Shown piece by piece: positions 1-64,000 of a stretch of DNA of 64,000 nucleotides. The stretch is taken from assembly GCA_963745975.1 (NCBI GenBank), contig CAVUZJ010000018.1:119715-183714 (forward strand), given 5' to 3'. Every line of letters starts with the position of its first letter. Position 1 is the stretch's first letter. Under the pieces are notes generated by a model, which did not search any database, was not told where the DNA came from, and saw only the letters and a list, made by a program, of their open reading frames with translations. A program made the position numbers and the translations under genes. This stretch comes from an uncultured Pseudomonadota bacterium (GTDB lineage: Bacteria > Pseudomonadota > Alphaproteobacteria > Acetobacterales > Acetobacteraceae).

Positions 1-2507
1 CGCATGAGGGGCGGGACAGGCGCCGTGACGATCACCTGCTGGACGGTGCCGCTCACCGGCACGGCGAGGCCCGCCATGGCGGCGATGCGCCTGCCGTAGG
101 GGCCGGCGGCGTTGACGACGCGGCCGGCGCTTATCGGGCCGCTTCCGGTTTCGACGTGCCAAGCGCTGCCGGCGCGCGCAAGCGCGGTCACCTCGGTCCC
201 GGCGATGAGCCGGGCGCCGCTCTTCTCGGCGAGACGACGAAGGGCAAGACTGCCGCGGAGGGGATCGCCGTAGCCTTCGCCGGGGCAGAAGTCCGCGCCA
301 AGGAGATCCGGCGAAAGGGCGGGCGAGAGCGCGCGCAGCTCATTGGCTCCGATCAGGCGGCTTGGGATGCCGTGGCGGTTCTCCATCGCGACTTTCGCGG
401 CGAGCCATCGCATAGCGCCCTCATCCTCGGCGACCGTGAGCCCGCCTTCGGTGACGATGCCGAGCGATTCGCCCGCAACGGCTGCGATCTCCTTCCAGAG
501 CGCGATCGCTTGCGGACCGAGGGGGAGGGTGGAAGCGGCAGGGCCGCCGTCGGACGGGCCCGATTCCGAAAAATCGTAAGCGAGCAACTGGACGTGCAGG
601 CTGCCGGCATTGGCGGTGCTTGCGGCCATGGCGAAGCTTTCCGCCCGCTCGGCGACGAGCACGTCGGTGCCCTCGCTGGCAAGGTAAAGGGCGGTGGCGA
701 GGCCGACGATGCCGCCGCCGATCACCAGGACGTCGGCAGTCCGAAGTGGGGCGGTCTCGGGGGCGGCGGCCGGCAGGGTGGCGGGGCGGCGCCCCGGGGG
801 CGTGGGGTTGGGGATGTGGGCCGCCATGAACTCCGGGCCTGAGAACATCAACGGCGCCATTGGCACCGGGCGCACGGGCGGGCGCGGAAAGGCGAAGGCA
901 AGGGGCTCCGGCTGCTCGGGGCAGAGGCGGGCAATCGCGGCAGCGCAGAAGCGACCCTGACAGGGTCCCATGCCGGCGCGGGTCGCCTTCTTGAGCGCGG
1001 CAAGCGAGGTGGCGCCGGCAGCGATCTCGGCACGCAGGCGGCCGACCGTGATCTCCTCGCAGCGGCAGATGATAGTCGAATCGGCGAGGGCGGCGGGATC
1101 AAAGCGGGACGGAGAGTAGATCCGCCAAAGCGCCCGCTGAAATGTCCGGGCGTGGGCAAGGGCGGCGTGGGTGGCGCTGGCAACGGGGGCGCGAAAACCG
1201 AGATCGCGGGCGGCGGCGAGCCCGGCGAGCCGGCCGCGTGCGGCGGCGACGCGGGCGCCGCCGAACTCGGCGCCGTCGCCGACCGCGAACAAGGTGGGGA
1301 GGCTCGTGCGGCCCTCTTCGTCGGTTACCGTCGCGAGGTGCCCGAGGCCGGTATCGACGAAGTGGTGCGCGGCGCCGAGCGCCCTGGCGAGCGCCGTTTC
1401 CGGCTGAAAACCTGCGTTGAGGGCGACAAGGCCGGCAGGGAGACGGCGCTCTCCGGCTGGGGTCGCGATACGGACGGAGGAGGGCCGATCCGCGCCCTCG
1501 ATCGCGGTGATCCCGCTTTTCCAGAAGACGGGAACGCCTGCACGCCGGAGGCGAAGGACGTAGGAGAAACCGGCGCGGAGAAGATCGGGCGCGGCACGGG
1601 CGAGGGCGAGGGTCTGACCGAGTGCGGCGAGGCCGGGGCGCGGCGCCGCCTCGATGATGGCACCGAGGCGAACGCCGGAGGCGAGCAGTTCCGCGGCGAG
1701 CTGGAAATTGAGCGGCCCGTTGCCTGCGATGACAACGGGTTCCGCCGGGCAGACGCGCTGAGCGCGGGCAAGGGTTTGGAGAGCGCCCGTGGTCATCACG
1801 CCGGGGAGCGTCCAGCCGGGCAACGGGACGGGGCGCTCATGGGCGCCAGGGGCGAGAATGAGGCGGCGCGGGCGGAAGACGACTTCGCGGCCGCGCACGA
1901 GGGCGGCGATCTCGTCGATGGCGAAAGCGCCCCAGGCGAGGGCATTGGTCTCGATCGTGACGCCGGCCGCGGCGGCGGCTGCGCGCAGCGCGTCGCCCTC
2001 GCGGAACTGGGCATCCGGCGCGGCGTGCACGTGGCTGGCGGCGAGCGGCTTCAGGTACTGCCCGCCGGGCTTCTCCCGTTCGTCGAGCAGCACGACCGAG
2101 GCGCCCGCCACCTTGGCGGCGATCGCTGCCGAGAGGCCGGCCGGACCGGCGCCGATGACGAGGATGTCGGGGGCCTCTTCCTCAGGCTCGGGCCGGCTCG
2201 ATTGGGGGGCGAGCGGAGCGAAAGACGCGGGCGGCGCGCCGGTCACCTCCATGCCGTCGGCGGCCTCGGCGAGGCAGGCACGCTGGCCCGCGCGGCCGTC
2301 GATACTGACCAGGCAATCGAAGCAGGCGCCGATCCCGCAATAGAGACCGCGCGGCGCGTCGGACGAAGTCCGGCGAAGCGAAAGGACACCGGCGGCGGAA
2401 AGCGCGGCGGCGACGGTCTCCCCCGTGAGGGCGGGGATTTGGGTCCCGTCGAAGCGGATGGTGATCTTCCGTCCGACAGGCCGAATGGCGGCGTGGCGAA
2501 GACGCAT
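1..2507 (-). CDS. Fused oxidoreductase, 3' end outside window: N-terminal 2Fe-2S domain + FAD/NAD(P) pyridine-nucleotide oxidoreductase + BFD-like 2Fe-2S domain (OoxA/HcnB-like), continuing in frame into a DAO-type FAD oxidoreductase (OoxB/HcnC/sarcosine-oxidase-beta-like)
   Basis: The minus frame is open from 2699 to the window edge, so it is absent from the ORF track. First ATG at 2507. Hand translation: MRLRHAAIRPVGRKITIRFDG...LYCGIGACFDCLV; DILVIGAGPAGLSAA and VVIAGNGPLNFQLA (Rossmann motifs); CRCEEIT...GMGPCQGRFC (BFD-like). It continues with no stop into MAAHIPN...ADVLVIGGGIVGLATALYLASEG... The ATGs at 2507 and 827 are in the same frame (difference 1680 nt). Confidence 0.75.
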   Translation of the reverse strand, partial: MRLRHAAIRPVGRKITIRFDGTQIPALTGETVAAALSAAGVLSLRRTSSDAPRGLYCGIGACFDCLVSIDGRAGQRACLAEAADGMEVTGAPPASFAPLAPQSSRPEPEEEAPDILVIGAGPAGLSAAIAAKVAGASVVLLDEREKPGGQYLKPLAASHVHAAPDAQFREGDALRAAAAAAGVTIETNALAWGAFAIDEIAALVRGREVVFRPRRLILAPGAHERPVPLPGWTLPGVMTTGALQTLARAQRVCPAEPVVIAGNGPLNFQLAAELLASGVRLGAIIEAAPRPGLAALGQTLALARAAPDLLRAGFSYVLRLRRAGVPVFWKSGITAIEGADRPSSVRIATPAGERRLPAGLVALNAGFQPETALARALGAAHHFVDTGLGHLATVTDEEGRTSLPTLFAVGDGAEFGGARVAAARGRLAGLAAARDLGFRAPVASATHAALAHARTFQRALWRIYSPSRFDPAALADSTIICRCEEITVGRLRAEIAAGATSLAALKKATRAGMGPCQGRFCAAAIARLCPEQPEPLAFAFPRPPVRPVPMAPLMFSGPEFMAAHIPNPTPPGRRPATLPAAAPETAPLRTADVLVIGGGIVGLATALYLASEGTDVLVAERAESFAMAASTANAGSLHVQLLAYDFSESGPSDGGPAASTLPLGPQAIALWKEIAAVAGESLGIVTEGGLTVAEDEGAMRWLAAKVAMENRHGIPSRLIGANELRALSPALSPDLLGADFCPGEGYGDPLRGSLALRRLAEKSGARLIAGTEVTALARAGSAWHVETGSGPISAGRVVNAAGPYGRRIAAMAGLAVPVSGTVQQVIVTAPVPPLM

Positions 2508-2602
2508 GGGGCGCGGTGGATGCGTGGCGAGGTGACAAAACTGGCAGAGTTGCGGGCAAGCGCAAGCGGTGGGGCGGAGGCGGACGCCCCGGCGGCGCCG
2601 GA

Positions 2603-4105
2603 TCAGCTCAGATACCGCTCCGCGAGGTGCGCTTCGAAGGCGGCGGGGTCAAGTGGCTTGCCCGTCGTCGCCCGGAGCAGCTCGTTGAAGCCGTAAAGGC
2701 TAGCATGGGCGTGGACATTGACGGCGAGCCAGCCTCTGAGCGGTGAGAGATCTCCCGCGGTGAGCGCCGCATCGAGCCCTGCCACCGCTTGCCGGGCGGC
2801 CGCCATGAGCTGCGCCGCGGCCATCGCGCCGAGGCTGTAGCTCGGGAAATAGCCGAAGACCCCGTCGTACCAATGAATGTCCTGCAAGCACCCCGCCGCA
2901 TCATCCGGCGGAGTGATGCCGAGGACTGAATTCATCCCCTCGTTCCACGCTCCCGGTAGCTCGGCGGGTCGAAGCGCGCCTTCGATCAGCGCCGCCTCGA
3001 GCCGGAACCGCAGCATCACGTGCGCGGGATAGGTGATCTCGTCGGCATCGGCGCGGATGAAGCCGCGGCCAACGCGCCGGCAGAGCCGGGCGAGGTTGTG
3101 GCGCTCGTAGGCCGGATCGGGGCCGAAGGCGCGCGCGAGTTCCGGCCCGAGCCAGCCGAGGAAGGCGTCCGAGCGGCAGGCCTGCATCTCGACGATGAGG
3201 GATTGGCTTTCATGAACCGCCATCCCGGCCGCGGCCCCGACCGGCTGGCGAGCGAAGGCAGCCGGCAGGTCGCGCTCGTAGAGTGCATGGCCGGTCTCGT
3301 GGAGCACCGCGAACACCGATTTGAGCCCGTCCGCGGCGTCGTAACGGGTGGTGATGCGCACGTCGCTCGGCGTGCCGCCGCAGAACGGGTGCTCGGAACG
3401 ATCGAGCCGCGCATGGTCAAAGGCGAGCCCGGCGCGCTCGGCCATGCGACGGCAGAGCGGCTCCTGGGCCGCGATGGGGAAAGGTCCGGCCGGGTGGCGC
3501 GGGGCCGGGCGCGCGGCCGCGACCGCCTCGGCCCGAGGCAGCGCATCGGCCAGGAAGTGCTCATAGGCGGCAAAGACCGGGACGACGTCGGCCGCGCCGA
3601 TGCCGCGCTGGTAGCCGTCCATCAGCGCATCGTAGGGGGTGAGGCCGAGGGCGGCGCCGAGCGCCTCAGCCTGCTCGCGCGCCAAGCGCACGACCTCGGT
3701 GAAGAGGGGCAGGACCGCTGCGTAGTCGCCGGCCCGGCGCGCCTCTCGCCAGATTTTCTCGCACGCCGAGTTGGCCCGTGTCGCCGCCTCGACGAGATCG
3801 CCCGGGAGCGCCATGGCCCGCGCATGGGCATGGCGCATTAACCGGAGGTTCGCGGCCCGCCAGGGGTCAGGGTCGGGGGATTCCTCTGCTGCGACGAGGT
3901 CCGATACGACCGAAGGGGCGATCAGGAGTTCATGGCCGAGGCCGGCGAGCACGGCGAGCTGGTCGGCGCGGGCGGCCGCTCCGCCGGGCGGCATCATCGA
4001 AGCGGCGTCCCAGCCCAGCACCGCCCCCGCCTCGTCGAGCACGGCGATGCGGGCGAAGCGCGCGACCAGCCGCTGATAGGCGGCGTTGGTCCCGGACTCC
4101 GTCAT
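2603..4105 (-). CDS. M32 family (Taq-like) metallocarboxypeptidase
   Basis: C-terminal 500 aa of ORF 2603..4693. Motifs HETGHALYE (HEXXH), HESQS, IRADADEITYPAH. Start MTESGTNAAY at 4105, forming an ATGA overlap with the surf1 stop. The upstream 196 aa are Arg/Pro-rich junk. Confidence 0.9.
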   Translation of the reverse strand: MTESGTNAAYQRLVARFARIAVLDEAGAVLGWDAASMMPPGGAAARADQLAVLAGLGHELLIAPSVVSDLVAAEESPDPDPWRAANLRLMRHAHARAMALPGDLVEAATRANSACEKIWREARRAGDYAAVLPLFTEVVRLAREQAEALGAALGLTPYDALMDGYQRGIGAADVVPVFAAYEHFLADALPRAEAVAAARPAPRHPAGPFPIAAQEPLCRRMAERAGLAFDHARLDRSEHPFCGGTPSDVRITTRYDAADGLKSVFAVLHETGHALYERDLPAAFARQPVGAAAGMAVHESQSLIVEMQACRSDAFLGWLGPELARAFGPDPAYERHNLARLCRRVGRGFIRADADEITYPAHVMLRFRLEAALIEGALRPAELPGAWNEGMNSVLGITPPDDAAGCLQDIHWYDGVFGYFPSYSLGAMAAAQLMAAARQAVAGLDAALTAGDLSPLRGWLAVNVHAHASLYGFNELLRATTGKPLDPAAFEAHLAERYLS

Positions 4106-4839
4106 GCACGCAGCCTCTGGCGGGCCCAGAAGCCGAATTCGAAGACGACGACCAAGGCGAGCCCGAACCAGGTGAGCGCGTATTCGAGATGGTTGTTCGG
4201 CGGGTGCGGCAGGTGCTCGGCCGGCATCGGGTAAACGCCCGGCTCGGCCCTGCCGAGCGCCACCAGCGTGAAGGGCGCGACGCGGGGCAGCCCGAGCGCG
4301 GCGCCGATCCGTGCGGGATCGAGAGTGTAGAAGCGGCGTCCGGGAACATCGTCGGGCGCCGAAAGGAGGCCGGGGCGGTCGGGTGGCCGCAGATACCCGG
4401 CGACGGAGGTCGGGCCGAGAGGGAGAGCAGCGGGAAGGCGGTCCGACATAGGGACCCAGCCGAGATCGACCAGGACCGGCGGCGCGCCGCCGCGCTCGAG
4501 CGGCACGATGAGCTGGCCGCCCTCTTCGAGGCCTTGCGGGGTGGTCTCCACCTGGTCGCCGTAGACCGCAGCGAGGCTTGGCAGCAGCCGGCCGGCGACG
4601 GAAACCTTGGCGTAGGGGCCCGGATGATCCGAGAGGGAAATGCCGGGCCGCGCCTCCGCCGCCCGGATCTCGGCGAGGATGGCGAGCTTCCACGTAAGCC
4701 GGTGGAGCTGCCAGACGCCGAGCCCGATCACAAGCGCGACCAGCAGGGCGGCGAGCACCCCGGGCAGCGCCAGCCCCTGCCAGCCGCCCGGCTTTCGCCC
4801 GGCGGCGTCCTGGCTAGCCGACAGTGACTGCGCTCGCAC
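4102..4839 (-). CDS. SURF1 family cytochrome oxidase assembly protein
   Basis: C-terminal part of ORF 4102..5094: LALPGVLAALLVALVIGLGVWQLHRLTWKLAI...NNHLEYALTWFGLALVVV. It sits directly downstream of ctaE. There is no in-frame ATG after the ctaE stop, so GTG at 4839 is the proposed start and is uncertain. Confidence 0.78.
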   Translation of the reverse strand: MRAQSLSASQDAAGRKPGGWQGLALPGVLAALLVALVIGLGVWQLHRLTWKLAILAEIRAAEARPGISLSDHPGPYAKVSVAGRLLPSLAAVYGDQVETTPQGLEEGGQLIVPLERGGAPPVLVDLGWVPMSDRLPAALPLGPTSVAGYLRPPDRPGLLSAPDDVPGRRFYTLDPARIGAALGLPRVAPFTLVALGRAEPGVYPMPAEHLPHPPNNHLEYALTWFGLALVVVFEFGFWARQRLRA

Positions 4840-5701
4840 CCCAGAGATAGACGCAGGTGAAGAGGAAGAGCCAGACGACATCGACGAAGTGCCAGTACCA
4901 GGCGGCCGCCTCGAAGCCGAAATGCCGCTCCGGCGAGAACTGTCCCGCCCGCGCCCGGAAGTAGCAGACGGTGAGGAAACAGGTGCCGACGATGACATGG
5001 AAGCCGTGGAAGCCGGTGGCGAGGAAGAAGACCGAAGGATAGATCCCGCCGTGGAACGGGAACGGCGAGTGCGTGTACTCGTAGAGCTGGCCACAGGTGA
5101 AGGAGATGCCGAGCAGGACCGTGAGGCCGAGCCCGGTGATCAGCCCCTTGCGGTCATTCTCAAGCAGGCAGTGGTGCGCCCAAGTCACCGTCGTGCCCGA
5201 AAGCAGCAGGATCATCGTCAGCAAGAACGGAACGCTGAAGGGGTTGTCGGTATGGATCCCGGCCGGCGGCCACTCGGCGATTTTAGCGAAGGAGACGTGG
5301 TCCGGAAACAGCGCGAAGTTGAAAAAAGCCCAGAAGAACGCTACGAAGAACATCACCTCGCTGGTGATGAAGAAGAGCATTCCGTAGCGCAGGCCGAGCC
5401 GCACGATCGGCGAATGGAGGCCGGGCGTGCCGCTCTCCCGAAGCACATCCCGCCACCACATGAACATCACGAAGGCGACGCCGAGGACCCCGATGATCAG
5501 GAGCGTGTAGTTGTCGAAATTGCCGACCATGATGATGCCGACAAGCACCATCGCGCCGAACAGCGCTCCGATGATCGGCCAGGGGCTTGGGGTGACCAGG
5601 TGGTACGGCTGTTTGATCCCGGAGCTGGTCACCAGGGGGGTGCCCAAGGGGGCATCATGCGTATCGCTGCTCATGCCTTTTCCGTCCGTTTCCCGGCCCA
5701 T
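4814..5701 (-). CDS. ctaE: Cytochrome c oxidase subunit III
   Basis: PYHLVTPSPWPIIGA..., FFITSEVMFFVAFFWAFF, HGFHVIVGT, AAWYWHFVDVVWLFLF. The true start may be the second Met at 5674. Confidence 0.95.
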   Translation of the reverse strand: MGRETDGKGMSSDTHDAPLGTPLVTSSGIKQPYHLVTPSPWPIIGALFGAMVLVGIIMVGNFDNYTLLIIGVLGVAFVMFMWWRDVLRESGTPGLHSPIVRLGLRYGMLFFITSEVMFFVAFFWAFFNFALFPDHVSFAKIAEWPPAGIHTDNPFSVPFLLTMILLLSGTTVTWAHHCLLENDRKGLITGLGLTVLLGISFTCGQLYEYTHSPFPFHGGIYPSVFFLATGFHGFHVIVGTCFLTVCYFRARAGQFSPERHFGFEAAAWYWHFVDVVWLFLFTCVYLWGASAVTVG

Positions 5702-5722
5702 GAATACTTGTCCTGCGGGCCC

Positions 5723-6538
5723 TCAGCAATGGCTCGGCAGGATCGCGAGATGGGAGAGCTTCCCATCCATGGTGAAGTCGCCGAAATTCATCGCCAGCCC
5801 GTCAGCCACGCCGTTCAGGAAGTAGCGCATGCCGATCTCGAAGTCGGGGAGGACCGTATCGGGCTTGCGGCTGAAGAAGGCGACGTGCACGCGCGTGCTC
5901 GGGAGTTTCGCGAGCGCGGGGAACGGCTGTGCGTCTCCCGCCTCGCCGGCTGCGGTCGGCGGGTCCCAGCCGTCAATCGCCACCGAGCTGTCCGAGGCGC
6001 CGTCCTCGCCGGTTCCGTCGAAGAGGGGCATAGCAATGAATCTCTTGCCCGCCTGGGCTGCCCGGACGATCGCCTCGGTCTGCCACATCGGGAACATCGT
6101 GCCGACCGGCAGCTTCAGGGTCGCGGGCTTCGGCGCCGTGTAGGTCACCTCTCCCGGTCCGCCCGGCCGGTCGAGATGCGCCTCGCCGTCCAACCGGTCG
6201 TCGACCTCGCCGTCGGTCGTGTCTACGGTGTGGAAACGAAAGGCCAGCCCGTCCTTCGCCTCCCAGGTCGCGTAATCGGAGACCGTATGAGTCACCTGCC
6301 CGTCCCCGTCGATTAGCGTCATCTGCAGCCGCTGGCGCACGGCCCAGCCATTGCAGGCGTCGATCACCTCGTAGCCCATCTGGCCGCTGCCCGCGACCAC
6401 ATCCCCGCCAGCGGGCGCCCCGAGCCGGAGCTGGTAGAGGGCGTCCTGGCCGACGAAGGGCAGTGCCGGCGGCGCGGCGCGTGCGGAGACCACCACGAAC
6501 AGCCCACCCAGCACGAAAAGCGTCAGAATTCGGCGCAT
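5723..6538 (-). CDS. DUF1849 (EipB-like) periplasmic protein
   Basis: Start MRRILTLFVLGGLFVVVSARA (signal peptide) at 6538. The pattern ...MGYEVIDACNGW...FPMWQTEAI...DGTGEDG...RYFLNGVADGLAMNFGDFTMDGKL fits my memory of the alphaproteobacterial DUF1849 family. The upstream part of ORF 5723..6937 is antisense to the aspS 3' region. Confidence 0.7.
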   Translation of the reverse strand: MRRILTLFVLGGLFVVVSARAAPPALPFVGQDALYQLRLGAPAGGDVVAGSGQMGYEVIDACNGWAVRQRLQMTLIDGDGQVTHTVSDYATWEAKDGLAFRFHTVDTTDGEVDDRLDGEAHLDRPGGPGEVTYTAPKPATLKLPVGTMFPMWQTEAIVRAAQAGKRFIAMPLFDGTGEDGASDSSVAIDGWDPPTAAGEAGDAQPFPALAKLPSTRVHVAFFSRKPDTVLPDFEIGMRYFLNGVADGLAMNFGDFTMDGKLSHLAILPSHC

Positions 6539-6588
6539 GCGAGCTCCGGGTTGCGTACGATCACGATACAGACAATCGGCCGCTTCTG

Positions 6589-8376
6589 TCAGCCAGCGTC
6601 GGCCTTGGGCAGCAGATCGAGCCGGATCGCAAGTTCCTTGAGCCTCGCCGGCGATACCTCCGCGGGCGCCCCCATCATCAGGTCCTCTCCCCGCTGGTTG
6701 AGCGGGAAGAGGATCGCCTCCCGGATGTTCGGCTCCTCCGCGAGCAGCATCACGATCCGGTCGATCCCCGGCGCCGAACCGCCGTGCGGCGGGGCGCCGT
6801 AGCGGAACGCGTTCAACATGCCGCCGAAGCGCCGCTCGACCTCCTCGGCCGGATAGCCCGCGATCGCGAAGGCGCGCACCATGATGTCGGGCCGGTGGTT
6901 GCGGATCGCGCCCGAGGAGAGCTCCACGCCGTTGCACACGATGTCGTACTGAAAGGCCTTGATCGAGAGCGGGTCGTCTGTCTCGAGCGCTTCCAGCCCA
7001 CCCTGGGGCATGCTGAAGGGGTTATGGCTGAAGTCGATCTCGCCGGTCTCCTCGTTTCGCTCGTACATGGGGAAGTCGGTGATCCAGCAGAAGCGGAAGG
7101 CATTGCGTTCGCAAAGCCCGAGCTCCTCGCCGAGCCGCATGCGCACCGCGCCCGCGAACTTTTCCGCGACCGTCCGCTCGCCCGCCGCGAAGAACACCGC
7201 ATCGCCGACGCCGATGTCGCAAGCGGCGCGAATCGCCGTGATTCGCTCTGCCTCGAGGTTGCGCGCAAGCGGTCCCTTCGGTCCCTCCTTCTCGAACGCG
7301 ATGTAGCCAAGGCCGCCCGCGCCTTCCGCCCGCGCCCACTCGTTGAGCCGGTCGAAGAAGCTGCGCGGCCTCGCTGCCCCGCCCGGCGCCGGGATCGCCC
7401 GGACGACGCCGCCGGAGGCAGCGATCCGGGCGAAGAGCGCGAAGCCGGAATCCAGAAAATGCTCGGTCACGTCACGGATCTTCACAGGATTGCGCAGGTC
7501 CGGCTTGTCGGTGCCGTAGTCGGCGAGCGCCGTTTCGTAGGGAATGCGCGGGAAGGGCGGCGCCGTCACCGCCCGCCCGGCCGCGAACTCGGAGAAGACG
7601 CCCGCCATCACCGGCTCGATCGCGGCGAAGACGTCCTCCTGGATCACGAAGCTCATTTCGAAATCGAGCTGGTAGAACTCGCCCGGGCTGCGGTCGGCGC
7701 GCGAGGCCTCGTCGCGAAAGCAGGGCGCGATCTGGAAGTAGCGATCGAAGCCGGCCACCATGATGAGCTGCTTGAACTGCTGCGGCGCCTGGGGCAGCGC
7801 ATAGAACTTCCCGGGATGCAGCCGCGCCGGCACCAGGAAGTCACGCGCGCCCTCGGGCGAGGAAGCGGTCAGGATCGGCGTCGCGAACTCGACGAACCCG
7901 GCCCCCTGCATCCGCCGGCGGATCGAGGCGATCACCGCCGCCCGGAGCATGATGTTCCGGTGCATCTTCTCGCGCCTGAGATCAAGGAAGCGGTATTTGA
8001 GCCTGAGATCTTCGGGGAATTCCGCGTCGCCGGCGACCTGGATCGGCAGCACCTCCGCCGCGGACTGCACGGCGAGCTCCGAGGCCCGAAGCTCGATCTC
8101 CCCGGTGGGAAGCTTGGGGTTGGCCGTACCCGGCGCGCGCCGCACGATCTTGCCCGTCAGCGTCACTACGCTTTCCGCCCGGAGCCGCTCGACCTCGGCG
8201 AACACCCCGCTCTCGCGATCGACCACGCATTGCGTGAGGCCGTAATGATCCCGAAGATCGATGAAGAGCAGCCCGCCGTGGTCGCGCTTAGCGTGCACCC
8301 AGCCGGAAAGCCGGGCGGTGATCCCGATGTCGGTGGCGCGAAGCGCACCGCAATCATGCGTGCGATATGGATGCAT
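6589..8376 (-). CDS. aspS: Aspartate--tRNA ligase
   Basis: 595 aa. [13 protein letters not shown]...[33 protein letters not shown] and [14 protein letters not shown] are class IIb aaRS motifs. Confidence 0.97.
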
Positions 8377-8508
8377 CAGGGAGATCCGCTCGGGGAAAGC
8401 ACGGCAAAAGCCCCCTTCGACCCAGTTCTGTCAACCGGGTCCTCTGTCAAACCGGTGCCGTGACCCGCCGCCCTTCCCCGCCACGGACGGCGCGTGTAGA
8501 AGCGGGGC

Positions 8509-9717
8509 ATGGACCGTCCCGTCCACGCGGAAGCCGCCGCGACGCGCCCGGGAACTCCGCCCGTCGCCCTGATCGACAGCACGGATGCGCTGGCCGGGCT
8601 CTGCGCGCGGCTGCGCGGAGAGCGATTCGTCACCGTCGATACCGAATTCATGCGCGAGCGCACGTACTGGCCCAGGCTCTGCGTCGTCCAGCTAGCCGGT
8701 GCGGGCGAGACGGCGGTGATCGATGCCGAGGCACCGGGGATCGACCTTGCTCCGCTCGGAGAATTGCTTGCCGATCAGGGAGTGACCAAGGTCTTCCACG
8801 CCGCCCGGCAGGACGTTGAGATTTTTCTTTTGGTTTTCGGCCGGGTGCCGGAGCCGCTGTTCGACACGCAGGTGGCGGCGATGGTCGCGGGCTACGGCGA
8901 TCAAGTCGGGTACGACCAACTCGTCTCGTCGCTGACCGGCGGCGTGATCGACAAGGCCCACCGCTTCAGCGACTGGTCGGCCCGGCCGCTCTCGGCGGCC
9001 CAGATCTTCTATGCCGCTTCCGACGTCACCTATCTCCGCACCGTCTATGAGAAGCTGGCCGCCCGCCTCGAGCGCGAGGGCCGGCTCGCATGGGTCGCCG
9101 AGGAGATGGCGGTGCTCACCGAGCCTGCGACCTACCGCAACGATCCCGAGACAATGTGGGAACGGCTCAAGCCGCGCACCGCCAACCGTCGCATGCTCGG
9201 CATCCTCCGCGCCGTCGCCGCATGGCGCGAGCGCGAAGCGCAACGGGTGGACATTCCCCGCCAGCGGCTGCTCAAGGACGAGACCCTGCTCGAGATCGCG
9301 GCGACCGCGCCCGCCACGCCCGACGCCCTCGCCCGGGCGCGTGGCCTCGGCCGCGGCTTCGCCGAGGGGAGGATCGGCGCCTCTCTCCTCGCTGTCATCG
9401 CCGCGGCCAAGGCGCTGCCCGAGGAAGCGCTGCCTCAACCGCCGGCGACGCGCCCGGGGAGCCGCCCCGGCCCCGCGCTTGTCGCCCTTCTCAAGGTCCT
9501 GCTCGCGGCGAAGTGCGAGGCCCATCATGTCGCCCCGCGGCTGGTTGCCTCCGCCGAGGAGATCGAACGGCTCGCCGCCGAGGACGGAGCGGACATCGCG
9601 GCCCTTTCCGGTTGGCGTCGCGAGATTTTCGGCGCCGACGCGCTGGCCCTCAAGGAAGGCGTCATCGCACTCGGCGTCGAAGGCCGCCGCGTCAAGCTCA
9701 TCCCGCTTTCCGCGTGA
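8509..9717 (+). CDS. rnd: Ribonuclease D
   Basis: DEDDy exonuclease motifs VTVDTEFMRERTYWPRLCVVQL, KVFHAARQDVEIF, YAASDVTYL, followed by an HRDC-like region. Confidence 0.9.
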   Translation: MDRPVHAEAAATRPGTPPVALIDSTDALAGLCARLRGERFVTVDTEFMRERTYWPRLCVVQLAGAGETAVIDAEAPGIDLAPLGELLADQGVTKVFHAARQDVEIFLLVFGRVPEPLFDTQVAAMVAGYGDQVGYDQLVSSLTGGVIDKAHRFSDWSARPLSAAQIFYAASDVTYLRTVYEKLAARLEREGRLAWVAEEMAVLTEPATYRNDPETMWERLKPRTANRRMLGILRAVAAWREREAQRVDIPRQRLLKDETLLEIAATAPATPDALARARGLGRGFAEGRIGASLLAVIAAAKALPEEALPQPPATRPGSRPGPALVALLKVLLAAKCEAHHVAPRLVASAEEIERLAAEDGADIAALSGWRREIFGADALALKEGVIALGVEGRRVKLIPLSA

Positions 9718-9726
9718 TCGGTGAGG

Positions 9727-10437
9727 TTACGCCGCCTCGCAGAGCACGAGCCGCCGTTCTTTCAGCTTGAACGCCGGAACGGCGGCGAAGGAGTCCTTCA
9801 CCGCCTCCGCGATCGTCAGCCCAGCGAACTGCGGAGCCAGCCCTCTGCCGGCGCGTTCCCAGAACGGAGCGGTCCGGAGCACGAGACCGTGATCGATCGG
9901 CGGGAGGTAGAGGGCTGTCTCGCGCCGCTCGATGCGGAACAGCGAGGCCGCGAGAAGGCCGCCGAGCTGGCGGGCGGAGTAGGGCTGGCCGTGGCCGAAG
10001 GGCGTCGCCTCGACATAGGCCCAGGGGCTGCGGCGGTTGGGTGCGACGACCATCAGCCGCCCATCGTCCTTGAGGACGCGCCACACCTCGCGCAGCAGCC
10101 GCCGCGCGTTCTCCGCGGCCTCAAGCCCGTGGACGAGGAGGATGCGGTCGAAGAGGAGGTCGGGGAAGGGCAGCGCGTCCTCCTCCGCGGTGCAGGAGAG
10201 CCCCGGCTTGCCGGCGGGCCAGCGCGCCGCGCCGATCTGGGCCGGGGTGAGCGCGATGCAGCGTTCCGCGCTGTCGCGCCAGAGGCGGAGGTAAGGTGCG
10301 GCGTAGCCGAGCCCGAGCAGCGACTTGCCGGAGAGATCGGGCCATAGGGAGGCGAGCCGCTCACGCACCAGGCGCGCCGTCACCGCGCCCTGACGCCCGG
10401 CATAGAAGTCGGCGGCCGTCGCGACGTCGATCGCCAT
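9727..10437 (-). CDS. Class I SAM-dependent methyltransferase
   Basis: Start MAIDVATAADFYAG at 10437. LLGLGYAAPYL and FDRILLVHGLEAAENARRLLREVWRVLKDDGRLMVVAPN are typical methyltransferase type 11 motifs. Confidence 0.75.
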   Translation of the reverse strand: MAIDVATAADFYAGRQGAVTARLVRERLASLWPDLSGKSLLGLGYAAPYLRLWRDSAERCIALTPAQIGAARWPAGKPGLSCTAEEDALPFPDLLFDRILLVHGLEAAENARRLLREVWRVLKDDGRLMVVAPNRRSPWAYVEATPFGHGQPYSARQLGGLLAASLFRIERRETALYLPPIDHGLVLRTAPFWERAGRGLAPQFAGLTIAEAVKDSFAAVPAFKLKERRLVLCEAA

Positions 10438-10444
10438 GACCGCC

Positions 10445-10879
10445 CTATAGCACGGCCGCGAGGACGAGCGCGTCCGACCCGTCCGGGTAGTAGCGCCGGC
10501 GCCTTCCGACCGCGGCGAACCCGGCGGCTTCATAGAGCGCGCGGGCGGATTTGTTCCCGGCCGAGACCTCGAGCACGATCCGCCGCGCCCCGTGAGCGCG
10601 GGCGCGCGCCATCGCCAATGCGAGGAGCGCCCGGCCGAGGCCGCGGCCGCGGGCGGAGGGGACGACGGCAAGGGTCAGGATTTCCGCTTCGTCGGCGGTA
10701 ACCCGGGCAAGCGCGATGCCACCCGCCGGCTCGATGAGGCCGAACACGCCGGGAAGGGAGAGCTGGGCGGCGAATGCCTCCTCGCCCCAGCGCGCCGTTG
10801 GCGGAAAGGCCCCCGCATGGATTGCGGCCATCGCCGGAGCCTGGGCGCGGCCGGCCGTGACGATCGCTTCTCCGCTCAT
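10445..10879 (-). CDS. rimI: Ribosomal-protein-alanine N-acetyltransferase (GNAT)
   Basis: Start MSGEAIV at 10879, ATGA overlap with the tsaB stop. GNAT motif VVPSARGRGLGRALL...ARALYEAAGF. The tsaB-rimI pairing is conserved. Confidence 0.8.
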   Translation of the reverse strand: MSGEAIVTAGRAQAPAMAAIHAGAFPPTARWGEEAFAAQLSLPGVFGLIEPAGGIALARVTADEAEILTLAVVPSARGRGLGRALLALAMARARAHGARRIVLEVSAGNKSARALYEAAGFAAVGRRRRYYPDGSDALVLAAVL

Positions 10880-11508
10880 GAGGGCGAGGGGCGAGCGCCC
10901 TCTGCCGGCAGGGCCGCCGGCGGATCGACATAGAGGGGTGCCGCCGGGCGCGGCGGCAGGCGGCCGACGAGGCGGAGGGCGGCGGCGCGCGCGACGCCTG
11001 CGGCGTTGGGCAGGACGATCTCGGCAAGCCGCACCTCGGGGCCGAAGAACGCGGCCACAGTCGCCGCGGCGTCTCCCGCAAGGACCGCCGGAGAGGTGGG
11101 CTTCGGTAGCCCGGCGAGCTCCCATGAGGTGATCTCGCCCGCGCGCTCGAGGAAGATGCGCCCACGCCGCGAGTGGATCGCGACCCAAAGACGATCCGAC
11201 GATACGTTGGGCAGGAGGGCGGCGATCGTCTCGCCAACGCTCACGCCGACCACCGGGATGCCGGCGGCGAGGGCAAGGCCGGACGCGAGGGCGAGGCCGG
11301 CGCGGATGCCGGTGAAGCTGCCGGGGCCGACGGTTGCCGCCACGGCGTCGAGATCCCGCATTCGCAAGCCGGACGCCGCAAGCGCCTGTGCAGCAAGAAC
11401 GGCGAGGGCGGCACTGCCCTCGCCGGACGCGGCGCCGAGCACATGGTACTCGGAGAGGACGGCGGCGGAGGTACGCCTGAGGGCCGAATCGAGGGCAAGG
11501 ATCTTCAC
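10876..11508 (-). CDS. tsaB: tRNA threonylcarbamoyladenosine biosynthesis protein TsaB
   Basis: MKILALDSA...DAVAATVGPGSFTGIRAGLALASGLALAAGIPVVGVS (YeaZ family). Confidence 0.85.
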   Translation of the reverse strand: MKILALDSALRRTSAAVLSEYHVLGAASGEGSAALAVLAAQALAASGLRMRDLDAVAATVGPGSFTGIRAGLALASGLALAAGIPVVGVSVGETIAALLPNVSSDRLWVAIHSRRGRIFLERAGEITSWELAGLPKPTSPAVLAGDAAATVAAFFGPEVRLAEIVLPNAAGVARAAALRLVGRLPPRPAAPLYVDPPAALPAEGARPSPS

Positions 11509-12299
11509 TGGCCGGTGTAGTCCGGCCGGCGCTTCTCGTTGAAGGCGCGGATGCCCTCGCGCCGGTCTTCGGTCGGCACCAGCCGGTTATAGGCCTCGAT
11601 CTCCAGCATCAGGGCGGCACCGAGGTCCATCGCGGCCCCCACGTTCACCGACTGCTTGATCTGGCGGAGCGAGAGTGGCGCGTTGACCGCGATCGCGCGG
11701 GCCGTGGCACGCACCTCGCCGAGCAGGTCGGGCCCGGGGCAGACGCGGTTGACGACGCCCCACTCCAGCGCTTCGGCCGCCGTGAAGGGACGGCCGGTGA
11801 GGAGGATCTCCTTTGCCCGCCGCGTCCCGGCAGCGCGCGGCAGGGTCTGGGTGCCACCCGCGCCGGGCATGATGCCGAGCGTCACCTCGGTGAGCGCGAA
11901 GCGGGCATGCTCCGCGGCATAGGCGAAGTCGGCGAGCAGGACGAGCTCGCAGCCGCCGGCATATGCGGCGCCGTTCACCGCCGCGATGATGGGCATGGGC
12001 GCGAGCCGGATCGCGCGCACCATGCGCTCGAAGACGAGATGCTGGGCCTGCCACTCCGCGTCCGTCATGCCGAGCCGCTGCTTGAGATCGCCGCCGGCGC
12101 AGAAGGCGCGCTCACCCGAACCGGTGATGACGACGACACGCGCATGGTCGGGCTCGGCGTTGAGACGGTCGAAGATATCGAGCAGCTCACGCGCCATCTC
12201 GGTGTTGAAGGCGTTGGAGACTTCCGGGCGGTTGAGGGTGATTTCGCAGATCCCGCCCTCCGCGTGGCCGACCCCGATGGTCTTGTAGGTCTCTTCCAT
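11505..12299 (-). CDS. Enoyl-CoA hydratase/isomerase family protein
   Basis: ITLNRPEVSNAFN, VVVITGSGERAFCAGGDLK, IAAVNGAAYAGGCELVLLADF (crotonase fold). Confidence 0.9.
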   Translation of the reverse strand: MEETYKTIGVGHAEGGICEITLNRPEVSNAFNTEMARELLDIFDRLNAEPDHARVVVITGSGERAFCAGGDLKQRLGMTDAEWQAQHLVFERMVRAIRLAPMPIIAAVNGAAYAGGCELVLLADFAYAAEHARFALTEVTLGIMPGAGGTQTLPRAAGTRRAKEILLTGRPFTAAEALEWGVVNRVCPGPDLLGEVRATARAIAVNAPLSLRQIKQSVNVGAAMDLGAALMLEIEAYNRLVPTEDRREGIRAFNEKRRPDYTGQ

Positions 12300-12301
12300 G
12301 C

Positions 12302-12844
12302 TCAGGCGGCCGCGGCGAGGGCGGGGGCGGGCAAGGGCGCGGGGACGGGCGCGGCGGCGCGGCGGCCGAGCACGACGAGCGTCTTCCCGATCTCGACGGC
12401 GGCCTTGTGGTACTCGCGCCGGAGCAGCCCAAGCTCGCCCTTGGCGCCCTCGAAACGGAAGACCGAGGGGCCGGCCGGCTTGCCGCGGGCCGCCGCGAGC
12501 CCCTCCAGTCGCTCGATCAGCACATAGGCCGCGACCACCGAAGCGATCTCTTCCTCGGCGAGGAAGGTGAGCCGGCCCATCGTGCCGCGATAGACGGCGG
12601 TCACCGGGCGGCAGGAGAGCACGTAGCCGGCCTCGGTGCGGAGGAGGCGCATGTTCTCCCGCACGAGATCGGCGAGGCTCGCGAGCTCGGCGGCCAGCGC
12701 CGCGCGATAGCGGCGCGCGTCCCGGCGCGCCTGGAAGATCGCGAAGCCGCGATTGGTGCCGACATTCACGGTCACCATCATGAGCATCGCGAAGAGGGGG
12801 ATGAGATGCCAGAGCAGGATCGGGCCAGCCGCAAAGCCGTACAT
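12302..12844 (-). CDS. Hypothetical membrane protein
   Basis: ATG at 12844 is preceded by GGGAG 9 nt upstream. It has one N-terminal TM segment (PILLWHLIPLFAMLMMVTVNV). No family recognised. GC3-rich codons. Confidence 0.5.
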   Translation of the reverse strand: MYGFAAGPILLWHLIPLFAMLMMVTVNVGTNRGFAIFQARRDARRYRAALAAELASLADLVRENMRLLRTEAGYVLSCRPVTAVYRGTMGRLTFLAEEEIASVVAAYVLIERLEGLAAARGKPAGPSVFRFEGAKGELGLLRREYHKAAVEIGKTLVVLGRRAAAPVPAPLPAPALAAAA

Positions 12845-12952
12845 CGTTCGGGTCTCCCGGTGAGCGGGGCGGGATTTTAGCACCCGGTACCCACGATCTG
12901 GCCCATCCTAGGGTCTCCTACTTTATACTCCTTTGAATTTACTTGATATTTA

Positions 12953-13276
12953 TGGTGCGGACGGCGGGATTCGAACCCGCACTCCCCACGGGGGAAGCAG
13001 ATTTTCTTGCCACTTCGGCTTCCGCCGCCGCCGCCGGGAGCCCGGCGGCGTTCGTGGTCTGGACTATCCCTTCGCCCCGGCCCGCCTGGGCCGTGCGGGC
13101 GCCGCCCGTCTAGTCTCTACACCTTCCCCGGAACGCCTGCCCGGGGCTTGGCTCGGGATTGGCCCGGCCCGGAGGGGCCGTCGGCGTTCCCCGAATTTGA
13201 GCGGTTCTACACCGCGGGTTTCCCCGCGGGCACTCCGAAGCAAAGTCTGCCGCGTCTGCCGTTCCGCCACGTCCGC
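12953..13276 (-). tRNA. tRNA-Leu(UAA) interrupted by a group I intron (exons 13276..13243 and 13005..12953)
   Basis: Joined exons give an 87-nt class II tRNA: GCGGACG-TG-GCGGAACGGCAGACGC-G-GCAGA-CUUAAAA-TCTGC-TTCCCCCGTGGGGAGT-GCGGG-TTCGAAT-CCCGC-CGTCCGC-A-CCA. All four stems are complementary, the variable arm is long, the T-loop is GTTCGAATC and CCA is encoded. Confidence 0.9.
13006..13242 (-). ncRNA. Group I intron (IC3-like, ORF-less, 237 nt) in the tRNA-Leu anticodon loop
   Basis: Hand-paired core: exon ACUU with IGS GAGU (U.G at the splice site); P2 CCGCGGG-GAAA-CCCGCGG; P3 CCGCUC/GGGCGG; J3/4 AAA; P4 UUCGGG/CCCGAG; P5a CGGCCC-CUCC-GGGCCG; P6 CCCCGG/CCGGGG. Also P7 GACUA/UAGUC within R-like GGUGUAGAGACUAGAC and S-like GGGAUAGUCC; P8 GCCCGC/GCGGGC; P9 CGCCGCCGG-GCUC-CCGGCGGCG; terminal G at 13006. 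Confidence 0.88.
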
Positions 13277-13291
13277 GCGTAAACCCTCCTT

Positions 13292-14209
13292 CTATCCGTC
13301 TTGAGCCACGAGCCGGCAGGCAATGTCGAGCCCGCGCCTGATCAGCTTCTCGCTCGCCTCGGGCGTGCGGAAGGCGCTGTGCGCCGAAAGTGTCACGTTC
13401 TCGAGCGAGGCGAGCTTATGGCCCGAAGGCAGCGGCTCGGCGGCGAAGACGTCGAGCGCGGCATGGGCGAGCCGGCCGGAGGAAAGGGCTTCGATCATCG
13501 CCGCCTCGTCGACGAGCGCGGCGCGGGCCGTGTTGACGAGGATCGCGCCCGGCTTGAGCCGTGCCAGGTGCCCGGCGCCGAGGAAGCCGCGCGTCTCGTC
13601 GGTGAGCAGGAGGTGGAGCGAGACCACGTCGCTCTCGGCGAGCAGCGTCTCGAGCGGGACGAAGGCAACGCCGGGTATGGATTTCGGCGTGCGGTTCCAG
13701 GCCAGGACGCGCATGCCCGAGCCGCCGGCGATGCGCGCCACCTCGGCGCCGATGCCGCCGAAGCCGATCAGCCCGATCGTCTTGCCGGTGAGCTCCAGCC
13801 CCTCGGTGCGCGGCCAGCCGCCTTCGCGGATGAGGCGGTCCATGCGCGCCAGGCCGCGCGCGGCCGCCCACATGAGCGCGATCGTGTGCTCGGCGACGGC
13901 GGTGTCGCCGTAGCCCTTGATGATGTGGACCTCGATCCCGAGGGAGGCGAGCTCCTCGGGGTGCATGTAGCTGCGCGCCCCGGTGCCGAGGAAGATGACG
14001 TGCCGGATCCCCTTGCAGGCGCGCATCGCCTCGGTGGGGAGCTGGCTGTGGTCGACGAACACGAAGTCATGGCCGTCGAGCAGGCGGGGCAGGCTCCCGG
14101 CGGGGACGTGATGCTCCTCGTGGAGGGTGACGGGCGGGTCCGTGTCGCGCCGCACCTTCCGATAGACATCGGCGAGCGCATCGCTCGCATCGATGAAGAC
14201 GCCCTTCAT
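13292..14209 (-). CDS. D-2-hydroxyacid dehydrogenase family (NAD-binding)
   Basis: Start MKGVFIDASD at 14209. GKTIGLIGFGGIGAEVARIA (Rossmann), VSLHLLLTDETRGFL, ILVNTARAALVDE, LDVFAAEPLP. The rest of ORF 13292..15841 is antisense to the PBP gene. Confidence 0.88.
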   Translation of the reverse strand: MKGVFIDASDALADVYRKVRRDTDPPVTLHEEHHVPAGSLPRLLDGHDFVFVDHSQLPTEAMRACKGIRHVIFLGTGARSYMHPEELASLGIEVHIIKGYGDTAVAEHTIALMWAAARGLARMDRLIREGGWPRTEGLELTGKTIGLIGFGGIGAEVARIAGGSGMRVLAWNRTPKSIPGVAFVPLETLLAESDVVSLHLLLTDETRGFLGAGHLARLKPGAILVNTARAALVDEAAMIEALSSGRLAHAALDVFAAEPLPSGHKLASLENVTLSAHSAFRTPEASEKLIRRGLDIACRLVAQDG

Positions 14210-14416
14210 GCCGACCGTTCTCCACCTTGAACGCGGATTGTGGGCAAGCGGGCGGGGCGCAGCAAGGGAGCCGGGCGGTTGACGCTCCCTCCCTCCCCCG
14301 CGCATGGTCCGGCCGCCGCGCCGATGCCCCGCGTCAAAGAGACTGCCCGAGCGAACCGGCCCCGAGCGAGCCGCCCCCGAGCAAACCATCAGAGCCCGGC
14401 GAAAAGCGCCGCTGCT

Positions 14417-16180
14417 ATGCCGGCCGGGCGGCGGCGGGGCCGCGCCTGGCGGGCGCTCCGGCTCGGCATCATCCTCGCGGTCTGGAGCGCGCTCGCGCTC
14501 GGGCTCGTCGTGCTCTGGTTCGCGCGCGACCTGCCGAGGCCTGAGGACGCGCTCCTCGCGGTGCGCCGGCCGAGCCTCGAGCTCGAGGACCATGCGGGGC
14601 GCATCTTCGCGACGTACGGCGATGTCGTCGGCCAGCCGCTCCGGCTGGCCGAGATGCCGGCCTACCTGCCGGCGGCAGTGGTGGCGATCGAGGACCGGCG
14701 TTTCTGGTCCGAGCCCGGGTTCGACCCGGTGAGCATGCTGCGGGCCGCGCTCGCCGACCTCCTCGCCGGGCGGGTGGTCGAGGGCGGCTCGACGATCACC
14801 CAGCAGGTGGCGAAGAACCTCTTCCTCACGGACGCGCGGACGCTGAAGCGCAAGGTGCAGGAGGCGCTGCTCACGATCTGGCTCACGCACGCCTTCACGC
14901 GGCGGGAGATTCTCGAGATCTGGCTCAATCGCGTCTATTTCGGCGCCGGCGCCTGGGGGGTGGACGCGGCTTCGCGCATCTATTTCGGCGTCTCGGCGCG
15001 CGATGTCTCGCTCTGGCAGGCGGCCGTGCTGGCGGGGCTGCCGCAGGCGCCCTCGGTCTTCAACCCCCTTGCGGATCCGGCGGCGGCGGCGGCGCGAGGG
15101 CGGGAGGTGCTGGCGGCGATGGCCGCGAGCGGCGCCATCACCGCGGCGGCAGCGCGGCGGGCGGAAGCCGAGATCCATTTTCCCCCGCCCGTGACGGAAG
15201 GCGGCGGCTGGTTCGCCGACTGGGTGGCGGAGGCGGCGCGGCCCGCGCTGCCGCCGGGCCAGGACGCGGTTCTCAGGACGACGCTCGATGGCGGCTTGCA
15301 GGCGACGGTGGAGAGAAGGCTCGATGCGCTGCTCGCGGGGCCGGGCGCCGCGGCCGGCGTGCACCAGGGCGCCGTGGTCGTGCTGGACGCGGCGAACGGA
15401 GCCGTACTCGCGATGGCGGGCGGGCGGGACTACCGGGAGAACCCGTTCAACCGCGCGGTGCTCGCGATGCGCCAGCCGGGCTCGGCCTTCAAGCCGTTCG
15501 TCTGGCTCGCGGCGCTCGAGAAGGGCCTCCTTCCGTCGAGCCCCGTGCTCGATGCGCCGATCGATGTCGCCGGCTACGCGCCGCACGATTTCGAGCCCAC
15601 CTATCTCGGGCGCGTCACGCTGACCGATGCGCTCGCGTTTTCGCTCAACACCGCCTCGGTGCGGCTCCTGCTCAGGGCCGGAGGGCCGGAGGCGGTGATC
15701 CGGGTCGCGCGGCGGCTCGGCATCACGAGCAGGCTGCCGGACAATGCCTCGCTGGCGCTCGGGACGGGCGATGTGAGCCTCATCGAACTCGCCGGCGCCT
15801 ATTGCAGCTTCTTCAATGGCGGGCTCCTCGTCGTGCCGCACGGGCTGGTTGCGATGAGCACCGGCGGGCGGAGCGTTCCGCTCGGGGTGCCGGAGCCCTT
15901 GCCGGCGATCGACCCGAGCTATGCCGCGATGATGGCGAAGATGATGACCGCGGTCGTTTTGCGCGGGACCGGACGCAATGCCGCGATCGCCGGGCGGACG
16001 ATCGCGGGGAAGACCGGCACGACATCGGACTTCCGCGACGCCTGGTTCGTCGGCTGGACGGACGGCGATGTGATCGGCGTGTGGCTCGGCAACGACAATG
16101 CGAGCCCGACGCGCGACGTGGATGGCGGCGGGCTTCCGGCGATCCTCTTCCGCAAGATCGCGCTCGCGATCCCCGGGTGA
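14417..16180 (+). CDS. Class A penicillin-binding protein (glycosyltransferase GT51 + transpeptidase)
   Basis: AVVAIEDRRFWSEPGFDP, EGGSTITQQVAKNLFL, RKVQEALLTIWLTHAF (GT51), then a transpeptidase module with SAFKPF. ATG 14417 (MPAGRRRGRAWRALRLGIILAV...) is chosen because it gives a typical basic + TM N-terminus. GTG 14240 and ATG 14324 are alternatives. Confidence 0.88.
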   Translation: MPAGRRRGRAWRALRLGIILAVWSALALGLVVLWFARDLPRPEDALLAVRRPSLELEDHAGRIFATYGDVVGQPLRLAEMPAYLPAAVVAIEDRRFWSEPGFDPVSMLRAALADLLAGRVVEGGSTITQQVAKNLFLTDARTLKRKVQEALLTIWLTHAFTRREILEIWLNRVYFGAGAWGVDAASRIYFGVSARDVSLWQAAVLAGLPQAPSVFNPLADPAAAAARGREVLAAMAASGAITAAAARRAEAEIHFPPPVTEGGGWFADWVAEAARPALPPGQDAVLRTTLDGGLQATVERRLDALLAGPGAAAGVHQGAVVVLDAANGAVLAMAGGRDYRENPFNRAVLAMRQPGSAFKPFVWLAALEKGLLPSSPVLDAPIDVAGYAPHDFEPTYLGRVTLTDALAFSLNTASVRLLLRAGGPEAVIRVARRLGITSRLPDNASLALGTGDVSLIELAGAYCSFFNGGLLVVPHGLVAMSTGGRSVPLGVPEPLPAIDPSYAAMMAKMMTAVVLRGTGRNAAIAGRTIAGKTGTTSDFRDAWFVGWTDGDVIGVWLGNDNASPTRDVDGGGLPAILFRKIALAIPG

Positions 16181-16207
16181 GCGGGGGGTGAGCGGGGGGT
16201 GAGCGGG
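16175..16207. repeat. Perfect 3 x 11-bp tandem repeat GGGTGAGCGGG
   Basis: Units at 16175-16185, 16186-16196 and 16197-16207. The first unit contains the PBP stop codon (16178-16180). The three TGAs fall in all three frames. The G-runs match a G3+N5 x4 pattern. Confidence 0.9.
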
Positions 16208-16300
16208 CGCGGAGCGTCTGCCCGGTACCCTCGACGCTCGGGCGGAAGAAAGATAGACGTGCCGAGCGTAACAGGGACGAACCGGATTTCAGTGGTGTGA

Positions 16301-17191
16301 ATGATCCTTGATCCTTTTCGCCGGCACGGCGTCGGCATCGTGGCGCTCTGCTCCTTCGGGCGAAGCGGCACCTCCTTCTTCATGCAGCTGCTCCGGGCCT
16401 CCGGGGTCACGGTGCTCGGCCGCTTTCCCTTCGAGGAGCGGACCGCGCAGGTGAGCCTGCTGCAATGGCTGCGGCGCGCCCTGGCGGCGCCGGCGGAGGC
16501 TTCCGCGGGAGCGCGCGCGCTGGCCGGCTCGTACGGCGAGGCCACGTTCAACCATGCGCCCTGCACCTCGACGATGCTCGGCGAGGCGGGGAGCTACGAG
16601 GAGGTGCTGGCGGCAGAGGCACGGCTCGCCGAGGGCATCGCGGCCGGCGCGCGGCCGGGGAACCGGTGGCTCGGCGAGAAGTTCATCGGCTTCGACCTCA
16701 TCCGCATGATCCGCGCCTTCGATGTCGGCAATAACGTGCTGCCGGTGTTTCTTCTGCGCGATCCGCGCGACGTGTTCCTCTCGGTGCGGCGCTTCAACGC
16801 GCGGCGCGGCTATGCGAGCTTCAATGATACCGGCGACGATGCGAGGCTTTTCGAGACGATCTGCCGGTTCGAGGAACAGCAGATCAAGGAGCAGGCGCGG
16901 CTCGGCGGCGTGCTTTGCCGCTACGAGGCGCTGATCGCGCGGGACGGGCGGGACGAGGCGCTGAGGGCGCTCCTGAGGGCGCTGCGCGGAGACACGACGC
17001 AAGAGGCGGTGGAAGCCGCCTGGAGCACGGTTGATGCCGGGCGCGCACAGGTCACCCACCATATCACTAGCGGCCGGCCGGAGACGGATGCGGGCGCGGG
17101 CGATCGGGGGGAAGCGGCCGAGGTAGACTATGGCGGCGTGTTCGCCATGCAGAAGGGGAGGCTCGAGCGGCTCGGGTATTCGGCGGCGTAG
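16301..17191 (+). CDS. Sulfotransferase family protein
   Basis: CSFGRSGTSFF (PAPS 5'-phosphosulfate-binding loop-like) and LLRDPRDVFLS (3'-phosphate-binding motif-like). GC3-rich codons. Confidence 0.7.
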   Translation: MILDPFRRHGVGIVALCSFGRSGTSFFMQLLRASGVTVLGRFPFEERTAQVSLLQWLRRALAAPAEASAGARALAGSYGEATFNHAPCTSTMLGEAGSYEEVLAAEARLAEGIAAGARPGNRWLGEKFIGFDLIRMIRAFDVGNNVLPVFLLRDPRDVFLSVRRFNARRGYASFNDTGDDARLFETICRFEEQQIKEQARLGGVLCRYEALIARDGRDEALRALLRALRGDTTQEAVEAAWSTVDAGRAQVTHHITSGRPETDAGAGDRGEAAEVDYGGVFAMQKGRLERLGYSAA

Positions 17192-17202
17192 CCACCCCGC
17201 TT

Positions 17203-18108
17203 TCAGGGCGTGGCCTCGGCATCGATCAGCGCCCGGTAGAGCGCCGCGAGCCGCGCGGTCAGTGGCCCGGGCACCGGGAACGTCTGCCCGTCGATCGCTG
17301 CCACCGGCGTCACCCCACCGAAGGTGCCGGTGACGAACGCTTCCTCCGCCCGCGCGAGGTCGAGCCGCCCATGGTCGCCGAGCGCGAGCGGGATCCCTTC
17401 GGAGCGGCAGATCTCGAGAATCTTTCCCCGTGTGACGCCATTGAAGCAAAACCGGCCGGAGGAAGTACACACCGTCTCTCTGCGCACGAAGAAGAAGTTG
17501 GTCGCGTTGCAGCTGGCGATGAATCCGCTGTCGTCCAACATCAACGCCTCATCGGCCCCGGCGCGGGCCGCCTCGAGCAATGCGAGGATCAAAGGGAGAC
17601 GGCTGTGCGAGTTGAGCCGCATGTCGAATTGGTCCGGCCGCGTGCAGCGCTGGCTCACAGTCGCGAGCTTCAGCCCCGCAAGCTGCAAGGCCGGGTTCGG
17701 CAGTTTCCACTCCGCAACGATAGCCACCGTCGGCCGCCCGATGCTCTGCCTCGGATCCTGGCTTGGCGTCTTCTTCGGCCCGCGCGTCACCATCAGCCGG
17801 ATATGCACGCCATCCGCCATGAGGTTGGCCCGGCAGGTTTCTTCGAGCGCCGCCGTGATCTCCGCCCGGCTCATCCCGATCTCGAGCGCGACGGCGCGCG
17901 CGCCGGCAAAAAGCCGATCGAGATGCTCTTCGAGAAACAGGAATCGCCCCCGATGCAGCCGGAGGCCTTCCCACACGCCGTCCCCGGCGATGAACCCGGC
18001 ATCGAATACCGAGACCACCGCCTCTTCCCGCTTGCAGAGCTTCCCGTTGAGCCACACGAGCGCCTCAGCGTTCCGCGGATCCTCCGCAATGTCCTGGCTG
18101 CCTGCCAT
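17203..18108 (-). CDS. Class IV (branched-chain / D-amino-acid) aminotransferase
   Basis: VSVFDAGFIAGDGVWEGLR, HLDRLFAGA, NFFFV, GVTRGKILE, EAFVTGTFGGVTPV (fold-type IV PLP enzyme). Confidence 0.85.
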   Translation of the reverse strand: MAGSQDIAEDPRNAEALVWLNGKLCKREEAVVSVFDAGFIAGDGVWEGLRLHRGRFLFLEEHLDRLFAGARAVALEIGMSRAEITAALEETCRANLMADGVHIRLMVTRGPKKTPSQDPRQSIGRPTVAIVAEWKLPNPALQLAGLKLATVSQRCTRPDQFDMRLNSHSRLPLILALLEAARAGADEALMLDDSGFIASCNATNFFFVRRETVCTSSGRFCFNGVTRGKILEICRSEGIPLALGDHGRLDLARAEEAFVTGTFGGVTPVAAIDGQTFPVPGPLTARLAALYRALIDAEATP

Positions 18109-18140
18109 GGCCTACTCCAACGGCGCCGCCGGCGGTTCTG

Positions 18141-19106
18141 TCATTCGTTCGGCACCCCTTGCTCCGCCAAGGCGGTTTGAGCCGGCCAACGCATCGCCGC
18201 CAGCGCGAGGCATCGCTCGCCTCCCCCGACATACGGCATGTAAAGAGTGCCCCCCTCCACATACACGGCCGGATCCCGCAGCTCCCGAACCGGGTGATGG
18301 CACTCGCCCGGAGTCGAGGCAACGAGCGGCAGCGATCCTCCCTCGTAATGCTCGCTTGGCGTGAGCAAGGTACGCAGGAAGCCCGCCTGCCACTCCGAGT
18401 CCCGTTTCGCGAGGTTGATACAGCCGACGAGGATGGATTCCGGCCTCCCGCCGATCATTGAGCAGAACACGAGCGCAGAGGTCCCGATAACCGCTACGGC
18501 CGAGTGCCGGGTCTGCCGCGGAAGAACGGATGAAGTCGGCTCGAAGCCCGTCAAGCCGTCTTCGGACCTGAGCAGGGTTCCCGGCATGACGAGCGCGTAC
18601 CAGCCGTTTGCGTGCCGGAAAACACGCCAGTACGGGATACCGACATCGCGGCGTTCCATCCGAAACGTGAGCCCGTCCTTGCTGAGTGCCACGGACTCGG
18701 TTTGCTCGGAAAGCCCGGTGCCGTCACCGCCGTGAAAATACATGCGGACCTGCCGGCTCAGCGGATCGGCGATCACGTCCGGAGAGGCGATATGGTCGCG
18801 GTAGTGCGTGTCAGCCAGTGTCAGCACAGGATCGGGATGAACCCGCCACGGCCCGGTGAGCGCGTCGCTCGCAGCCAGCCAGATGGCCCTGCCGCGATGC
18901 TGGGAGAAATAGAGGTAATAGGCTCCGAGCCTCCTGTCCGACCACGAGGGCGCGCGGATCAAGGCGGGGCCATTGATATTCGATTTGTGTGGATACTCCG
19001 CCGAACCGACGGCGAGCATGGGTCCGAGCCGCCGTGGCGAGAGCGCGTCGACGAGCCTGCAACCCGGTGCGGCGTGGCTCCCTTGCCGCGCAGCGCGCTC
19101 ATCCAA
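18141..19106 (-). CDS. Hypothetical protein, GH43/32/68-like beta-propeller-type sequence
   Basis: NGPALIRAPSW...YYLYFSQHRGRAIWLAASDALTGPWRV and later DPAVYVEGGTLYMPY resemble five-bladed propeller glycosidase-fold proteins (from memory, weak). ATG 19106 overlaps the upstream ATPase stop by 8 nt. The alternative start is Met30 at 19019. Confidence 0.55.
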   Translation of the reverse strand: MDERAARQGSHAAPGCRLVDALSPRRLGPMLAVGSAEYPHKSNINGPALIRAPSWSDRRLGAYYLYFSQHRGRAIWLAASDALTGPWRVHPDPVLTLADTHYRDHIASPDVIADPLSRQVRMYFHGGDGTGLSEQTESVALSKDGLTFRMERRDVGIPYWRVFRHANGWYALVMPGTLLRSEDGLTGFEPTSSVLPRQTRHSAVAVIGTSALVFCSMIGGRPESILVGCINLAKRDSEWQAGFLRTLLTPSEHYEGGSLPLVASTPGECHHPVRELRDPAVYVEGGTLYMPYVGGGERCLALAAMRWPAQTALAEQGVPNE

Positions 19107-19848
19107 GGCCGCTCACCTCCCGGCTGAAGCGGCGCAGGAATTCCCGCCCCCGTTCGGTGCTGGGTCCTGCAAAGAACTGCCGGCAGTCCGTCTCCTCGCG
19201 GATCTTGCCCTGGTCCATGAGGACAACCCGGTCGGCCACTTCGCGTGCGAAGGCCATCTCGTGAGTGGCGATCAGCATGGTCATGCCATGCTCCGCGATT
19301 TCCCTGATGACGGCAAGCACATCTCCCACGGTTTCGGGATCCAGCGCAGAGGTGGGTTCATCGAACAGCATCAGCTCGGGCCTGAGCGCGAGCGCGCGCG
19401 CGATGGCCACCCGCTGCTGCTGTCCTCCCGAAAGCTCGCCGGGATATCGGTGCGCGAATTCACCCATGCCCACCGACTCGAGACTCTGTATGGCGATCGT
19501 CCTGGCCTCGCTCGCCGACATCCGTTGGACATGCCTGAGGGCAGTTGCCACGTTTCGCAGAGCGTTGATGTGCGGGTAAAGGTTGAAGCTTTGGAAGACC
19601 ATCCCGACCGGCATCCGCTTGTGCGCGATCGCGGGCTCGCCTTGCGTGGGGAGCCCGGCGATCTCCACCGTTCCGCCGTCCGGAGGCTCCAGGCCGGAGA
19701 CGCAACGAAGCAAAGTGCTCTTGCCCGATCCGCTGGAGCCGATGAGAGCGACGACCTCGCCTTTGCTGACTTCCAGGGAGACGCCGTCGAGTGCCGGATG
19801 ATCGGCGAATCGTTTGCGCAGGTCGCGTATCGTGAGCACGCGCTCCAT
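19099..19848 (-). CDS. Polar amino acid ABC transporter ATP-binding protein
   Basis: Start MERVLTIRDL at 19848. Walker A GSSGSGKST, signature LSGGQQQRVAIARAL, Walker B LMLFDEPTSALD, H-loop ATHEM. Confidence 0.93.
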   Translation of the reverse strand: MERVLTIRDLRKRFADHPALDGVSLEVSKGEVVALIGSSGSGKSTLLRCVSGLEPPDGGTVEIAGLPTQGEPAIAHKRMPVGMVFQSFNLYPHINALRNVATALRHVQRMSASEARTIAIQSLESVGMGEFAHRYPGELSGGQQQRVAIARALALRPELMLFDEPTSALDPETVGDVLAVIREIAEHGMTMLIATHEMAFAREVADRVVLMDQGKIREETDCRQFFAGPSTERGREFLRRFSREVSGLG

Positions 19849-19855
19849 CGGCCCG

Positions 19856-20587
19856 CTACCAGCTTCCTCGGAACGACAACATTCCGGCCCAGCCACGGTG
19901 CGCTCTCTTGGGCCGGGACGCCTGAGTGCCAGGCACCCGCACTGCCCGTTCGATGAGATGCTGCGCCGCCGTCCAGACACCAGTCATTGCCAGGTAGTAG
20001 GCCGCGGCAACAGAGTAGATCACCAGGAACTGGAAGGTTGCGTCGGCGGCCTCTTGAGTGACGCGAAACAGCTCGCTCATCGAGATGACGGAAACCAGAG
20101 AGGTATATTTGAACATGCCGTTGATCTGGTTGCCGATGGTCGGAATCACGAGACGCATGGCTTGGGGAATGATCAACACGCCCATCGCCTGCCAGTAACC
20201 GAAGCCCGTGACCCGTGCGGCCTCCCGCTGCCCGACGGGGATGGATTCAAGACCTGCGCGAATCACCTCCGCCTCATAGGCACCCTCATTGACGCAAAGG
20301 GTGATCAGAGCCGCTTCCGCGACGCTCAGCCTGATACCCCATAGCGGCAGGACCGTGTAAACGAAGACCAGTTGAAGGAGCAGCGGCGTCCCGCGGATCA
20401 GGGTCGTGTAGGCAGAGTATATCAGGCGAAAAATCGGGTTCCCGGCTTCGTGGAGAACGGCAAACACCAGGCCGATGATGATCGCACCGCCCATGGAGGC
20501 AAAGGTAAGCCATACGGTGGTCAGGGCCGCATGGACGAACTCGCGCGATGCGGCATAGTGCCAGAATAGATTCCAGGTCCATGTCAT
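19856..20587 (-). CDS. Polar amino acid ABC transporter permease (His/Glu/Gln/Arg/opine family)
   Basis: RGTPLLLQLVFVY and the EAA-like loop EAEVIRAGLESIPVGQREAARVTG. Confidence 0.9.
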   Translation of the reverse strand: MTWTWNLFWHYAASREFVHAALTTVWLTFASMGGAIIIGLVFAVLHEAGNPIFRLIYSAYTTLIRGTPLLLQLVFVYTVLPLWGIRLSVAEAALITLCVNEGAYEAEVIRAGLESIPVGQREAARVTGFGYWQAMGVLIIPQAMRLVIPTIGNQINGMFKYTSLVSVISMSELFRVTQEAADATFQFLVIYSVAAAYYLAMTGVWTAAQHLIERAVRVPGTQASRPKRAHRGWAGMLSFRGSW

Positions 20588-20700
20588 CTTCGGCTTGCCG
20601 GCTCAGGGAGCGACGCGATCCCGCGACGCGCGACGCAGCACCTCATCGGCTCTGCGGGCGAGCCCTCCCACGGCGGCCGGGAGGGCTGGCCAACGGCGAC

Positions 20701-21630
20701 TCAGTTCTTCAGTTCTTCCGAGCCCAGGTTCCACTTGGCAAGGATCCTCGCATATGTGCCGTTGGCCTGCAGCTTCTTCAACGCCGCCTGGAGCTTCTGT
20801 TGCAGCGCGCTGTCGTCCTTTCGAAGCGCGATGCCCACCTCCTTGGGTTTGATGCCCTGAAACGCCATAGAAGTCTTCGTGGGCTGCTTTTGGACGTAGT
20901 AGGCCATGATCGGCGCGTCGCCCACGACCACGTCGGCCCGGCCGTTCAACAGTTGGGCAAAGGCATCTGCGATCGTATTGAAGGTCCTCACATCGACCGG
21001 CTTCTTGCCCGCCTTCGTGCATGCGGCACTCTGCTGCTCGACGACCGTCTGATACACGGACCCGAGCAGCTCGGCCGCGTCCAGACCACAAATGTCGCCT
21101 GGACCCTTTACTTGCTTCGGGTTTCCGTACTGGACCGCCGCGCCTTCGCTGTCGAGCCGGTACGGGACGAAGTTCACGACGTTCTGCCGCGCGGGCGTGA
21201 TGTCGACCGAGCTGCAGGCAGCGTCGATCCGCCCGGCGTTCAACGCGGCGATCAGGCTGCCGAAGTCGAGGTTCGACCAGGTCGCTTTCGCGCCCATCGC
21301 CTGCGCGAGCGCATTGCACAGCTCGTAGTCGGACCCTGACATCTTTCCATCGATCATGACCTGGCCGGGCGGCTCGGTGAAGTCGGCGCCGAACGCGATC
21401 GCCGCATCTCTGGCGGCAGCACTGCTGCGCGCCGTGCTGCCCGCGATCGCCAGCATGACGATCGCCGAGCCCACCACGAAGCGGCGAGACCACGGCGATC
21501 TCTCCCCTTTTGGCGACACGGGCTCTTCGTGGCTTCGGCGGATGGCGATCATCCCAGACCTTGCAGCCGCAGTCTCGGGCGCAGTCATGTCCAACCCTCC
21601 AGGTCCTTTCGGGACGTTTCGCTTCGGCAA
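20701..21630 (-). CDS. Family 3 (polar amino acid) ABC substrate-binding protein
   Basis: Signal-like RRFVVGSAIVMLAIAGS, then MIDGKMSGSDYELCNALAQAMG...LIAALNAGRIDAACSSVDITPAR...GIALRKDD...ILAKW. Start uncertain (Mets at 21630, 21588, 21552). Confidence 0.85.
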   Translation of the reverse strand: MPKRNVPKGPGGLDMTAPETAAARSGMIAIRRSHEEPVSPKGERSPWSRRFVVGSAIVMLAIAGSTARSSAAARDAAIAFGADFTEPPGQVMIDGKMSGSDYELCNALAQAMGAKATWSNLDFGSLIAALNAGRIDAACSSVDITPARQNVVNFVPYRLDSEGAAVQYGNPKQVKGPGDICGLDAAELLGSVYQTVVEQQSAACTKAGKKPVDVRTFNTIADAFAQLLNGRADVVVGDAPIMAYYVQKQPTKTSMAFQGIKPKEVGIALRKDDSALQQKLQAALKKLQANGTYARILAKWNLGSEELKN

Positions 21631-21790
21631 TCGGTAGCGTAAGCGAACATGCTATGGTCGTCGGGACTGGTCAACCGGCCCTGGGGGCGCCCGGTGGCCG
21701 GTCTGTTCGGGACCAGGGCCTATAGCTCGGCGTGCAGGTCAGGTGACTTCATCCAGCCAAGGCAGCGGCGCGGATGACGGGAACGAAGCT

Positions 21791-22096
21791 CTACCCCACC
21801 TCTCCGAGCCTGAGATTCCAACGTGTCATGCGTACGGTCGAAAGGATGCCGGACCGGGTCCATGGGTCAGCCGCGAGGCGTTCGTCGATTTCGTCCGCGT
21901 CGTCGGCCCGGAATACGAGGAGGACCTCGCCGGTCCCCTCGAGCGGTCCGCCCAGGCGGGCGAGGCCTTCGGCCTCCAGTGCGTTCATGAAGAGCCGATG
22001 GCCCTCCCAATCGGGCTGCGATTCGAGCGGCTTTCGGGGATCATAGGGTGGGCCATACCGGCGGATCACAACGAAGAGACTTCTTCCACTTTCCAT
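21791..22096 (-). CDS. YciI-like family protein
   Basis: 101 aa. LFVVIRRYGP...QPDWEGHRLFMNALEAEGLARLGGPL...LAADPW fits the YCII-related domain pattern. Confidence 0.7.
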   Translation of the reverse strand: MESGRSLFVVIRRYGPPYDPRKPLESQPDWEGHRLFMNALEAEGLARLGGPLEGTGEVLLVFRADDADEIDERLAADPWTRSGILSTVRMTRWNLRLGEVG

Positions 22097-22306
22097 CGTG
22101 CCTCCCGCTTTTATGAGCGGCCGTCTTGCCTCTTGTTTCGAAGCCGCGCCGGACGAGCCATGATCATAGATGGTTTATGCGGAGAGTGAGAAGCTGAGCC
22201 GGAGCCGTCTGAATGACGCAAGCAGCTTCTACATCCCGGTGACGCTACGGCCTGGAATTTCCGGCACTCCCTCGCGCCGCCCGGGGAGGCGGCGCAGGAT
22301 GAAGCC

Positions 22307-23515
22307 ATGGACGCGATCGGGATCGATCTCGGCACGTCGGACGTGAAGGCGGTCCTGCTCGGCGAAGAGGGCGCGGTGCGGGCGGAGGCCACGGCGCCGC
22401 TTTCGCTCTCGCACCCCGCGCCGCTCCGGAGCGAGCAGGTGCCGAAGGATTGGTGGGCGGCGACCGGCGCGGCGATGGCCGGCCTTCGCGGGCGGGCGGA
22501 TCTTTCGCGGGTGCGCGCGGTCGGGCTTGCGGGGCAGATGCACGGTGCGGTGCTGCTGGACCGCGCGGAAAGAGTGCTGCGCCCGGCGATTCTCTGGAAC
22601 GACGGGCGCTCGGGCGCGGAATGCGCTTCACTCGATCCGCTCGCGCGGCGGATCGCGGGCAATCCGGCCATGCCCGGCTTCACCGCGCCGAAGCTACTGT
22701 GGGTGCGGCGCCATGAACCGGAGATATTCGCCGCGACCGCGCGCGTGCTGCTGCCGAAGGACTGGCTCCGGCTTCGCATGACGGGCGAAGCGGTCACCGA
22801 CATGTCGGACGCATCGGGGACGCTGTGGCTGGATGTCGCGGCGCGGCGCTGGTCGGCCGAGCTTCTGGCGGCGTGCGGGCTTTCCGAGCGGGCGATGCCG
22901 CTTCTGGCGGAAGGGACCGAGGCTACGGGCGCGGTGCGGGGCGAGGTCGCGCGCGCGTGGGGGATTGCGGAGGGCGCGGTGGTCGCGGCCGGGGGCGGCG
23001 ACAATGCGCCGGCTTCGGTGGGGCTCGGCTGCATAGCGCCTGGGGCGGGGCGGCCGGGACTCCTGGGGCCGGTGTTCCTTCCGTATCTCGCCGGGGAGCG
23101 GACGCCGCATAACGACCCGACCGCGACGGGCGTGTTCTTCGGGCTCGAGACGGCGACGACGCGCGCGGATCTCACCCGCGCGGTGCTCGAGGGCGTTGCC
23201 TTCGCGCTCGCCGACGGGCTCGACGCGCTGGAAGAGAAGGGTGGGCGGATCGCAGCATTTTCGGTGACGGGCGGCGGGGCGCGAAGCGCGCTCTGGGGCC
23301 GCATTCTCGCAGCCGCGCTCGGGCGGCGGCTCGTCTATCACGAGGGCGGCGATGTCGGGCCCGCCCTCGGCGCGGCACGGCTCGGGCTGATCGCGGCGGG
23401 GGCCGGGACGGCGAGCGAGATCTGCGCGGCGCCGAAGGTCACGCACGTGCAGGAGCCGGAGGCCGAGCTCACGGAGGGATTGGCGCGCCGGCGGGCGCTT
23501 TTCCGCAGGCTCTAG
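22307..23515 (+). CDS. xylB: Xylulokinase-like FGGY kinase with an internal in-frame deletion of about 80 aa
   Basis: MDAIGIDLGTSDVKAVLL, GLAGQMHGAVLLD, LRPAILWNDGR, PGFTAPKLLWVRRHEPEIF, GGGDNA, FLPYLAGERTPHNDP, GGGARS, GDVGPALGAARL. It is collinear with E. coli XylB (from memory) except that the segment carrying SLGTSG is missing. Confidence 0.8.
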   Translation: MDAIGIDLGTSDVKAVLLGEEGAVRAEATAPLSLSHPAPLRSEQVPKDWWAATGAAMAGLRGRADLSRVRAVGLAGQMHGAVLLDRAERVLRPAILWNDGRSGAECASLDPLARRIAGNPAMPGFTAPKLLWVRRHEPEIFAATARVLLPKDWLRLRMTGEAVTDMSDASGTLWLDVAARRWSAELLAACGLSERAMPLLAEGTEATGAVRGEVARAWGIAEGAVVAAGGGDNAPASVGLGCIAPGAGRPGLLGPVFLPYLAGERTPHNDPTATGVFFGLETATTRADLTRAVLEGVAFALADGLDALEEKGGRIAAFSVTGGGARSALWGRILAAALGRRLVYHEGGDVGPALGAARLGLIAAGAGTASEICAAPKVTHVQEPEAELTEGLARRRALFRRL

Positions 23516-23697
23516 CCGGAGCTACACGCGGCGTTTGCCGCGCGGCTGTAGCGAGGCTGCCGCCCTTGCGGGAGCTTGAACCGGCGGGCGAAAGCGTCGA
23601 AGGTGAGCCAGGCGGGTCGGGCCCTGTTGTCGGGAGCTTGGGCCTGCCGAATTCGGGAAAACGAGACCGGGACGCCGGCCGAAAAAGGGGAAACGCG

Positions 23698-24732
23698 ATG
23701 CAGACCGGAAGACTTTCTCGCCGCGCGCTGGTCTCGGGCGCCACCGTTCTCGGGGTCGCGAGCATGGTTCGGCGCGCCGCGGCCGCGCCGCTCGCTATCC
23801 GCGTCGGCTGGGCGACCATGCCGGGCCACCTGATCCCGGTTCTGTTCGCGAACCCTCCCCAGCAGGGCCTCCGGCACTACGGCAAATCCTATACGGTGCG
23901 GCCGATCCTGTTTCGCGGCTCCTCGCCCCAGCTCACGGCGATGGCAGGCGACGAGCTCGACTTCTTCGCCTCCGCCGCCTCGACGCTTGCACTCGGCGTC
24001 ACCAACGCGCATCTCGACCTCCAAGTCGTCTCGGACATCATCCAGGACGGCGTGCCCGGCTGGCACTCGGACACCTGGCTCGTGAAAAAAGACGGCCCGA
24101 TCCGCAAGATCGAGGACCTCAAGGGCAAGCGGATCGCCACCAACGCCATCGGGTCCGCCTCCGACACCGCGATGCGCGCGCTCCTGCTCGAGCACGGGCT
24201 GCGTGATAGGCGCAATTACGTAACGATCCAGGCCTCCTTCACCGCCATGCCCTCGCTCCTCGAGAAGGGCGAGGTCGATTGCGCGATCATTCTGATGCCA
24301 GAGCTCGCCGAGATGCTGAGGGGCGGGAAGTACCGCGCCCTCTTCGACGCGCGTGACATCTTCGGCGCCTCGGAGACCGTCTTCCTTGCCGCGCGCGCCT
24401 CCTATCTCAGGAAGAACAGAGAAGCGGTCGCCGATTTTACGGAGGATTGGGTCCGCTCGCGCCGGTGGTTCATGGCGCCGGCGAACCATGCGGCGGCGAT
24501 CGGCATCATCGCCCGCTTCATGCATCTTCCGGAATCCGAACTCGAATATGTCTTCACCCACGAGGACTATTACCGCGACCCGTGGAGCCGGCCGAACATT
24601 CCGGGCGTGCAAACGCCGATCGACATCGCGCACCGGATCGGCGTGCTCAAGGAGGCCATCACGGTGGCGCCGGCGCACGCGGACCTCAGCTTCCTCGACG
24701 AGGCGAAGAAGCGGATCACGGAACCCTCATGA
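23698..24732 (+). CDS. NMT1/THI5-like (NitT/TauT family) ABC substrate-binding protein with a Tat-type signal
   Basis: Start MQTGRLSRRALVSGATVLGVASMVRRAAA at 23698. It is followed by an ATPase and two permeases of the NitT/TauT type. Confidence 0.8.
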   Translation: MQTGRLSRRALVSGATVLGVASMVRRAAAAPLAIRVGWATMPGHLIPVLFANPPQQGLRHYGKSYTVRPILFRGSSPQLTAMAGDELDFFASAASTLALGVTNAHLDLQVVSDIIQDGVPGWHSDTWLVKKDGPIRKIEDLKGKRIATNAIGSASDTAMRALLLEHGLRDRRNYVTIQASFTAMPSLLEKGEVDCAIILMPELAEMLRGGKYRALFDARDIFGASETVFLAARASYLRKNREAVADFTEDWVRSRRWFMAPANHAAAIGIIARFMHLPESELEYVFTHEDYYRDPWSRPNIPGVQTPIDIAHRIGVLKEAITVAPAHADLSFLDEAKKRITEPS

Positions 24733-25553
24733 ACGACGTGCCGGCGCGGCCCGCCGAGGAAGCGGGGATCGTCATCGAGCACCTCTCGCACACCTATGCA
24801 CCCGAGGCGGGGACGGGGGTGCTGGCGCTCGACGACGTTTCGCTCACGGTGAAGCGGGGAAGCTTCCACGCTTTGCTCGGGCCAAGCGGTTGCGGCAAGA
24901 GCACCCTCCTCTTTTGCATCGGCGGGTTCCTGCCGCTTCAGGCCGGGCGGATCCGCACGGCACGCGGGCCGGTCACCGGGCCGGGGCCGGAGCGCGGCGT
25001 GGTCTTTCAGAACTTCGCCCTGTTCCCCTGGAAGACGGTGCGCGAGAACGTGCTCTACGGCATCGGCAAGCGCGGCATCCGCGGGACGGCGGCAAGAGAG
25101 ATTGCGCAGCACTTCATCGATCTCGTCCATCTCACCGGCTTCGAGGGAAGCTTTCCCTCGCAGCTCTCGGGCGGGATGCAGCAGCGCGCGGCGCTGGCCC
25201 GCACGCTCGCCGCCGAGCCGGACGTCCTGCTCATGGACGAGCCGTTCGGCGCGCTCGACGCGCAGACGCGCCGGATCATGCAGGAGGAGCTGCTGGCGAT
25301 CTGGCGGCAGACGGAGAAGACGGTCGTCTTCGTCACCCACGACGTCGCCGAGGCGGTCTATCTCGCGGACGCGATCTCGGTGATGAGCGCGCGGCCCGGG
25401 CGCATCCGCGAGACCGTGGCGGCCGGCTTCAACCGCGACCCCGATCCGGCTGTGGTCAGGCGCCCGGCCTTCACCGACCTGGTCGAGCTTCTCTGGGAGC
25501 TGGTCAAGAGCGAGGTGGAGGCGTGCCGTCCGGCTTTGGCGAGCGTCGCGTGA
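24729..25553 (+). CDS. NitT/TauT family ABC transporter ATP-binding protein
   Basis: ATGA overlap with the SBP stop. Walker A GPSGCGKST, VFQNFALFPW, LSGGMQQRAALARTL, LLMDEPFGALD. Confidence 0.93.
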   Translation: MNDVPARPAEEAGIVIEHLSHTYAPEAGTGVLALDDVSLTVKRGSFHALLGPSGCGKSTLLFCIGGFLPLQAGRIRTARGPVTGPGPERGVVFQNFALFPWKTVRENVLYGIGKRGIRGTAAREIAQHFIDLVHLTGFEGSFPSQLSGGMQQRAALARTLAAEPDVLLMDEPFGALDAQTRRIMQEELLAIWRQTEKTVVFVTHDVAEAVYLADAISVMSARPGRIRETVAAGFNRDPDPAVVRRPAFTDLVELLWELVKSEVEACRPALASVA

Positions 25554-26293
25554 GGGGAATATTCGTCCGCTATGCGCCGCTCTTGATCATTGCCCTGATC
25601 TGGGAGGCGGTCACGCGGCTCGGCCTCGTCTCCGGCACGCTGCTGCCGCCCTTCTCCACGGTTCTTGTCTCGTTCGTGACGCTGCTGCGCGACGGCACCC
25701 TCGTTCCCAATGCGCTCGCCTCGCTCATGCGCGGCGCGGCGGGGCTCGCGCTCGCGATCGCCGGGGGATCGGCACTCGGCGCGGGAATGGCGCTCAGCCC
25801 GCGCGTCGATACCGCGGTGGGCCCGCTCGTGCAGGCCTTCTACCCGCTGCCGAAAACCGCGCTGGTGCCGCTGGTGATGGTCTGGTTCGGCCTCGGCGAT
25901 ACGGCGAAGATCGTGCTGATCTTCCTGGGCTGCCTGCTGCCCGTGATCCTCGGCACCTATTACGGGATCAAGGGCGTTGACCGCGTGCTCGCCTGGTCGG
26001 CGCGGAGCCTCGGCGCCTCGCGCCGCGAAGTGGTGCGGGAGGTCCTGTTCCCCGCCGCCATGCCGCAGATCCTGACCGGGCTGCGCACGGCCACGGCCTT
26101 CGCGTTCCTGCTGATGGTCGCCTCCGAGCTGATCATCGCCAATAACGGGCTTGGCTATCTGATCGGCTCGCTCGGCGACGATGGTGCTTACCCCGCGATG
26201 TTCGCTTCGATCCTCACGGTCACCGCCCTCGGCTTCCTTGCCGACCGTGGGTTCGCCGCACTTTCGCGCCGCCTGCTGCGCTGGCGCGCGTGA
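25550..26293 (+). CDS. NitT/TauT family ABC transporter permease 1
   Basis: GTG at 25550 (GTGA overlap with the ATPase stop). TM-rich, with the EAA-like loop AWSARSLGASRREVVREVLFPAAMPQILTGLR. Confidence 0.88.
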   Translation: MRGIFVRYAPLLIIALIWEAVTRLGLVSGTLLPPFSTVLVSFVTLLRDGTLVPNALASLMRGAAGLALAIAGGSALGAGMALSPRVDTAVGPLVQAFYPLPKTALVPLVMVWFGLGDTAKIVLIFLGCLLPVILGTYYGIKGVDRVLAWSARSLGASRREVVREVLFPAAMPQILTGLRTATAFAFLLMVASELIIANNGLGYLIGSLGDDGAYPAMFASILTVTALGFLADRGFAALSRRLLRWRA

Positions 26294-27072
26294 GCGGGAG
26301 CAGCAAGCTCAAGCGGCTCCGCCGGGCCGCGCTTCGCTCGGTCTCCTTCCTCGTGCTGCTGGCGCTGTGGGAGATCGCGAGCCGGTTCGATTTGATCCGC
26401 CCGTTCCTGCTGCCGCCGCTCACCTCGGTTCTCGCCCGGCTCGAGAGCGATCTCGTCTCCGGCGCCTTCGCGCTCAATGCCGGGCTCACGCTCTACCGCA
26501 CGCTCACGGGCTTCGCGCTCGCCTCGCTGGTCGGCGTCCCGCTCGGCATCCTGATCTCGCGCCACCGCCTCGTGGGCTGGTTCGTCGAGCCGATCGTCTC
26601 GGTGGGATTCCCGATGCCGACGATCGCCTTCCTGCCGATCTTCATGCTCTGGTTCGGCGTCTTCGATCTTTCGAAGATCGTGATGACGGCGTTCTCCGCC
26701 GTCTTCACCGTGATCGCCGCGGCGGATGGGGGAACGCGCGGCGTCGAGCGGCACCTGGTGTGGTCGGCCGAGAGCCTCGGCGCGCGGCATGGCGATGTGT
26801 TCCTCGAGGTGATGCTGCCGGCGGCGATGCCGCAGATCCTGACCGGCTTGCAGGTGGCGCTGCCGCTTGCGCTGATCGTCGAGGTGGCCTCGGAAATGCT
26901 GATGGGCGGCGCCGGCCTCGGGGGCATGATGGTGCAGGCGGCGAGCTATGCCGATTCGGCGGGCGTCTATGCGGGCATCGTCGAGACCGCCGCGGTGGGC
27001 GCCGTGGCGGTTGCCCTCATGGCGCGGCTGCGCCGGCGTGTGCTGCGCTGGCACCCGGAAGCCGCGCGATGA
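26290..27072 (+). CDS. NitT/TauT family ABC transporter permease 2
   Basis: GTG start overlapping the previous stop. VWSAESLGARHGDVFLEVMLPAAMPQILTGLQ. Confidence 0.88.
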   Translation: MSGSSKLKRLRRAALRSVSFLVLLALWEIASRFDLIRPFLLPPLTSVLARLESDLVSGAFALNAGLTLYRTLTGFALASLVGVPLGILISRHRLVGWFVEPIVSVGFPMPTIAFLPIFMLWFGVFDLSKIVMTAFSAVFTVIAAADGGTRGVERHLVWSAESLGARHGDVFLEVMLPAAMPQILTGLQVALPLALIVEVASEMLMGGAGLGGMMVQAASYADSAGVYAGIVETAAVGAVAVALMARLRRRVLRWHPEAAR

Positions 27073-27686
27073 GCGAACGGCTTTTCTACGCGCTCGACCG
27101 GATGCCGCGCGCCGCCGTTGCCGACCGGCTGCCCTCGGTGCCGCTGGGCGCGGCGCCCATTCATTTCGGTACAGAACCGATGCCGCCGGACGCGATGCCC
27201 AAAGGCGGCGATCATGCGGCGCGGCTCGAGGCGGCGCGCGCCTGGCTCGTCGGGCAGTGCGGCGCTTACGCGCCGCTCCGCGCGCGCTTCGTCGCTTCCT
27301 ATTTCGCGTGGATCGCGGCCGAGATCGCGGCGCATCGGGACGCGCTTGCCGCGCGCCTCGGGCGCTTCGGCGGACTGTACGCGCCGGAAGACTGGGCGTG
27401 GTCCGCGCTCAGGCCCCTGCCCCGCGCGCTCGTGCCGGAACCGGTGGACTTCGCCTTCTGGGACGGCGCGGCGCTGACCGCCATTCTGCTCGGCGAGACG
27501 AAGGCGCCGGAGAACGTGCCCACGATCCGCCTCGCTGCGGGTGATCTCGGCCCCGGCCTCGGCGCGCGATTTCCCGAGGCGTGGGGCGGATTCTGGCGCG
27601 GCGAGGTGCTGCCGGTGACGCCGTTCCGCCGGCCGATCCCACCCGCCGAAGCCGATCAGATGTCGATCGTCATCTCGAGCACGTAG
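27069..27686 (+). CDS. Hypothetical protein, translationally coupled to the ABC permease
   Basis: ATGA overlap at 27069-27072. GC3-rich codons and a balanced, W/F/Y-containing composition (MSERLFYALDRMPRAAV...FAFWDGAALTAILLGE...). No family recognised. Confidence 0.5.
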   Translation: MSERLFYALDRMPRAAVADRLPSVPLGAAPIHFGTEPMPPDAMPKGGDHAARLEAARAWLVGQCGAYAPLRARFVASYFAWIAAEIAAHRDALAARLGRFGGLYAPEDWAWSALRPLPRALVPEPVDFAFWDGAALTAILLGETKAPENVPTIRLAAGDLGPGLGARFPEAWGGFWRGEVLPVTPFRRPIPPAEADQMSIVISST

Positions 27687-28873
27687 AGCCCGCCGGCGAA
27701 CCGATCGACGGCGTAGACCACGCGGTTCTCGTCCACGTACACGTCGTTGATCTGCACGGAAGGGACGCGCGAGCCGGCGGGCGGCTCCGGGACGTAATGG
27801 GCGATCTCGCGCGGCTGGAACGGGTTCGTGATGTCGTGCACGCGAAGCCCGCCGTTGAAATAGGTGCCGAACACCGTGCGGTCCGAGCGGAAGGCGGGCC
27901 CCGGCCGGTTCTCGTGCAGATTGTGCGCGCCGTAGCGGCCGCCGCGATGGATGTGCTCCTCGGGCGGCGGCAACGGCAGGGTGGCGATCGGCACGAGGTT
28001 GCTCTCGAGCCGCGCATCGAGGACCCAGGCGAGCTTCGGCCAGTCCTTGCCGTCGTCCTGCACGCACTCGTCCGACACGATGAAGAGCTCGCGCGAGAAG
28101 AGCGGCAGCACCGTGTGCGTGAAGCCGGGGAAAGGAGGATGGGGATTCCAGTGCCCGACCATGCGCGGCGCGCCGATATCGGAGATATCGAGCACGACGG
28201 CGCCGCCGTCGAGATAGCCGACATAGGCGCGGTCCGGCCGCTCGGGGTAAACGTTGGTGTTGTGCGCGCGAAAGCCCGAGTTTAAGCGGGGATGGCGCGG
28301 CGGCGGGGGTGCCGCGTCTGCCTCGGCGGTTCCGGGATACCACCAGCGACCGAGCTCGCGCGGCCGCGCCGGGTCGGCGACGTCGAGCGCGCGATAGCAT
28401 TGGTCGTCGCGCTGGTTGCGCGGGATGAAGTCGGCGGCGCCGCCGGCAAAATGGATCGTCTTGCCGTCGACGAACCAGAGCTGGTGCACGCCGCGCGAAT
28501 GCGGTCCCGAGCAATCGAAATAGGAGATGCGCTTCGGGCTTTCGGGAGTGGCGATGTCGAAGAGCTCGATTCCGGCGGGCGTCTGGCCGGGCGTTGCGGT
28601 CTGATAGGCGACCGCCATCACGTCGCCCACGACCTCGAGGGAGTTGGAGCGCACGGTCCGGTGCGGCAGGTCGGTCTGCACGGCCACCTTCGGCTTGCGC
28701 GGGTCGGTGACGTCGACGCCGGTGAAGTTCTTCGGGGCCGATTCGTGCGCGAGCCAGAGGATGCGCCGCCCGTCGCGCGCGAGCTGGAGGCTCATGCCTT
28801 CGCCGATGCCGCCGAAGCCGGCGAGCCGGTCCTCGGCCAGGAGCCGCATGTTGAGCGCTTCCGCTTGCGCCAT
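27656..28873 (-). CDS. LVIVD-repeat (COG5276-like) beta-propeller protein
   Basis: Repeated motifs GVDVTDPRKPK, GIELFDIATPESPK, ALDVADPARPR, GGAVVLDISDIGAPR, GGLRVHDITNPFQPR. ATG 28873 has GGGAGGA 9 nt upstream. Confidence 0.7.
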   Translation of the reverse strand: MAQAEALNMRLLAEDRLAGFGGIGEGMSLQLARDGRRILWLAHESAPKNFTGVDVTDPRKPKVAVQTDLPHRTVRSNSLEVVGDVMAVAYQTATPGQTPAGIELFDIATPESPKRISYFDCSGPHSRGVHQLWFVDGKTIHFAGGAADFIPRNQRDDQCYRALDVADPARPRELGRWWYPGTAEADAAPPPPRHPRLNSGFRAHNTNVYPERPDRAYVGYLDGGAVVLDISDIGAPRMVGHWNPHPPFPGFTHTVLPLFSRELFIVSDECVQDDGKDWPKLAWVLDARLESNLVPIATLPLPPPEEHIHRGGRYGAHNLHENRPGPAFRSDRTVFGTYFNGGLRVHDITNPFQPREIAHYVPEPPAGSRVPSVQINDVYVDENRVVYAVDRFAGGLYVLEMTIDI

Positions 28874-28917
28874 CGGGGCATTCCTCCCACTCTGAGCGTG
28901 ATCGCGCGGGAGGATGG

Positions 28918-30030
28918 ATGGACCAGCCCACACGGCGACAATCGATTCCCGTCACCATCGTGACCGGGTTCCTCGGCAGCGGCAAGACGACCCTCCTCAA
29001 CCGGCTGCTCAAGCAGAAGACGCTCGCCGACACGGCCGTCATCGTCAACGAGTTCGGCGAGGTGGGGATCGACCATCTTTTGGTCGAGCAGGCGATCGAG
29101 AATGCGGTGCTGCTCAAGAACGGCTGCATCTGCTGCACGGTGCGCGGCGATATCGCCGACACGCTCATCGAGCTTCGGGAGCGGCAAGAGAGGGGCGAGA
29201 TCCCGGATTTCAGCCGCATAGCGATCGAGACCACCGGGCTCGCCGATCCGGGGCCGGTCGCGCATACGCTGGCCGAGGGCGGGGCCGAGACCGCGTGCCG
29301 GCTCGACGGCATCGTGGCGACCCTCGATGCGCTGGCCGGCGCGGGGAGCCTCGCGGCGCACGAGGAAGCGCGCCGGCAGGTCGCGATGGCCGACCGCGTC
29401 CTGCTCACCAAGACCGACCTCGCCTCGGCAGCCGAGCGGAGCGCCACGGAGCGCGCCTTACGCGCGGTGAACGCAAGCGTGCCGATGCGGGTTGCCGTCC
29501 ATGGCGATGCGCCGGCCGCGGAGGTCTTTGGGGTCGGGCCGGGAAGCGGCGTTGCGGCCTGGCTCGGCGCGCCGCATGCGCATGATCATTCCGCGCATGC
29601 GCATGGGCCGGAGGTCGCCGCCATCCTGATCACCCATGCGGCGCCGCTCGCCTGGCCGGCGCTGAAGCTCTGGCTCGATTCGGTGCTGTCGACGCGCGGG
29701 GCGGAGATTCTCCGCCTCAAAGGAATCGTTCGGCTCGCGGGGCAGGAGCGGCCGCTGGTGCTGCACGGCGTGCACCACGTGCTTCACCCGCCGGCGTGGC
29801 TGCCGGCGGCGGCGCCGGCGCCCGAGGAAACTTCGATCGTCGTGATCGCGCGCGGGCTCGACGCGGCGGGTTTGCGCGAGAGCTTCGCCGCGGCACTCGC
29901 CTACCGCCGCAGCACAAGAGTGGCCGAGGCGAGCATCAGCCCCATGCCGAGCACCTCGCCCGCATCGATCCCCTCGCCGAAGAGCAGCACTGCGAGCACC
30001 ACGCCGACGACGGGCGAGACGAAGGCATAG
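28918..30030 (+). CDS. COG0523 (CobW/YjiA/ZigA family) G3E GTPase
   Basis: VTIVTGFLGSGKTTLLNRLL (P-loop), VIVNEFGEVGID, NGCICCTVRGD (CxCC), IETTGLADP. The C-terminal ~42 aa are low-complexity and antisense to the EamA 3' end. Confidence 0.88.
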   Translation: MDQPTRRQSIPVTIVTGFLGSGKTTLLNRLLKQKTLADTAVIVNEFGEVGIDHLLVEQAIENAVLLKNGCICCTVRGDIADTLIELRERQERGEIPDFSRIAIETTGLADPGPVAHTLAEGGAETACRLDGIVATLDALAGAGSLAAHEEARRQVAMADRVLLTKTDLASAAERSATERALRAVNASVPMRVAVHGDAPAAEVFGVGPGSGVAAWLGAPHAHDHSAHAHGPEVAAILITHAAPLAWPALKLWLDSVLSTRGAEILRLKGIVRLAGQERPLVLHGVHHVLHPPAWLPAAAPAPEETSIVVIARGLDAAGLRESFAAALAYRRSTRVAEASISPMPSTSPASIPSPKSSTASTTPTTGETKA

Positions 30031-30863
30031 CTGCCGGTGCGGCCCGCGCCCCAGTCACGCACGAGGAGGAAGTAGATGAGCGTCGCCCCGAGCGAGCCCG
30101 GCAGCAGCAGATAGAGCCAGGCGGCGAAGGCGGGCCAGCCCCAATGGCCGGCAAGCGCCGCCGCGGACCCGGGCTCGAACGCAAGCGAGGCCCCGAGAAG
30201 GAAGAAGCCGCCAATGCAGTTGCTCATTGCCGCCACCTCGCCGGGCGCCAGCGTCCGCATCAGCGGCCGCGCCAAGACCGAGCCCAGCGAATAGGAGAGG
30301 CAGCCGACGATCACGCCCGCCGCCCCCAAAAGCTCGGGCCAGCCGAGCCGGCCCTCCAGCGCCTTCTGGCCGAAGAGCATCACCGTGCCGGCCGCGCCGA
30401 GCGCAAGCGCCACCGATTGGCGGACGCTGAACCGTTCCTGTCCGGCCATGACGCTGAACCCGATCAGCGAGACCGGCGTGAGCGCCGAGCTGATCACCGT
30501 GGCGAGTCCGGCCGGCACGTACCGCAGTCCGTAGAGCTGGGTCACCTGGTTGAGCGCGATCATCAGCACGGAGACCAGGAGGAGCCGCGGCCAGAGCCGC
30601 CCCGGCAGCCTGATCCGCTGCCCGTTTGCCCAGCGCCATCCGAGCAGGGCCAATCCCGCCACCGCCCAGCGCGTGCCGGCGAACAAGCCCGGCGGCACGG
30701 TCGCGACGCCGACCTTCATGGCGAGCCACGTCGTGCCCCAGACGAAGCAGAGAAATGCGAACATCGCCCGCTGCCGGGCGAACGCCGCATCCGAGGCTGC
30801 CTCGCCGCCGGCCGTACCGAGACCGGCCGGGGTGAACCCTGCCGGTGCCTTGCGCAAAAACAT
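29901..30863 (-). CDS. EamA/DMT family transporter
   Basis: Ten TM-like segments and two EamA-type halves (FVWGTTWLAMK..., ...FGEGIDAGEVLGMGLMLASATLV). The start may be Met34 at 30764. Confidence 0.85.
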   Translation of the reverse strand: MFLRKAPAGFTPAGLGTAGGEAASDAAFARQRAMFAFLCFVWGTTWLAMKVGVATVPPGLFAGTRWAVAGLALLGWRWANGQRIRLPGRLWPRLLLVSVLMIALNQVTQLYGLRYVPAGLATVISSALTPVSLIGFSVMAGQERFSVRQSVALALGAAGTVMLFGQKALEGRLGWPELLGAAGVIVGCLSYSLGSVLARPLMRTLAPGEVAAMSNCIGGFFLLGASLAFEPGSAAALAGHWGWPAFAAWLYLLLPGSLGATLIYFLLVRDWGAGRTGSYAFVSPVVGVVLAVLLFGEGIDAGEVLGMGLMLASATLVLRR

Positions 30864-30966
30864 TGGGAAGAGGCTCGGGGGAAAGCTTGGACCAAACGCT
30901 CCGGGACGGGCGGTCGTTAACCAAGGCTAACAGCCCCCAATGCGGTGGAGAGAACGCAAGAATTCA

Positions 30967-30989
30967 GCCCTGCAATGCAATTGCAGGGC
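30967..30989. promoter_or_regulatory. Perfect 10-bp-arm palindrome GCCCTGCAAT-gca-ATTGCAGGGC in a divergent intergenic region
   Basis: Seen directly. It lies between the divergent starts of the EamA gene (30863) and the desaturase gene (31165). Candidate operator; function inferred only. Confidence 0.3.
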
Positions 30990-31164
30990 GAATTGTGGCC
31001 CTCGGCGATCGTTTCGGCGGGGCCCGATTCGGCGCCGGCGCGCGCTCCTGCTATAGCTGCGCCCTGTGCAGGTGCGCCATGTGCTGAACCCGCGTCCAGC
31101 CAGCGGCGCGCCGGCGCGGCGTAGCTAGCCGCGCGCCAGGGCGCGACGTGACAGGATCCGCATC

Positions 31165-32331
31165 ATGAAAAGAGCCAGCCCCGACCGCGCGGACCAGATC
31201 GACTATCCGGCCTCGGCCGCGTTCTTCGCCATCCATCTCGCCTGCTTCGCCGCCCTCTTCACGGGGGTGACGCTGCGGGCGGCCGTGCTCGCGATCGCGC
31301 TCTATTTCCTCCGCATCTTCGCGATCGGCGCCGGTTACCACCGTTATTTCGCTCACCGCGCCTTCCGCACCAGCCGCGCTTTCCAGTTCATCCTGGGCTT
31401 CCTCGCCCAGACATCGGCGCAGCGCGGCGTGCTCTGGTGGGCGGCCCATCACCGCCGCCACCACAAGCACTCCGACACCGAGCTCGACGTTCATTCGCCG
31501 ATCCTGCGCAGCGTCTTCTATGCGCATGTCGGCTGGATCCTGGTCCCGCGCAACGAGGCGACCGACCTTGAGACCGTCCGTGACCTCGCGCGGTACAAGG
31601 AGCTGCGCTGGCTCGACCGGCATGCCTATCTCCCCGCCGCCACGCTCGCCTTCGCGACCTGGCTGATCGCCGGGCTGCCCGGCCTCGCGGTCGGCTTCTG
31701 CTGGAGCACGGTCGCGGTGTGGCACGCGACCTTCAGCATCAACTCGCTCGGCCATCTGCTCGGCCGCCGGCGCTACGTCACCGGCGATCACTCCCGCAAC
31801 AACTGGCTCCTGGCCCTGATCACGATGGGCGAGGGCTGGCACAACAACCACCACGCCTACCAGGCCTCCGTCCGGCAGGGCTTCCGCTGGTGGGAGTACG
31901 ACTTCACTTTCTATCTGCTGCGGCTGCTCTCCTGCCTGGGCCTGGTGTGGGACCTGCACGCGCCGCCGAAGGCCGTGGTGAACCGCGAGCAGCGCCTCGG
32001 CCGCACCGTCATCGATCGCGCGGCGCGCCAGCTGGCCCTCTCGTTCCCCATCAACGCCATAGCCGGCCAGGCGCTCGATGCGCTTTCCCGCGCGCCGGGC
32101 TGGGCGGAGATGAAGTCCCGTGCGCTTTCCGCGCGCCTGCAGGCGGAGGCCTTCTGGAGCGAGTTCGACCTGCCGCAGATTCCCTCCCTGGAAGAGATGC
32201 GTGCCTACGCGCGCGCGCGCCTCGCGCAGACGCCCTCGCTCGACGAGATCGCCGTACGCGCCCGCGAGCGCCTGCTCGAGCTCGTCTATTCACGCCTGGT
32301 CGAGGCCGCCTGGAGAGAGGGACACACATGA
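31165..32331 (+). CDS. Acyl-CoA (delta-9-type) fatty acid desaturase
   Basis: Three His boxes: HRYFAHRAF, HHRRHHKHSD, HNNHHAY. N-terminal TM pairs. Confidence 0.9.
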   Translation: MKRASPDRADQIDYPASAAFFAIHLACFAALFTGVTLRAAVLAIALYFLRIFAIGAGYHRYFAHRAFRTSRAFQFILGFLAQTSAQRGVLWWAAHHRRHHKHSDTELDVHSPILRSVFYAHVGWILVPRNEATDLETVRDLARYKELRWLDRHAYLPAATLAFATWLIAGLPGLAVGFCWSTVAVWHATFSINSLGHLLGRRRYVTGDHSRNNWLLALITMGEGWHNNHHAYQASVRQGFRWWEYDFTFYLLRLLSCLGLVWDLHAPPKAVVNREQRLGRTVIDRAARQLALSFPINAIAGQALDALSRAPGWAEMKSRALSARLQAEAFWSEFDLPQIPSLEEMRAYARARLAQTPSLDEIAVRARERLLELVYSRLVEAAWREGHT

Positions 32332-33143
32332 GCGAGGATTGGCGGCGTACGCACGAGTGGGGCGCTCTGACGCGGGCGGAGATCGCGAGGGCGCGGGATG
32401 AAGGCGCTCTGCCGGTGCTCAGCGTGGGTTCGGTCGAGCAGCACGGAGACCATTTGCCGGTGGACACGGACAGCGTCTCCGCCTTCCGCGTGGCGCTCGC
32501 CGCGGCCGCCGCTTGCCCCGATCCGCACGTGTTGGTGCTGCCGCCGCCGAACTTCGGATTCTCGCCGCACCATCGCGCATTCGCCGGCACCATTACGCTC
32601 TCGCTCGAGACCTTCGTCGGCATCGTCACGGATGTCGCCGAAAGCCTCCACCGCACCGGCTTTCGCCGCCTGCTCGTGGTCAACGGCCACGGCGGCAACC
32701 AGGGCCCGCTGACAGCGGCCTGCACCGCGCTCGTCAGCCGAGGGATCGGCGTAGGCTTCGTCAATTACTTCTCGCCGGGCGAGAAGGAATGGCTCGAGAA
32801 GCTTCCCGGAGAGCAGCGCGGCGTCGGCCATGCCTGCGCGTTCGAAACGGCGTTGCAGCTGGCGCTGCGCGAGCCCGGCGAGGCAGAGCGCATCGCCGGG
32901 CGCGTTCGCGGCCTGCCGCCCCGGCTCACGCCCTCCTATCTCGCGGGCCAGGCGCCGGATCCGCTGAAGCCGGCGCGGGCGAGCTGGGCCGCGATCTTTC
33001 CCGCCGGCGATGTCGGCTATATCGGCGATCCGGCGGCAGCGACCGCGGAGGCGGGCGCGGCGTTGCTGGAAGCGACCGTGGCGGCGCTGGCGCGCTTCTA
33101 TGCCGATTTCGCCGCCGCACCGCTGCGCGTCGGCGCGGCCTGA
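32328..33143 (+). CDS. Creatininase family amidohydrolase
   Basis: ATGA overlap with the desaturase stop. LSVGSVEQHGDHLPVDTD, LVVNGHGGN, GHACAFETA. Confidence 0.85.
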   Translation: MSEDWRRTHEWGALTRAEIARARDEGALPVLSVGSVEQHGDHLPVDTDSVSAFRVALAAAAACPDPHVLVLPPPNFGFSPHHRAFAGTITLSLETFVGIVTDVAESLHRTGFRRLLVVNGHGGNQGPLTAACTALVSRGIGVGFVNYFSPGEKEWLEKLPGEQRGVGHACAFETALQLALREPGEAERIAGRVRGLPPRLTPSYLAGQAPDPLKPARASWAAIFPAGDVGYIGDPAAATAEAGAALLEATVAALARFYADFAAAPLRVGAA

Positions 33144-33371
33144 GAGATCGCGGCGCGTTCGCTCGAATTCCGATCCGGCGAGGCGAAACAAAAGAGACCG
33201 CGCGCGGCCGCGCCGTGCTCGGCCGCGCCTGGGCCTGCCCTTTCAGACCGAGCGGTTGCCCGATGCGCGGAGCCGTATAGACTGCTAAGGATGGTTGCAT
33301 CGGGCACCAGCGGGCAACGAACGAGCGAGCCAGGCGCGCGCTCCCGAAGTAGGCTCCCGGGCTGACGGGCC

Positions 33372-34344
33372 ATGGGCGATTCGGCGCACCCCATCCCCGG
33401 CCCACTCCCGCAGTTCGCGGTGCGATTGTCCTGCCCCGACCTCGCGCGGTGGCTCGACGGCAATACCGGCGTGCGCGGCTTCATCCGCCGCGATTCCGGA
33501 AAGCCGGGACCGCATGTCGGTCTGTTCGCCCTCACGCACGGCAACGAGATCGCCGGTGCGATCGCGCTCGTCCGCCTGCTCGAAGCGGATCTCCGGCCGG
33601 AACGCGGGCGGATCACTTTCGGCTTCGTCAATCTTATCGCGTTCGTCCGATTCGATCCGCGTCAGCCTACGGCATCGCGCTTCGTGGACGAGGACATGAA
33701 CCGGCTCTGGGATCCGGCGGTGCTGGACGGGCCGCGGGAGTCGGGCGAGCTTGTGCGCGCGAGAGATCCGGCCCCTACTCGACGAGATCGACATCTTGCT
33801 CGACCTCCATTCGATGCTCTGGCCATCGGAGCCGCTGATCCTGTGCGGCTCAGCCGCGAAAGGACGCGATCTCGCGCGCGGCATCGGGCAACCGCCGCTC
33901 ATCGTTGCCGATCACGGGCACGCCAGCGGGCGGCGCATCATCGACTACACGCCGTTCGTGGATCCCGGCGATCCACGCGCGGCGAACCTGGTCGAGGCGG
34001 GTCAGCACTGGGAGCCGGAGACGGTCGATACGATGCTCGCGGCGATCGCAGGGGTGCTGCGCCACGCCGGCCTGATCGGCGAGCATCCTTGCTTGCCGGC
34101 GGGCGCGGAGGCCGCTCCCGAGCCGCGGTTCGCCGAGGTCATCCGCACGATCACGGCGAGCAGCGGCAATTTCAGCTTCGTTCAGCCGTTCCGCGGTGGC
34201 GCGATCGTGCCCAAATCCAACACGTTGATCGCGCTCGATGGGGACGAGGAAATCCGCACGCCCTGCGCCAACTGCCTCCTGGTCATGCCGAGCCTGCGCC
34301 CGAGCCGGGGGCACACCACCGTGAGGCTGGCACGGATTATTTGA
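33372..34344 (+). pseudogene. Succinylglutamate desuccinylase/aspartoacylase (AstE/AspA, M14-like) family gene with a +1 frame break near 33753-33765
   Basis: The N-terminal half is in frame 0 (…LFALTHGNEIAGAIAL…RESGELVRAR). The C-terminal half is in frame +1 (…AREIRPLLDEIDILLDLHSMLWPSEP…), stopping at 34344. The two halves carry the H-x-x-E and LDLHS zinc-ligand motifs respectively. Confidence 0.75.
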
Positions 34345-34470
34345 AAGACCAAGGGGGCTCTGCCCCCTTGCGGGTCCCCAACGCGCAAGCGCGTTGGGAG
34401 CCCCTCAACCCCCGCCAAGGGATCCGCCTTTGCCAGGGGGTCCGGGGGGACAGCGTCCCCCTGGTCTTCA
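34342..34470. repeat. Compound GC-rich palindromic element filling the gap between two convergent stop codons
   Basis: Outer imperfect inverted repeats TGAAAGACCAAGGGGG (34342-34357) and CCCCCTGGTCTTCA (34457-34470) include both stop codons. Inner hairpins: AAGGGGGC-tct-GCCCCCTT (34351-34369), CCCAACGCGC-aa-GCGCGTTGGG (34377-34398), CCAGGGGG...CCCCCTGG (34433-34464). Confidence 0.6.
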
Positions 34471-35286
34471 GGCGAGGCGGGCGGCAAGCCTGCCGCGGCG
34501 GTACTGCATCAGCCGCCACGCCAGCTTCGCCGACAGATCTGAAAGCCGGCCCCGCGGCTTCAGGCCAACGGCCTTGAAGATCATGCCCATACCGCGCTCG
34601 ACATGGCGGAAGCGGTAATAGCCGATCGCCTGGGCAAAATAGGCGGCGATGCAGCGATCGTGCCGGTAGGCACTCGATTCCGGCTCGTTCCCGCAATGAA
34701 ACGCGAAAGCCAGCTCATCGTCCTCGCTCTCGGTGATGCGGCCGGCGGCGATCTTGAGCCGCCTCAGCATGCCGATCCGCTCGCGGCCGAGATAGCGGCG
34801 CATGTGGTCGTAGAATAGCTTGAAATGACGGAACTCGTCGGCGGCGATGAGGCGGCAGATGATCTTGAGCACCGGCTCCTCGGTCGCCTCGCCGAGCGCC
34901 GTGTAGTAGGAGGAGGTTCCGGTCTCGACCATGCAGCGCGCGATCAGCTCGCCGGTTCGCGAGCCGCGGACCGAGCTTTCCGCCTCCAGCGGCAGGCTGT
35001 AGCCCGCGCGATAGCGAGCGAAGGATGCCCTGTAGTCCCACGCGGGATCGGCGAGCATGGCCCAGCGGCCGAGCGCATCGCCGTGCTGCACCTCCTCGAT
35101 GGCCCAATAGTCCGCGGCCTGGCGGAAGTCGGGGTCGTCGGCAAAGACGTTGTTGAGATAGCGCGCGTAGTCGGTGCCGTTGCGCTCGACCATCGCCGCC
35201 GCTTTGACGAGCGGGACGATCGCCGGATCGATCTTCGCGGCATCGAACCGCTCCCAGGGTACCTCGTCGATGTTCCAATGCTTCAT
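34468..35286 (-). CDS. Ferritin-like (di-iron carboxylate) domain protein
   Basis: Start MKHWNIDEVPWERFD at 35286. EEVQHGDAL and ADEFRHFKLF resemble paired ExxH di-iron motifs. Confidence 0.7.
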   Translation of the reverse strand: MKHWNIDEVPWERFDAAKIDPAIVPLVKAAAMVERNGTDYARYLNNVFADDPDFRQAADYWAIEEVQHGDALGRWAMLADPAWDYRASFARYRAGYSLPLEAESSVRGSRTGELIARCMVETGTSSYYTALGEATEEPVLKIICRLIAADEFRHFKLFYDHMRRYLGRERIGMLRRLKIAAGRITESEDDELAFAFHCGNEPESSAYRHDRCIAAYFAQAIGYYRFRHVERGMGMIFKAVGLKPRGRLSDLSAKLAWRLMQYRRGRLAARLA

Positions 35287-35527
35287 GGCGTGCGCCGGTT
35301 CCGTTATCTCTTCTTCGTGGCCTGCCCGTTCTCCTCGCTCGCCCTCGACTGCGGCGAGCCATGGCGCCGGGAGATCGGCATGCGCCGGAGGCCGATGCCT
35401 CCGCCTCGGCGAATCGTCGCAGACTGCCACCTGTTCGGGCCGGCAGGAAGGATCTTCCACGGAATCCAATAGCTTGCAAGCCGCACGGCGGCCATGCCCG
35501 CGACGCCGGCTTGTCTCGCGGGTCGGC

Positions 35528-35935
35528 TCAGGGCGCCTCGGCGGCGGCGATCATTGCGCGGGCGATCCTGAGGGCGGCGAGGGCCGCGTCCCGGGCGGCG
35601 ACGTCCATCTTGTCCACCGCCTCCCAGGCCGCCTCGGCGGCGGCGAGCCGGCGCTCGCCCTCCGCCTTCGAAAGCTCGGCGGGGGGATGCACCTCGTCCG
35701 CAAGCACCGTGCAGCGCTCCGGCGTGATCTCGGCGAAGCCGCCGGCGACGAAGAGCTTCGTCGTCACCTGGCCGCCCTCGTAGAGGCTCGCGAAGCCGCC
35801 GCGCAGCGTCACGATCATCGGCGCATGGCCGGGAAGCACGCCGATATCGCCCTCCTCGGCGGGAACCACCACCATGTCGACGGGCCGTGAGAGCAGGAGC
35901 TTCTCCGGGCTCACGATCTCGAGTGCGACCGGCAT
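35528..35935 (-). CDS. atpC: F1 ATP synthase subunit epsilon
   Basis: LEIVSPEKLLLSRPVDMVVVPAEEGDIGVLPGHAP. It is the last gene of atpHAGDC. Confidence 0.95.
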   Translation of the reverse strand: MPVALEIVSPEKLLLSRPVDMVVVPAEEGDIGVLPGHAPMIVTLRGGFASLYEGGQVTTKLFVAGGFAEITPERCTVLADEVHPPAELSKAEGERRLAAAEAAWEAVDKMDVAARDAALAALRIARAMIAAAEAP

Positions 35936-35938
35936 GGC

Positions 35939-37393
<1,455 letters not shown>

Positions 37394-38281
37394 TCAGACT
37401 GCCTCGGCGCCGGAGATGATCTCGATCAGCTCTTTCGTGATGTTCGCTTGGCGCGTGCGGTTGTAGTTGAGCGTCAGGCGGTTGATCATGTCGCCCGCGT
37501 TGCGGGTGGCGCTGTCCATCGCCGTCATCCTCGCACCCTGCTCGCCGGCCGCGCTCTCGAGCAGCGAGCGGTAGATCTGGATCGCGAGGTTGCGGGGCAG
37601 CAGGCGGGCGAGGATCTCGTCCTCCTCCGGCTCGAACTCGTAGGCCGCGCGCAGGACAGTGCTTTCGGCCCCCTCCTCGCGCGCAGGGGCTGCGGCCGGG
37701 ATCAGCCGCGTCTCGGTGGTGATCTGCGAGATCACCGAGTGGAATTGGTTGTAGACGAGCGTGCAGACATCGAAGCCGCCCTCGCGCAGCATCGCGTCGA
37801 TCCGTTTCGCGATCTCCTCGGCGTCCGCGAAGCCGATCCGCTTCTTGGCCGCGAAGCTCACGTCGCCCATGATCCGGTAGGCGAATTCGCGGCGGAGGAA
37901 ATCGCGGCCCTTGCGCCCGACGGCGAAGATCTGGACCTTGCGCCCCTCGGCCTCGAGCTTGCGGGCAAGCGCGCGGACGGCGCGGCCGACATTGGTGTTG
38001 AAGGCGCCGCAGAGGCCGCGATCGGCGGTGACGGCGACGATGAGGTGCGTATCCTCCCGGCCGGTGCCGACGAGGAGCCGGGGGGCTGCCTTGTTGCCGG
38101 CGACCGAGGCGGCGAGCTCGGCCAGCATCCGCTCCATCCGCTCGGCATAGGGGCGGGCCGCCTCCGCCTGCACCTGCGCCCGGCGCAGCTTCGAGGCGGC
38201 GACCATCTTCATCGCGCTCGTGATCTTCTGCGTCGAGCGGACGCTGTTGATGCGGATGCGGAGCGCCTTCAGGCTGGGCAT
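37394..38281 (-). CDS. atpG: F1 ATP synthase subunit gamma
   Basis: [36 protein letters not shown] ... [15 protein letters not shown]. Confidence 0.97.
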
Positions 38282-38305
38282 GCGTGCGGATCCGGGCCGT
38301 CTCGC

Positions 38306-39837
<1,532 letters not shown>

Positions 39838-39838
<1 letters not shown>

Positions 39839-40407
39839 CAGGCGGCTCCCTTCATGGCGTGCTGCAGGCGCTGCAGCCGGGATTTGAGGCTCGAATCATA
39901 GAGGCGGGCGCCGATCCGGACCACCAGCCCGCCGAGCAGCGAGGGATCGACCGAACGGGCGATCTCGACATTGCCGTAGCCGGCCTCGATCAGGCGCGCG
40001 CGGAGCTGGTTCAACTGGATCTCGTCGAGCGGGTGGGCCGAGACGACCTGCGCGGTGACCACGCCGCGGCGGGCGGCGACGAGGGCGGCGAAGGCGGCGA
40101 CGATCGCGGGCAGGTTGCGGAGCCGGCGATTGGACGCGACGACGCCCACGAAATCATGCACGGTCTTGCCGAAGCCCTCGGCGGCGAGGACGGCGAGCGC
40201 GGCTTGGCGGCCGAGCGCGACGTCGATCACGGGGCTCGCGAGAAAGCGGCGGAAATCGGCGCTCGCCTCGATCAGGCGGCCGAGTGCCTGCATGTCCGCG
40301 ATGACGGAATCGAGGGCGTGATTCTCATCGGCCAGGGCGTAGAGGGCCGTTGCGTAACGGTCGGCCAAGCCGCCGCCGTGGGAGACTACGGTCGCGTCGG
40401 ACGGCAC
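39838..40407 (-). CDS. atpH: F1 ATP synthase subunit delta (OSCP)
   Basis: [12 protein letters not shown]...; position upstream of atpA; 1-nt stop/start overlap. Confidence 0.93.
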
Positions 40408-40512
40408 AGCATCGGATCCATCGTCAGGCCAGGAGCGCTCAACCGGCCCGGGGCCGGCGGCGCGCGTCTAGCATGCGCCTCCTCGGGCGCGCAATACGGC
40501 CGGCCGGCGGGC

Positions 40513-42495
40513 TCAAAGGAACGAGATCGGATCGATATCGACGCGGACTTCGACCTCGCTTGGGATTTTGACGCGGCCGAGCCAGGCGCGGATGAGCTTC
40601 TGGGGGGCGATATCGCGGGCGGTCTTGAGCAGGAGGCGCCTTCGGTGGCGGCCGCGCAGGAGCGAGAGCGGGGCAGGCGCGGGGCCGAGCACGGTGATGA
40701 AGGCAGCGGAGGGTGCGGCGCGGCCGAGGGCGGCGGCGACGGCATCGGCGGCCTCGACCGCGCGGGCGCTGACGATGAGGGCGGCGAGCCGGCCGAAGGG
40801 CGGCCAGTGGCCGGGGCGGCGGGCGGCGGCCTCGCTCTCCATGAAGGCGTCGAGGTCGCCCGAGACGAGGGCCTGCATGACCGGGTGCTCGGGGGCGAAG
40901 GTCTGGATCAGCACGCTTCCGGGCGCCTCGGCGCGGCCGGCGCGGCCGGCCACCTGGTGGAGGAGCTGGAAGGTCCGCTCGCCGGCGCGCAGATCGCCCC
41001 CGGTGAGGCCGAGATCGGCATCGACCACGCCGACGAGGGTGAGATGGGGGAAGTGCCAGCCCTTGGCGACGATCTGGGTGCCGATCACGAGATCGACCTC
41101 GCGGCCGATGATGGCGGCGGCGGCCGCGGCGGCGGCGTGCGGGCCGGTCAGCGTATCGCTCGCCATCACCAGAAGGCGCGCGTCGGGGAAAGCGCTCGCG
41201 GCCTCCTCCGTGACCCGCTCGACGCCGGGGCCGACCGGGGTGAGCGTTCCGGCCGCGCCGCAGGCGGGGCAGAGGGCGGGCGGGGCCAGCGTATGGCCGC
41301 AATGGTGGCATTGCAGGAGGTGGGCCCCTCGGGAGTTAGCGCGATGTTCGACCAGCCAGGCCGAGCAGTTCGGGCATTGCAGCCGGTGCCCGCAGGCACG
41401 GCAGAGCGTCAGCGGCGCATAGCCGCGGCGATTGAGGAAGAGCATCGCCTGCTCGCCGCGCGCGAATGTTTCGGTGAGCGCGTCGCGGAGCGGGGGCGAG
41501 AGGAACTGGCCGCGCTCGGGCGGGGTGCTGCGGAGATCGATTGCGGCGACTGCGGGCAGGCGGGCCCCGCCATGGCGCTCGGGCAGCCGGATGCGGTGGT
41601 AGCGGCCGCTCGCGGCGTTGACCAGGGTTTCGAGGCTCGGGGTGGCGGAGACGAGGACGCAGGGAGCGGCGGCGAGGCGGGCGCGGACCACTGCCATGTC
41701 GCGGGCGTGGTAGATGACGCCTTCCTCCTGCTTGAAGGCCGATTCGTGCTCTTCGTCGACGACGATCAGGCCGATCTCGGCAAAGGGGAGGAAGAGCGCC
41801 GAGCGGGCGCCGACGACGACGCGCGCCGCCCCCTCGGCCACCGCCTGCCAGGTGACGCGGCGCGTGCGCGGGGTGAGGTCCGAGTGCCAGAGGGCGGGGG
41901 CGAGCCCGAAGCGGCGCTCGAAGCGCTCGAGCCATTGGGCGGAAAGGGCGATTTCCGGCAGCAGGACCAGCGCCTGGCGGCCACTTCGGAGGGCGGCGGC
42001 GATCGCCTCCAGATAGACCTCCGTCTTGCCCGCGCCGGTGACGCCGTCGAGCAGGGTGACGCTGAAGCCGCCGGCCGCCGCCTCGACGAGCGAAGCGGCG
42101 GCCTCTGCTTGGGCGGGCGAGAGGACGGAGCCCGGATGGTCGGGATCGGGGAGCGGAAAGGCGGGGGCGGGCGCGCGGGAAGGAGGGCGGCGGTAGCCGC
42201 GCAGCGTCATCGCCAGCACCTCGCCGGGCGGGGCCAGGGTGTAGGCGGCGACCCAGTCGATGAAGAGCCGCATCTCGGGGCCGAGCGGCGGCAGATCGAC
42301 GATCTCGAGCAGGGGGCGGAGCCGCTCCTCGGCGACCCTGCCGGCCAGCGGGCCTTCCCAGACCGCGCCCAGGACCTCGCGCGAGCCGAGCGGGACCCGC
42401 ACGAGGTCGCCGGGCTTGGGATCCACCCCTACCGGCGCCGCGTACTCGAAGGGCCCGGCGAACGGGTAGGGCAGCAGGACCGGCACCCTTCGCAT
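40513..42495 (-). CDS. priA: Primosomal protein N' (replication restart helicase PriA)
   Basis: Start [12 protein letters not shown] at 42495. [14 protein letters not shown] (Walker A), VVDEEH (DEAH-like), Cys-rich zinc region [17 protein letters not shown]...CHHCGH...CPACG. The upstream 274 aa of ORF 40513..43317 are Ala/Pro/Arg junk. Confidence 0.93.
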
Positions 42496-42587
42496 GCGCT
42501 TCCGCTCGCCTCCGGCCGTCTGTATGGTCCCGGTCGGGACGGAAGCCGAGAGGCGCACATGACCCCAGGGGCCAGCAAGGCGTTCGG

Positions 42588-43250
42588 ATGAGCGCCCCCC
42601 GCCGCAAGATCGACCTGCCGTCCGCGCCATCGGTGGCGGCGTTCCTCCGCGCCCACCCCTCCTGGCTCGCCGAGAACCCCGACCTCTACCGCATGCTCGC
42701 CCCGCCGGTGCGCGTGCACGGCGAGCCGCTCGCGGACCATATGGAGGCGATGCTCGGGGTGGCGCGCGCGCAGGCGAGCACTCTGCTCGCGGTGGGGCGG
42801 GCGGCGCAGATCCTGGCGGGGCGGGTGGAGCAGGCGGTGGTGGCGCTGGTGCGGGCGGCGGACCCGGTCGGCGCGCTCGGCCTCGAGCTGCCGGCGCTGC
42901 TCGGCGTCGATGCGGTGAACCTCTGCGTCGAGGCGGAGATCGCCGGCGCGCGGGCGATCCCGCCGGGCACGATCGCCCGGCTGCTCGGACGCGAGGACAT
43001 GTGGCTTTCGGGAACCCCCGGGGACACGCGGGCGGCGGGCCGGCGGACGAGCGAGGCCGAGGCGGCGCTCTTCCACGGCGAAGCGGCGGCGCTGGCGAAG
43101 CACGAGGCGCTGGTGGTGGTGCCGGGCACCGCGGTGCCGGCCGTGCTGGCGCTGGCCTCGCGGGACCCGCTGGCGAGCCCGGCGAGTGCCGCGCGGGGGC
43201 CGCTGATGCTGCTTGCGCGCGCGACGGCGGCGGCGCTGGAGCGGGCGTGA
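42588..43250 (+). CDS. DUF484 family protein
   Basis: [17 protein letters not shown]...; the position immediately upstream of xerC is the conserved DUF484-xerC arrangement. Confidence 0.8.
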
Positions 43251-44170
43251 GCGGGGAAGAGGCTCGGGCGAAGTTCCTCGAGTGGCTCGGGGGCGAGCGG
43301 CGGGCGGCGCGGCTCACGGTTGCGGCCTATGGCGCCGACCTCGCGGAGTTCTTGGGGTTCCTGACGCGCCATCTCGGGGGTGAGCCGGCGCTTGCCGATC
43401 TCGGGAATCTTAGGGTCGCCGATTTCCGCGCCTGGCTCGCAACGCTTGCCGAGGCCGGGAACGGCGAGGCGAGCCGGGCGCGGCACCTCGCCGCCGTCCG
43501 CAGCTTCTTCCGCTACCTCGCGCGGCGGCAGGGCGTCGAGAACCCGGCGCTGGGCTTGCTGCGCACGCCGCGGGCGCGGCGGCGACTGCCGCGGGCGCTT
43601 TCGGTTGCGGGCGCGCGGGGCATCGTCGCCGGGATCGGCGAGGAGGCACGGCGGGCGGCGGACGCGGCGCGCGATACCGCGCTGATGGCGCTTCTCTATG
43701 GGAGCGGGCTTCGTATCGGCGAGGCGCTCGCGCTCTCCGTCGGCGACGCGCCGCTGCCGGGACGCGACGAGACGCTCCGCGTGCACGGCAAGGGCGGCAA
43801 GGAGCGGCTGGTGCCGGTGCTGCCCGCGGTGCGGCGGGCGATCGGCGAATGGCTCGCCCGGCACCCGGAGCGGCGGCCGGATGCGGCGCTCTTCATGGGC
43901 GCGCGGGGGAAGCGGCTCGCCGCCGGCGTCGCGCAGCGCACGCTCCGGAATTTCCGGAGGTTGCACGGGCTGCCCGAGCACGCCACACCGCACGCGCTCC
44001 GGCACTCGTTCGCGACCCACCTGCTGGCGGAGGGCGCCGATCTGCGCTCGATCCAGGAGCTGCTCGGCCATGCCAGCCTCTCGACCACGCAGCTCTACAC
44101 GGCGGTGGACGAGGCAAAGCTCATGGCCGTGTGGCAGGCGGCGCATCCGCGGGCGGTGGCCGGCGGCTGA
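43247..44170 (+). CDS. xerC: Tyrosine recombinase XerC
   Basis: GTG 43247 (GTGA overlap). [48 protein letters not shown] (R-H-R-Y catalytic set). Confidence 0.9.
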
Positions 44171-45099
44171 TGAAAGGGGCGCCTCACGATCACCGGCATG
44201 ACCATGGGCACGCGCATTCTTGCGCGCCCGCGTTCGGCCGGGCCTTCCCGATCGGCGTTGCGCTGAATGCCGGGTTCGTCGTCTTCGAGGTGTTCGGCGG
44301 GGTGCTCGCGCATTCGACCGCGCTCCTGGCGGACGCGGGGCACAATCTCGGCGACGTCCTCGGGCTGCTCGGCGCCTGGGTGGCCGCCACGCTGGCGCGG
44401 CGGCTGCCCTCGGCGCACTTCACCTACGGGCTGCGCAGCGGAACCATCCTCGCAAGCCTCGCAAATGCGGCGATCCTGCTGGTGAGCATCGGCGCGATCC
44501 TGGTCGAGGCGCTGCGCCGGCTTCTGCTCCCCGTCCCGGTGGCGGCGGGAACGGTGATCGTGGTGGCGCTGATCGGGATCGCCGTGAACGGGGCGACGGC
44601 GCTGATGTTCGCCGCCGGGCGCAAGGGCGAGATCAATGTGCGCGGCGTCTTTCAGCACATGGCGGCGGATACGGCGATCTCGGGCGGCGTGGTGCTGGCG
44701 GCGCTCGCAGTTCTGGCGAGCGGCTGGAACCGGATCGACCCGGCCGCCAGCATCCTCGTTGCACTGGCGATCGGCTGGGGGACCTGGCGGCTCTTTCGGG
44801 AATCGCTCGGGATGATGCTGGACGCCGTGCCGGCCGGCATCGAGCCCGCGGAGGTGCGGGCCTATCTGCTCCAGCTTCCCGGCGTGGTCGCGATCCACGA
44901 TCTGCATATCTGGCCGATGAGCACGACCGAGACGGCGCTCACGTGCCATCTCGTGGTTCCCGGCGAGCCGCCCGGGCCTGACTTCCTCGCCGAGGCCGCG
45001 CATACGCTCGCGGGGCGCTTCGGGATCGGCCATCCGACGCTGCAGGTCGAGCGGCACGCGGATGTGACCTGCCTGCTCGAGCCGGAAAACGTGGTGTAG
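44170..45099 (+). CDS. Cation diffusion facilitator (CzcD-like) metal efflux protein
   Basis: His-rich N-terminus HDHRHDHGHAHS, ALLADAGHNLGDV, VFQHMAADT, C-terminal VVAIHDLHIW. Confidence 0.9.
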   Translation: MKGAPHDHRHDHGHAHSCAPAFGRAFPIGVALNAGFVVFEVFGGVLAHSTALLADAGHNLGDVLGLLGAWVAATLARRLPSAHFTYGLRSGTILASLANAAILLVSIGAILVEALRRLLLPVPVAAGTVIVVALIGIAVNGATALMFAAGRKGEINVRGVFQHMAADTAISGGVVLAALAVLASGWNRIDPAASILVALAIGWGTWRLFRESLGMMLDAVPAGIEPAEVRAYLLQLPGVVAIHDLHIWPMSTTETALTCHLVVPGEPPGPDFLAEAAHTLAGRFGIGHPTLQVERHADVTCLLEPENVV

Positions 45100-45151
45100 G
45101 AATTGTGGGAAGGCGGCGTCGTCCCCGCCGCCGCAGGGAAGGACCAGCACC

Positions 45152-46345
45152 ATGCCCATCCTGTCCGGGCGCATGAGCCAGCTCGGCACCGAGTCCGCCT
45201 TCGAAGTCCTGGCGCGCGCGACCGCGCTGCAGCGCGAAGGACGGAGCATCATCAATCTCGGGATCGGCCAGCCCGACTTCGCGACCCCCGGCCATATCGT
45301 CGAGGCCGGGCGGAAGGCCCTTGCCGACGGGCATCACGGCTACACGCCGGCCAACGGGATCCTGCCGCTGCGCGAGGCGGTGACGGCCGATCTCCATCGC
45401 CGCCATGGCGTGACGGTCTCGCCCGATCGCGTGCTGGTCGTGCCCGGGGGCAAGGTGACGATGTTCTTCGCCATCCTCATGCTCGGCGAGCCGGGCGTGG
45501 AGATCATCTATCCCAATCCCGGGTTCCCGATCTACGAGAGCGTGATCCGCTTCTCCGGCGCGACGCCGGTCGCGATGCTCCTGCACGAGAGCAAGGGATT
45601 CTCGTTCGACGCCGAGGAGGTGCTCTCGCTGATCACGCCGCGGACGCGGCTCATCATCGTCAACAGCCCGGGCAACCCGACCGGCGGCGTGGTGCCGAAG
45701 AGCGAGCTCGATCGCCTGGTCGAGGGTCTCGCCCGGCATCCCGACGTCGCGGTCATGTCGGACGAGATCTACGGCGAGATGATCTACGACGGCACGCATG
45801 CGAGCCTCACGACCTATCCAGAGCTGGAGGACCGGCTGATCCTGCTCGACGGCTGGAGCAAGACCTATGCGATGACCGGCTGGCGGCTGGGCTACGGCGT
45901 ATGGCCGAAAGCCCTGCTCCCCTATGCCGAGCGGCTCGCGATCAATTCCCACTCCTGCGTCAACGCCGCGGCGCAATATGCCGGCATCGCCGCGATGACC
46001 GGCCCGCGCGAGCCGGTCGCGCGGATGATGGCCGCCTTCGCCGAGCGGCGCGATTACATCATCCCCGCACTCAACGCGCTGCCGGGATTTGCCTGTGCAA
46101 ATCCCGGAGGCGCCTTCTACGCCTTCCCCAACATCGGCGAGACCGGGCTCGGCTCGCGGACGCTGCAGTCGCGGCTTCTGGACGAGGCCGGCGTGGCGAC
46201 CGTCTCGGGCACCAGCTTCGGCGCGTTCGGCGACGGTTATCTCCGCTTCTCCTACGCCGCGGGCCTGGAGGCGCTGAAGGAGGCCGTGGACCGCATCGAG
46301 GCGTGGCTCGGGAGCCAGGCGGCAGGGACGCGGCTTCGCGCCTGA
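45152..46345 (+). CDS. Class I/II PLP-dependent aminotransferase (aspartate aminotransferase-like)
   Basis: INLGIGQPDF, YTPANG, NSPGNPTG, DEIY, SKTYAMTGWRLGY (PLP lysine), LRFSY. Confidence 0.9.
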   Translation: MPILSGRMSQLGTESAFEVLARATALQREGRSIINLGIGQPDFATPGHIVEAGRKALADGHHGYTPANGILPLREAVTADLHRRHGVTVSPDRVLVVPGGKVTMFFAILMLGEPGVEIIYPNPGFPIYESVIRFSGATPVAMLLHESKGFSFDAEEVLSLITPRTRLIIVNSPGNPTGGVVPKSELDRLVEGLARHPDVAVMSDEIYGEMIYDGTHASLTTYPELEDRLILLDGWSKTYAMTGWRLGYGVWPKALLPYAERLAINSHSCVNAAAQYAGIAAMTGPREPVARMMAAFAERRDYIIPALNALPGFACANPGGAFYAFPNIGETGLGSRTLQSRLLDEAGVATVSGTSFGAFGDGYLRFSYAAGLEALKEAVDRIEAWLGSQAAGTRLRA

Positions 46346-46624
46346 GGCGCCCGTTCATCGAGAGCGCAATGACCCGGAGTCATTATGCTGTAGCTTGTTG
46401 TTTTGTCGCGTGATCGAACGCTTCCGGCGGCGGGGCACCCCAATTCCCTCTTCAGCGATCATGCTCCAACGTGAGGCGGGGACGAGGGGATTCTTGGCCC
46501 GAGCCCGGGCGTGCGGTTCTGCAACCGTTGCGAATTCGTCTCTGGCATCGAATCGGGTTTGCCGCTCATTTTGCGCGGCCGGGACGGCAGGGCGCCGGAA
46601 CGCACGGCGGGAAGGGCGGGGACA

Positions 46625-47242
46625 ATGAGCGGCAACGACGCGCCAGGGCCGAACGCAGGCGGGCAGGCAGCGCTGCAACGCCACGCATTCTATCGGTTTC
46701 ATCTTCCGTACGCGCATCTGTCGTCGGTGTTCGGTGATGACTGGTTCGCGCTGAAGGCGGAGGCATTCGCGCGCTTCTTCGGCACGCCGGTGTTCCTGAT
46801 CGGCCAGACGGTGATCGTCGCGATTTGGATCCTGGTCAACATCGTGGGAGTGTGGATTTTCGACAAATATCCCTTCATTCTGTTGAATCTCGCCTTCAGC
46901 CTCCAGGCGGCCTATGCCGCGCCGTTGATCCTGCTGGCGCAGACGCGGCAGGCCGATCGCGACAAGTGCACGGCGATCGCCGACGCGCAGCATCGCGAGG
47001 ATCTGCACAACATCAGCGAGGAGCGCCAGCGCGTCGCCGCCGAGCAGACGGCGCTCCTGGTGCGCATGCTGGAGCAGAACACGCGGCTGACGGAGACGGC
47101 CAAGGAGATGGCCGAGCGCATCGAGGGCCTCACCGTCGAGCTGCATAATCACATTCTCGAGTTCAAAGCGGGGGACGCCGTGAGGGCGAAGCGCCCCGGG
47201 CAGGGAGATCAGAAGTCGAAGCGGAATTGCCGCGGATCGTGA
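46625..47242 (+). CDS. DUF1003 domain membrane protein
   Basis: Start MSGNDAP at 46625. FGTPVFLIGQTVIVAIWILVNI...FDKYPFILLNLAFSLQAAYAAPLILLAQTRQADRD. Confidence 0.75.
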   Translation: MSGNDAPGPNAGGQAALQRHAFYRFHLPYAHLSSVFGDDWFALKAEAFARFFGTPVFLIGQTVIVAIWILVNIVGVWIFDKYPFILLNLAFSLQAAYAAPLILLAQTRQADRDKCTAIADAQHREDLHNISEERQRVAAEQTALLVRMLEQNTRLTETAKEMAERIEGLTVELHNHILEFKAGDAVRAKRPGQGDQKSKRNCRGS

Positions 47243-47430
47243 ATGGTGCGGCCGCGGCCACGGCCCGCAGGATCCGTGTCGGTGGGCGGCTCGGGCTCGC
47301 CGTTGCGCCGGAGTGCCTCCCGCCAGCGCGCGCGCCGCTCGGCGTAGGTTGCCTGGCGCCGCCGCATCTCCTCGAGCCAGGCGGTCGTGACGGGCACCCG
47401 CAAGGGGAGGGTGAGCTCGGGTTCGTCCAT
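47209..47430 (-). CDS. Small hypothetical protein (73 aa)
   Basis: ATG 47430 is preceded by AAGGA/GGGGG. It lies downstream of the SDR gene on the same strand. No family recognised, and it overlaps the DUF1003 3' end by 34 nt. Weak call. Confidence 0.3.
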   Translation of the reverse strand: MDEPELTLPLRVPVTTAWLEEMRRRQATYAERRARWREALRRNGEPEPPTDTDPAGRGRGRTIHDPRQFRFDF

Positions 47431-47501
47431 GCCCCCTAGTCCTTGCCGCCCACCCATGTGGGGCCGGCTGAGGATTGTTCCAGGCGCTTTGGGTTTGATC
47501 G

Positions 47502-48278
47502 CTACAAGACCGAGGTGGCGCCGCCGTCGATCGCCAGGACCTGGCCGGTGATGTGGCCGCCGGCGTCGGAGGCGAAGAGCAGCGCTGCCCCCTTGAGATC
47601 GTGCGGGCCGCCGAGCTTGCCGAGCGGGGTGCGGGCGAGGAGGTCGGCGCCGAAACGCTCGAGCGTGCCGCGCGTCATCTTCGAGGGGAAGAAGCCGGGC
47701 GCGATCGCGTTGACGGTGATGCCGCGCGGCCCCCATTCCGCGGCAAGCGAACGGGTGAAGCTGATCATGCCGCCCTTGCTCGTGGCATAGGCGATGGTGC
47801 CCGGCATGCCGGGCGGGCGCCCGCGGAAGCCCTCGATCGAAGCGATGTTGAGGATGCGGCCGGCGCCGGCGGGCAGCATCGCCGCGCGCCCGACCGCCTG
47901 GGTCAGCAGGAAGGTCCCGGTGAGGTTGAGGTCGATGACCTTGCGCCAGGCATCGAGGGGATGGGATTCGGCCGGCGCGCCCCAGGCGGCGCCGGCATTG
48001 TTGACGAGGATGTCGATGCGGCCCGCGAGGGTGAGCGCCCGGGCGGCGATGGTCTCGGCGGCGGCGGGGTCGGCGAGGTCGGCGGCGATCGGGACGGCGC
48101 TTATGTTCTGGCCCGCGAGATGCGCGACCGCGGCGGCGAGCTCCTCCTCCCGGCGCGCAACGAGGGCGAGGGTCGCTCCGAACTCGCCGAGGGCCTCGGC
48201 TATCTGCAGGCCGAGGCCGCGCGATCCGCCCGAGATCAGCGCGACGCGGCCGGAGAGGTCGAGGAGCGCGCGCAGCAT
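47502..48278 (-). CDS. SDR family oxidoreductase
   Basis: Start MLRALLDLSGRVALISGGSRGLG at 48278. NNAG and YATSKGG (YxxxK) motifs. Confidence 0.9.
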   Translation of the reverse strand: MLRALLDLSGRVALISGGSRGLGLQIAEALGEFGATLALVARREEELAAAVAHLAGQNISAVPIAADLADPAAAETIAARALTLAGRIDILVNNAGAAWGAPAESHPLDAWRKVIDLNLTGTFLLTQAVGRAAMLPAGAGRILNIASIEGFRGRPPGMPGTIAYATSKGGMISFTRSLAAEWGPRGITVNAIAPGFFPSKMTRGTLERFGADLLARTPLGKLGGPHDLKGAALLFASDAGGHITGQVLAIDGGATSVL

Positions 48279-48461
48279 CGGGCGATGATGGCACCGGGCG
48301 GCCCGGGCGCGAAGGCGAGCGGGCGGAATTCGCTTTCGTGTTAACCGTGTAACGCATTTGTTTTGGCAGCATTGCGCCGTGGGCTCTCCTCCGGCGGCGC
48401 GAGTCCCGCCATGATTGGCGCGAGTCGGCAGGGCAGCCTCCGGCAATTCGTTGGGGGAAGC

Positions 48462-49697
48462 ATGCTCTACCACGCATACGAGATGCAGCGGCTTGCGCTG
48501 CTGCCCGCCCGGGTCTTTGCCGGCGGCGCCCGTTCCCTTCTCGAGATGGCGCCGACGATGCTGAGCGGGATGCCGGCGAGCCGGCTCGCGGCGGCGGCCT
48601 TGGCGAGCTTCGAGCATCCGCTCCGACGGTTCGACCGCCCGGAATTCGGCCTCGAAAGCACGATCATCGGCGGCGAGCGGATCGCGGTCGAGGAGGAAAT
48701 CGTCTGGCAGGGGACCTGGTGCACGTTGAGGCACTTCCGCCGCGCGGCGGAGCGGCCGGACGACGCGAAGATGCTGTTCGTTGCGCCGCTCTCGGGCCAC
48801 CACGCGACTCTGCTGCGCGAGACGGTGGCGGCGTTCCTGCCCGACCACGAGGTTTTCGTCACGGAATGGACCAATGCGCGCGACGTGCCGGTGACGGAGA
48901 CGGGATTCGGCCTCGACGATTATGTGAGCCACGTGATGGCGGCCCTCAGGCTGCTCGGGCCGGAGACGCACGTGCTCGCGGTCTGCCAGCCGGCCGTGCC
49001 GGTGCTCGCCGCCGTGGCGCTGATGAGCGAGGACGGCGACCCACCGCCCAGCATGACGCTGATCGGCGGGCCGATCGACACGCGCCAGGGGCCGACCGCG
49101 GTGACGCGGTTTGCCGAGACACGGCCGCTCGAGTGGTTTCGGCACAACCTGATCCACCCTGTGCCGTTCGGCCACCAGGGCTTCATGCGCCAAGTCTATC
49201 CCGGATTCCTGCAGCTCTCCGGCTTCATGGCGATGAACCCCGGGCGCCATTTCGATGCGCACTGGCAGATGTTCGTGCACCGGCTTGCCGAGGAGCACGA
49301 GCCGCTGGCGGCGAAGCAGCGCTTCTACGAAGAATATTTCGCGGTGATGGATTTGCCGGCGGAGTTCTACCTCGAGACCATCTCCGCTGTGTTCCAAAAG
49401 CACCTGCTGCCGCGCGGGAAGCTCGACTGGCGGGAGAGGCGCGTCGATCCCGGGGCGATCGAGCGGACCGCGCTCTTCACCATCGAGGGCGAGCGCGACG
49501 ACATTTCGGGCCTCGGCCAGACGCGCGCGGCCCACGCTCTCTGCCGGCGGCTCAGCGATGAGATGCGGCTGCACCGCGAGCAGCCCGGGGCGGGGCATTT
49601 TGGCCTCTTCAGCGGACGGCGCTTCCGCGAACAGGTCGCACCGGCGATCAAGCGCTTCATCCGCGCGCGGGAGCGGCGGACGGGCGCGGTCGCGTAG
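48462..49697 (+). CDS. phaZ: Intracellular polyhydroxyalkanoate depolymerase
   Basis: Start MLYHAYEMQRLALLPARVFAG at 48462. LFVAPLSGHHATLLRETV, AVCQPAVPVLAA, FTIEGERDDISGLGQT. Confidence 0.88.
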   Translation: MLYHAYEMQRLALLPARVFAGGARSLLEMAPTMLSGMPASRLAAAALASFEHPLRRFDRPEFGLESTIIGGERIAVEEEIVWQGTWCTLRHFRRAAERPDDAKMLFVAPLSGHHATLLRETVAAFLPDHEVFVTEWTNARDVPVTETGFGLDDYVSHVMAALRLLGPETHVLAVCQPAVPVLAAVALMSEDGDPPPSMTLIGGPIDTRQGPTAVTRFAETRPLEWFRHNLIHPVPFGHQGFMRQVYPGFLQLSGFMAMNPGRHFDAHWQMFVHRLAEEHEPLAAKQRFYEEYFAVMDLPAEFYLETISAVFQKHLLPRGKLDWRERRVDPGAIERTALFTIEGERDDISGLGQTRAAHALCRRLSDEMRLHREQPGAGHFGLFSGRRFREQVAPAIKRFIRARERRTGAVA

Positions 49698-49710
49698 CCC
49701 GAGGTGCGCT

Positions 49711-51039
49711 TCAACCGACGAATCGGAGCGTTGCGAAGCGGCGGCGGAAGGAAGTGACGTCGCGCGCGACGTCGCCGGCGCCCGCCGGGTTTTCGAGCGC
49801 ACGCGCGATGTAGCTCGCGAGTTCCGGCATCTCCGCCGGCCCCATGCCCCAGCGGACGATCTCCGGCGTGCCGAGGCGGAGGCCGTTCACGTCGCTGGCG
49901 ACGGGCGGGATGGGCAGGCCGATCCCGCAGGCGAGGATGTTGGCCCGGCGGAGGATCTTCGCGGCTTGCTGGCCGCCGCCCCAGCGTGTCGCCTCCAGGG
50001 CGAACTGGTGCGAGCTTGTCATTCCCTGCGCGGCGGCGAAGACCGGGAGGCCCTGGGCGGCGAGCGAGGTGGCGAGCGCGTGCGCGGTCTCGGCCATAGC
50101 GGCGGCGTACGCGGCGCCGTGGCGTTTCCAGTCGAGCAGCGTGATCGCGAGCGAGGCGGATTTCGAGACGTCGAAATTGGCGGTGAGGCCGGGATAGGCG
50201 ATCGCATCGATGCGCCGGGCGAGCTCGGGTTCGTTGGTGAGGATCAGACCCGAGGGCGGGCCGCCCAAAGACTTGTAGGTGCTCATCGTCATGATGTGCG
50301 CCCCTTCCTCGAGCGGACGCTGCCAGGCGCGGCCGGCGATCATTCCGGAGAGATGCGCGGCATCGAAGAGAACGAAAGCGCCGACTTCGTCGGCGATGGC
50401 GCGGATATCACGGATCGGGTGGGGAAAGAGGTTGAGGCTGCCGCCGACCGTGATGAGCTTCGGCTTCGCGCGCAAGGCCACGGCGCGCAAGGCGGCGACA
50501 TCCACCGTGTAGCGGGCGGGATCGATCGGCGCGGGGACGGTGACGAGGCCGTAGCATCCGGCGGCGCCGGCGCGATGGTGCGTCACATGGCCGCCGATCT
50601 CCGGTGGTGGCGCGATGATCGTGTCGCCGGGCTTCGCGGTAGCCATGAAGACGGTGAGGTTGGCGATGGCGCCGGACGGCATGCGGATCTCGGCGAACCG
50701 CGCACCGAAGGTCTCGGCGGCGAGCTCGGCCGCGATCACCTCGATCTTCTCGATCGCCTCGAGCCCCATCTCGTATTTATCGCCAGGATAGCCGAGCGAG
50801 GCCCGGGTGCCGAGGCCTTGGGCGAGTACTGCCTCGGCCTCGGGGTTCATCACGTTCGTTGCCGGGTTAAGATTGATGCAGTGGTACTCGTGGATGGCGC
50901 GGCTCTCGGCGATCAGCGCCGTGATCTCCGCTTCTATCGCGTTGGCGTCCGAGCCGGCGACGCGCGCGGCGATCGCGCGGACGAGTCCCTCGGATGCCGG
51001 CGGGACCCAGTCACGTTCGCCGAGCATAGCGGCGCGCAC
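49711..51039 (-). CDS. Divergent serine hydroxymethyltransferase-family PLP enzyme
   Basis: SHMT-fold blocks INLNPATNVMNPE, GYPGDKYEMG, PSGAIANL, GGHVTHH, LFDAAHLSG, MSTYKSLGGPPSGLIL (PLP lysine). It lacks the canonical N-terminal region of housekeeping GlyA as I remember it. Confidence 0.8.
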   Translation of the reverse strand: MRAAMLGERDWVPPASEGLVRAIAARVAGSDANAIEAEITALIAESRAIHEYHCINLNPATNVMNPEAEAVLAQGLGTRASLGYPGDKYEMGLEAIEKIEVIAAELAAETFGARFAEIRMPSGAIANLTVFMATAKPGDTIIAPPPEIGGHVTHHRAGAAGCYGLVTVPAPIDPARYTVDVAALRAVALRAKPKLITVGGSLNLFPHPIRDIRAIADEVGAFVLFDAAHLSGMIAGRAWQRPLEEGAHIMTMSTYKSLGGPPSGLILTNEPELARRIDAIAYPGLTANFDVSKSASLAITLLDWKRHGAAYAAAMAETAHALATSLAAQGLPVFAAAQGMTSSHQFALEATRWGGGQQAAKILRRANILACGIGLPIPPVASDVNGLRLGTPEIVRWGMGPAEMPELASYIARALENPAGAGDVARDVTSFRRRFATLRFVG

Positions 51040-51042
51040 GAA

Positions 51043-51465
51043 TCAGCCGGTGATTTCGGCCGGGGTAAAGAAGAAGGAGATTTCGGCGGAAGCGGTCTCG
51101 GGGGAATCCGAGCCGTGCACGGAGTTCGCCTCGATGCTCTCGCCGAAGCGTGCGCGGATGGTCCCCGGGGCCGCCTTCGCGGGATCGGTTGCGCCCATCA
51201 CGGCGCGGTTACGCGCCACCGCGTCCTCGCCCTCGAGCACCTGCACCACGACCGGACCCGAGATCATGAAGGAGACAAGGTCGGCGAAGAACGGCCGCGC
51301 CTTGTGCACCGCGTAGAATTCTTCGGCCTGAGCACGGGTGAGGTGCAGGCGCTTCTGCCCGATGATGCGCAACCCTGCCTCCTCGATCGCGGCGTTGATC
51401 GCGCCGGTGAGGTTGCGCCGCGTGGCGTCGGGCTTGATGATCGAAAGAGTACGGCTCGCAGGCAT
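51043..51465 (-). CDS. ndk: Nucleoside diphosphate kinase
   Basis: Start [14 protein letters not shown] at 51465. NSVHGSDS catalytic His. 140 aa. Confidence 0.97.
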
Positions 51466-51580
51466 GTTCGGTTCCGTTGAGAGGTCCGGGGATTGTCTCG
51501 GATTGCGGGGGTCGGCGCGCGCGTTTAGACGGGTTCCCCGGGAGGGGCAACCCCCAGGGAACGCGAGAGGCGGGGCCGAA

Positions 51581-52039
51581 TCAGGCCTTGCGTTCCCACC
51601 CAAGTGCACCCTGCTGCCAGTAGGTGAGGGTGTGGCGGGCTTCCTTGGCGGCGGCCCATCGTTCGCGTGCGGCGGTGACAGCGGACGCGTCGGCACCGTC
51701 GAAAAGGTCGAAAACGCGGGTAAAGCGGACGAAGTTGGGGCAAGAGGCGCCGTCAATGAGGAAGAGAAAATGGGCGCCATTCGGGGGATCCGCGGAGTCG
51801 CGCATCGCGCTCGTGATCCATATTGGCTGCAGCTCGGCCTCACCCATGCGCGCGGTGCCGTGCGGCAGCCAGACCGGATCCGGGCAGAGCCAGAGTGCGG
51901 CATCGATCGCCTCGACGCGCTCGGGTCCGCCGCAGAGCACGAGCGCGCGCTCGCCGGCCGCGAGCGTGCGGCCGAGGAGCTTGGGAAGCGCCCGATCGGG
52001 GCCGGTGCGCATAAGGTGATAGAAGCCGATCTCGCTCAT
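51581..52039 (-). CDS. holC: DNA polymerase III subunit chi
   Basis: MSEIGFYHL...[19 protein letters not shown]...[13 protein letters not shown] (HolC family pattern). Confidence 0.85.
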
Positions 52040-52067
52040 CGCCGGCCGGGGCGAGCGGAGTGCACCG

Positions 52068-52667
52068 CTACGGGCGAGGCAGGGGGGCCCGGCGGAAGGC
52101 GGCGACCAGTGCGGCGGCCAAGGCAGCCTTGGTCAGATCGGCGGGGACGAAGGGGAGCAGGCCCAGCTGCACGCTCCGTTGCCAGCCGATGAGGTGAGCG
52201 AGCCAGGAGACCCCGCAAAGATAGATGACGGCGACACCGCCGAGCATCGCCCCGAAGAGAAGCAGCGGGTGGGCGCGGAGGCCGCGATCGGCGAGGTGGC
52301 CGACGAGGAGGGCCGCCAGGAGGAACCCCACGAGGTAGCCCGCGGTTGGCCCGAGGAAATAGGCGGGGCCGGCGACGGGGCCGGCGAAGACCGGCAGGCC
52401 GGCGGCGCCTTCGGCGAGCCACAGCAGAACGGCGCCGCCGCCGAGGGCGGCGCCGAAGAGGCCGGCAAGGCCCACGACGGCGAGGGTCTCGAGCGTCATC
52501 GGCACCGGCCAGAACGGCACCTCCGTCTTGGCGGAGAGGGCGAGCGCGGCACTCGCGAGCAGGATTCCAACCGGGAGCGCCCAGCGGGACGCCAAGAAAC
52601 CCGCCATGGGCCGTCGGACGCCGAGAAGAAGGAAGGCGCCTGGCGGCATCGGATCGGGCGTCGGCAT
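52068..52667 (-). CDS. bioY: Biotin transporter BioY
   Basis: VPMTLETLAVVGLAGLFG...GAAGLPVFAG...GPTAGYLVGFLLAALLVG... ATG 52667 has AAGGA 4 nt upstream. Alternative start at 52607. Confidence 0.85.
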   Translation of the reverse strand: MPTPDPMPPGAFLLLGVRRPMAGFLASRWALPVGILLASAALALSAKTEVPFWPVPMTLETLAVVGLAGLFGAALGGGAVLLWLAEGAAGLPVFAGPVAGPAYFLGPTAGYLVGFLLAALLVGHLADRGLRAHPLLLFGAMLGGVAVIYLCGVSWLAHLIGWQRSVQLGLLPFVPADLTKAALAAALVAAFRRAPLPRP

Positions 52668-52672
52668 GTTCC

Positions 52673-53602
52673 TTACCGCGTCGGACGGGGCGGGGTCTGG
52701 GAATAATCGTAGAAGCCACGGCCGGTTTTTCGACCAAGCCAACCGGCTTCGACGTATTTCACGAGCAGCGGACAGGGGCGGTACTTCGTGTCCGCGAGAC
52801 CCTCGTGGAGCACCTGCATGACCGAGAGGCAGGTATCGAGGCCGACCAGGTCGGCGAGCTCGAGCGGGCCCATCGGGTGATTGGCGCCGAGCCGCATCGC
52901 GGTGTCGATCGCGGCGACCGAGCCCACCCCTTCGTAGATCGCGTAGACCGCCTCGTTGATCATCGGCACCAGGATGCGGTTGACGATGAAGGCAGGATAA
53001 TCCTCGGCGACCGCCGTCGTCTTGCCGAGCCGCAAGGCCAGCGCCTGGATCGCCTGGAAGGTCGGCTCGTCGGTCGCGATGCCGCGGATCAGCTCGACGA
53101 GCTTCATCACAGGCACCGGATTCATGAAGTGCATGCCGATGAACTTCCCCGGCCGGTCGGTCGAGGCGGCGAGCCGCGTGATCGAGATCGAGGAGGTGTT
53201 CGAGGCGATCAGGCAGTCGGGCTTGAGGTGCGGCGTCAGGCTCTTGAAAATGGCGCGCTTGATTTCCTCCTTCTCGGTCGCCGCCTCGATGACGAGGTCG
53301 CAATCGGCGAACGCCGCATAATCCGTCGCCGTCCGGATGCGCGCGAGCGCCGCCTCCTTCTCCTCCGCGGTGATGATCTTGCGCGCGACCTGGCGGTCCA
53401 TGTTGTGGGCGATCGTCGCCATCGCCTTCTCGAGCGCCTTGGGATCGACGTCGAGCATCGTCACCCCGAACCCGGCGAGGGCGGCGACATGGGCGATACC
53501 GTTGCCCATCTGGCCGGCGCCAATCACCCCCACCGAAGCGATCGAAGGCGCCTCGAGCCCCATATCGGTGGCGGCCGCGGCGGGCTCGCGTTCGAGGTTC
53601 AT
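52673..53602 (-). CDS. hbd: 3-hydroxybutyryl-CoA dehydrogenase
   Basis: VGVIGAGQMGNGIA, IEAATEKEEIK, SNTSSISIT, GMHFMNPVPVMKLVE, LGRKTGRGFYDY. Confidence 0.93.
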   Translation of the reverse strand: MNLEREPAAAATDMGLEAPSIASVGVIGAGQMGNGIAHVAALAGFGVTMLDVDPKALEKAMATIAHNMDRQVARKIITAEEKEAALARIRTATDYAAFADCDLVIEAATEKEEIKRAIFKSLTPHLKPDCLIASNTSSISITRLAASTDRPGKFIGMHFMNPVPVMKLVELIRGIATDEPTFQAIQALALRLGKTTAVAEDYPAFIVNRILVPMINEAVYAIYEGVGSVAAIDTAMRLGANHPMGPLELADLVGLDTCLSVMQVLHEGLADTKYRPCPLLVKYVEAGWLGRKTGRGFYDYSQTPPRPTR

Positions 53603-54549
53603 GGGTTCTTCTCCAACTCGAGAGCGAGTTCGGGCAAGGCGGTAAAGAGGTCGGCGACCAGCCCGTAATCGGCGATCTGGAAGATCGGCGCTTCGCCGTC
53701 CTTGTTGATGGCAACAATCACCTTGCTGTCCTTCATGCCGGCGAGATGCTGGATGGCACCGGAAATGCCCACGGCGATGTAGAGATCCGGCGCCACCACC
53801 TTCCCGGTCTGGCCGACCTGGAAATCGTTCGGCACAAAGCCCGCATCGACGGCGGCGCGCGACGCACCGATAGCCGCGCCGAGGCGATCGGCGATCGGAT
53901 CGAGCAGCTTGAAATTGTCCCCGCTCTGCATGCCCCGCCCGCCCGAGATCACGACGCGCGCGGCGGTGAGCTCCGGCCGCTCGTTCTTCGAGAGATCGGC
54001 CGAGACGTAGCGCGAGGCGCCATGGGAAGCGGCATCGGAGGCGGGCACGGAGACCGGCTCGATCGGCGCCGCGCCGCCCTCCGCCGGAACCGGATCGAAG
54101 CTCGCTGCGCGTACCGTGATCACTTTCTTCGTATCGCTCGAGCGCACCGTGGCGAGCGCGTTGCCGGCGTAGATCGGGCGGATGAACGTGTCCGCGTCGA
54201 TCACGCCCGCGATGTCGCTGATCGGCTGCACGTCGAGCAACGCGGCGGCGCGCGGCATCACGTTCTTTCCCACCGCGGTCGAGGCGGCAAGGAGGTGCGT
54301 GTAGGACGGGGCCAAGGCGACCAGCAGCGCCGCCATTGGCTCCGCCAGCGCATGGGCGAGCGAGGGGTCATCCGCCACCAGCACTTTCGCGACACCGGGC
54401 AGCTTCGCCGCCGCGGCGGCAGCCGCCTCGAGCCCGGAGCCGGCAACCAGCCCATGCACCTCCCCGAGCTTCGCGGCCGCCGCGACCGCGCTCCGCGAGG
54501 GCTGCTTGATCGCTCCACCCTCGTGCTCCAGCAGGACCAGCACAGCCAT
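53599..54549 (-). CDS. etfA: Electron transfer flavoprotein subunit alpha
   Basis: [12 protein letters not shown]..., [49 protein letters not shown]. Confidence 0.95.
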
Positions 54550-55304
54550 CAGATGACCTTCGCTTCGCTTCTGAGCTTCTGGACGAGCTCGGCAACCGAG
54601 CCGACCTTCTTGCCCGCCTGGCGCCGCGGCGGCTCCGCCACCTCTACGAGGGTAAGTCGCTGGGACGGATCGACGCCGAGCTCCTCGGGTTTCGTCGTCT
54701 CGATCGGTTTGCGCCTGGCCTTCATGATGTTGGGCAGGCTCGCATAGCGCGGCTCGTTCAGCCGGAGGTCGGTGGTGACGACCGCCGGCAGCGAGAGAGC
54801 CACCGTCTCGAGGCCGCCATCGACCTCACGGGTCACCATCGCGGTATCGCCCTCGATCACGAGCCGGGAGGCAAAGGTCCCCTGCGGCCAGCCAAGCAGG
54901 GCGGCCAGCATTTGGCCGGTGGCGTTCATGTCGTCGTCAATCGCCTGCTTGCCGAGAATGATCAGGCGGGGCCCCTCGCGTTCGGCGATGGCCTTGAGCA
55001 GCTTGGCGACGGCCAGCGGCTCGAGTGCCGCGTCGGTCTCAACCAGGATGCCGCGATCGGCGCCCATCGCAAGCGCGGTGCGCAGCGTCTCGGCGCAGGC
55101 CGCCGGGCCCAGCGAGACGGCCACGACCTCGCCGGCGAGTCCCTTCTCTTTGAGGCGGAGCGCCTCCTCGACCGCGATCTCGTCGAAGGGGTTCATCGAC
55201 ATCTTGACGCCGACCGTCTCGACCCCCGAGCCGTCCGATTTCACCCTCACCTTGACGTTGTAGTCGACCACCCGCTTGACGGGGACGAGGATCTTGATCG
55301 TCAT
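54549..55304 (-). CDS. etfB: Electron transfer flavoprotein subunit beta
   Basis: Start [21 protein letters not shown] at 55304. [28 protein letters not shown]. Confidence 0.95.
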
Positions 55305-55503
55305 GCCATGCCGTTTCAGAAAACGCGCTGCCGGTGCCCGCCGGCCCAAGGGGCTGCCGTGCTATGGAGGCGCCTGCTCGCACCTGCAACAGAAAGGCGC
55401 GGGAACTTAGAGACCCCGCCCTCGCCCTGTCAAACCCGGCGCCTCCGGCGCGGCCGTCTGGTGCTGTTTCGCCCGCTCCGGCTGCATTGTAAAAGTGCTC
55501 GCC

Positions 55504-56454
55504 ATGCCGCGCGGTGATCTTTTCCCCGAAATCGGGCCCTTCGAAAGCGGATACCTGCCGCTCACCGGGGGCCATGTGATGTACTGGGAGCAGGTGGGCA
55601 GCCCGCGCGGACAGCCCGCCCTCTTCCTCCACGGCGGCCCGGGCGCCGGGGCGGGCGCCGTGCACCGGCGCTTCTTCGATCCCGGCTATTGGCGCACCGT
55701 GATCTTCGATCAGCGCGGCGCCGGCCGCTCGCGGCCGCTCGGCAGCCTGGTGCAGAATACGACGCCCGACCTCGTCGAGGATATCGAGCGGCTGCGCCGG
55801 CATCTCGGCATCGAACGCTGGCTGCTGTTCGGCGGCTCCTGGGGCTCGACATTAGCGCTCGCCTACGCTCAGGCCTATCCGGAGCGGGTCAAGGCCTGCG
55901 TGCTGCGCGGCGTGTTCCTCGGTCGCCCGCAGGAGGTGGACTGGTTCCTGCACGGGCTCGCGCACGTCTTCCCCGACGCGCACGCCAATTTTGCCGGCTT
56001 TCTGCCGGAGGTAGAGCGCGCCGACCTGCTCGGTGCCTATCTCACCCGCCTCACCGACGCCGATCCCGCTGTCCATTTGCCGGCGGCCCGGGCATGGTCG
56101 ATCTACGAAGGCTCATGCAGTACCCTGCTACCGAGCCCCGAGACGGTCGCTTCGTTCTCTCAGGACCGCACCGCGCTCGGCCTGGCACGGATCGAGGCGC
56201 ATTACTTCGCCCATGGGCTTTTCTTGCCGCCCGGGGGCCTGCTTGGCGGGATGACACGGATCGGCGCGATCCCGGCCGAGATCGTGCAAGGCCGCTACGA
56301 CATGGTCTGCCCGGCCTGCACCGCCTTCGAACTCGCGGCCGCCTGGCCCGCCGCGCGACTGACAATCATTCCGGACGCCGGCCACTCGGCGCTCGAGCCC
56401 GGGATTCGCCGCGCGCTCGTGGCCGCCGTGGAGCGGCTGCGCACGGCGAGGTGA
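55504..56454 (+). CDS. pip: Prolyl aminopeptidase (proline iminopeptidase)
   Basis: LFLHGGPG, FDQRGAGRS, GGSWGSTLALAYA (GxSxG), IIPDAGHSA. ATG 55504 is preferred over GTG 55495. Confidence 0.9.
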   Translation: MPRGDLFPEIGPFESGYLPLTGGHVMYWEQVGSPRGQPALFLHGGPGAGAGAVHRRFFDPGYWRTVIFDQRGAGRSRPLGSLVQNTTPDLVEDIERLRRHLGIERWLLFGGSWGSTLALAYAQAYPERVKACVLRGVFLGRPQEVDWFLHGLAHVFPDAHANFAGFLPEVERADLLGAYLTRLTDADPAVHLPAARAWSIYEGSCSTLLPSPETVASFSQDRTALGLARIEAHYFAHGLFLPPGGLLGGMTRIGAIPAEIVQGRYDMVCPACTAFELAAAWPAARLTIIPDAGHSALEPGIRRALVAAVERLRTAR

Positions 56455-56497
56455 GGCGGGCCGCGGCCAAGCGCCGCTTCCCCTTGGGCCCCGCGCG

Positions 56498-57325
56498 TCA
56501 GCGCTCCTCGTGGTGGCGGCTCCGGGCGATGAGCCAGGCGCCGATCGGAATGAGCGGCACGGAGAGAAGCTGGCCCATTGTCACGGGGAGGGTGTGGTCC
56601 GGCGCGAGGAAGAAGAGGTAGCGGAGGAACCAGTCGGGCTGGCGAAAGCATTCGCCGATGATGCGCGCGATGGCGTAGCCGACGAGGAAGCCGCCGGTAA
56701 GGAATCCGTCGCGCCTGCGGAGCTTCTCGCGCCGCGAGAGCCGGTACATCACGATGAAGAGGACCACGCCCTCGAGCAGCGCCTCGTAGAGCTCGCTCGG
56801 GTAGCGAGGGGTTGGGCCAGCTCGCGGATAGACCATCGCCAACGGCCACCACCTCGGCGCGGGACGGCCCCAGAGCTCGCCATTGATGAAATTGGCAATG
56901 CGGCCGAGGAAAAGCCCGATCGGCGCGGTCACCGCGACGCGGTCGGCAAAGCCTAGCGTATCGATCCTGTTGCGGCTGCAGAACCATGCGATCGCGACAG
57001 CGACGCCGATCAGCCCGCCATGAAAGCTCATCCCGCCGTCCCACACTGCAGCGATCATCAGGGGATGGGTAAAATAATAGCCAGGCTGGTAGAAGAGCAC
57101 GTAGCCGAGCCGGCCGCCGAGGACGACGCCGAGCGTCGCCCAGCTCAGGAAATCGTCCACCTGCAGCGGGGAGGCGACCGCGGGGGCCTCGCGTACGAGG
57201 CGGTGCAGGAGCCGCCAGGCGAGCAGGAGGGCCGCGATATAGGCGAGCGCGTACCAGCGGATCGAGAACGGGCCGAGATGGACCGCAACCGGATTGAAAT
57301 TCGGAAAGACCAGCACCGAGATCAT
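56498..57325 (-). CDS. lgt: Prolipoprotein diacylglyceryl transferase
   Basis: Start MISVLVFPNFNPV at 57325 (ATGA overlap with hldD). IRWYALAYI, GGRLGYVLFY, GGMSFHGGLIG, GRIANFINGELWGR. Confidence 0.93.
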   Translation of the reverse strand: MISVLVFPNFNPVAVHLGPFSIRWYALAYIAALLLAWRLLHRLVREAPAVASPLQVDDFLSWATLGVVLGGRLGYVLFYQPGYYFTHPLMIAAVWDGGMSFHGGLIGVAVAIAWFCSRNRIDTLGFADRVAVTAPIGLFLGRIANFINGELWGRPAPRWWPLAMVYPRAGPTPRYPSELYEALLEGVVLFIVMYRLSRREKLRRRDGFLTGGFLVGYAIARIIGECFRQPDWFLRYLFFLAPDHTLPVTMGQLLSVPLIPIGAWLIARSRHHEER

Positions 57326-58302
57326 CGATAGGGATCGTCCGTGTTGAGATATTCCTGGACATAGCGCCTGACGCCCTCGGCAAGCGGGAGGAACGGCCCC
57401 GCATAGCCGGCGGCGCGCAATCGGCGCATCGGCGCTTCGGTGTGGTACTGGTATTGCCCTGCAAGCGCGGCCGGCATGTCGATGAATTCGATTTGCGGCT
57501 GCCTGCCCGCGGCGGCCGCGACCGCCCCGGCGAGGGAGAGGTATGTTGCGGACTTTCCAGTCCCGAGATTGAAGAGTCCGCTTATGTCCGGGCGGTCCAT
57601 CAGCCACATCAGCACGTCGACGACGTCGCCCACCCAGATGAAGTCCCGTCGCTGCGCTCCATCGGGGATATCCGGCCGCCCGGAGCGGAAGAGCCGCATG
57701 ACTCCGTGCTTCTCGAGCTCGTCGAACTTCACCTTGACGACCGAGATCATCGGGCCCTTGTGATATTCGTTCGGGCCATAAACGTTGAAGAATTTGAGAC
57801 CGACCCATTGCGGCGGGCGCGCGGCGCCGCCGGCGCAGTTGCGGGCGACCTGGAGATCGAAGGCATGCTTGCTCCAACCGTACGGGTTGAGCGGCCTGAG
57901 GCGGGCAAGGGCTGTCGGGTCGGGATCGTCATCGAAGCCGGCCGTGCCGTCCCCGTAGGTCGCGGCCGAGGAGGCGTAGATCAAGCGCACGCCGCGGAGC
58001 GCGCACCACTCCCACAGGCTCTGCGAGAGCGCGACGTTGGTCTCCCAGACGAGATCGCCGTCGCGGCTCGTGGTGTCGGTCACGGCGCCGAGGTGGAAAA
58101 CCATTTCGATCGGCGGGTGGCGAGCGAGGAAGTCGGCGAGATCCGCTGGCGGCAGGATTTGTGCGGGGGGATGGTGCCGGAGATTGCGCCACTTGTCCTC
58201 CGCCCGCAGCCGATCGACAATCACCACCTCCAGACCGCGCAGGGCGAGCGCGGCGTGCAGGTTGGAGCCGATACAGCCGGCGCCGCCGGTGAGCAGGATC
58301 AT
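57322..58302 (-). CDS. hldD: ADP-glyceromanno-heptose 6-epimerase
   Basis: MILLTGGAGCIGSN, YASSAATYG, YGWSK (YxxxK), FFNVYGPNEYHKG, RDFIWVGDV, FNLGTG. Collinear with E. coli HldD from memory. Confidence 0.9.
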   Translation of the reverse strand: MILLTGGAGCIGSNLHAALALRGLEVVIVDRLRAEDKWRNLRHHPPAQILPPADLADFLARHPPIEMVFHLGAVTDTTSRDGDLVWETNVALSQSLWEWCALRGVRLIYASSAATYGDGTAGFDDDPDPTALARLRPLNPYGWSKHAFDLQVARNCAGGAARPPQWVGLKFFNVYGPNEYHKGPMISVVKVKFDELEKHGVMRLFRSGRPDIPDGAQRRDFIWVGDVVDVLMWLMDRPDISGLFNLGTGKSATYLSLAGAVAAAAGRQPQIEFIDMPAALAGQYQYHTEAPMRRLRAAGYAGPFLPLAEGVRRYVQEYLNTDDPYR

Positions 58303-58357
58303 GGCCGCGCCTTATAGGGGCGGGGCAGCGCCTCCGGAAGATGCAGGAGGGGAAGCG

Positions 58358-58654
58358 ATGGGGGAGCGACCGGCTCTGTTCGACGATCTCGCTGGCATGG
58401 CGGGCGGCGCCTTCTCCGCATTGGTCGGCATCCGGGAGGAGACCGAGGCGGCGCTGCGCTCGCGACTCGACGAGCTGGTCCGCCGCCTGGACCTCGCCAC
58501 CCGACCCGATCTCGAGGCGGTCAAGGAGCTTGCCGCGAATGCGCGGGTGGCCTCGGAGGATGTTGCGGCGAGCCTCGCCAAGCTGGCGGAGCGTCTGGCC
58601 GGGCTCGAAGCGCGGATCGCGGCGCTCGAGAAGCCGCCCTCCCCGGAAGCGTGA
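58358..58654 (+). CDS. ubiK: UbiK (BMFP) family accessory factor
   Basis: Start MGERPALFDDLAGMAGGAFSAL at 58358, followed by a coiled-coil region. About 98 aa, matching the family size. Confidence 0.75.
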   Translation: MGERPALFDDLAGMAGGAFSALVGIREETEAALRSRLDELVRRLDLATRPDLEAVKELAANARVASEDVAASLAKLAERLAGLEARIAALEKPPSPEA

Positions 58655-58767
58655 GGAGGGCCCGCTTGCGGCGCAGCGCGGCGGCTCGTTATGGTGCGCC
58701 GCCACCGGCCCTCGTGAGCCGCCCCGATTCGCTGCCGCGGAGCCCGTCTTCGTCAAGGGAGGTCCCG

Positions 58768-59274
58768 ATGCCCCCCACCGCCTATACCGACCAGAGGGAC
58801 GCCGTCGCCAACCCACTCGATACCGTCGAGCAGATTGTCGCTTCCAATGACTGGTCGTTCGATCGCCGCGGCGAATGCGAGATTGCGGCCAAAGCTCCCG
58901 GTCAGTGGTCGGACTACGTCCTCTATTTCAACTGGTCGGCCGAGATGAGCGCGATGCACTTCACCTGCGCGTTCGATCTCAAGGTGCCGGAACGGCGCCG
59001 CGCGGCTCTCTACGAGTTGCTGGCGCTGGCCAACGAGCGGCTCTGGGTCGGGTATTTCGGCATGGACAGCGACGACGGCGCCCCTGCCTTCCACCACTCC
59101 GTCCTGCTGCGAGGTGCCGCCGGTGCCTCCTCCGAGAGCCTCGAGGACATGGTCGATATCGCGATCACCGAGTGCGAGCGCTTCTTCCCCGCCTTCCAGC
59201 TCACCCTCTGGGGCGGCAAGCCGGCCGCCGAGTCGCTCGCCGCCGCCATGCTGGAATGCGCCGGCGAGGCGTGA
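58768..59274 (+). CDS. YbjN domain-containing protein
   Basis: ATG 58768 is preceded by AAGGGAGG. NPLDTVEQIVASNDWSFDR...YVLYFNW...MHFTCAFDLKVPE (YbjN / T3SS-chaperone-like fold family). Confidence 0.75.
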   Translation: MPPTAYTDQRDAVANPLDTVEQIVASNDWSFDRRGECEIAAKAPGQWSDYVLYFNWSAEMSAMHFTCAFDLKVPERRRAALYELLALANERLWVGYFGMDSDDGAPAFHHSVLLRGAAGASSESLEDMVDIAITECERFFPAFQLTLWGGKPAAESLAAAMLECAGEA

Positions 59275-59299
59275 TCGCGGCGGATTTCCCGGGGACATC

Positions 59300-60106
59300 G
59301 TGAGCGCCCTCCTTCCGCCCGTTCTCCTGGTCGGCTGCGGGCGAATGGGAGGCGCGATGCTCGGGGCTTGGCTCGAGCGCGGGCTTTCGCCCTCCGTGCT
59401 CGTCGATCCGGCGCCGCGCCTGCCGGCCGGAGGTGAGGCGATGATCGTCGTCGGCAATGCGGACAAGGTGCCGGCCGGGTTCGCCCCAGCCGCGATCGCG
59501 CTGGCGATCAAGCCGCAGCAGGCGGCGGCCGTCCTTCCCCAATTCGCTCGCTTCGCCGGTTCGACGGTCTTTCTTTCGATTATGGCAGGCCGGACGATCC
59601 GCAGCTTGCGGGCAATGCTTGGCCCGACCGCATCGGTGGTGCGGGCGATGCCGAACACGCCGGCGGCGATCCGCGCCGGGACCAGCGTGGCCTGCGCGGG
59701 GCCTGGCGTGAGCGGAACGGAGCGGCAGCTTTGCGAGACGCTGCTTGGTTCCGTGGGCAAGGTCGCCTGGGTGGCTGACGAAAGCCTTCTGGATGCCGTC
59801 ACCGCGCTCTCGGGGAGCGGCCCGGCTTATGTCTTCCTTCTGGCCGAGTTGCTGGAGCGCGCGGGCGTAGAGCAGGGGCTGCCGGCCGATCTCGCCCGGC
59901 TGCTGGCCCGGCGGACGATCTCGGGCGCCGGTGCCCTGCTCGATGCGAGCCCCGAGGATGCCGCGGAGCTCCGCGTCGCGGTTACCAGCCCAGGCGGCAC
60001 GACCGAGCGGGCGCTCTCGATCCTGATGGAAGAAAATGCCTGGCCCACGGCAGTCTCGCGCGCCATCGCGGCCGCTACCGCACGCTCGCGCGAGCTAGCG
60101 GGATAA
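59300..60106 (+). CDS. proC: Pyrroline-5-carboxylate reductase
   Basis: GTG 59300. VLLVGCGRMGGAM, IKPQ, RAMPNTPA, SGSGPAYVF, VTSPGGTTE. Confidence 0.92.
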   Translation: MSALLPPVLLVGCGRMGGAMLGAWLERGLSPSVLVDPAPRLPAGGEAMIVVGNADKVPAGFAPAAIALAIKPQQAAAVLPQFARFAGSTVFLSIMAGRTIRSLRAMLGPTASVVRAMPNTPAAIRAGTSVACAGPGVSGTERQLCETLLGSVGKVAWVADESLLDAVTALSGSGPAYVFLLAELLERAGVEQGLPADLARLLARRTISGAGALLDASPEDAAELRVAVTSPGGTTERALSILMEENAWPTAVSRAIAAATARSRELAG

Positions 60107-60126
60107 GCCGACCAAGGGTGTCCAGC

Positions 60127-60825
60127 ATGTCCGATCCCCTCCCCCCGCCCTCTCCGCCCGACGACCGGGCCTTCGACGAAGCGCTAATCGCGGCTGCCTT
60201 CCGTCTTGCGGCGACCGAGGGGTGGCGCAACCTCCGCATCGCGGCGGCCGCCCGCGCGGCCGCCCTGCCGCTCTCCCGCGCCCGGCTACGCTTTCCCACG
60301 CGGGGGATTCTTTTGGTCCGGTTCGGCCGAATGGCGGACGCCGCGGCACTGGACGAGGCAGCCGAGGAGGGCACAGCCCGCGATCGGCTGTTCGCGATGC
60401 TGATGCGCCGGCTCGACGCCTTCCAGGCCAACCGCGAGGGCGTGCTGGCGCTGCTCGAAGACCTTCCCTTCCGGCCCCGCACCGCCCTCCTCCTGGCCGC
60501 GCTCACGGAAGCCAGCATGAGCTGGATTCTCGGTGCCGCCGGCGTCGGCACGTCTGGCCTCGCCGGAAAGCTTCGCGTCAAGGGGCTGACCGCCGTTTGG
60601 GTTTGGACGCTGCGCGCGTGGCAGCGCGACCAGACGGCGGATCTGGCGCCGACCATGGCCGTGCTCGATGCCGCGCTCGGCCGCGCCGAGCGCGCCGCAG
60701 GATGGCTTGCCTCCCTGCCCTTTTCCGGGCGCACTTCCAGGCCGAACGCCGAAGAGGAGCCAGCGGAGAAGGAAGACGAAAAGAAGGAAGACGGAGAGAA
60801 GAAAGGTCCGGAAACAGAGGCGTAG
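60127..60825 (+). CDS. Hypothetical protein, TetR-fold/COQ9-like helical protein with an acidic-lysine-rich tail
   Basis: FDEALIAAAFRLAATEGWRNLRIAAAARAA...RDRLFAMLMRRLDAF...; C-terminal EEEPAEKEDEKKEDGEKKGPETEA. Family assignment from memory is weak. GTG 60118 is the alternative start. Confidence 0.5.
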   Translation: MSDPLPPPSPPDDRAFDEALIAAAFRLAATEGWRNLRIAAAARAAALPLSRARLRFPTRGILLVRFGRMADAAALDEAAEEGTARDRLFAMLMRRLDAFQANREGVLALLEDLPFRPRTALLLAALTEASMSWILGAAGVGTSGLAGKLRVKGLTAVWVWTLRAWQRDQTADLAPTMAVLDAALGRAERAAGWLASLPFSGRTSRPNAEEEPAEKEDEKKEDGEKKGPETEA

Positions 60826-60996
60826 GGCGCAAGAGCGCCCCCCCGGGCGGATTCCTTTTGGACGGCTTCCTTTTGGAGTGAGAGACTCTGTCCGCCGGGC
60901 CCAGGGTGCGCTAGATTGGACGGAATGGGTCATGGTTCGTCGCAGACCGGCCGCCACGTCCTGTGAGGGCAAGGCCCAGGCAAAGGAGATGGCGCC

Positions 60997-61461
60997 ATGG
61001 CAGCAAGACCCGAGGGCTCGCAAGGCAAGCCGGCGGGAACCGGGTTCCCGGATTTCGCTGGACTGTTCGCCAATCTGAAGTTGCCCTCGGTTGGCGACGT
61101 AGAGCCCCTCCTGCGCCAGCATCAGCGCAACATGGAGGCGCTTGCCGCGGCCAATCGCGTGGCGCTCGAAGGGGCACAGGCCTACGCCAAGCGCCATATG
61201 GAGATCGTCCAGCAAAGCCTGGCCGAACTTACCCAGTCGCTGCAGGCGCTGGCCCAGCCGGGTTCGCCGCAGACCAAGGTGGCCAAGCAGGTCGAGCTCA
61301 TCAAGCACGCCTACGAGCACACCGTGTCCAACATGAAGGAGCTTGGCGACCTCATTCAGCGCTCGAACAACGAGGCAATCCAGCTCCTCAACCAGCGCTT
61401 CGCCGAAGCGATGGACGATATCAAGACCATGATGGCCAAGGCGGAGCACAAGGGGCCCTGA
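60997..61461 (+). CDS. Phasin family protein
   Basis: LLRQHQRNMEALAAANRVALEGAQAYAKRHMEIVQQSLAEL... matches the typical alphaproteobacterial phasin pattern. 154 aa. Confidence 0.85.
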   Translation: MAARPEGSQGKPAGTGFPDFAGLFANLKLPSVGDVEPLLRQHQRNMEALAAANRVALEGAQAYAKRHMEIVQQSLAELTQSLQALAQPGSPQTKVAKQVELIKHAYEHTVSNMKELGDLIQRSNNEAIQLLNQRFAEAMDDIKTMMAKAEHKGP

Positions 61462-61514
61462 GCGGAAGGGCCAGCCCGCCCGCCTTCGCGTTCCCTCGTC
61501 TCGCAGCCTCCCCG

Positions 61515-62495
61515 ATGCAGCGGCTCGACCGATTCATGGCAACGGCGAACGCGCGCTATTATGCGAGCGGCGATCCGTTCCGCGAGTTCGCGACGGCGCC
61601 CGAGATTTCCCAGGCGTTCGGCGAGATCGTCGGGCTCTGGGCGGCGACGGTGTGGGAGGGGCTCGGCCGGCCGGACCCGGTAAGGCTGGTGGAGCTGGGG
61701 CCCGGGCGCGGCACGCTAATGGCGGACGCGCTACGGGCCGTGACGAAGGTGGCCGCGCCCTTCCGCTCGGCACTCCGCCTCCATCTCGTCGAGACCTCGC
61801 CCACGCTCCGCGCCGCGCAGGCGGCCCTGCTGCCCGACGCCGCCTGGCACGAGCGGTTCGAGGAGGTGCCGCCCGGCCCGATCCTGCTGCTCGCCAACGA
61901 GTTCCTCGACGCCCTGCCCATCCGCCAGTTCGTCCGCCACCCGGAGGGGTGGATGGAACGCTTCGTGGGCGCGGGCGGGCGGTTCGTCGAGCGACCGGCG
62001 GCTGCACCCGCCAGCGCGGCGACGGATTCCGTCGGTGCGGTCATCGAGGTGTGCGAACCGGCGCTCCGGCTCGCCTCGCTCATCGGCGCGCGGCTCCGGG
62101 CGAGCCCGGGTGCGGCGCTCTTCATCGATTACGGGCCGGCGGCGAGTGCGGCGGGCGAGAGCCTCCAGGCGCTGCGCGGCGGCCGGCCGGCCGATCCGCT
62201 CGCGGATCCCGGCAGCGCCGACCTCTCCGCGCATGTCGATTTCCAGTCCTTCGCGCTCGCCGCCCAAGCTGCCGGCGCGGTTATCTCCGGGCCCGTCCCG
62301 CAGGGGCCCTTCCTCACAAGGCTCGGGCTCTTCCAGCGCCTCGACCGGCTGGCACGTGGGCGAGGGCCAGCCGAGGCGGCCGCCCTGCTCGCCGCCGGGC
62401 GGCGGCTCGCCGAGCCGGACGGGATGGGAAGGCTCTTCAAGGGGCTCGGCCTCGCGAGCCCGGACGGGCCGGAGCTCCCGGGATTTTCGCCGTGA
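61515..62495 (+). CDS. MidA/NDUFAF7-like class I SAM-dependent methyltransferase (DUF185)
   Basis: Start MQRLDRFMATANARYY at 61515. FATAPEISQAFGE, LVELGPGRGTLMAD, ANEFLDALP, DLSAHVDF. Confidence 0.8.
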   Translation: MQRLDRFMATANARYYASGDPFREFATAPEISQAFGEIVGLWAATVWEGLGRPDPVRLVELGPGRGTLMADALRAVTKVAAPFRSALRLHLVETSPTLRAAQAALLPDAAWHERFEEVPPGPILLLANEFLDALPIRQFVRHPEGWMERFVGAGGRFVERPAAAPASAATDSVGAVIEVCEPALRLASLIGARLRASPGAALFIDYGPAASAAGESLQALRGGRPADPLADPGSADLSAHVDFQSFALAAQAAGAVISGPVPQGPFLTRLGLFQRLDRLARGRGPAEAAALLAAGRRLAEPDGMGRLFKGLGLASPDGPELPGFSP

Positions 62496-63271
62496 GGACC
62501 GAGGCGCTGGCGCTTTCCGCCGATCAACTCGGCGTGCCGCACGGATTCTTCACCCGCCTGGGCGGCGTCTCGTCGGGGCCGTACGCGACGCTCAATTGCG
62601 GGCTGGCGAGCGGCGATACGCGCGAGGCGGTGATCGAGAACCGGGCGCGCGCCGCGCGGGCGATCGGCGCCGATCCCGCGCTTCTGTTCGTGCTGAAGCA
62701 GGTGCACGGGACAAGGGTGATGACGGTCGGCGGCCCGCTATGGGAGCCGGGGGCCGGGCCGGACGCGGACGCCATGGTGACCGACCGGCCCGGCGCGGTG
62801 CTTGGGATCGTCACCGCCGATTGCGCCCCGGTGCTGCTCGCCGATCCGGAGGCGGGCATTGTCGGCGCGGCCCATGCCGGGTGGCGCGGCGCCGCAACGG
62901 GGGTGCTGGAAGCAACGCTCGCCGCAATGCGCTCGGTCGGCGCCGCCCCTGCGCGGATCCGCGCCGCCATCGGCCCCGCAATCGGCCAGGTTTCCTACGA
63001 AGTCGGGCCCGACGTCCGCGACGCTGTGCTCGGGCACAACCCGGGTAACGGGCGGTTCTTCGCCCCCGGCGGGCGCGACGAGCACTGGCTCTTCGACCTG
63101 CCGGGCTACTGCGCCGCGCGCCTTGCCGCCGCCGGCCTTACCGCCATCACCACGCTCGAGGCGGACACCGCCGCCGACGAGGAGCGCTTCTTCAGCCACC
63201 GCCGCCGCGTGCTCGCCGGCGGCGGACCGATCGGACATCAGATCTCGCTCATCATGCTGCCCGCTTCATGA
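62492..63271 (+). CDS. pgeF: Peptidoglycan editing factor PgeF (YfiH/laccase-domain family)
   Basis: GTG 62492 (GTGA overlap). HGFFTRLGG, KQVHG, TADCAPVLL, AHAGWRG, FSHRR. Confidence 0.88.
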   Translation: MRTEALALSADQLGVPHGFFTRLGGVSSGPYATLNCGLASGDTREAVIENRARAARAIGADPALLFVLKQVHGTRVMTVGGPLWEPGAGPDADAMVTDRPGAVLGIVTADCAPVLLADPEAGIVGAAHAGWRGAATGVLEATLAAMRSVGAAPARIRAAIGPAIGQVSYEVGPDVRDAVLGHNPGNGRFFAPGGRDEHWLFDLPGYCAARLAAAGLTAITTLEADTAADEERFFSHRRRVLAGGGPIGHQISLIMLPAS

Positions 63272-64000
63272 GGGGTTGGCCATTGCCGGCCGCCGCGCTC
63301 GTGCTCGCGCTCGCGGGCTGCGGCGATTTTCCGAGGCCTTTCCAGGGCAATCCCGGAGCCACCGCGCTCCGCCTCGCGGTGCCGCCGCCGCCCCTGCTCG
63401 CGGTGCCGGCGCCGCCCGCGGCACTTCTCGCCGACGAAGCGAGCCGGAAGTTCGCCGCCGACATCGCGACCGCGCTCGCCGACCGCACGGTGCCCGCTGT
63501 CGCGGCGCCGACGCGGCCCGGCGACTGGCAGCTCGCGATCAGCGCCTCGCTGGAGAAGAGCGAGGTGATCCCGCGCTACACGGTGATCGACCCGATCCGG
63601 CGCAAACAGGGCTCGATCGCCGGCACGCCTGTGCCGGCGGAGGAGTGGGCGAACGCCGATCCGGCCGCGCTCGAGAAGACGGCGAACGCCGACGCGCCGG
63701 CGATCGCCAATCTGCTCACCGAGATCGATGCGCGGCTCAAGCGAAGCAATCCCGAGAGCCTGATGAACCGGCCCGCGAAGGTCTTCTTCGCCGGCGTGCG
63801 GAACGCGCCCTACGACGGCGACATCGTGCTCGCCCGGGCCGTGCGCACGGACCTGCCGGCGCTCGGGGTCCCGCTCCAGGCAAGCCAGACCGGCGCCGAC
63901 TTCTCGGTGATCGGAGAGGTCAAGGTGACGCCGGCAAAACAGCCCGACCAGGTGCAGGTCGAGCTGCAATGGGTGGTGAGCGACGCGAGAGGACGCGAGC
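63268..64000 (+). CDS. Putative lipoprotein, 3' end outside window
   Basis: Not in the ORF track because it has no in-window stop. ATGA overlap with the pgeF stop. Hand translation MRGWPLPAAALVLALAGCGDF... gives a lipobox LAGC. The frame is open and GC3-rich to the window end. Confidence 0.6.
   Translation, partial: MRGWPLPAAALVLALAGCGDFPRPFQGNPGATALRLAVPPPPLLAVPAPPAALLADEASRKFAADIATALADRTVPAVAAPTRPGDWQLAISASLEKSEVIPRYTVIDPIRRKQGSIAGTPVPAEEWANADPAALEKTANADAPAIANLLTEIDARLKRSNPESLMNRPAKVFFAGVRNAPYDGDIVLARAVRTDLPALGVPLQASQTGADFSVIGEVKVTPAKQPDQVQVELQWVVSDARGRE

Follow-up and report, generated by a model that had tools for sequence, protein, structure and literature searches.

Whether an apparently empty stretch of a bacterial chromosome holds a functional, intron-split tRNA gene is the question raised by positions 12953 to 13276 of the DNA analysed here, a stretch of 64,000 nucleotides (the window) from an uncultured bacterium. 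Gene callers called nothing at this locus in both source assemblies, which leaves a 447-nt "intergenic" gap, while the original prediction placed there a tRNA-Leu(UAA) gene interrupted by a group I intron.

A tRNA-Leu(UAA) gene interrupted in the anticodon

Run in intron mode, ARAGORN reports a single gene, a split tRNA-Leu(taa) on the minus strand, c[12953,13276], interrupted by a 237-nt intron between U34 and A35. With default settings it reports no tRNA across the entire 64 kb. The joined exons form an 87-mer which is likewise called tRNA-Leu(UAA); the sequence and the exon and intron coordinates were borne out base for base (Table 1). The high-GC alphaproteobacterial host that had been proposed proved to be Acetobacteraceae-like. 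Two independent ENA assemblies carry the locus exactly as in the window, with no differences.

The stop codon of the D-2-hydroxyacid dehydrogenase family gene lies 15 nt before the tRNA, and this gene served as the synteny anchor for related loci. A promoter and terminator scan of positions 12700-13500 revealed no promoter-like or terminator-like site adjoining the tRNA gene. Three ORFs run over the locus, 12933..13304 (+), 13007..13282 (+) and 13270..13064 (-), encoding 123, 91 and 68 aa, and as anticipated they appear spurious, none giving a Pfam family match. The last of these, with its start codon in exon 1, is the sole sense-strand ORF overlapping the intron. No ORF internal to the intron is present on the sense strand, a search for a homing endonuclease ORF in its 237 nt gave none, and no maturase-like gene was seen in or beside it.

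Table 1. Coordinates of the split tRNA gene, its neighbour and the intron helices in the window
Feature	Position	Strand	Description and evidence
5' exon of tRNA-Leu(UAA)	13276..13243	minus	34 nt, tRNA positions 1-34; ARAGORN intron mode; same sequence in the uninterrupted L132 gene
U34	13243	minus	Anticodon wobble base; U(-1) of the 5' splice site
Group I (IC3-type) intron	13242..13006	minus	237 nt, without endonuclease ORF; R1, Rfam Intron_gpI, blastn, covariation
Omega-G	13006	minus	Last intron nucleotide
3' exon of tRNA-Leu(UAA)	13005..12953	minus	53 nt; A35 and A36 of the anticodon, long variable arm, T arm, discriminator A
CCA	12955..12953	minus	Encoded in the 3' exon
D-2-hydroxyacid dehydrogenase family gene	13292..14209	minus	Upstream neighbour, 305 aa; Pfam PF02826; gene call in L001; homologue loci
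P1	13232..13246	minus	Exon ACUU and intron U (13246..13242) with internal guide GGAGU (13236..13232); U34.G wobble at the splice site
P2	13212..13229	minus	7 bp, GAAA tetraloop; compensatory changes at 7/7 pairs, 90 sequences
P3 5' strand	13199..13204	minus	CCGCUC, then J3/4 AAA; partner 13107..13102; one position UA:64 / CG:24
P3 3' strand	13102..13107	minus	GGGCGG; pairing and covariation
P4-P5-P5a-P6-P6a domain	13121..13194	minus	Inside the Rfam and R1 alignments
P7 5' strand	13111..13117	minus	G(A)GACUA, bulged A; putative guanosine-binding helix; pairs with 13066..13061
P7 3' strand	13061..13066	minus	UAGUCC; pairing
P8 hairpin	13073..13101	minus	CGCCC/GGGCG, GCA bulge, CGGCCC/GGGCCG, AGGC loop; register kept in the clade
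P9 domain	13010..13057	minus	P9 CCAC/GUGG; P9a 9 bp, GCUC loop; P9b 4 bp, GGAA tetraloop

L028 and L124-L128 show the same split-gene architecture at this locus. As the two assemblies agree and the split tRNA gene recurs in syntenic position in five related contigs, the interruption is not an assembly artefact. Uninterrupted genes occupy the syntenic site in L129-L132, where GACTT-AAAATC runs through the predicted junction. The uninterrupted tRNA of L132 (61.9 bits on the Rfam tRNA model, cut-off 29) is identical over 84 nt to the joined window exons, and this exact match of the tRNA body fixes the splice junction. The intron appears to be inherited mainly vertically in this Acetobacteraceae-like lineage, with occasional precise loss or gain.

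Two further candidates were rejected. A "tRNA-Asp with intron" called by ARAGORN in L132 lies inside an FtsK-like ORF and, with filters off, scores no higher than 6.4 bits against the ribozyme model. Homology to L028 ends exactly at the tRNA end, with DUF488 on one side of the comparison and a 180-aa membrane-like protein on the other; a genomic island at the tRNA 3' end was considered, and the change is a one- or two-gene replacement in which an integrase was not seen.

Ribozyme models, fold and covariation of the intron

The intervening sequence was searched with a covariance model (R1) built from 12 introns in the curated seed set of Williams, limited to the P3-P7' core and containing no sequence from the window. 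A full-length MAFFT alignment of the seeds (A2) mis-registered P1/P2 and was therefore trimmed to this core (A3). R1 matches window positions 13206..13059 with 107 bits (E=2.8e-28, model positions 1-141 of 141), the second-best match in the 64 kb reaching 7.6 bits, which puts the resemblance far above chance, and by blastn the intron matches 89 homologous introns. The Rfam Intron_gpI (RF00028) search suggested with the original prediction also gave a match, though a weak one of 32.4 bits (E=1.9e-6) over model positions 48-158 only (P3 to P7 5'), seen only in a permissive local search; at the gathering cut-off of 50 bits the whole window gives none. The same model leaves 15 of 18 clear homologues below cut-off and scores the other three at 50.9-53 bits, and its seeds include none from bacteria (Williams 2020, bioRxiv 10.1101/2020.01.27.920355). 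The sub-cut-off score is a weakness of the Rfam model and not evidence against group I membership; tRNA introns of this kind are left unannotated because Intron_gpI scores them below cut-off.

All 76 pairs proposed for P1-P9 are standard in the window sequence. Every helix originally listed is present and paired, but the register given for P8 was wrong: drawn as GCCCGC/GCGGGC, this helix is mis-registered, and L028, the nearest relative, does not preserve it. The predicted U.G pair at the 5' splice site, U34 with the G at 13235, occurs in 90/90 sequences, while the innermost pair of P1 varies among them (AU/GU/CG/UG/GC), and the last intron nucleotide is G in the window and in 89/89 homologues. 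Within the 90 sequences P4 and P6 are invariant, and covariation is seen at 6/6 pairs of P6a, at 9/9 of P9a, at 4/4 of P9b and in the outer stem of P8 (AU:51 / GC:34). The P7 blocks agree with GAGACUA / UAGUCC of Azoarcus in the seed introns; the invariance of P7 in alignment A1 is built in by the search pattern used. A single-sequence minimum free energy (MFE) fold of -129 kcal/mol recovers P2, P4-P6, P8 and P9a and misses the P3/P7 pseudoknot; with a z-score of only -2.4, it carries no decisive weight at ~70% GC.

Over the 90 sequences and 76 pairs, 86.7% of cells are paired, compared to 32-46% with the partners slid, 49 of the 76 pairs show changes on both sides, and 0 of 500 shuffles reach the observed pairing and covariation values. 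In the immediate clade of seven loci the paired fraction is 96.4%, and 35 of 148 paired columns vary versus 68 of 123 unpaired ones; the exons are identical or nearly so throughout. Homologues differ by non-triplet indels and paired compensatory changes, which is the pattern of an RNA. Together with the R1 score, covariation upholds the prediction of a group I intron that lacks an ORF and is of the IC3 type known from Azoarcus and cyanobacteria, and these substitutions show that selection maintains its complete P1-P9 fold.

The canonical 11-nt GAAA tetraloop receptors (CCUAAG..UAUGG) are absent from both P5 and P8 of the window intron. The window and L028 carry CCCGCA..CGGGG in P8, which in most relatives reads CCUAAN, GCCGAC..GGGC in P5, and a GGAA rather than a GAAA loop in L9. 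The regular-expression extraction over-extended P8 and L2 in several rows; from it only the P5 and L9 columns entered this comparison, alongside alignments A1 and A5. Since the P5 and P8 receptor elements are replaced and L9 is GGAA in the window's clade, its tertiary contacts differ from the textbook ones. Such receptor elements are peripheral, variable within the bacterial tRNA IC3 family and not needed for membership. The altered P5 and L9 elements are themselves kept across the clade, and their changes look like co-variation (co-adaptation) and not decay; from sequence, the GGAA loop and the P5 element could form an uncharacterised natural tetraloop/receptor pair.

Proposed splicing and alternative explanations

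The gene is split at U34/A35, and the RNA between its exons is a member of the bacterial family of tRNA group I introns. Very probably, it is a functional tRNA-Leu(UAA) gene divided by a 237-nt ORF-less ribozyme of IC3 type. The locus is almost certainly functional, and its splicing would follow that of the experimentally studied homologues, namely the tRNA-Ile intron of Azoarcus, the cyanobacterial tRNA-Leu intron and the tRNA-Arg intron of Bartonella. The Azoarcus and cyanobacterial tRNA introns self-splice. For the cyanobacterial tRNA-Leu intron, self-splicing was reportedly described by Paquin et al. in 1997. The Bartonella intron, BbgpI, splices in vivo and in vitro (PMC7717549).

By this analogy, transcription, which may also take in the dehydrogenase gene upstream, would yield a ~324-nt precursor. 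In the folded intron, the GGAGU guide and exon ACUU(U) would form P1, bringing the U.G wobble to the 5' splice site, and a free guanosine held in P7 would attack 3' of U34. The terminal G would then take over the guanosine pocket and the freed 3'-OH of U34 would attack after that G, joining the exons into an 87-nt tRNA for UUA/UUG codons and releasing the intron. Guanosine-dependent, two-step self-splicing of the window intron may thus be expected from its homologues (PMC7717549).

A decaying relic, in which the split tRNA gene would be a pseudogene, with UUA/UUG decoding provided from elsewhere, would accord with the altered P5 and P8 receptors of the clade, with a splicing proposed by analogy only, and with the intron-less allele of a relative that has the same exons, which shows that the intron can be dispensed with in the DNA. 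However, every helix of the window intron is intact, the core nucleotides are those of active relatives, substitutions among the seven clade members spare the stems or preserve pairing, the exons hardly change and the altered P5 and L9 elements are conserved in an apparently co-varying manner, which makes decay very unlikely. Not quite as improbable, though still unlikely, is an intron that splices in the cell without being efficiently self-sufficient and needs a host RNA chaperone, a protein cofactor or, in vitro, high Mg2+. Such a dependence is proposed because the P5 and P8 receptor elements, like the L9 loop, are non-canonical in the clade, and would be in line with the presumption of Hausner et al. 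(2014), in the sentence quoted in PMC7717549, that group I introns depend in some measure on protein cofactors in vivo. On the other hand, the very GC-rich helices (~70% GC), the low folding energy and the full set of peripheral hairpins favour a stable autonomous fold, the L9 and P5 changes look co-adapted, and a maturase-like gene is absent in and beside the intron.

That the locus is protein-coding and its RNA likeness incidental is extremely improbable. In its favour stand the three ORFs, which lack Pfam matches and are of a kind expected at ~70% GC, where long spurious ORFs arise. The stretch is empty in the gene calls of both source assemblies, its homologues differ by non-triplet indels and compensatory paired changes, and the covariance-model score is 107 bits. 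An origin of the split tRNA as an artefact of the ARAGORN intron mode or as an assembly chimera is refuted by the results. False calls are indeed produced in that mode, as the tRNA-Asp of L132 and the Leu loci miscalled Phe, Stop or Ile illustrate, but the ribozyme evidence from Rfam Intron_gpI and R1 is independent of it, the empty-site allele equals the joined exons, the two assemblies are identical, and the related contigs share the architecture at the same locus. The functional, intron-split tRNA-Leu(UAA) gene remains the best explanation.

Distribution and relation to known introns

In the usual account, the tRNA-Leu(UAA) intron is an ancient trait of cyanobacteria and plastids, and Vepritskiy et al. 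are said to have described, in 2002, a tRNA-Leu intron in gamma-proteobacteria. In one scan the same core was found in at least 120 species, mostly Alphaproteobacteria and Acidobacteriota, and among the matches listed at least 89 are ARAGORN-confirmed tRNA-Leu(UAA) introns (55 Alphaproteobacteria, 23 Acidobacteriota). A further 16 loci, which ARAGORN calls Phe, Stop, Ile, Ser or Lys, have the Leu-like layout ...GACTT/...G/AAAATC by regular expression only. According to Williams (2020, bioRxiv 10.1101/2020.01.27.920355), 5,292 bacterial tRNA group I introns are catalogued, with Leu.3Ug a class among them. Leu.3Ug is a classical class to which the 89 confirmed loci also belong, and the window intron is an ordinary, previously undescribed sequence in it. 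Given this catalogued class and the number of species, the original statement that such introns are only sporadic in proteobacteria is outdated, and review-level wording on tRNA introns outside cyanobacteria ("few alpha- and beta-proteobacteria") greatly understates their frequency.

The practical value of the locus is in annotation. Without the split-gene call, the genome would seem to have no UUA-reading tRNA-Leu, and the 447-nt gap would be unexplained. That standard callers would miss the gene was correctly foreseen, and tRNAscan-SE misses this intron class by its authors' own statement. Since default ARAGORN, Rfam at its cut-off and tRNAscan-SE all miss the class, such genes have probably been overlooked in many genomes of Alphaproteobacteria and Acidobacteria. 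Scientifically, the single locus adds little, as a catalogue of the class exists and work on Azoarcus and cyanobacteria has made its mechanism well understood. Mildly useful are the series of syntenic Acetobacteraceae contigs, of which some carry the intron and others lack it (one of the empty sites having identical exons), and the evidence that the intron is far commoner outside cyanobacteria than reviews state.

The closest named system is the Leu.3Ug seed Ncf2.Leu.3Ug, which shares with the window intron the host tRNA-Leu(UAA), the insertion CUU/...g/AAAA, U(-1), the omega-G, the P1-P9 layout and the GAAA loop of P2, at 85.6% identity over aligned columns. The window sequence, from an uncultured Acetobacteraceae-like lineage, is nevertheless distinct, its clade having the L9 GGAA loop (not GAAA) and non-canonical P5 and P8 receptor elements. 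The Azoarcus tRNA-Ile intron is the structural reference for small group I ribozymes. Its BH72 version in tRNA-Ile(CAU) (IC3; seed Aol6.Ile2.5Ug) is 80% identical to the window intron over aligned columns, the blocks CAAAUUCGG, CCGAGCCAAGC, GAAGGUGUAGAGACUAGACGG and UAGUCCAG are the same in both, and the two are alike in being high-GC and ORF-less and in having a P3/P7 pseudoknot and a bulged A in P7. It differs in its insertion at positions 37/38, three nucleotides further 3' (Williams' position 5 versus 3), in being 30-35 nt shorter with a simple P9 hairpin, and in carrying canonical CCUAAG..UAUGG receptors in P5 and P8, of which the window intron has neither. The alphaproteobacterial tRNA-Arg(CCU) intron (Agrobacterium, Bartonella BbgpI; seeds Rur1, Bbo3) has hosts of the same phylum, an IC3 core and no ORF, and like the window intron is left unannotated by tRNAscan-SE, but it occupies another tRNA and another loop position (Williams' position 5) and is 66-81% identical.

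The cyanobacterial/plastid tRNA-Leu(UAA) intron (Anabaena/Nostoc; seed Sel1 of Synechococcus elongatus) shares the host gene, the insertion site and the IC3 architecture, but its identity to the window intron over aligned columns (71.5%) is below that of the Arg, Thr, Lys and Ile tRNA introns of proteobacteria (80-85%), and other proteobacterial tRNA introns taken together reach 80-86%; cyanobacterial copies have GGUGCAGAG in place of the GGUGUAGAG of the window's family, and a different P9 region. A tentative and rather doubtful reading of these affinities is that the tRNA-Leu(UAA) intron may be at least equally alphaproteobacterial/acidobacteriotal, the non-cyanobacterial copies being nearer to the proteobacterial introns than to the cyanobacterial Leu intron. 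If so, an IC3 intron would have been inserted independently, or transferred, into the same anticodon-loop site, and its presence or absence at a single locus in Acetobacteraceae could be used as a natural system in which to study how introns without an endonuclease are gained and lost.

The split tRNA-Leu(UAA) gene and its intron-less counterpart

The window contains an unannotated tRNA-Leu(UAA) gene with an ORF-less IC3 group I intron at U34|A35, a call that is both correct and cleanly verifiable. The exon and intron sequence of the original prediction was confirmed to the base, and the window sequence is matched exactly by contigs of two independent ENA metagenome assemblies. With default settings ARAGORN reports zero tRNAs in the whole 64 kb; with introns allowed, the sole gene is tRNA-Leu(taa) c[12953,13276], with a 237-nt intron at 34/35. 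The exon-joined 87-mer is recognised by ARAGORN as the expected class II tRNA with anticodon UAA, and has a long variable arm, discriminator A and an encoded CCA. The intron mode also yields false positives, such as a ‘split tRNA-Asp’ inside an FtsK-like ORF (3634-3958 of the metagenome locus L132), and in at least 16 split Leu(UAA) genes (L005, L016, L017, L019, L038, L045 and others) it picks ghost exons and so assigns Phe, Stop, Ile, Ser or Lys. An ARAGORN split-gene call therefore requires independent support.

Features of the split tRNA gene and its surroundings in the window
Feature	Position	Strand	Source or remark
PBP1A-type gene	14417..16180		
Anchor dehydrogenase gene	14209..13292		
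Dehydrogenase-tRNA spacer	13277..13291		15 nt
5' exon of tRNA-Leu(UAA), GCGGACGTGGCGGAACGGCAGACGCGGCAGACTT	13276..13243	minus	window sequence
Intron, 237 nt, between tRNA positions 34 and 35	between the two exons	minus	ARAGORN, introns allowed
Full-length R1 match	13206..13059	minus	covariance model
P5 element	13185..13181, 13164..13162		
GCA bulge in P8	13096..13094		
L9b tetraloop	13023..13020		
Intron terminal G	13006	minus	
3' exon of tRNA-Leu(UAA), AAAATCTGCTTCCCCCGTGGGGAGTGCGGGTTCGAATCCCGCCGTCCGCACCA	13005..12953	minus	window sequence
AT-rich spacer	12908..12952		~45 nt

Loci around homologues of the anchor, a D-2-hydroxyacid dehydrogenase family gene upstream of the tRNA, were fetched and compared. 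At 89-80% anchor identity (L124-L128, also the nearest relative, L028) an intron-bearing tRNA-Leu(UAA) comes next after the gene; these introns measure 238-266 nt and score 100-116 bits on the covariance model R1 described below. At 73-76% (L129-L131) the tRNA-Leu(UAA) that comes next is uninterrupted and reads ...GACTTAAAATC.... L132 (JGI contig Ga0335075_10076826), found by searching metagenome contigs for the window lineage's exons joined exactly as spliced, has the gene order of the window, an anchor identity of 79% and, in the same syntenic position, a tRNA-Leu(UAA) (384-467; Rfam tRNA score 61.9 bits) that matches the joined exons without a difference over its 84-nt body. No ribozyme was found in L132 (top score 6.4 bits, filters off). 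As a natural intron-less allele with the same tRNA body, it confirms the predicted exon junction. Since L132 is empty, yet its contig flanks are closest to the intron-bearing L127 and L128, it points to a recent precise loss or gain of the intron without any endonuclease. Intron presence is polymorphic among relatives of the window's Acetobacteraceae-like lineage. The L132 tRNA lacks an encoded CCA, the gene ending in ...GCATCA.

Identity and fold of the ribozyme

No match to Rfam Intron_gpI was found in the whole window at the gathering score. A permissive local search gave a partial match that runs from P3 into P7 (its 5' strand), so that the significant match to this model foreseen in the original prediction was obtained only weakly, with E=1.9e-6 and 32.4 bits (cut-off 50). 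The low score is a weakness of the Rfam model: the gathering score (50) was reached, at 50.9-53 bits, in three of 18 clear homologous tRNA-Leu introns (L006, L007, L011, L018, L021, L028, L030, L032, L040, L047, L061, L063, L074, L079, L092, L095, L098 and L108), and Rfam-based annotation therefore systematically misses most of the class. According to Williams (2020), the Rfam seeds include none of bacterial origin, and thresholds of 18-20 bits were used there. Because of this weakness for bacterial tRNA introns, R1 was built on the P3-P7' core of 12 bacterial tRNA-intron seeds curated by Williams, with a training set free of any window sequence or fetched locus. Its full-length match in the window scores 107 bits (E=2.8e-28) versus 7.6 bits for the second-best, which upholds the group I identity.

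All 76 pairs are standard when P1 through P9b are written out on the window sequence. In P1 the exon ACUU and intron U pair with GGAGU and place a U34.G wobble at the splice site; then follow P2 (7 bp, GAAA loop), P3 (CCGCUC/GGGCGG), J3/4 (AAA), P4 (UCGGGG/UCCCGA), P5/P5a, P6 (GCC/GGU), P6a (CCCCGG/CCGGGG), P7 (G(A)GACUA/UAGUCC), the two-part P8 hairpin (CGCCC/GGGCG and CGGCCC/GGGCCG), P9 (CCAC/GUGG), P9a (9 bp) and P9b (4 bp, GGAA loop). The complete core claimed earlier is further supported by covariation in A1, a MAFFT alignment, by sequence only, of the window intron and 89 homologous introns, in which 86.7% of cells are paired, compared to 32-46% with the 3' partners slid by one to three columns, and both-sided changes occur in 49 of the 76 pairs; these values were attained in 0 of 500 shuffles. 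Covariation is full in P2 (7/7 pairs), P6a (6/6), P9a (9/9) and P9b (4/4), and single positions show pair types such as UA:64/CG:24 in P3 and AU:51/GC:34 in P8, while the invariance of P7 is uninformative because the search pattern demanded it. The predicted P4 is present, its register being off by one pair at each end relative to the curated helix, which is immaterial. The proposed P8, GCCCGC/GCGGGC, is wrong: it is absent from L028, and the two-part register is the conserved one.

The L9b tetraloop is GGAA, not GAAA, across the window's whole clade (L028, L124-L128), in which the P5 element reads GCCGACGG..CCGGGC; outgroup Leu introns have a GAAA loop with the receptor-like motif GCUAA(A/C)GG..CCYAKGC, and a second GGAA lineage (L059, L101, L109) has the P5 CCUCACGGG..CCGGUGG. 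In the window, L028, L125 and L126, P8 reads CCCGCA..CGGGG with a GCA bulge, replacing the usual CCUAAN..NAUGG receptor, and L2 remains GAAA where this receptor is replaced. The pattern looks like natural co-variation of tetraloop and receptor.

Host, neighbourhood and maintenance

The host was rightly described as a high-GC alphaproteobacterium, since three lines agree: the GC content of the window (~70%), the nearest intron and exon match (L028, a MAG labelled Acetobacteraceae; exons 100%, intron 89.5% identical) and the anchor-protein homologues, labelled Acetobacteraceae, Rhodospirillales or Rhodopila. Position 1 of the tRNA lies only 15 nt past the dehydrogenase stop codon, and neither a sigma-70-like promoter nor an intrinsic terminator was detected in 12700-13500; the tRNA may share a transcript with the upstream mRNA, or be transcribed from a promoter inside the dehydrogenase gene. 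Directly after the CCA end follows an AT-rich spacer (TAAATATCAAGTAAATTCAAAGGAGTATAAAGTAGG...) in this ~70% GC genome, and nucleotide homology between the window and L028 breaks off precisely at the 3' end of the tRNA. The next gene encodes a 180-aa protein without Pfam match in the window, DUF488 in L028, L124-L126 and L132, and a DDE transposase in L129. The region adjoining the tRNA 3' end is a small recombination hot spot; no integrase was seen near this flank in the compared loci. In Acidocella (L108, L112) the intron-bearing tRNA-Leu directly adjoins a PBP1A-type transglycosylase/transpeptidase gene, without the dehydrogenase that lies between the two in the window's clade, and only part of the neighbourhood is thus shared across Acetobacteraceae.

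The seven closest loci with the intron show pairing in 96.4% of structure cells, and their variation is concentrated in loops (68/123 unpaired versus 35/148 paired columns variable), and exons among the closest loci are identical or 1-3 nt apart. Together with the agreement of two assemblies, this argues for a functional ribozyme and tRNA that selection maintains in this Acetobacteraceae-like lineage. By analogy with homologues such as the tRNA-Arg intron of Bartonella, for which splicing has been shown in vivo and in vitro (PMC7717549), the intron probably splices in the window organism. As predicted, no endonuclease ORF was found in the intron, and the antisense ORFs over the locus, with zero Pfam matches and ignored by gene callers, are spurious.

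Distribution and relationships of the class

In a scan of species-representative genomes, at least 120 loci carried an Azoarcus-type P7 region with G|AAAA behind it, the pattern leaving out the cyanobacterial GGUGCAGAG variant. Among the matches listed, 89 of 120 are tRNA-Leu(UAA) by ARAGORN, their introns spanning 200-267 nt and their CTT|...G|AAAA junction being invariant, and 16 more share the Leu(UAA) intron architecture in a regular-expression check. Grouped by record title among the matches listed, the 89 comprise at least 55 loci from Alphaproteobacteria, at least 23 from Acidobacteriota, at least five from unclassified Proteobacteria, at least three from Gammaproteobacteria and at least three from other groups; the alphaproteobacterial hosts in these matches include Sphingomonas, Caulobacter, Brevundimonas, Bradyrhizobium, Reyranella, Azospirillum, Acidocella, Rhodobacter and Hoeflea. 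With at least 55 alphaproteobacterial loci, such introns are not ‘only sporadic’ in proteobacteria as originally stated. The window intron is a further member of a well-known and common class, Leu.3Ug being one of four classical classes in Williams (2020); it is not very unusual, and its value lies mainly in annotation.

Measured as identity over aligned columns, the window intron is 85.6% identical to the seed Ncf2.Leu.3Ug, and nearer to proteobacterial introns of other isoacceptors (Thr, Rba53, 84.9%; Arg, Rba190, 83.6%; Lys, Mpe6, 80.4%; Azoarcus Ile, Aol6, 80.0%) than to the Synechococcus elongatus tRNA-Leu intron (Sel1, 71.5%), a contrast that may be inflated by base composition. An independent origin of the window's Leu intron is the most interesting open reading, and is not claimed because of this possible inflation and the shortness of the sequences. 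Exon and intron identity are correlated over 90 sequences (Spearman 0.49), which would fit either mostly vertical descent or transfer of the whole locus.

One scanned locus, L106 (Acidobacteriota MAG CAVQZU010000061.1), is a tRNA-Leu(CAA) interrupted after C34 by an intron of 226 nt (GGACTC|AGACC...ACG|AAAATC). Its P1 splice-site pair is a Watson-Crick C-G in place of the U.G wobble, which places it in Williams' unusual ‘Leu.3Cg’ class, reported by Williams (2020) from Proteobacteria only; the L106 record is labelled Acidobacteriota.
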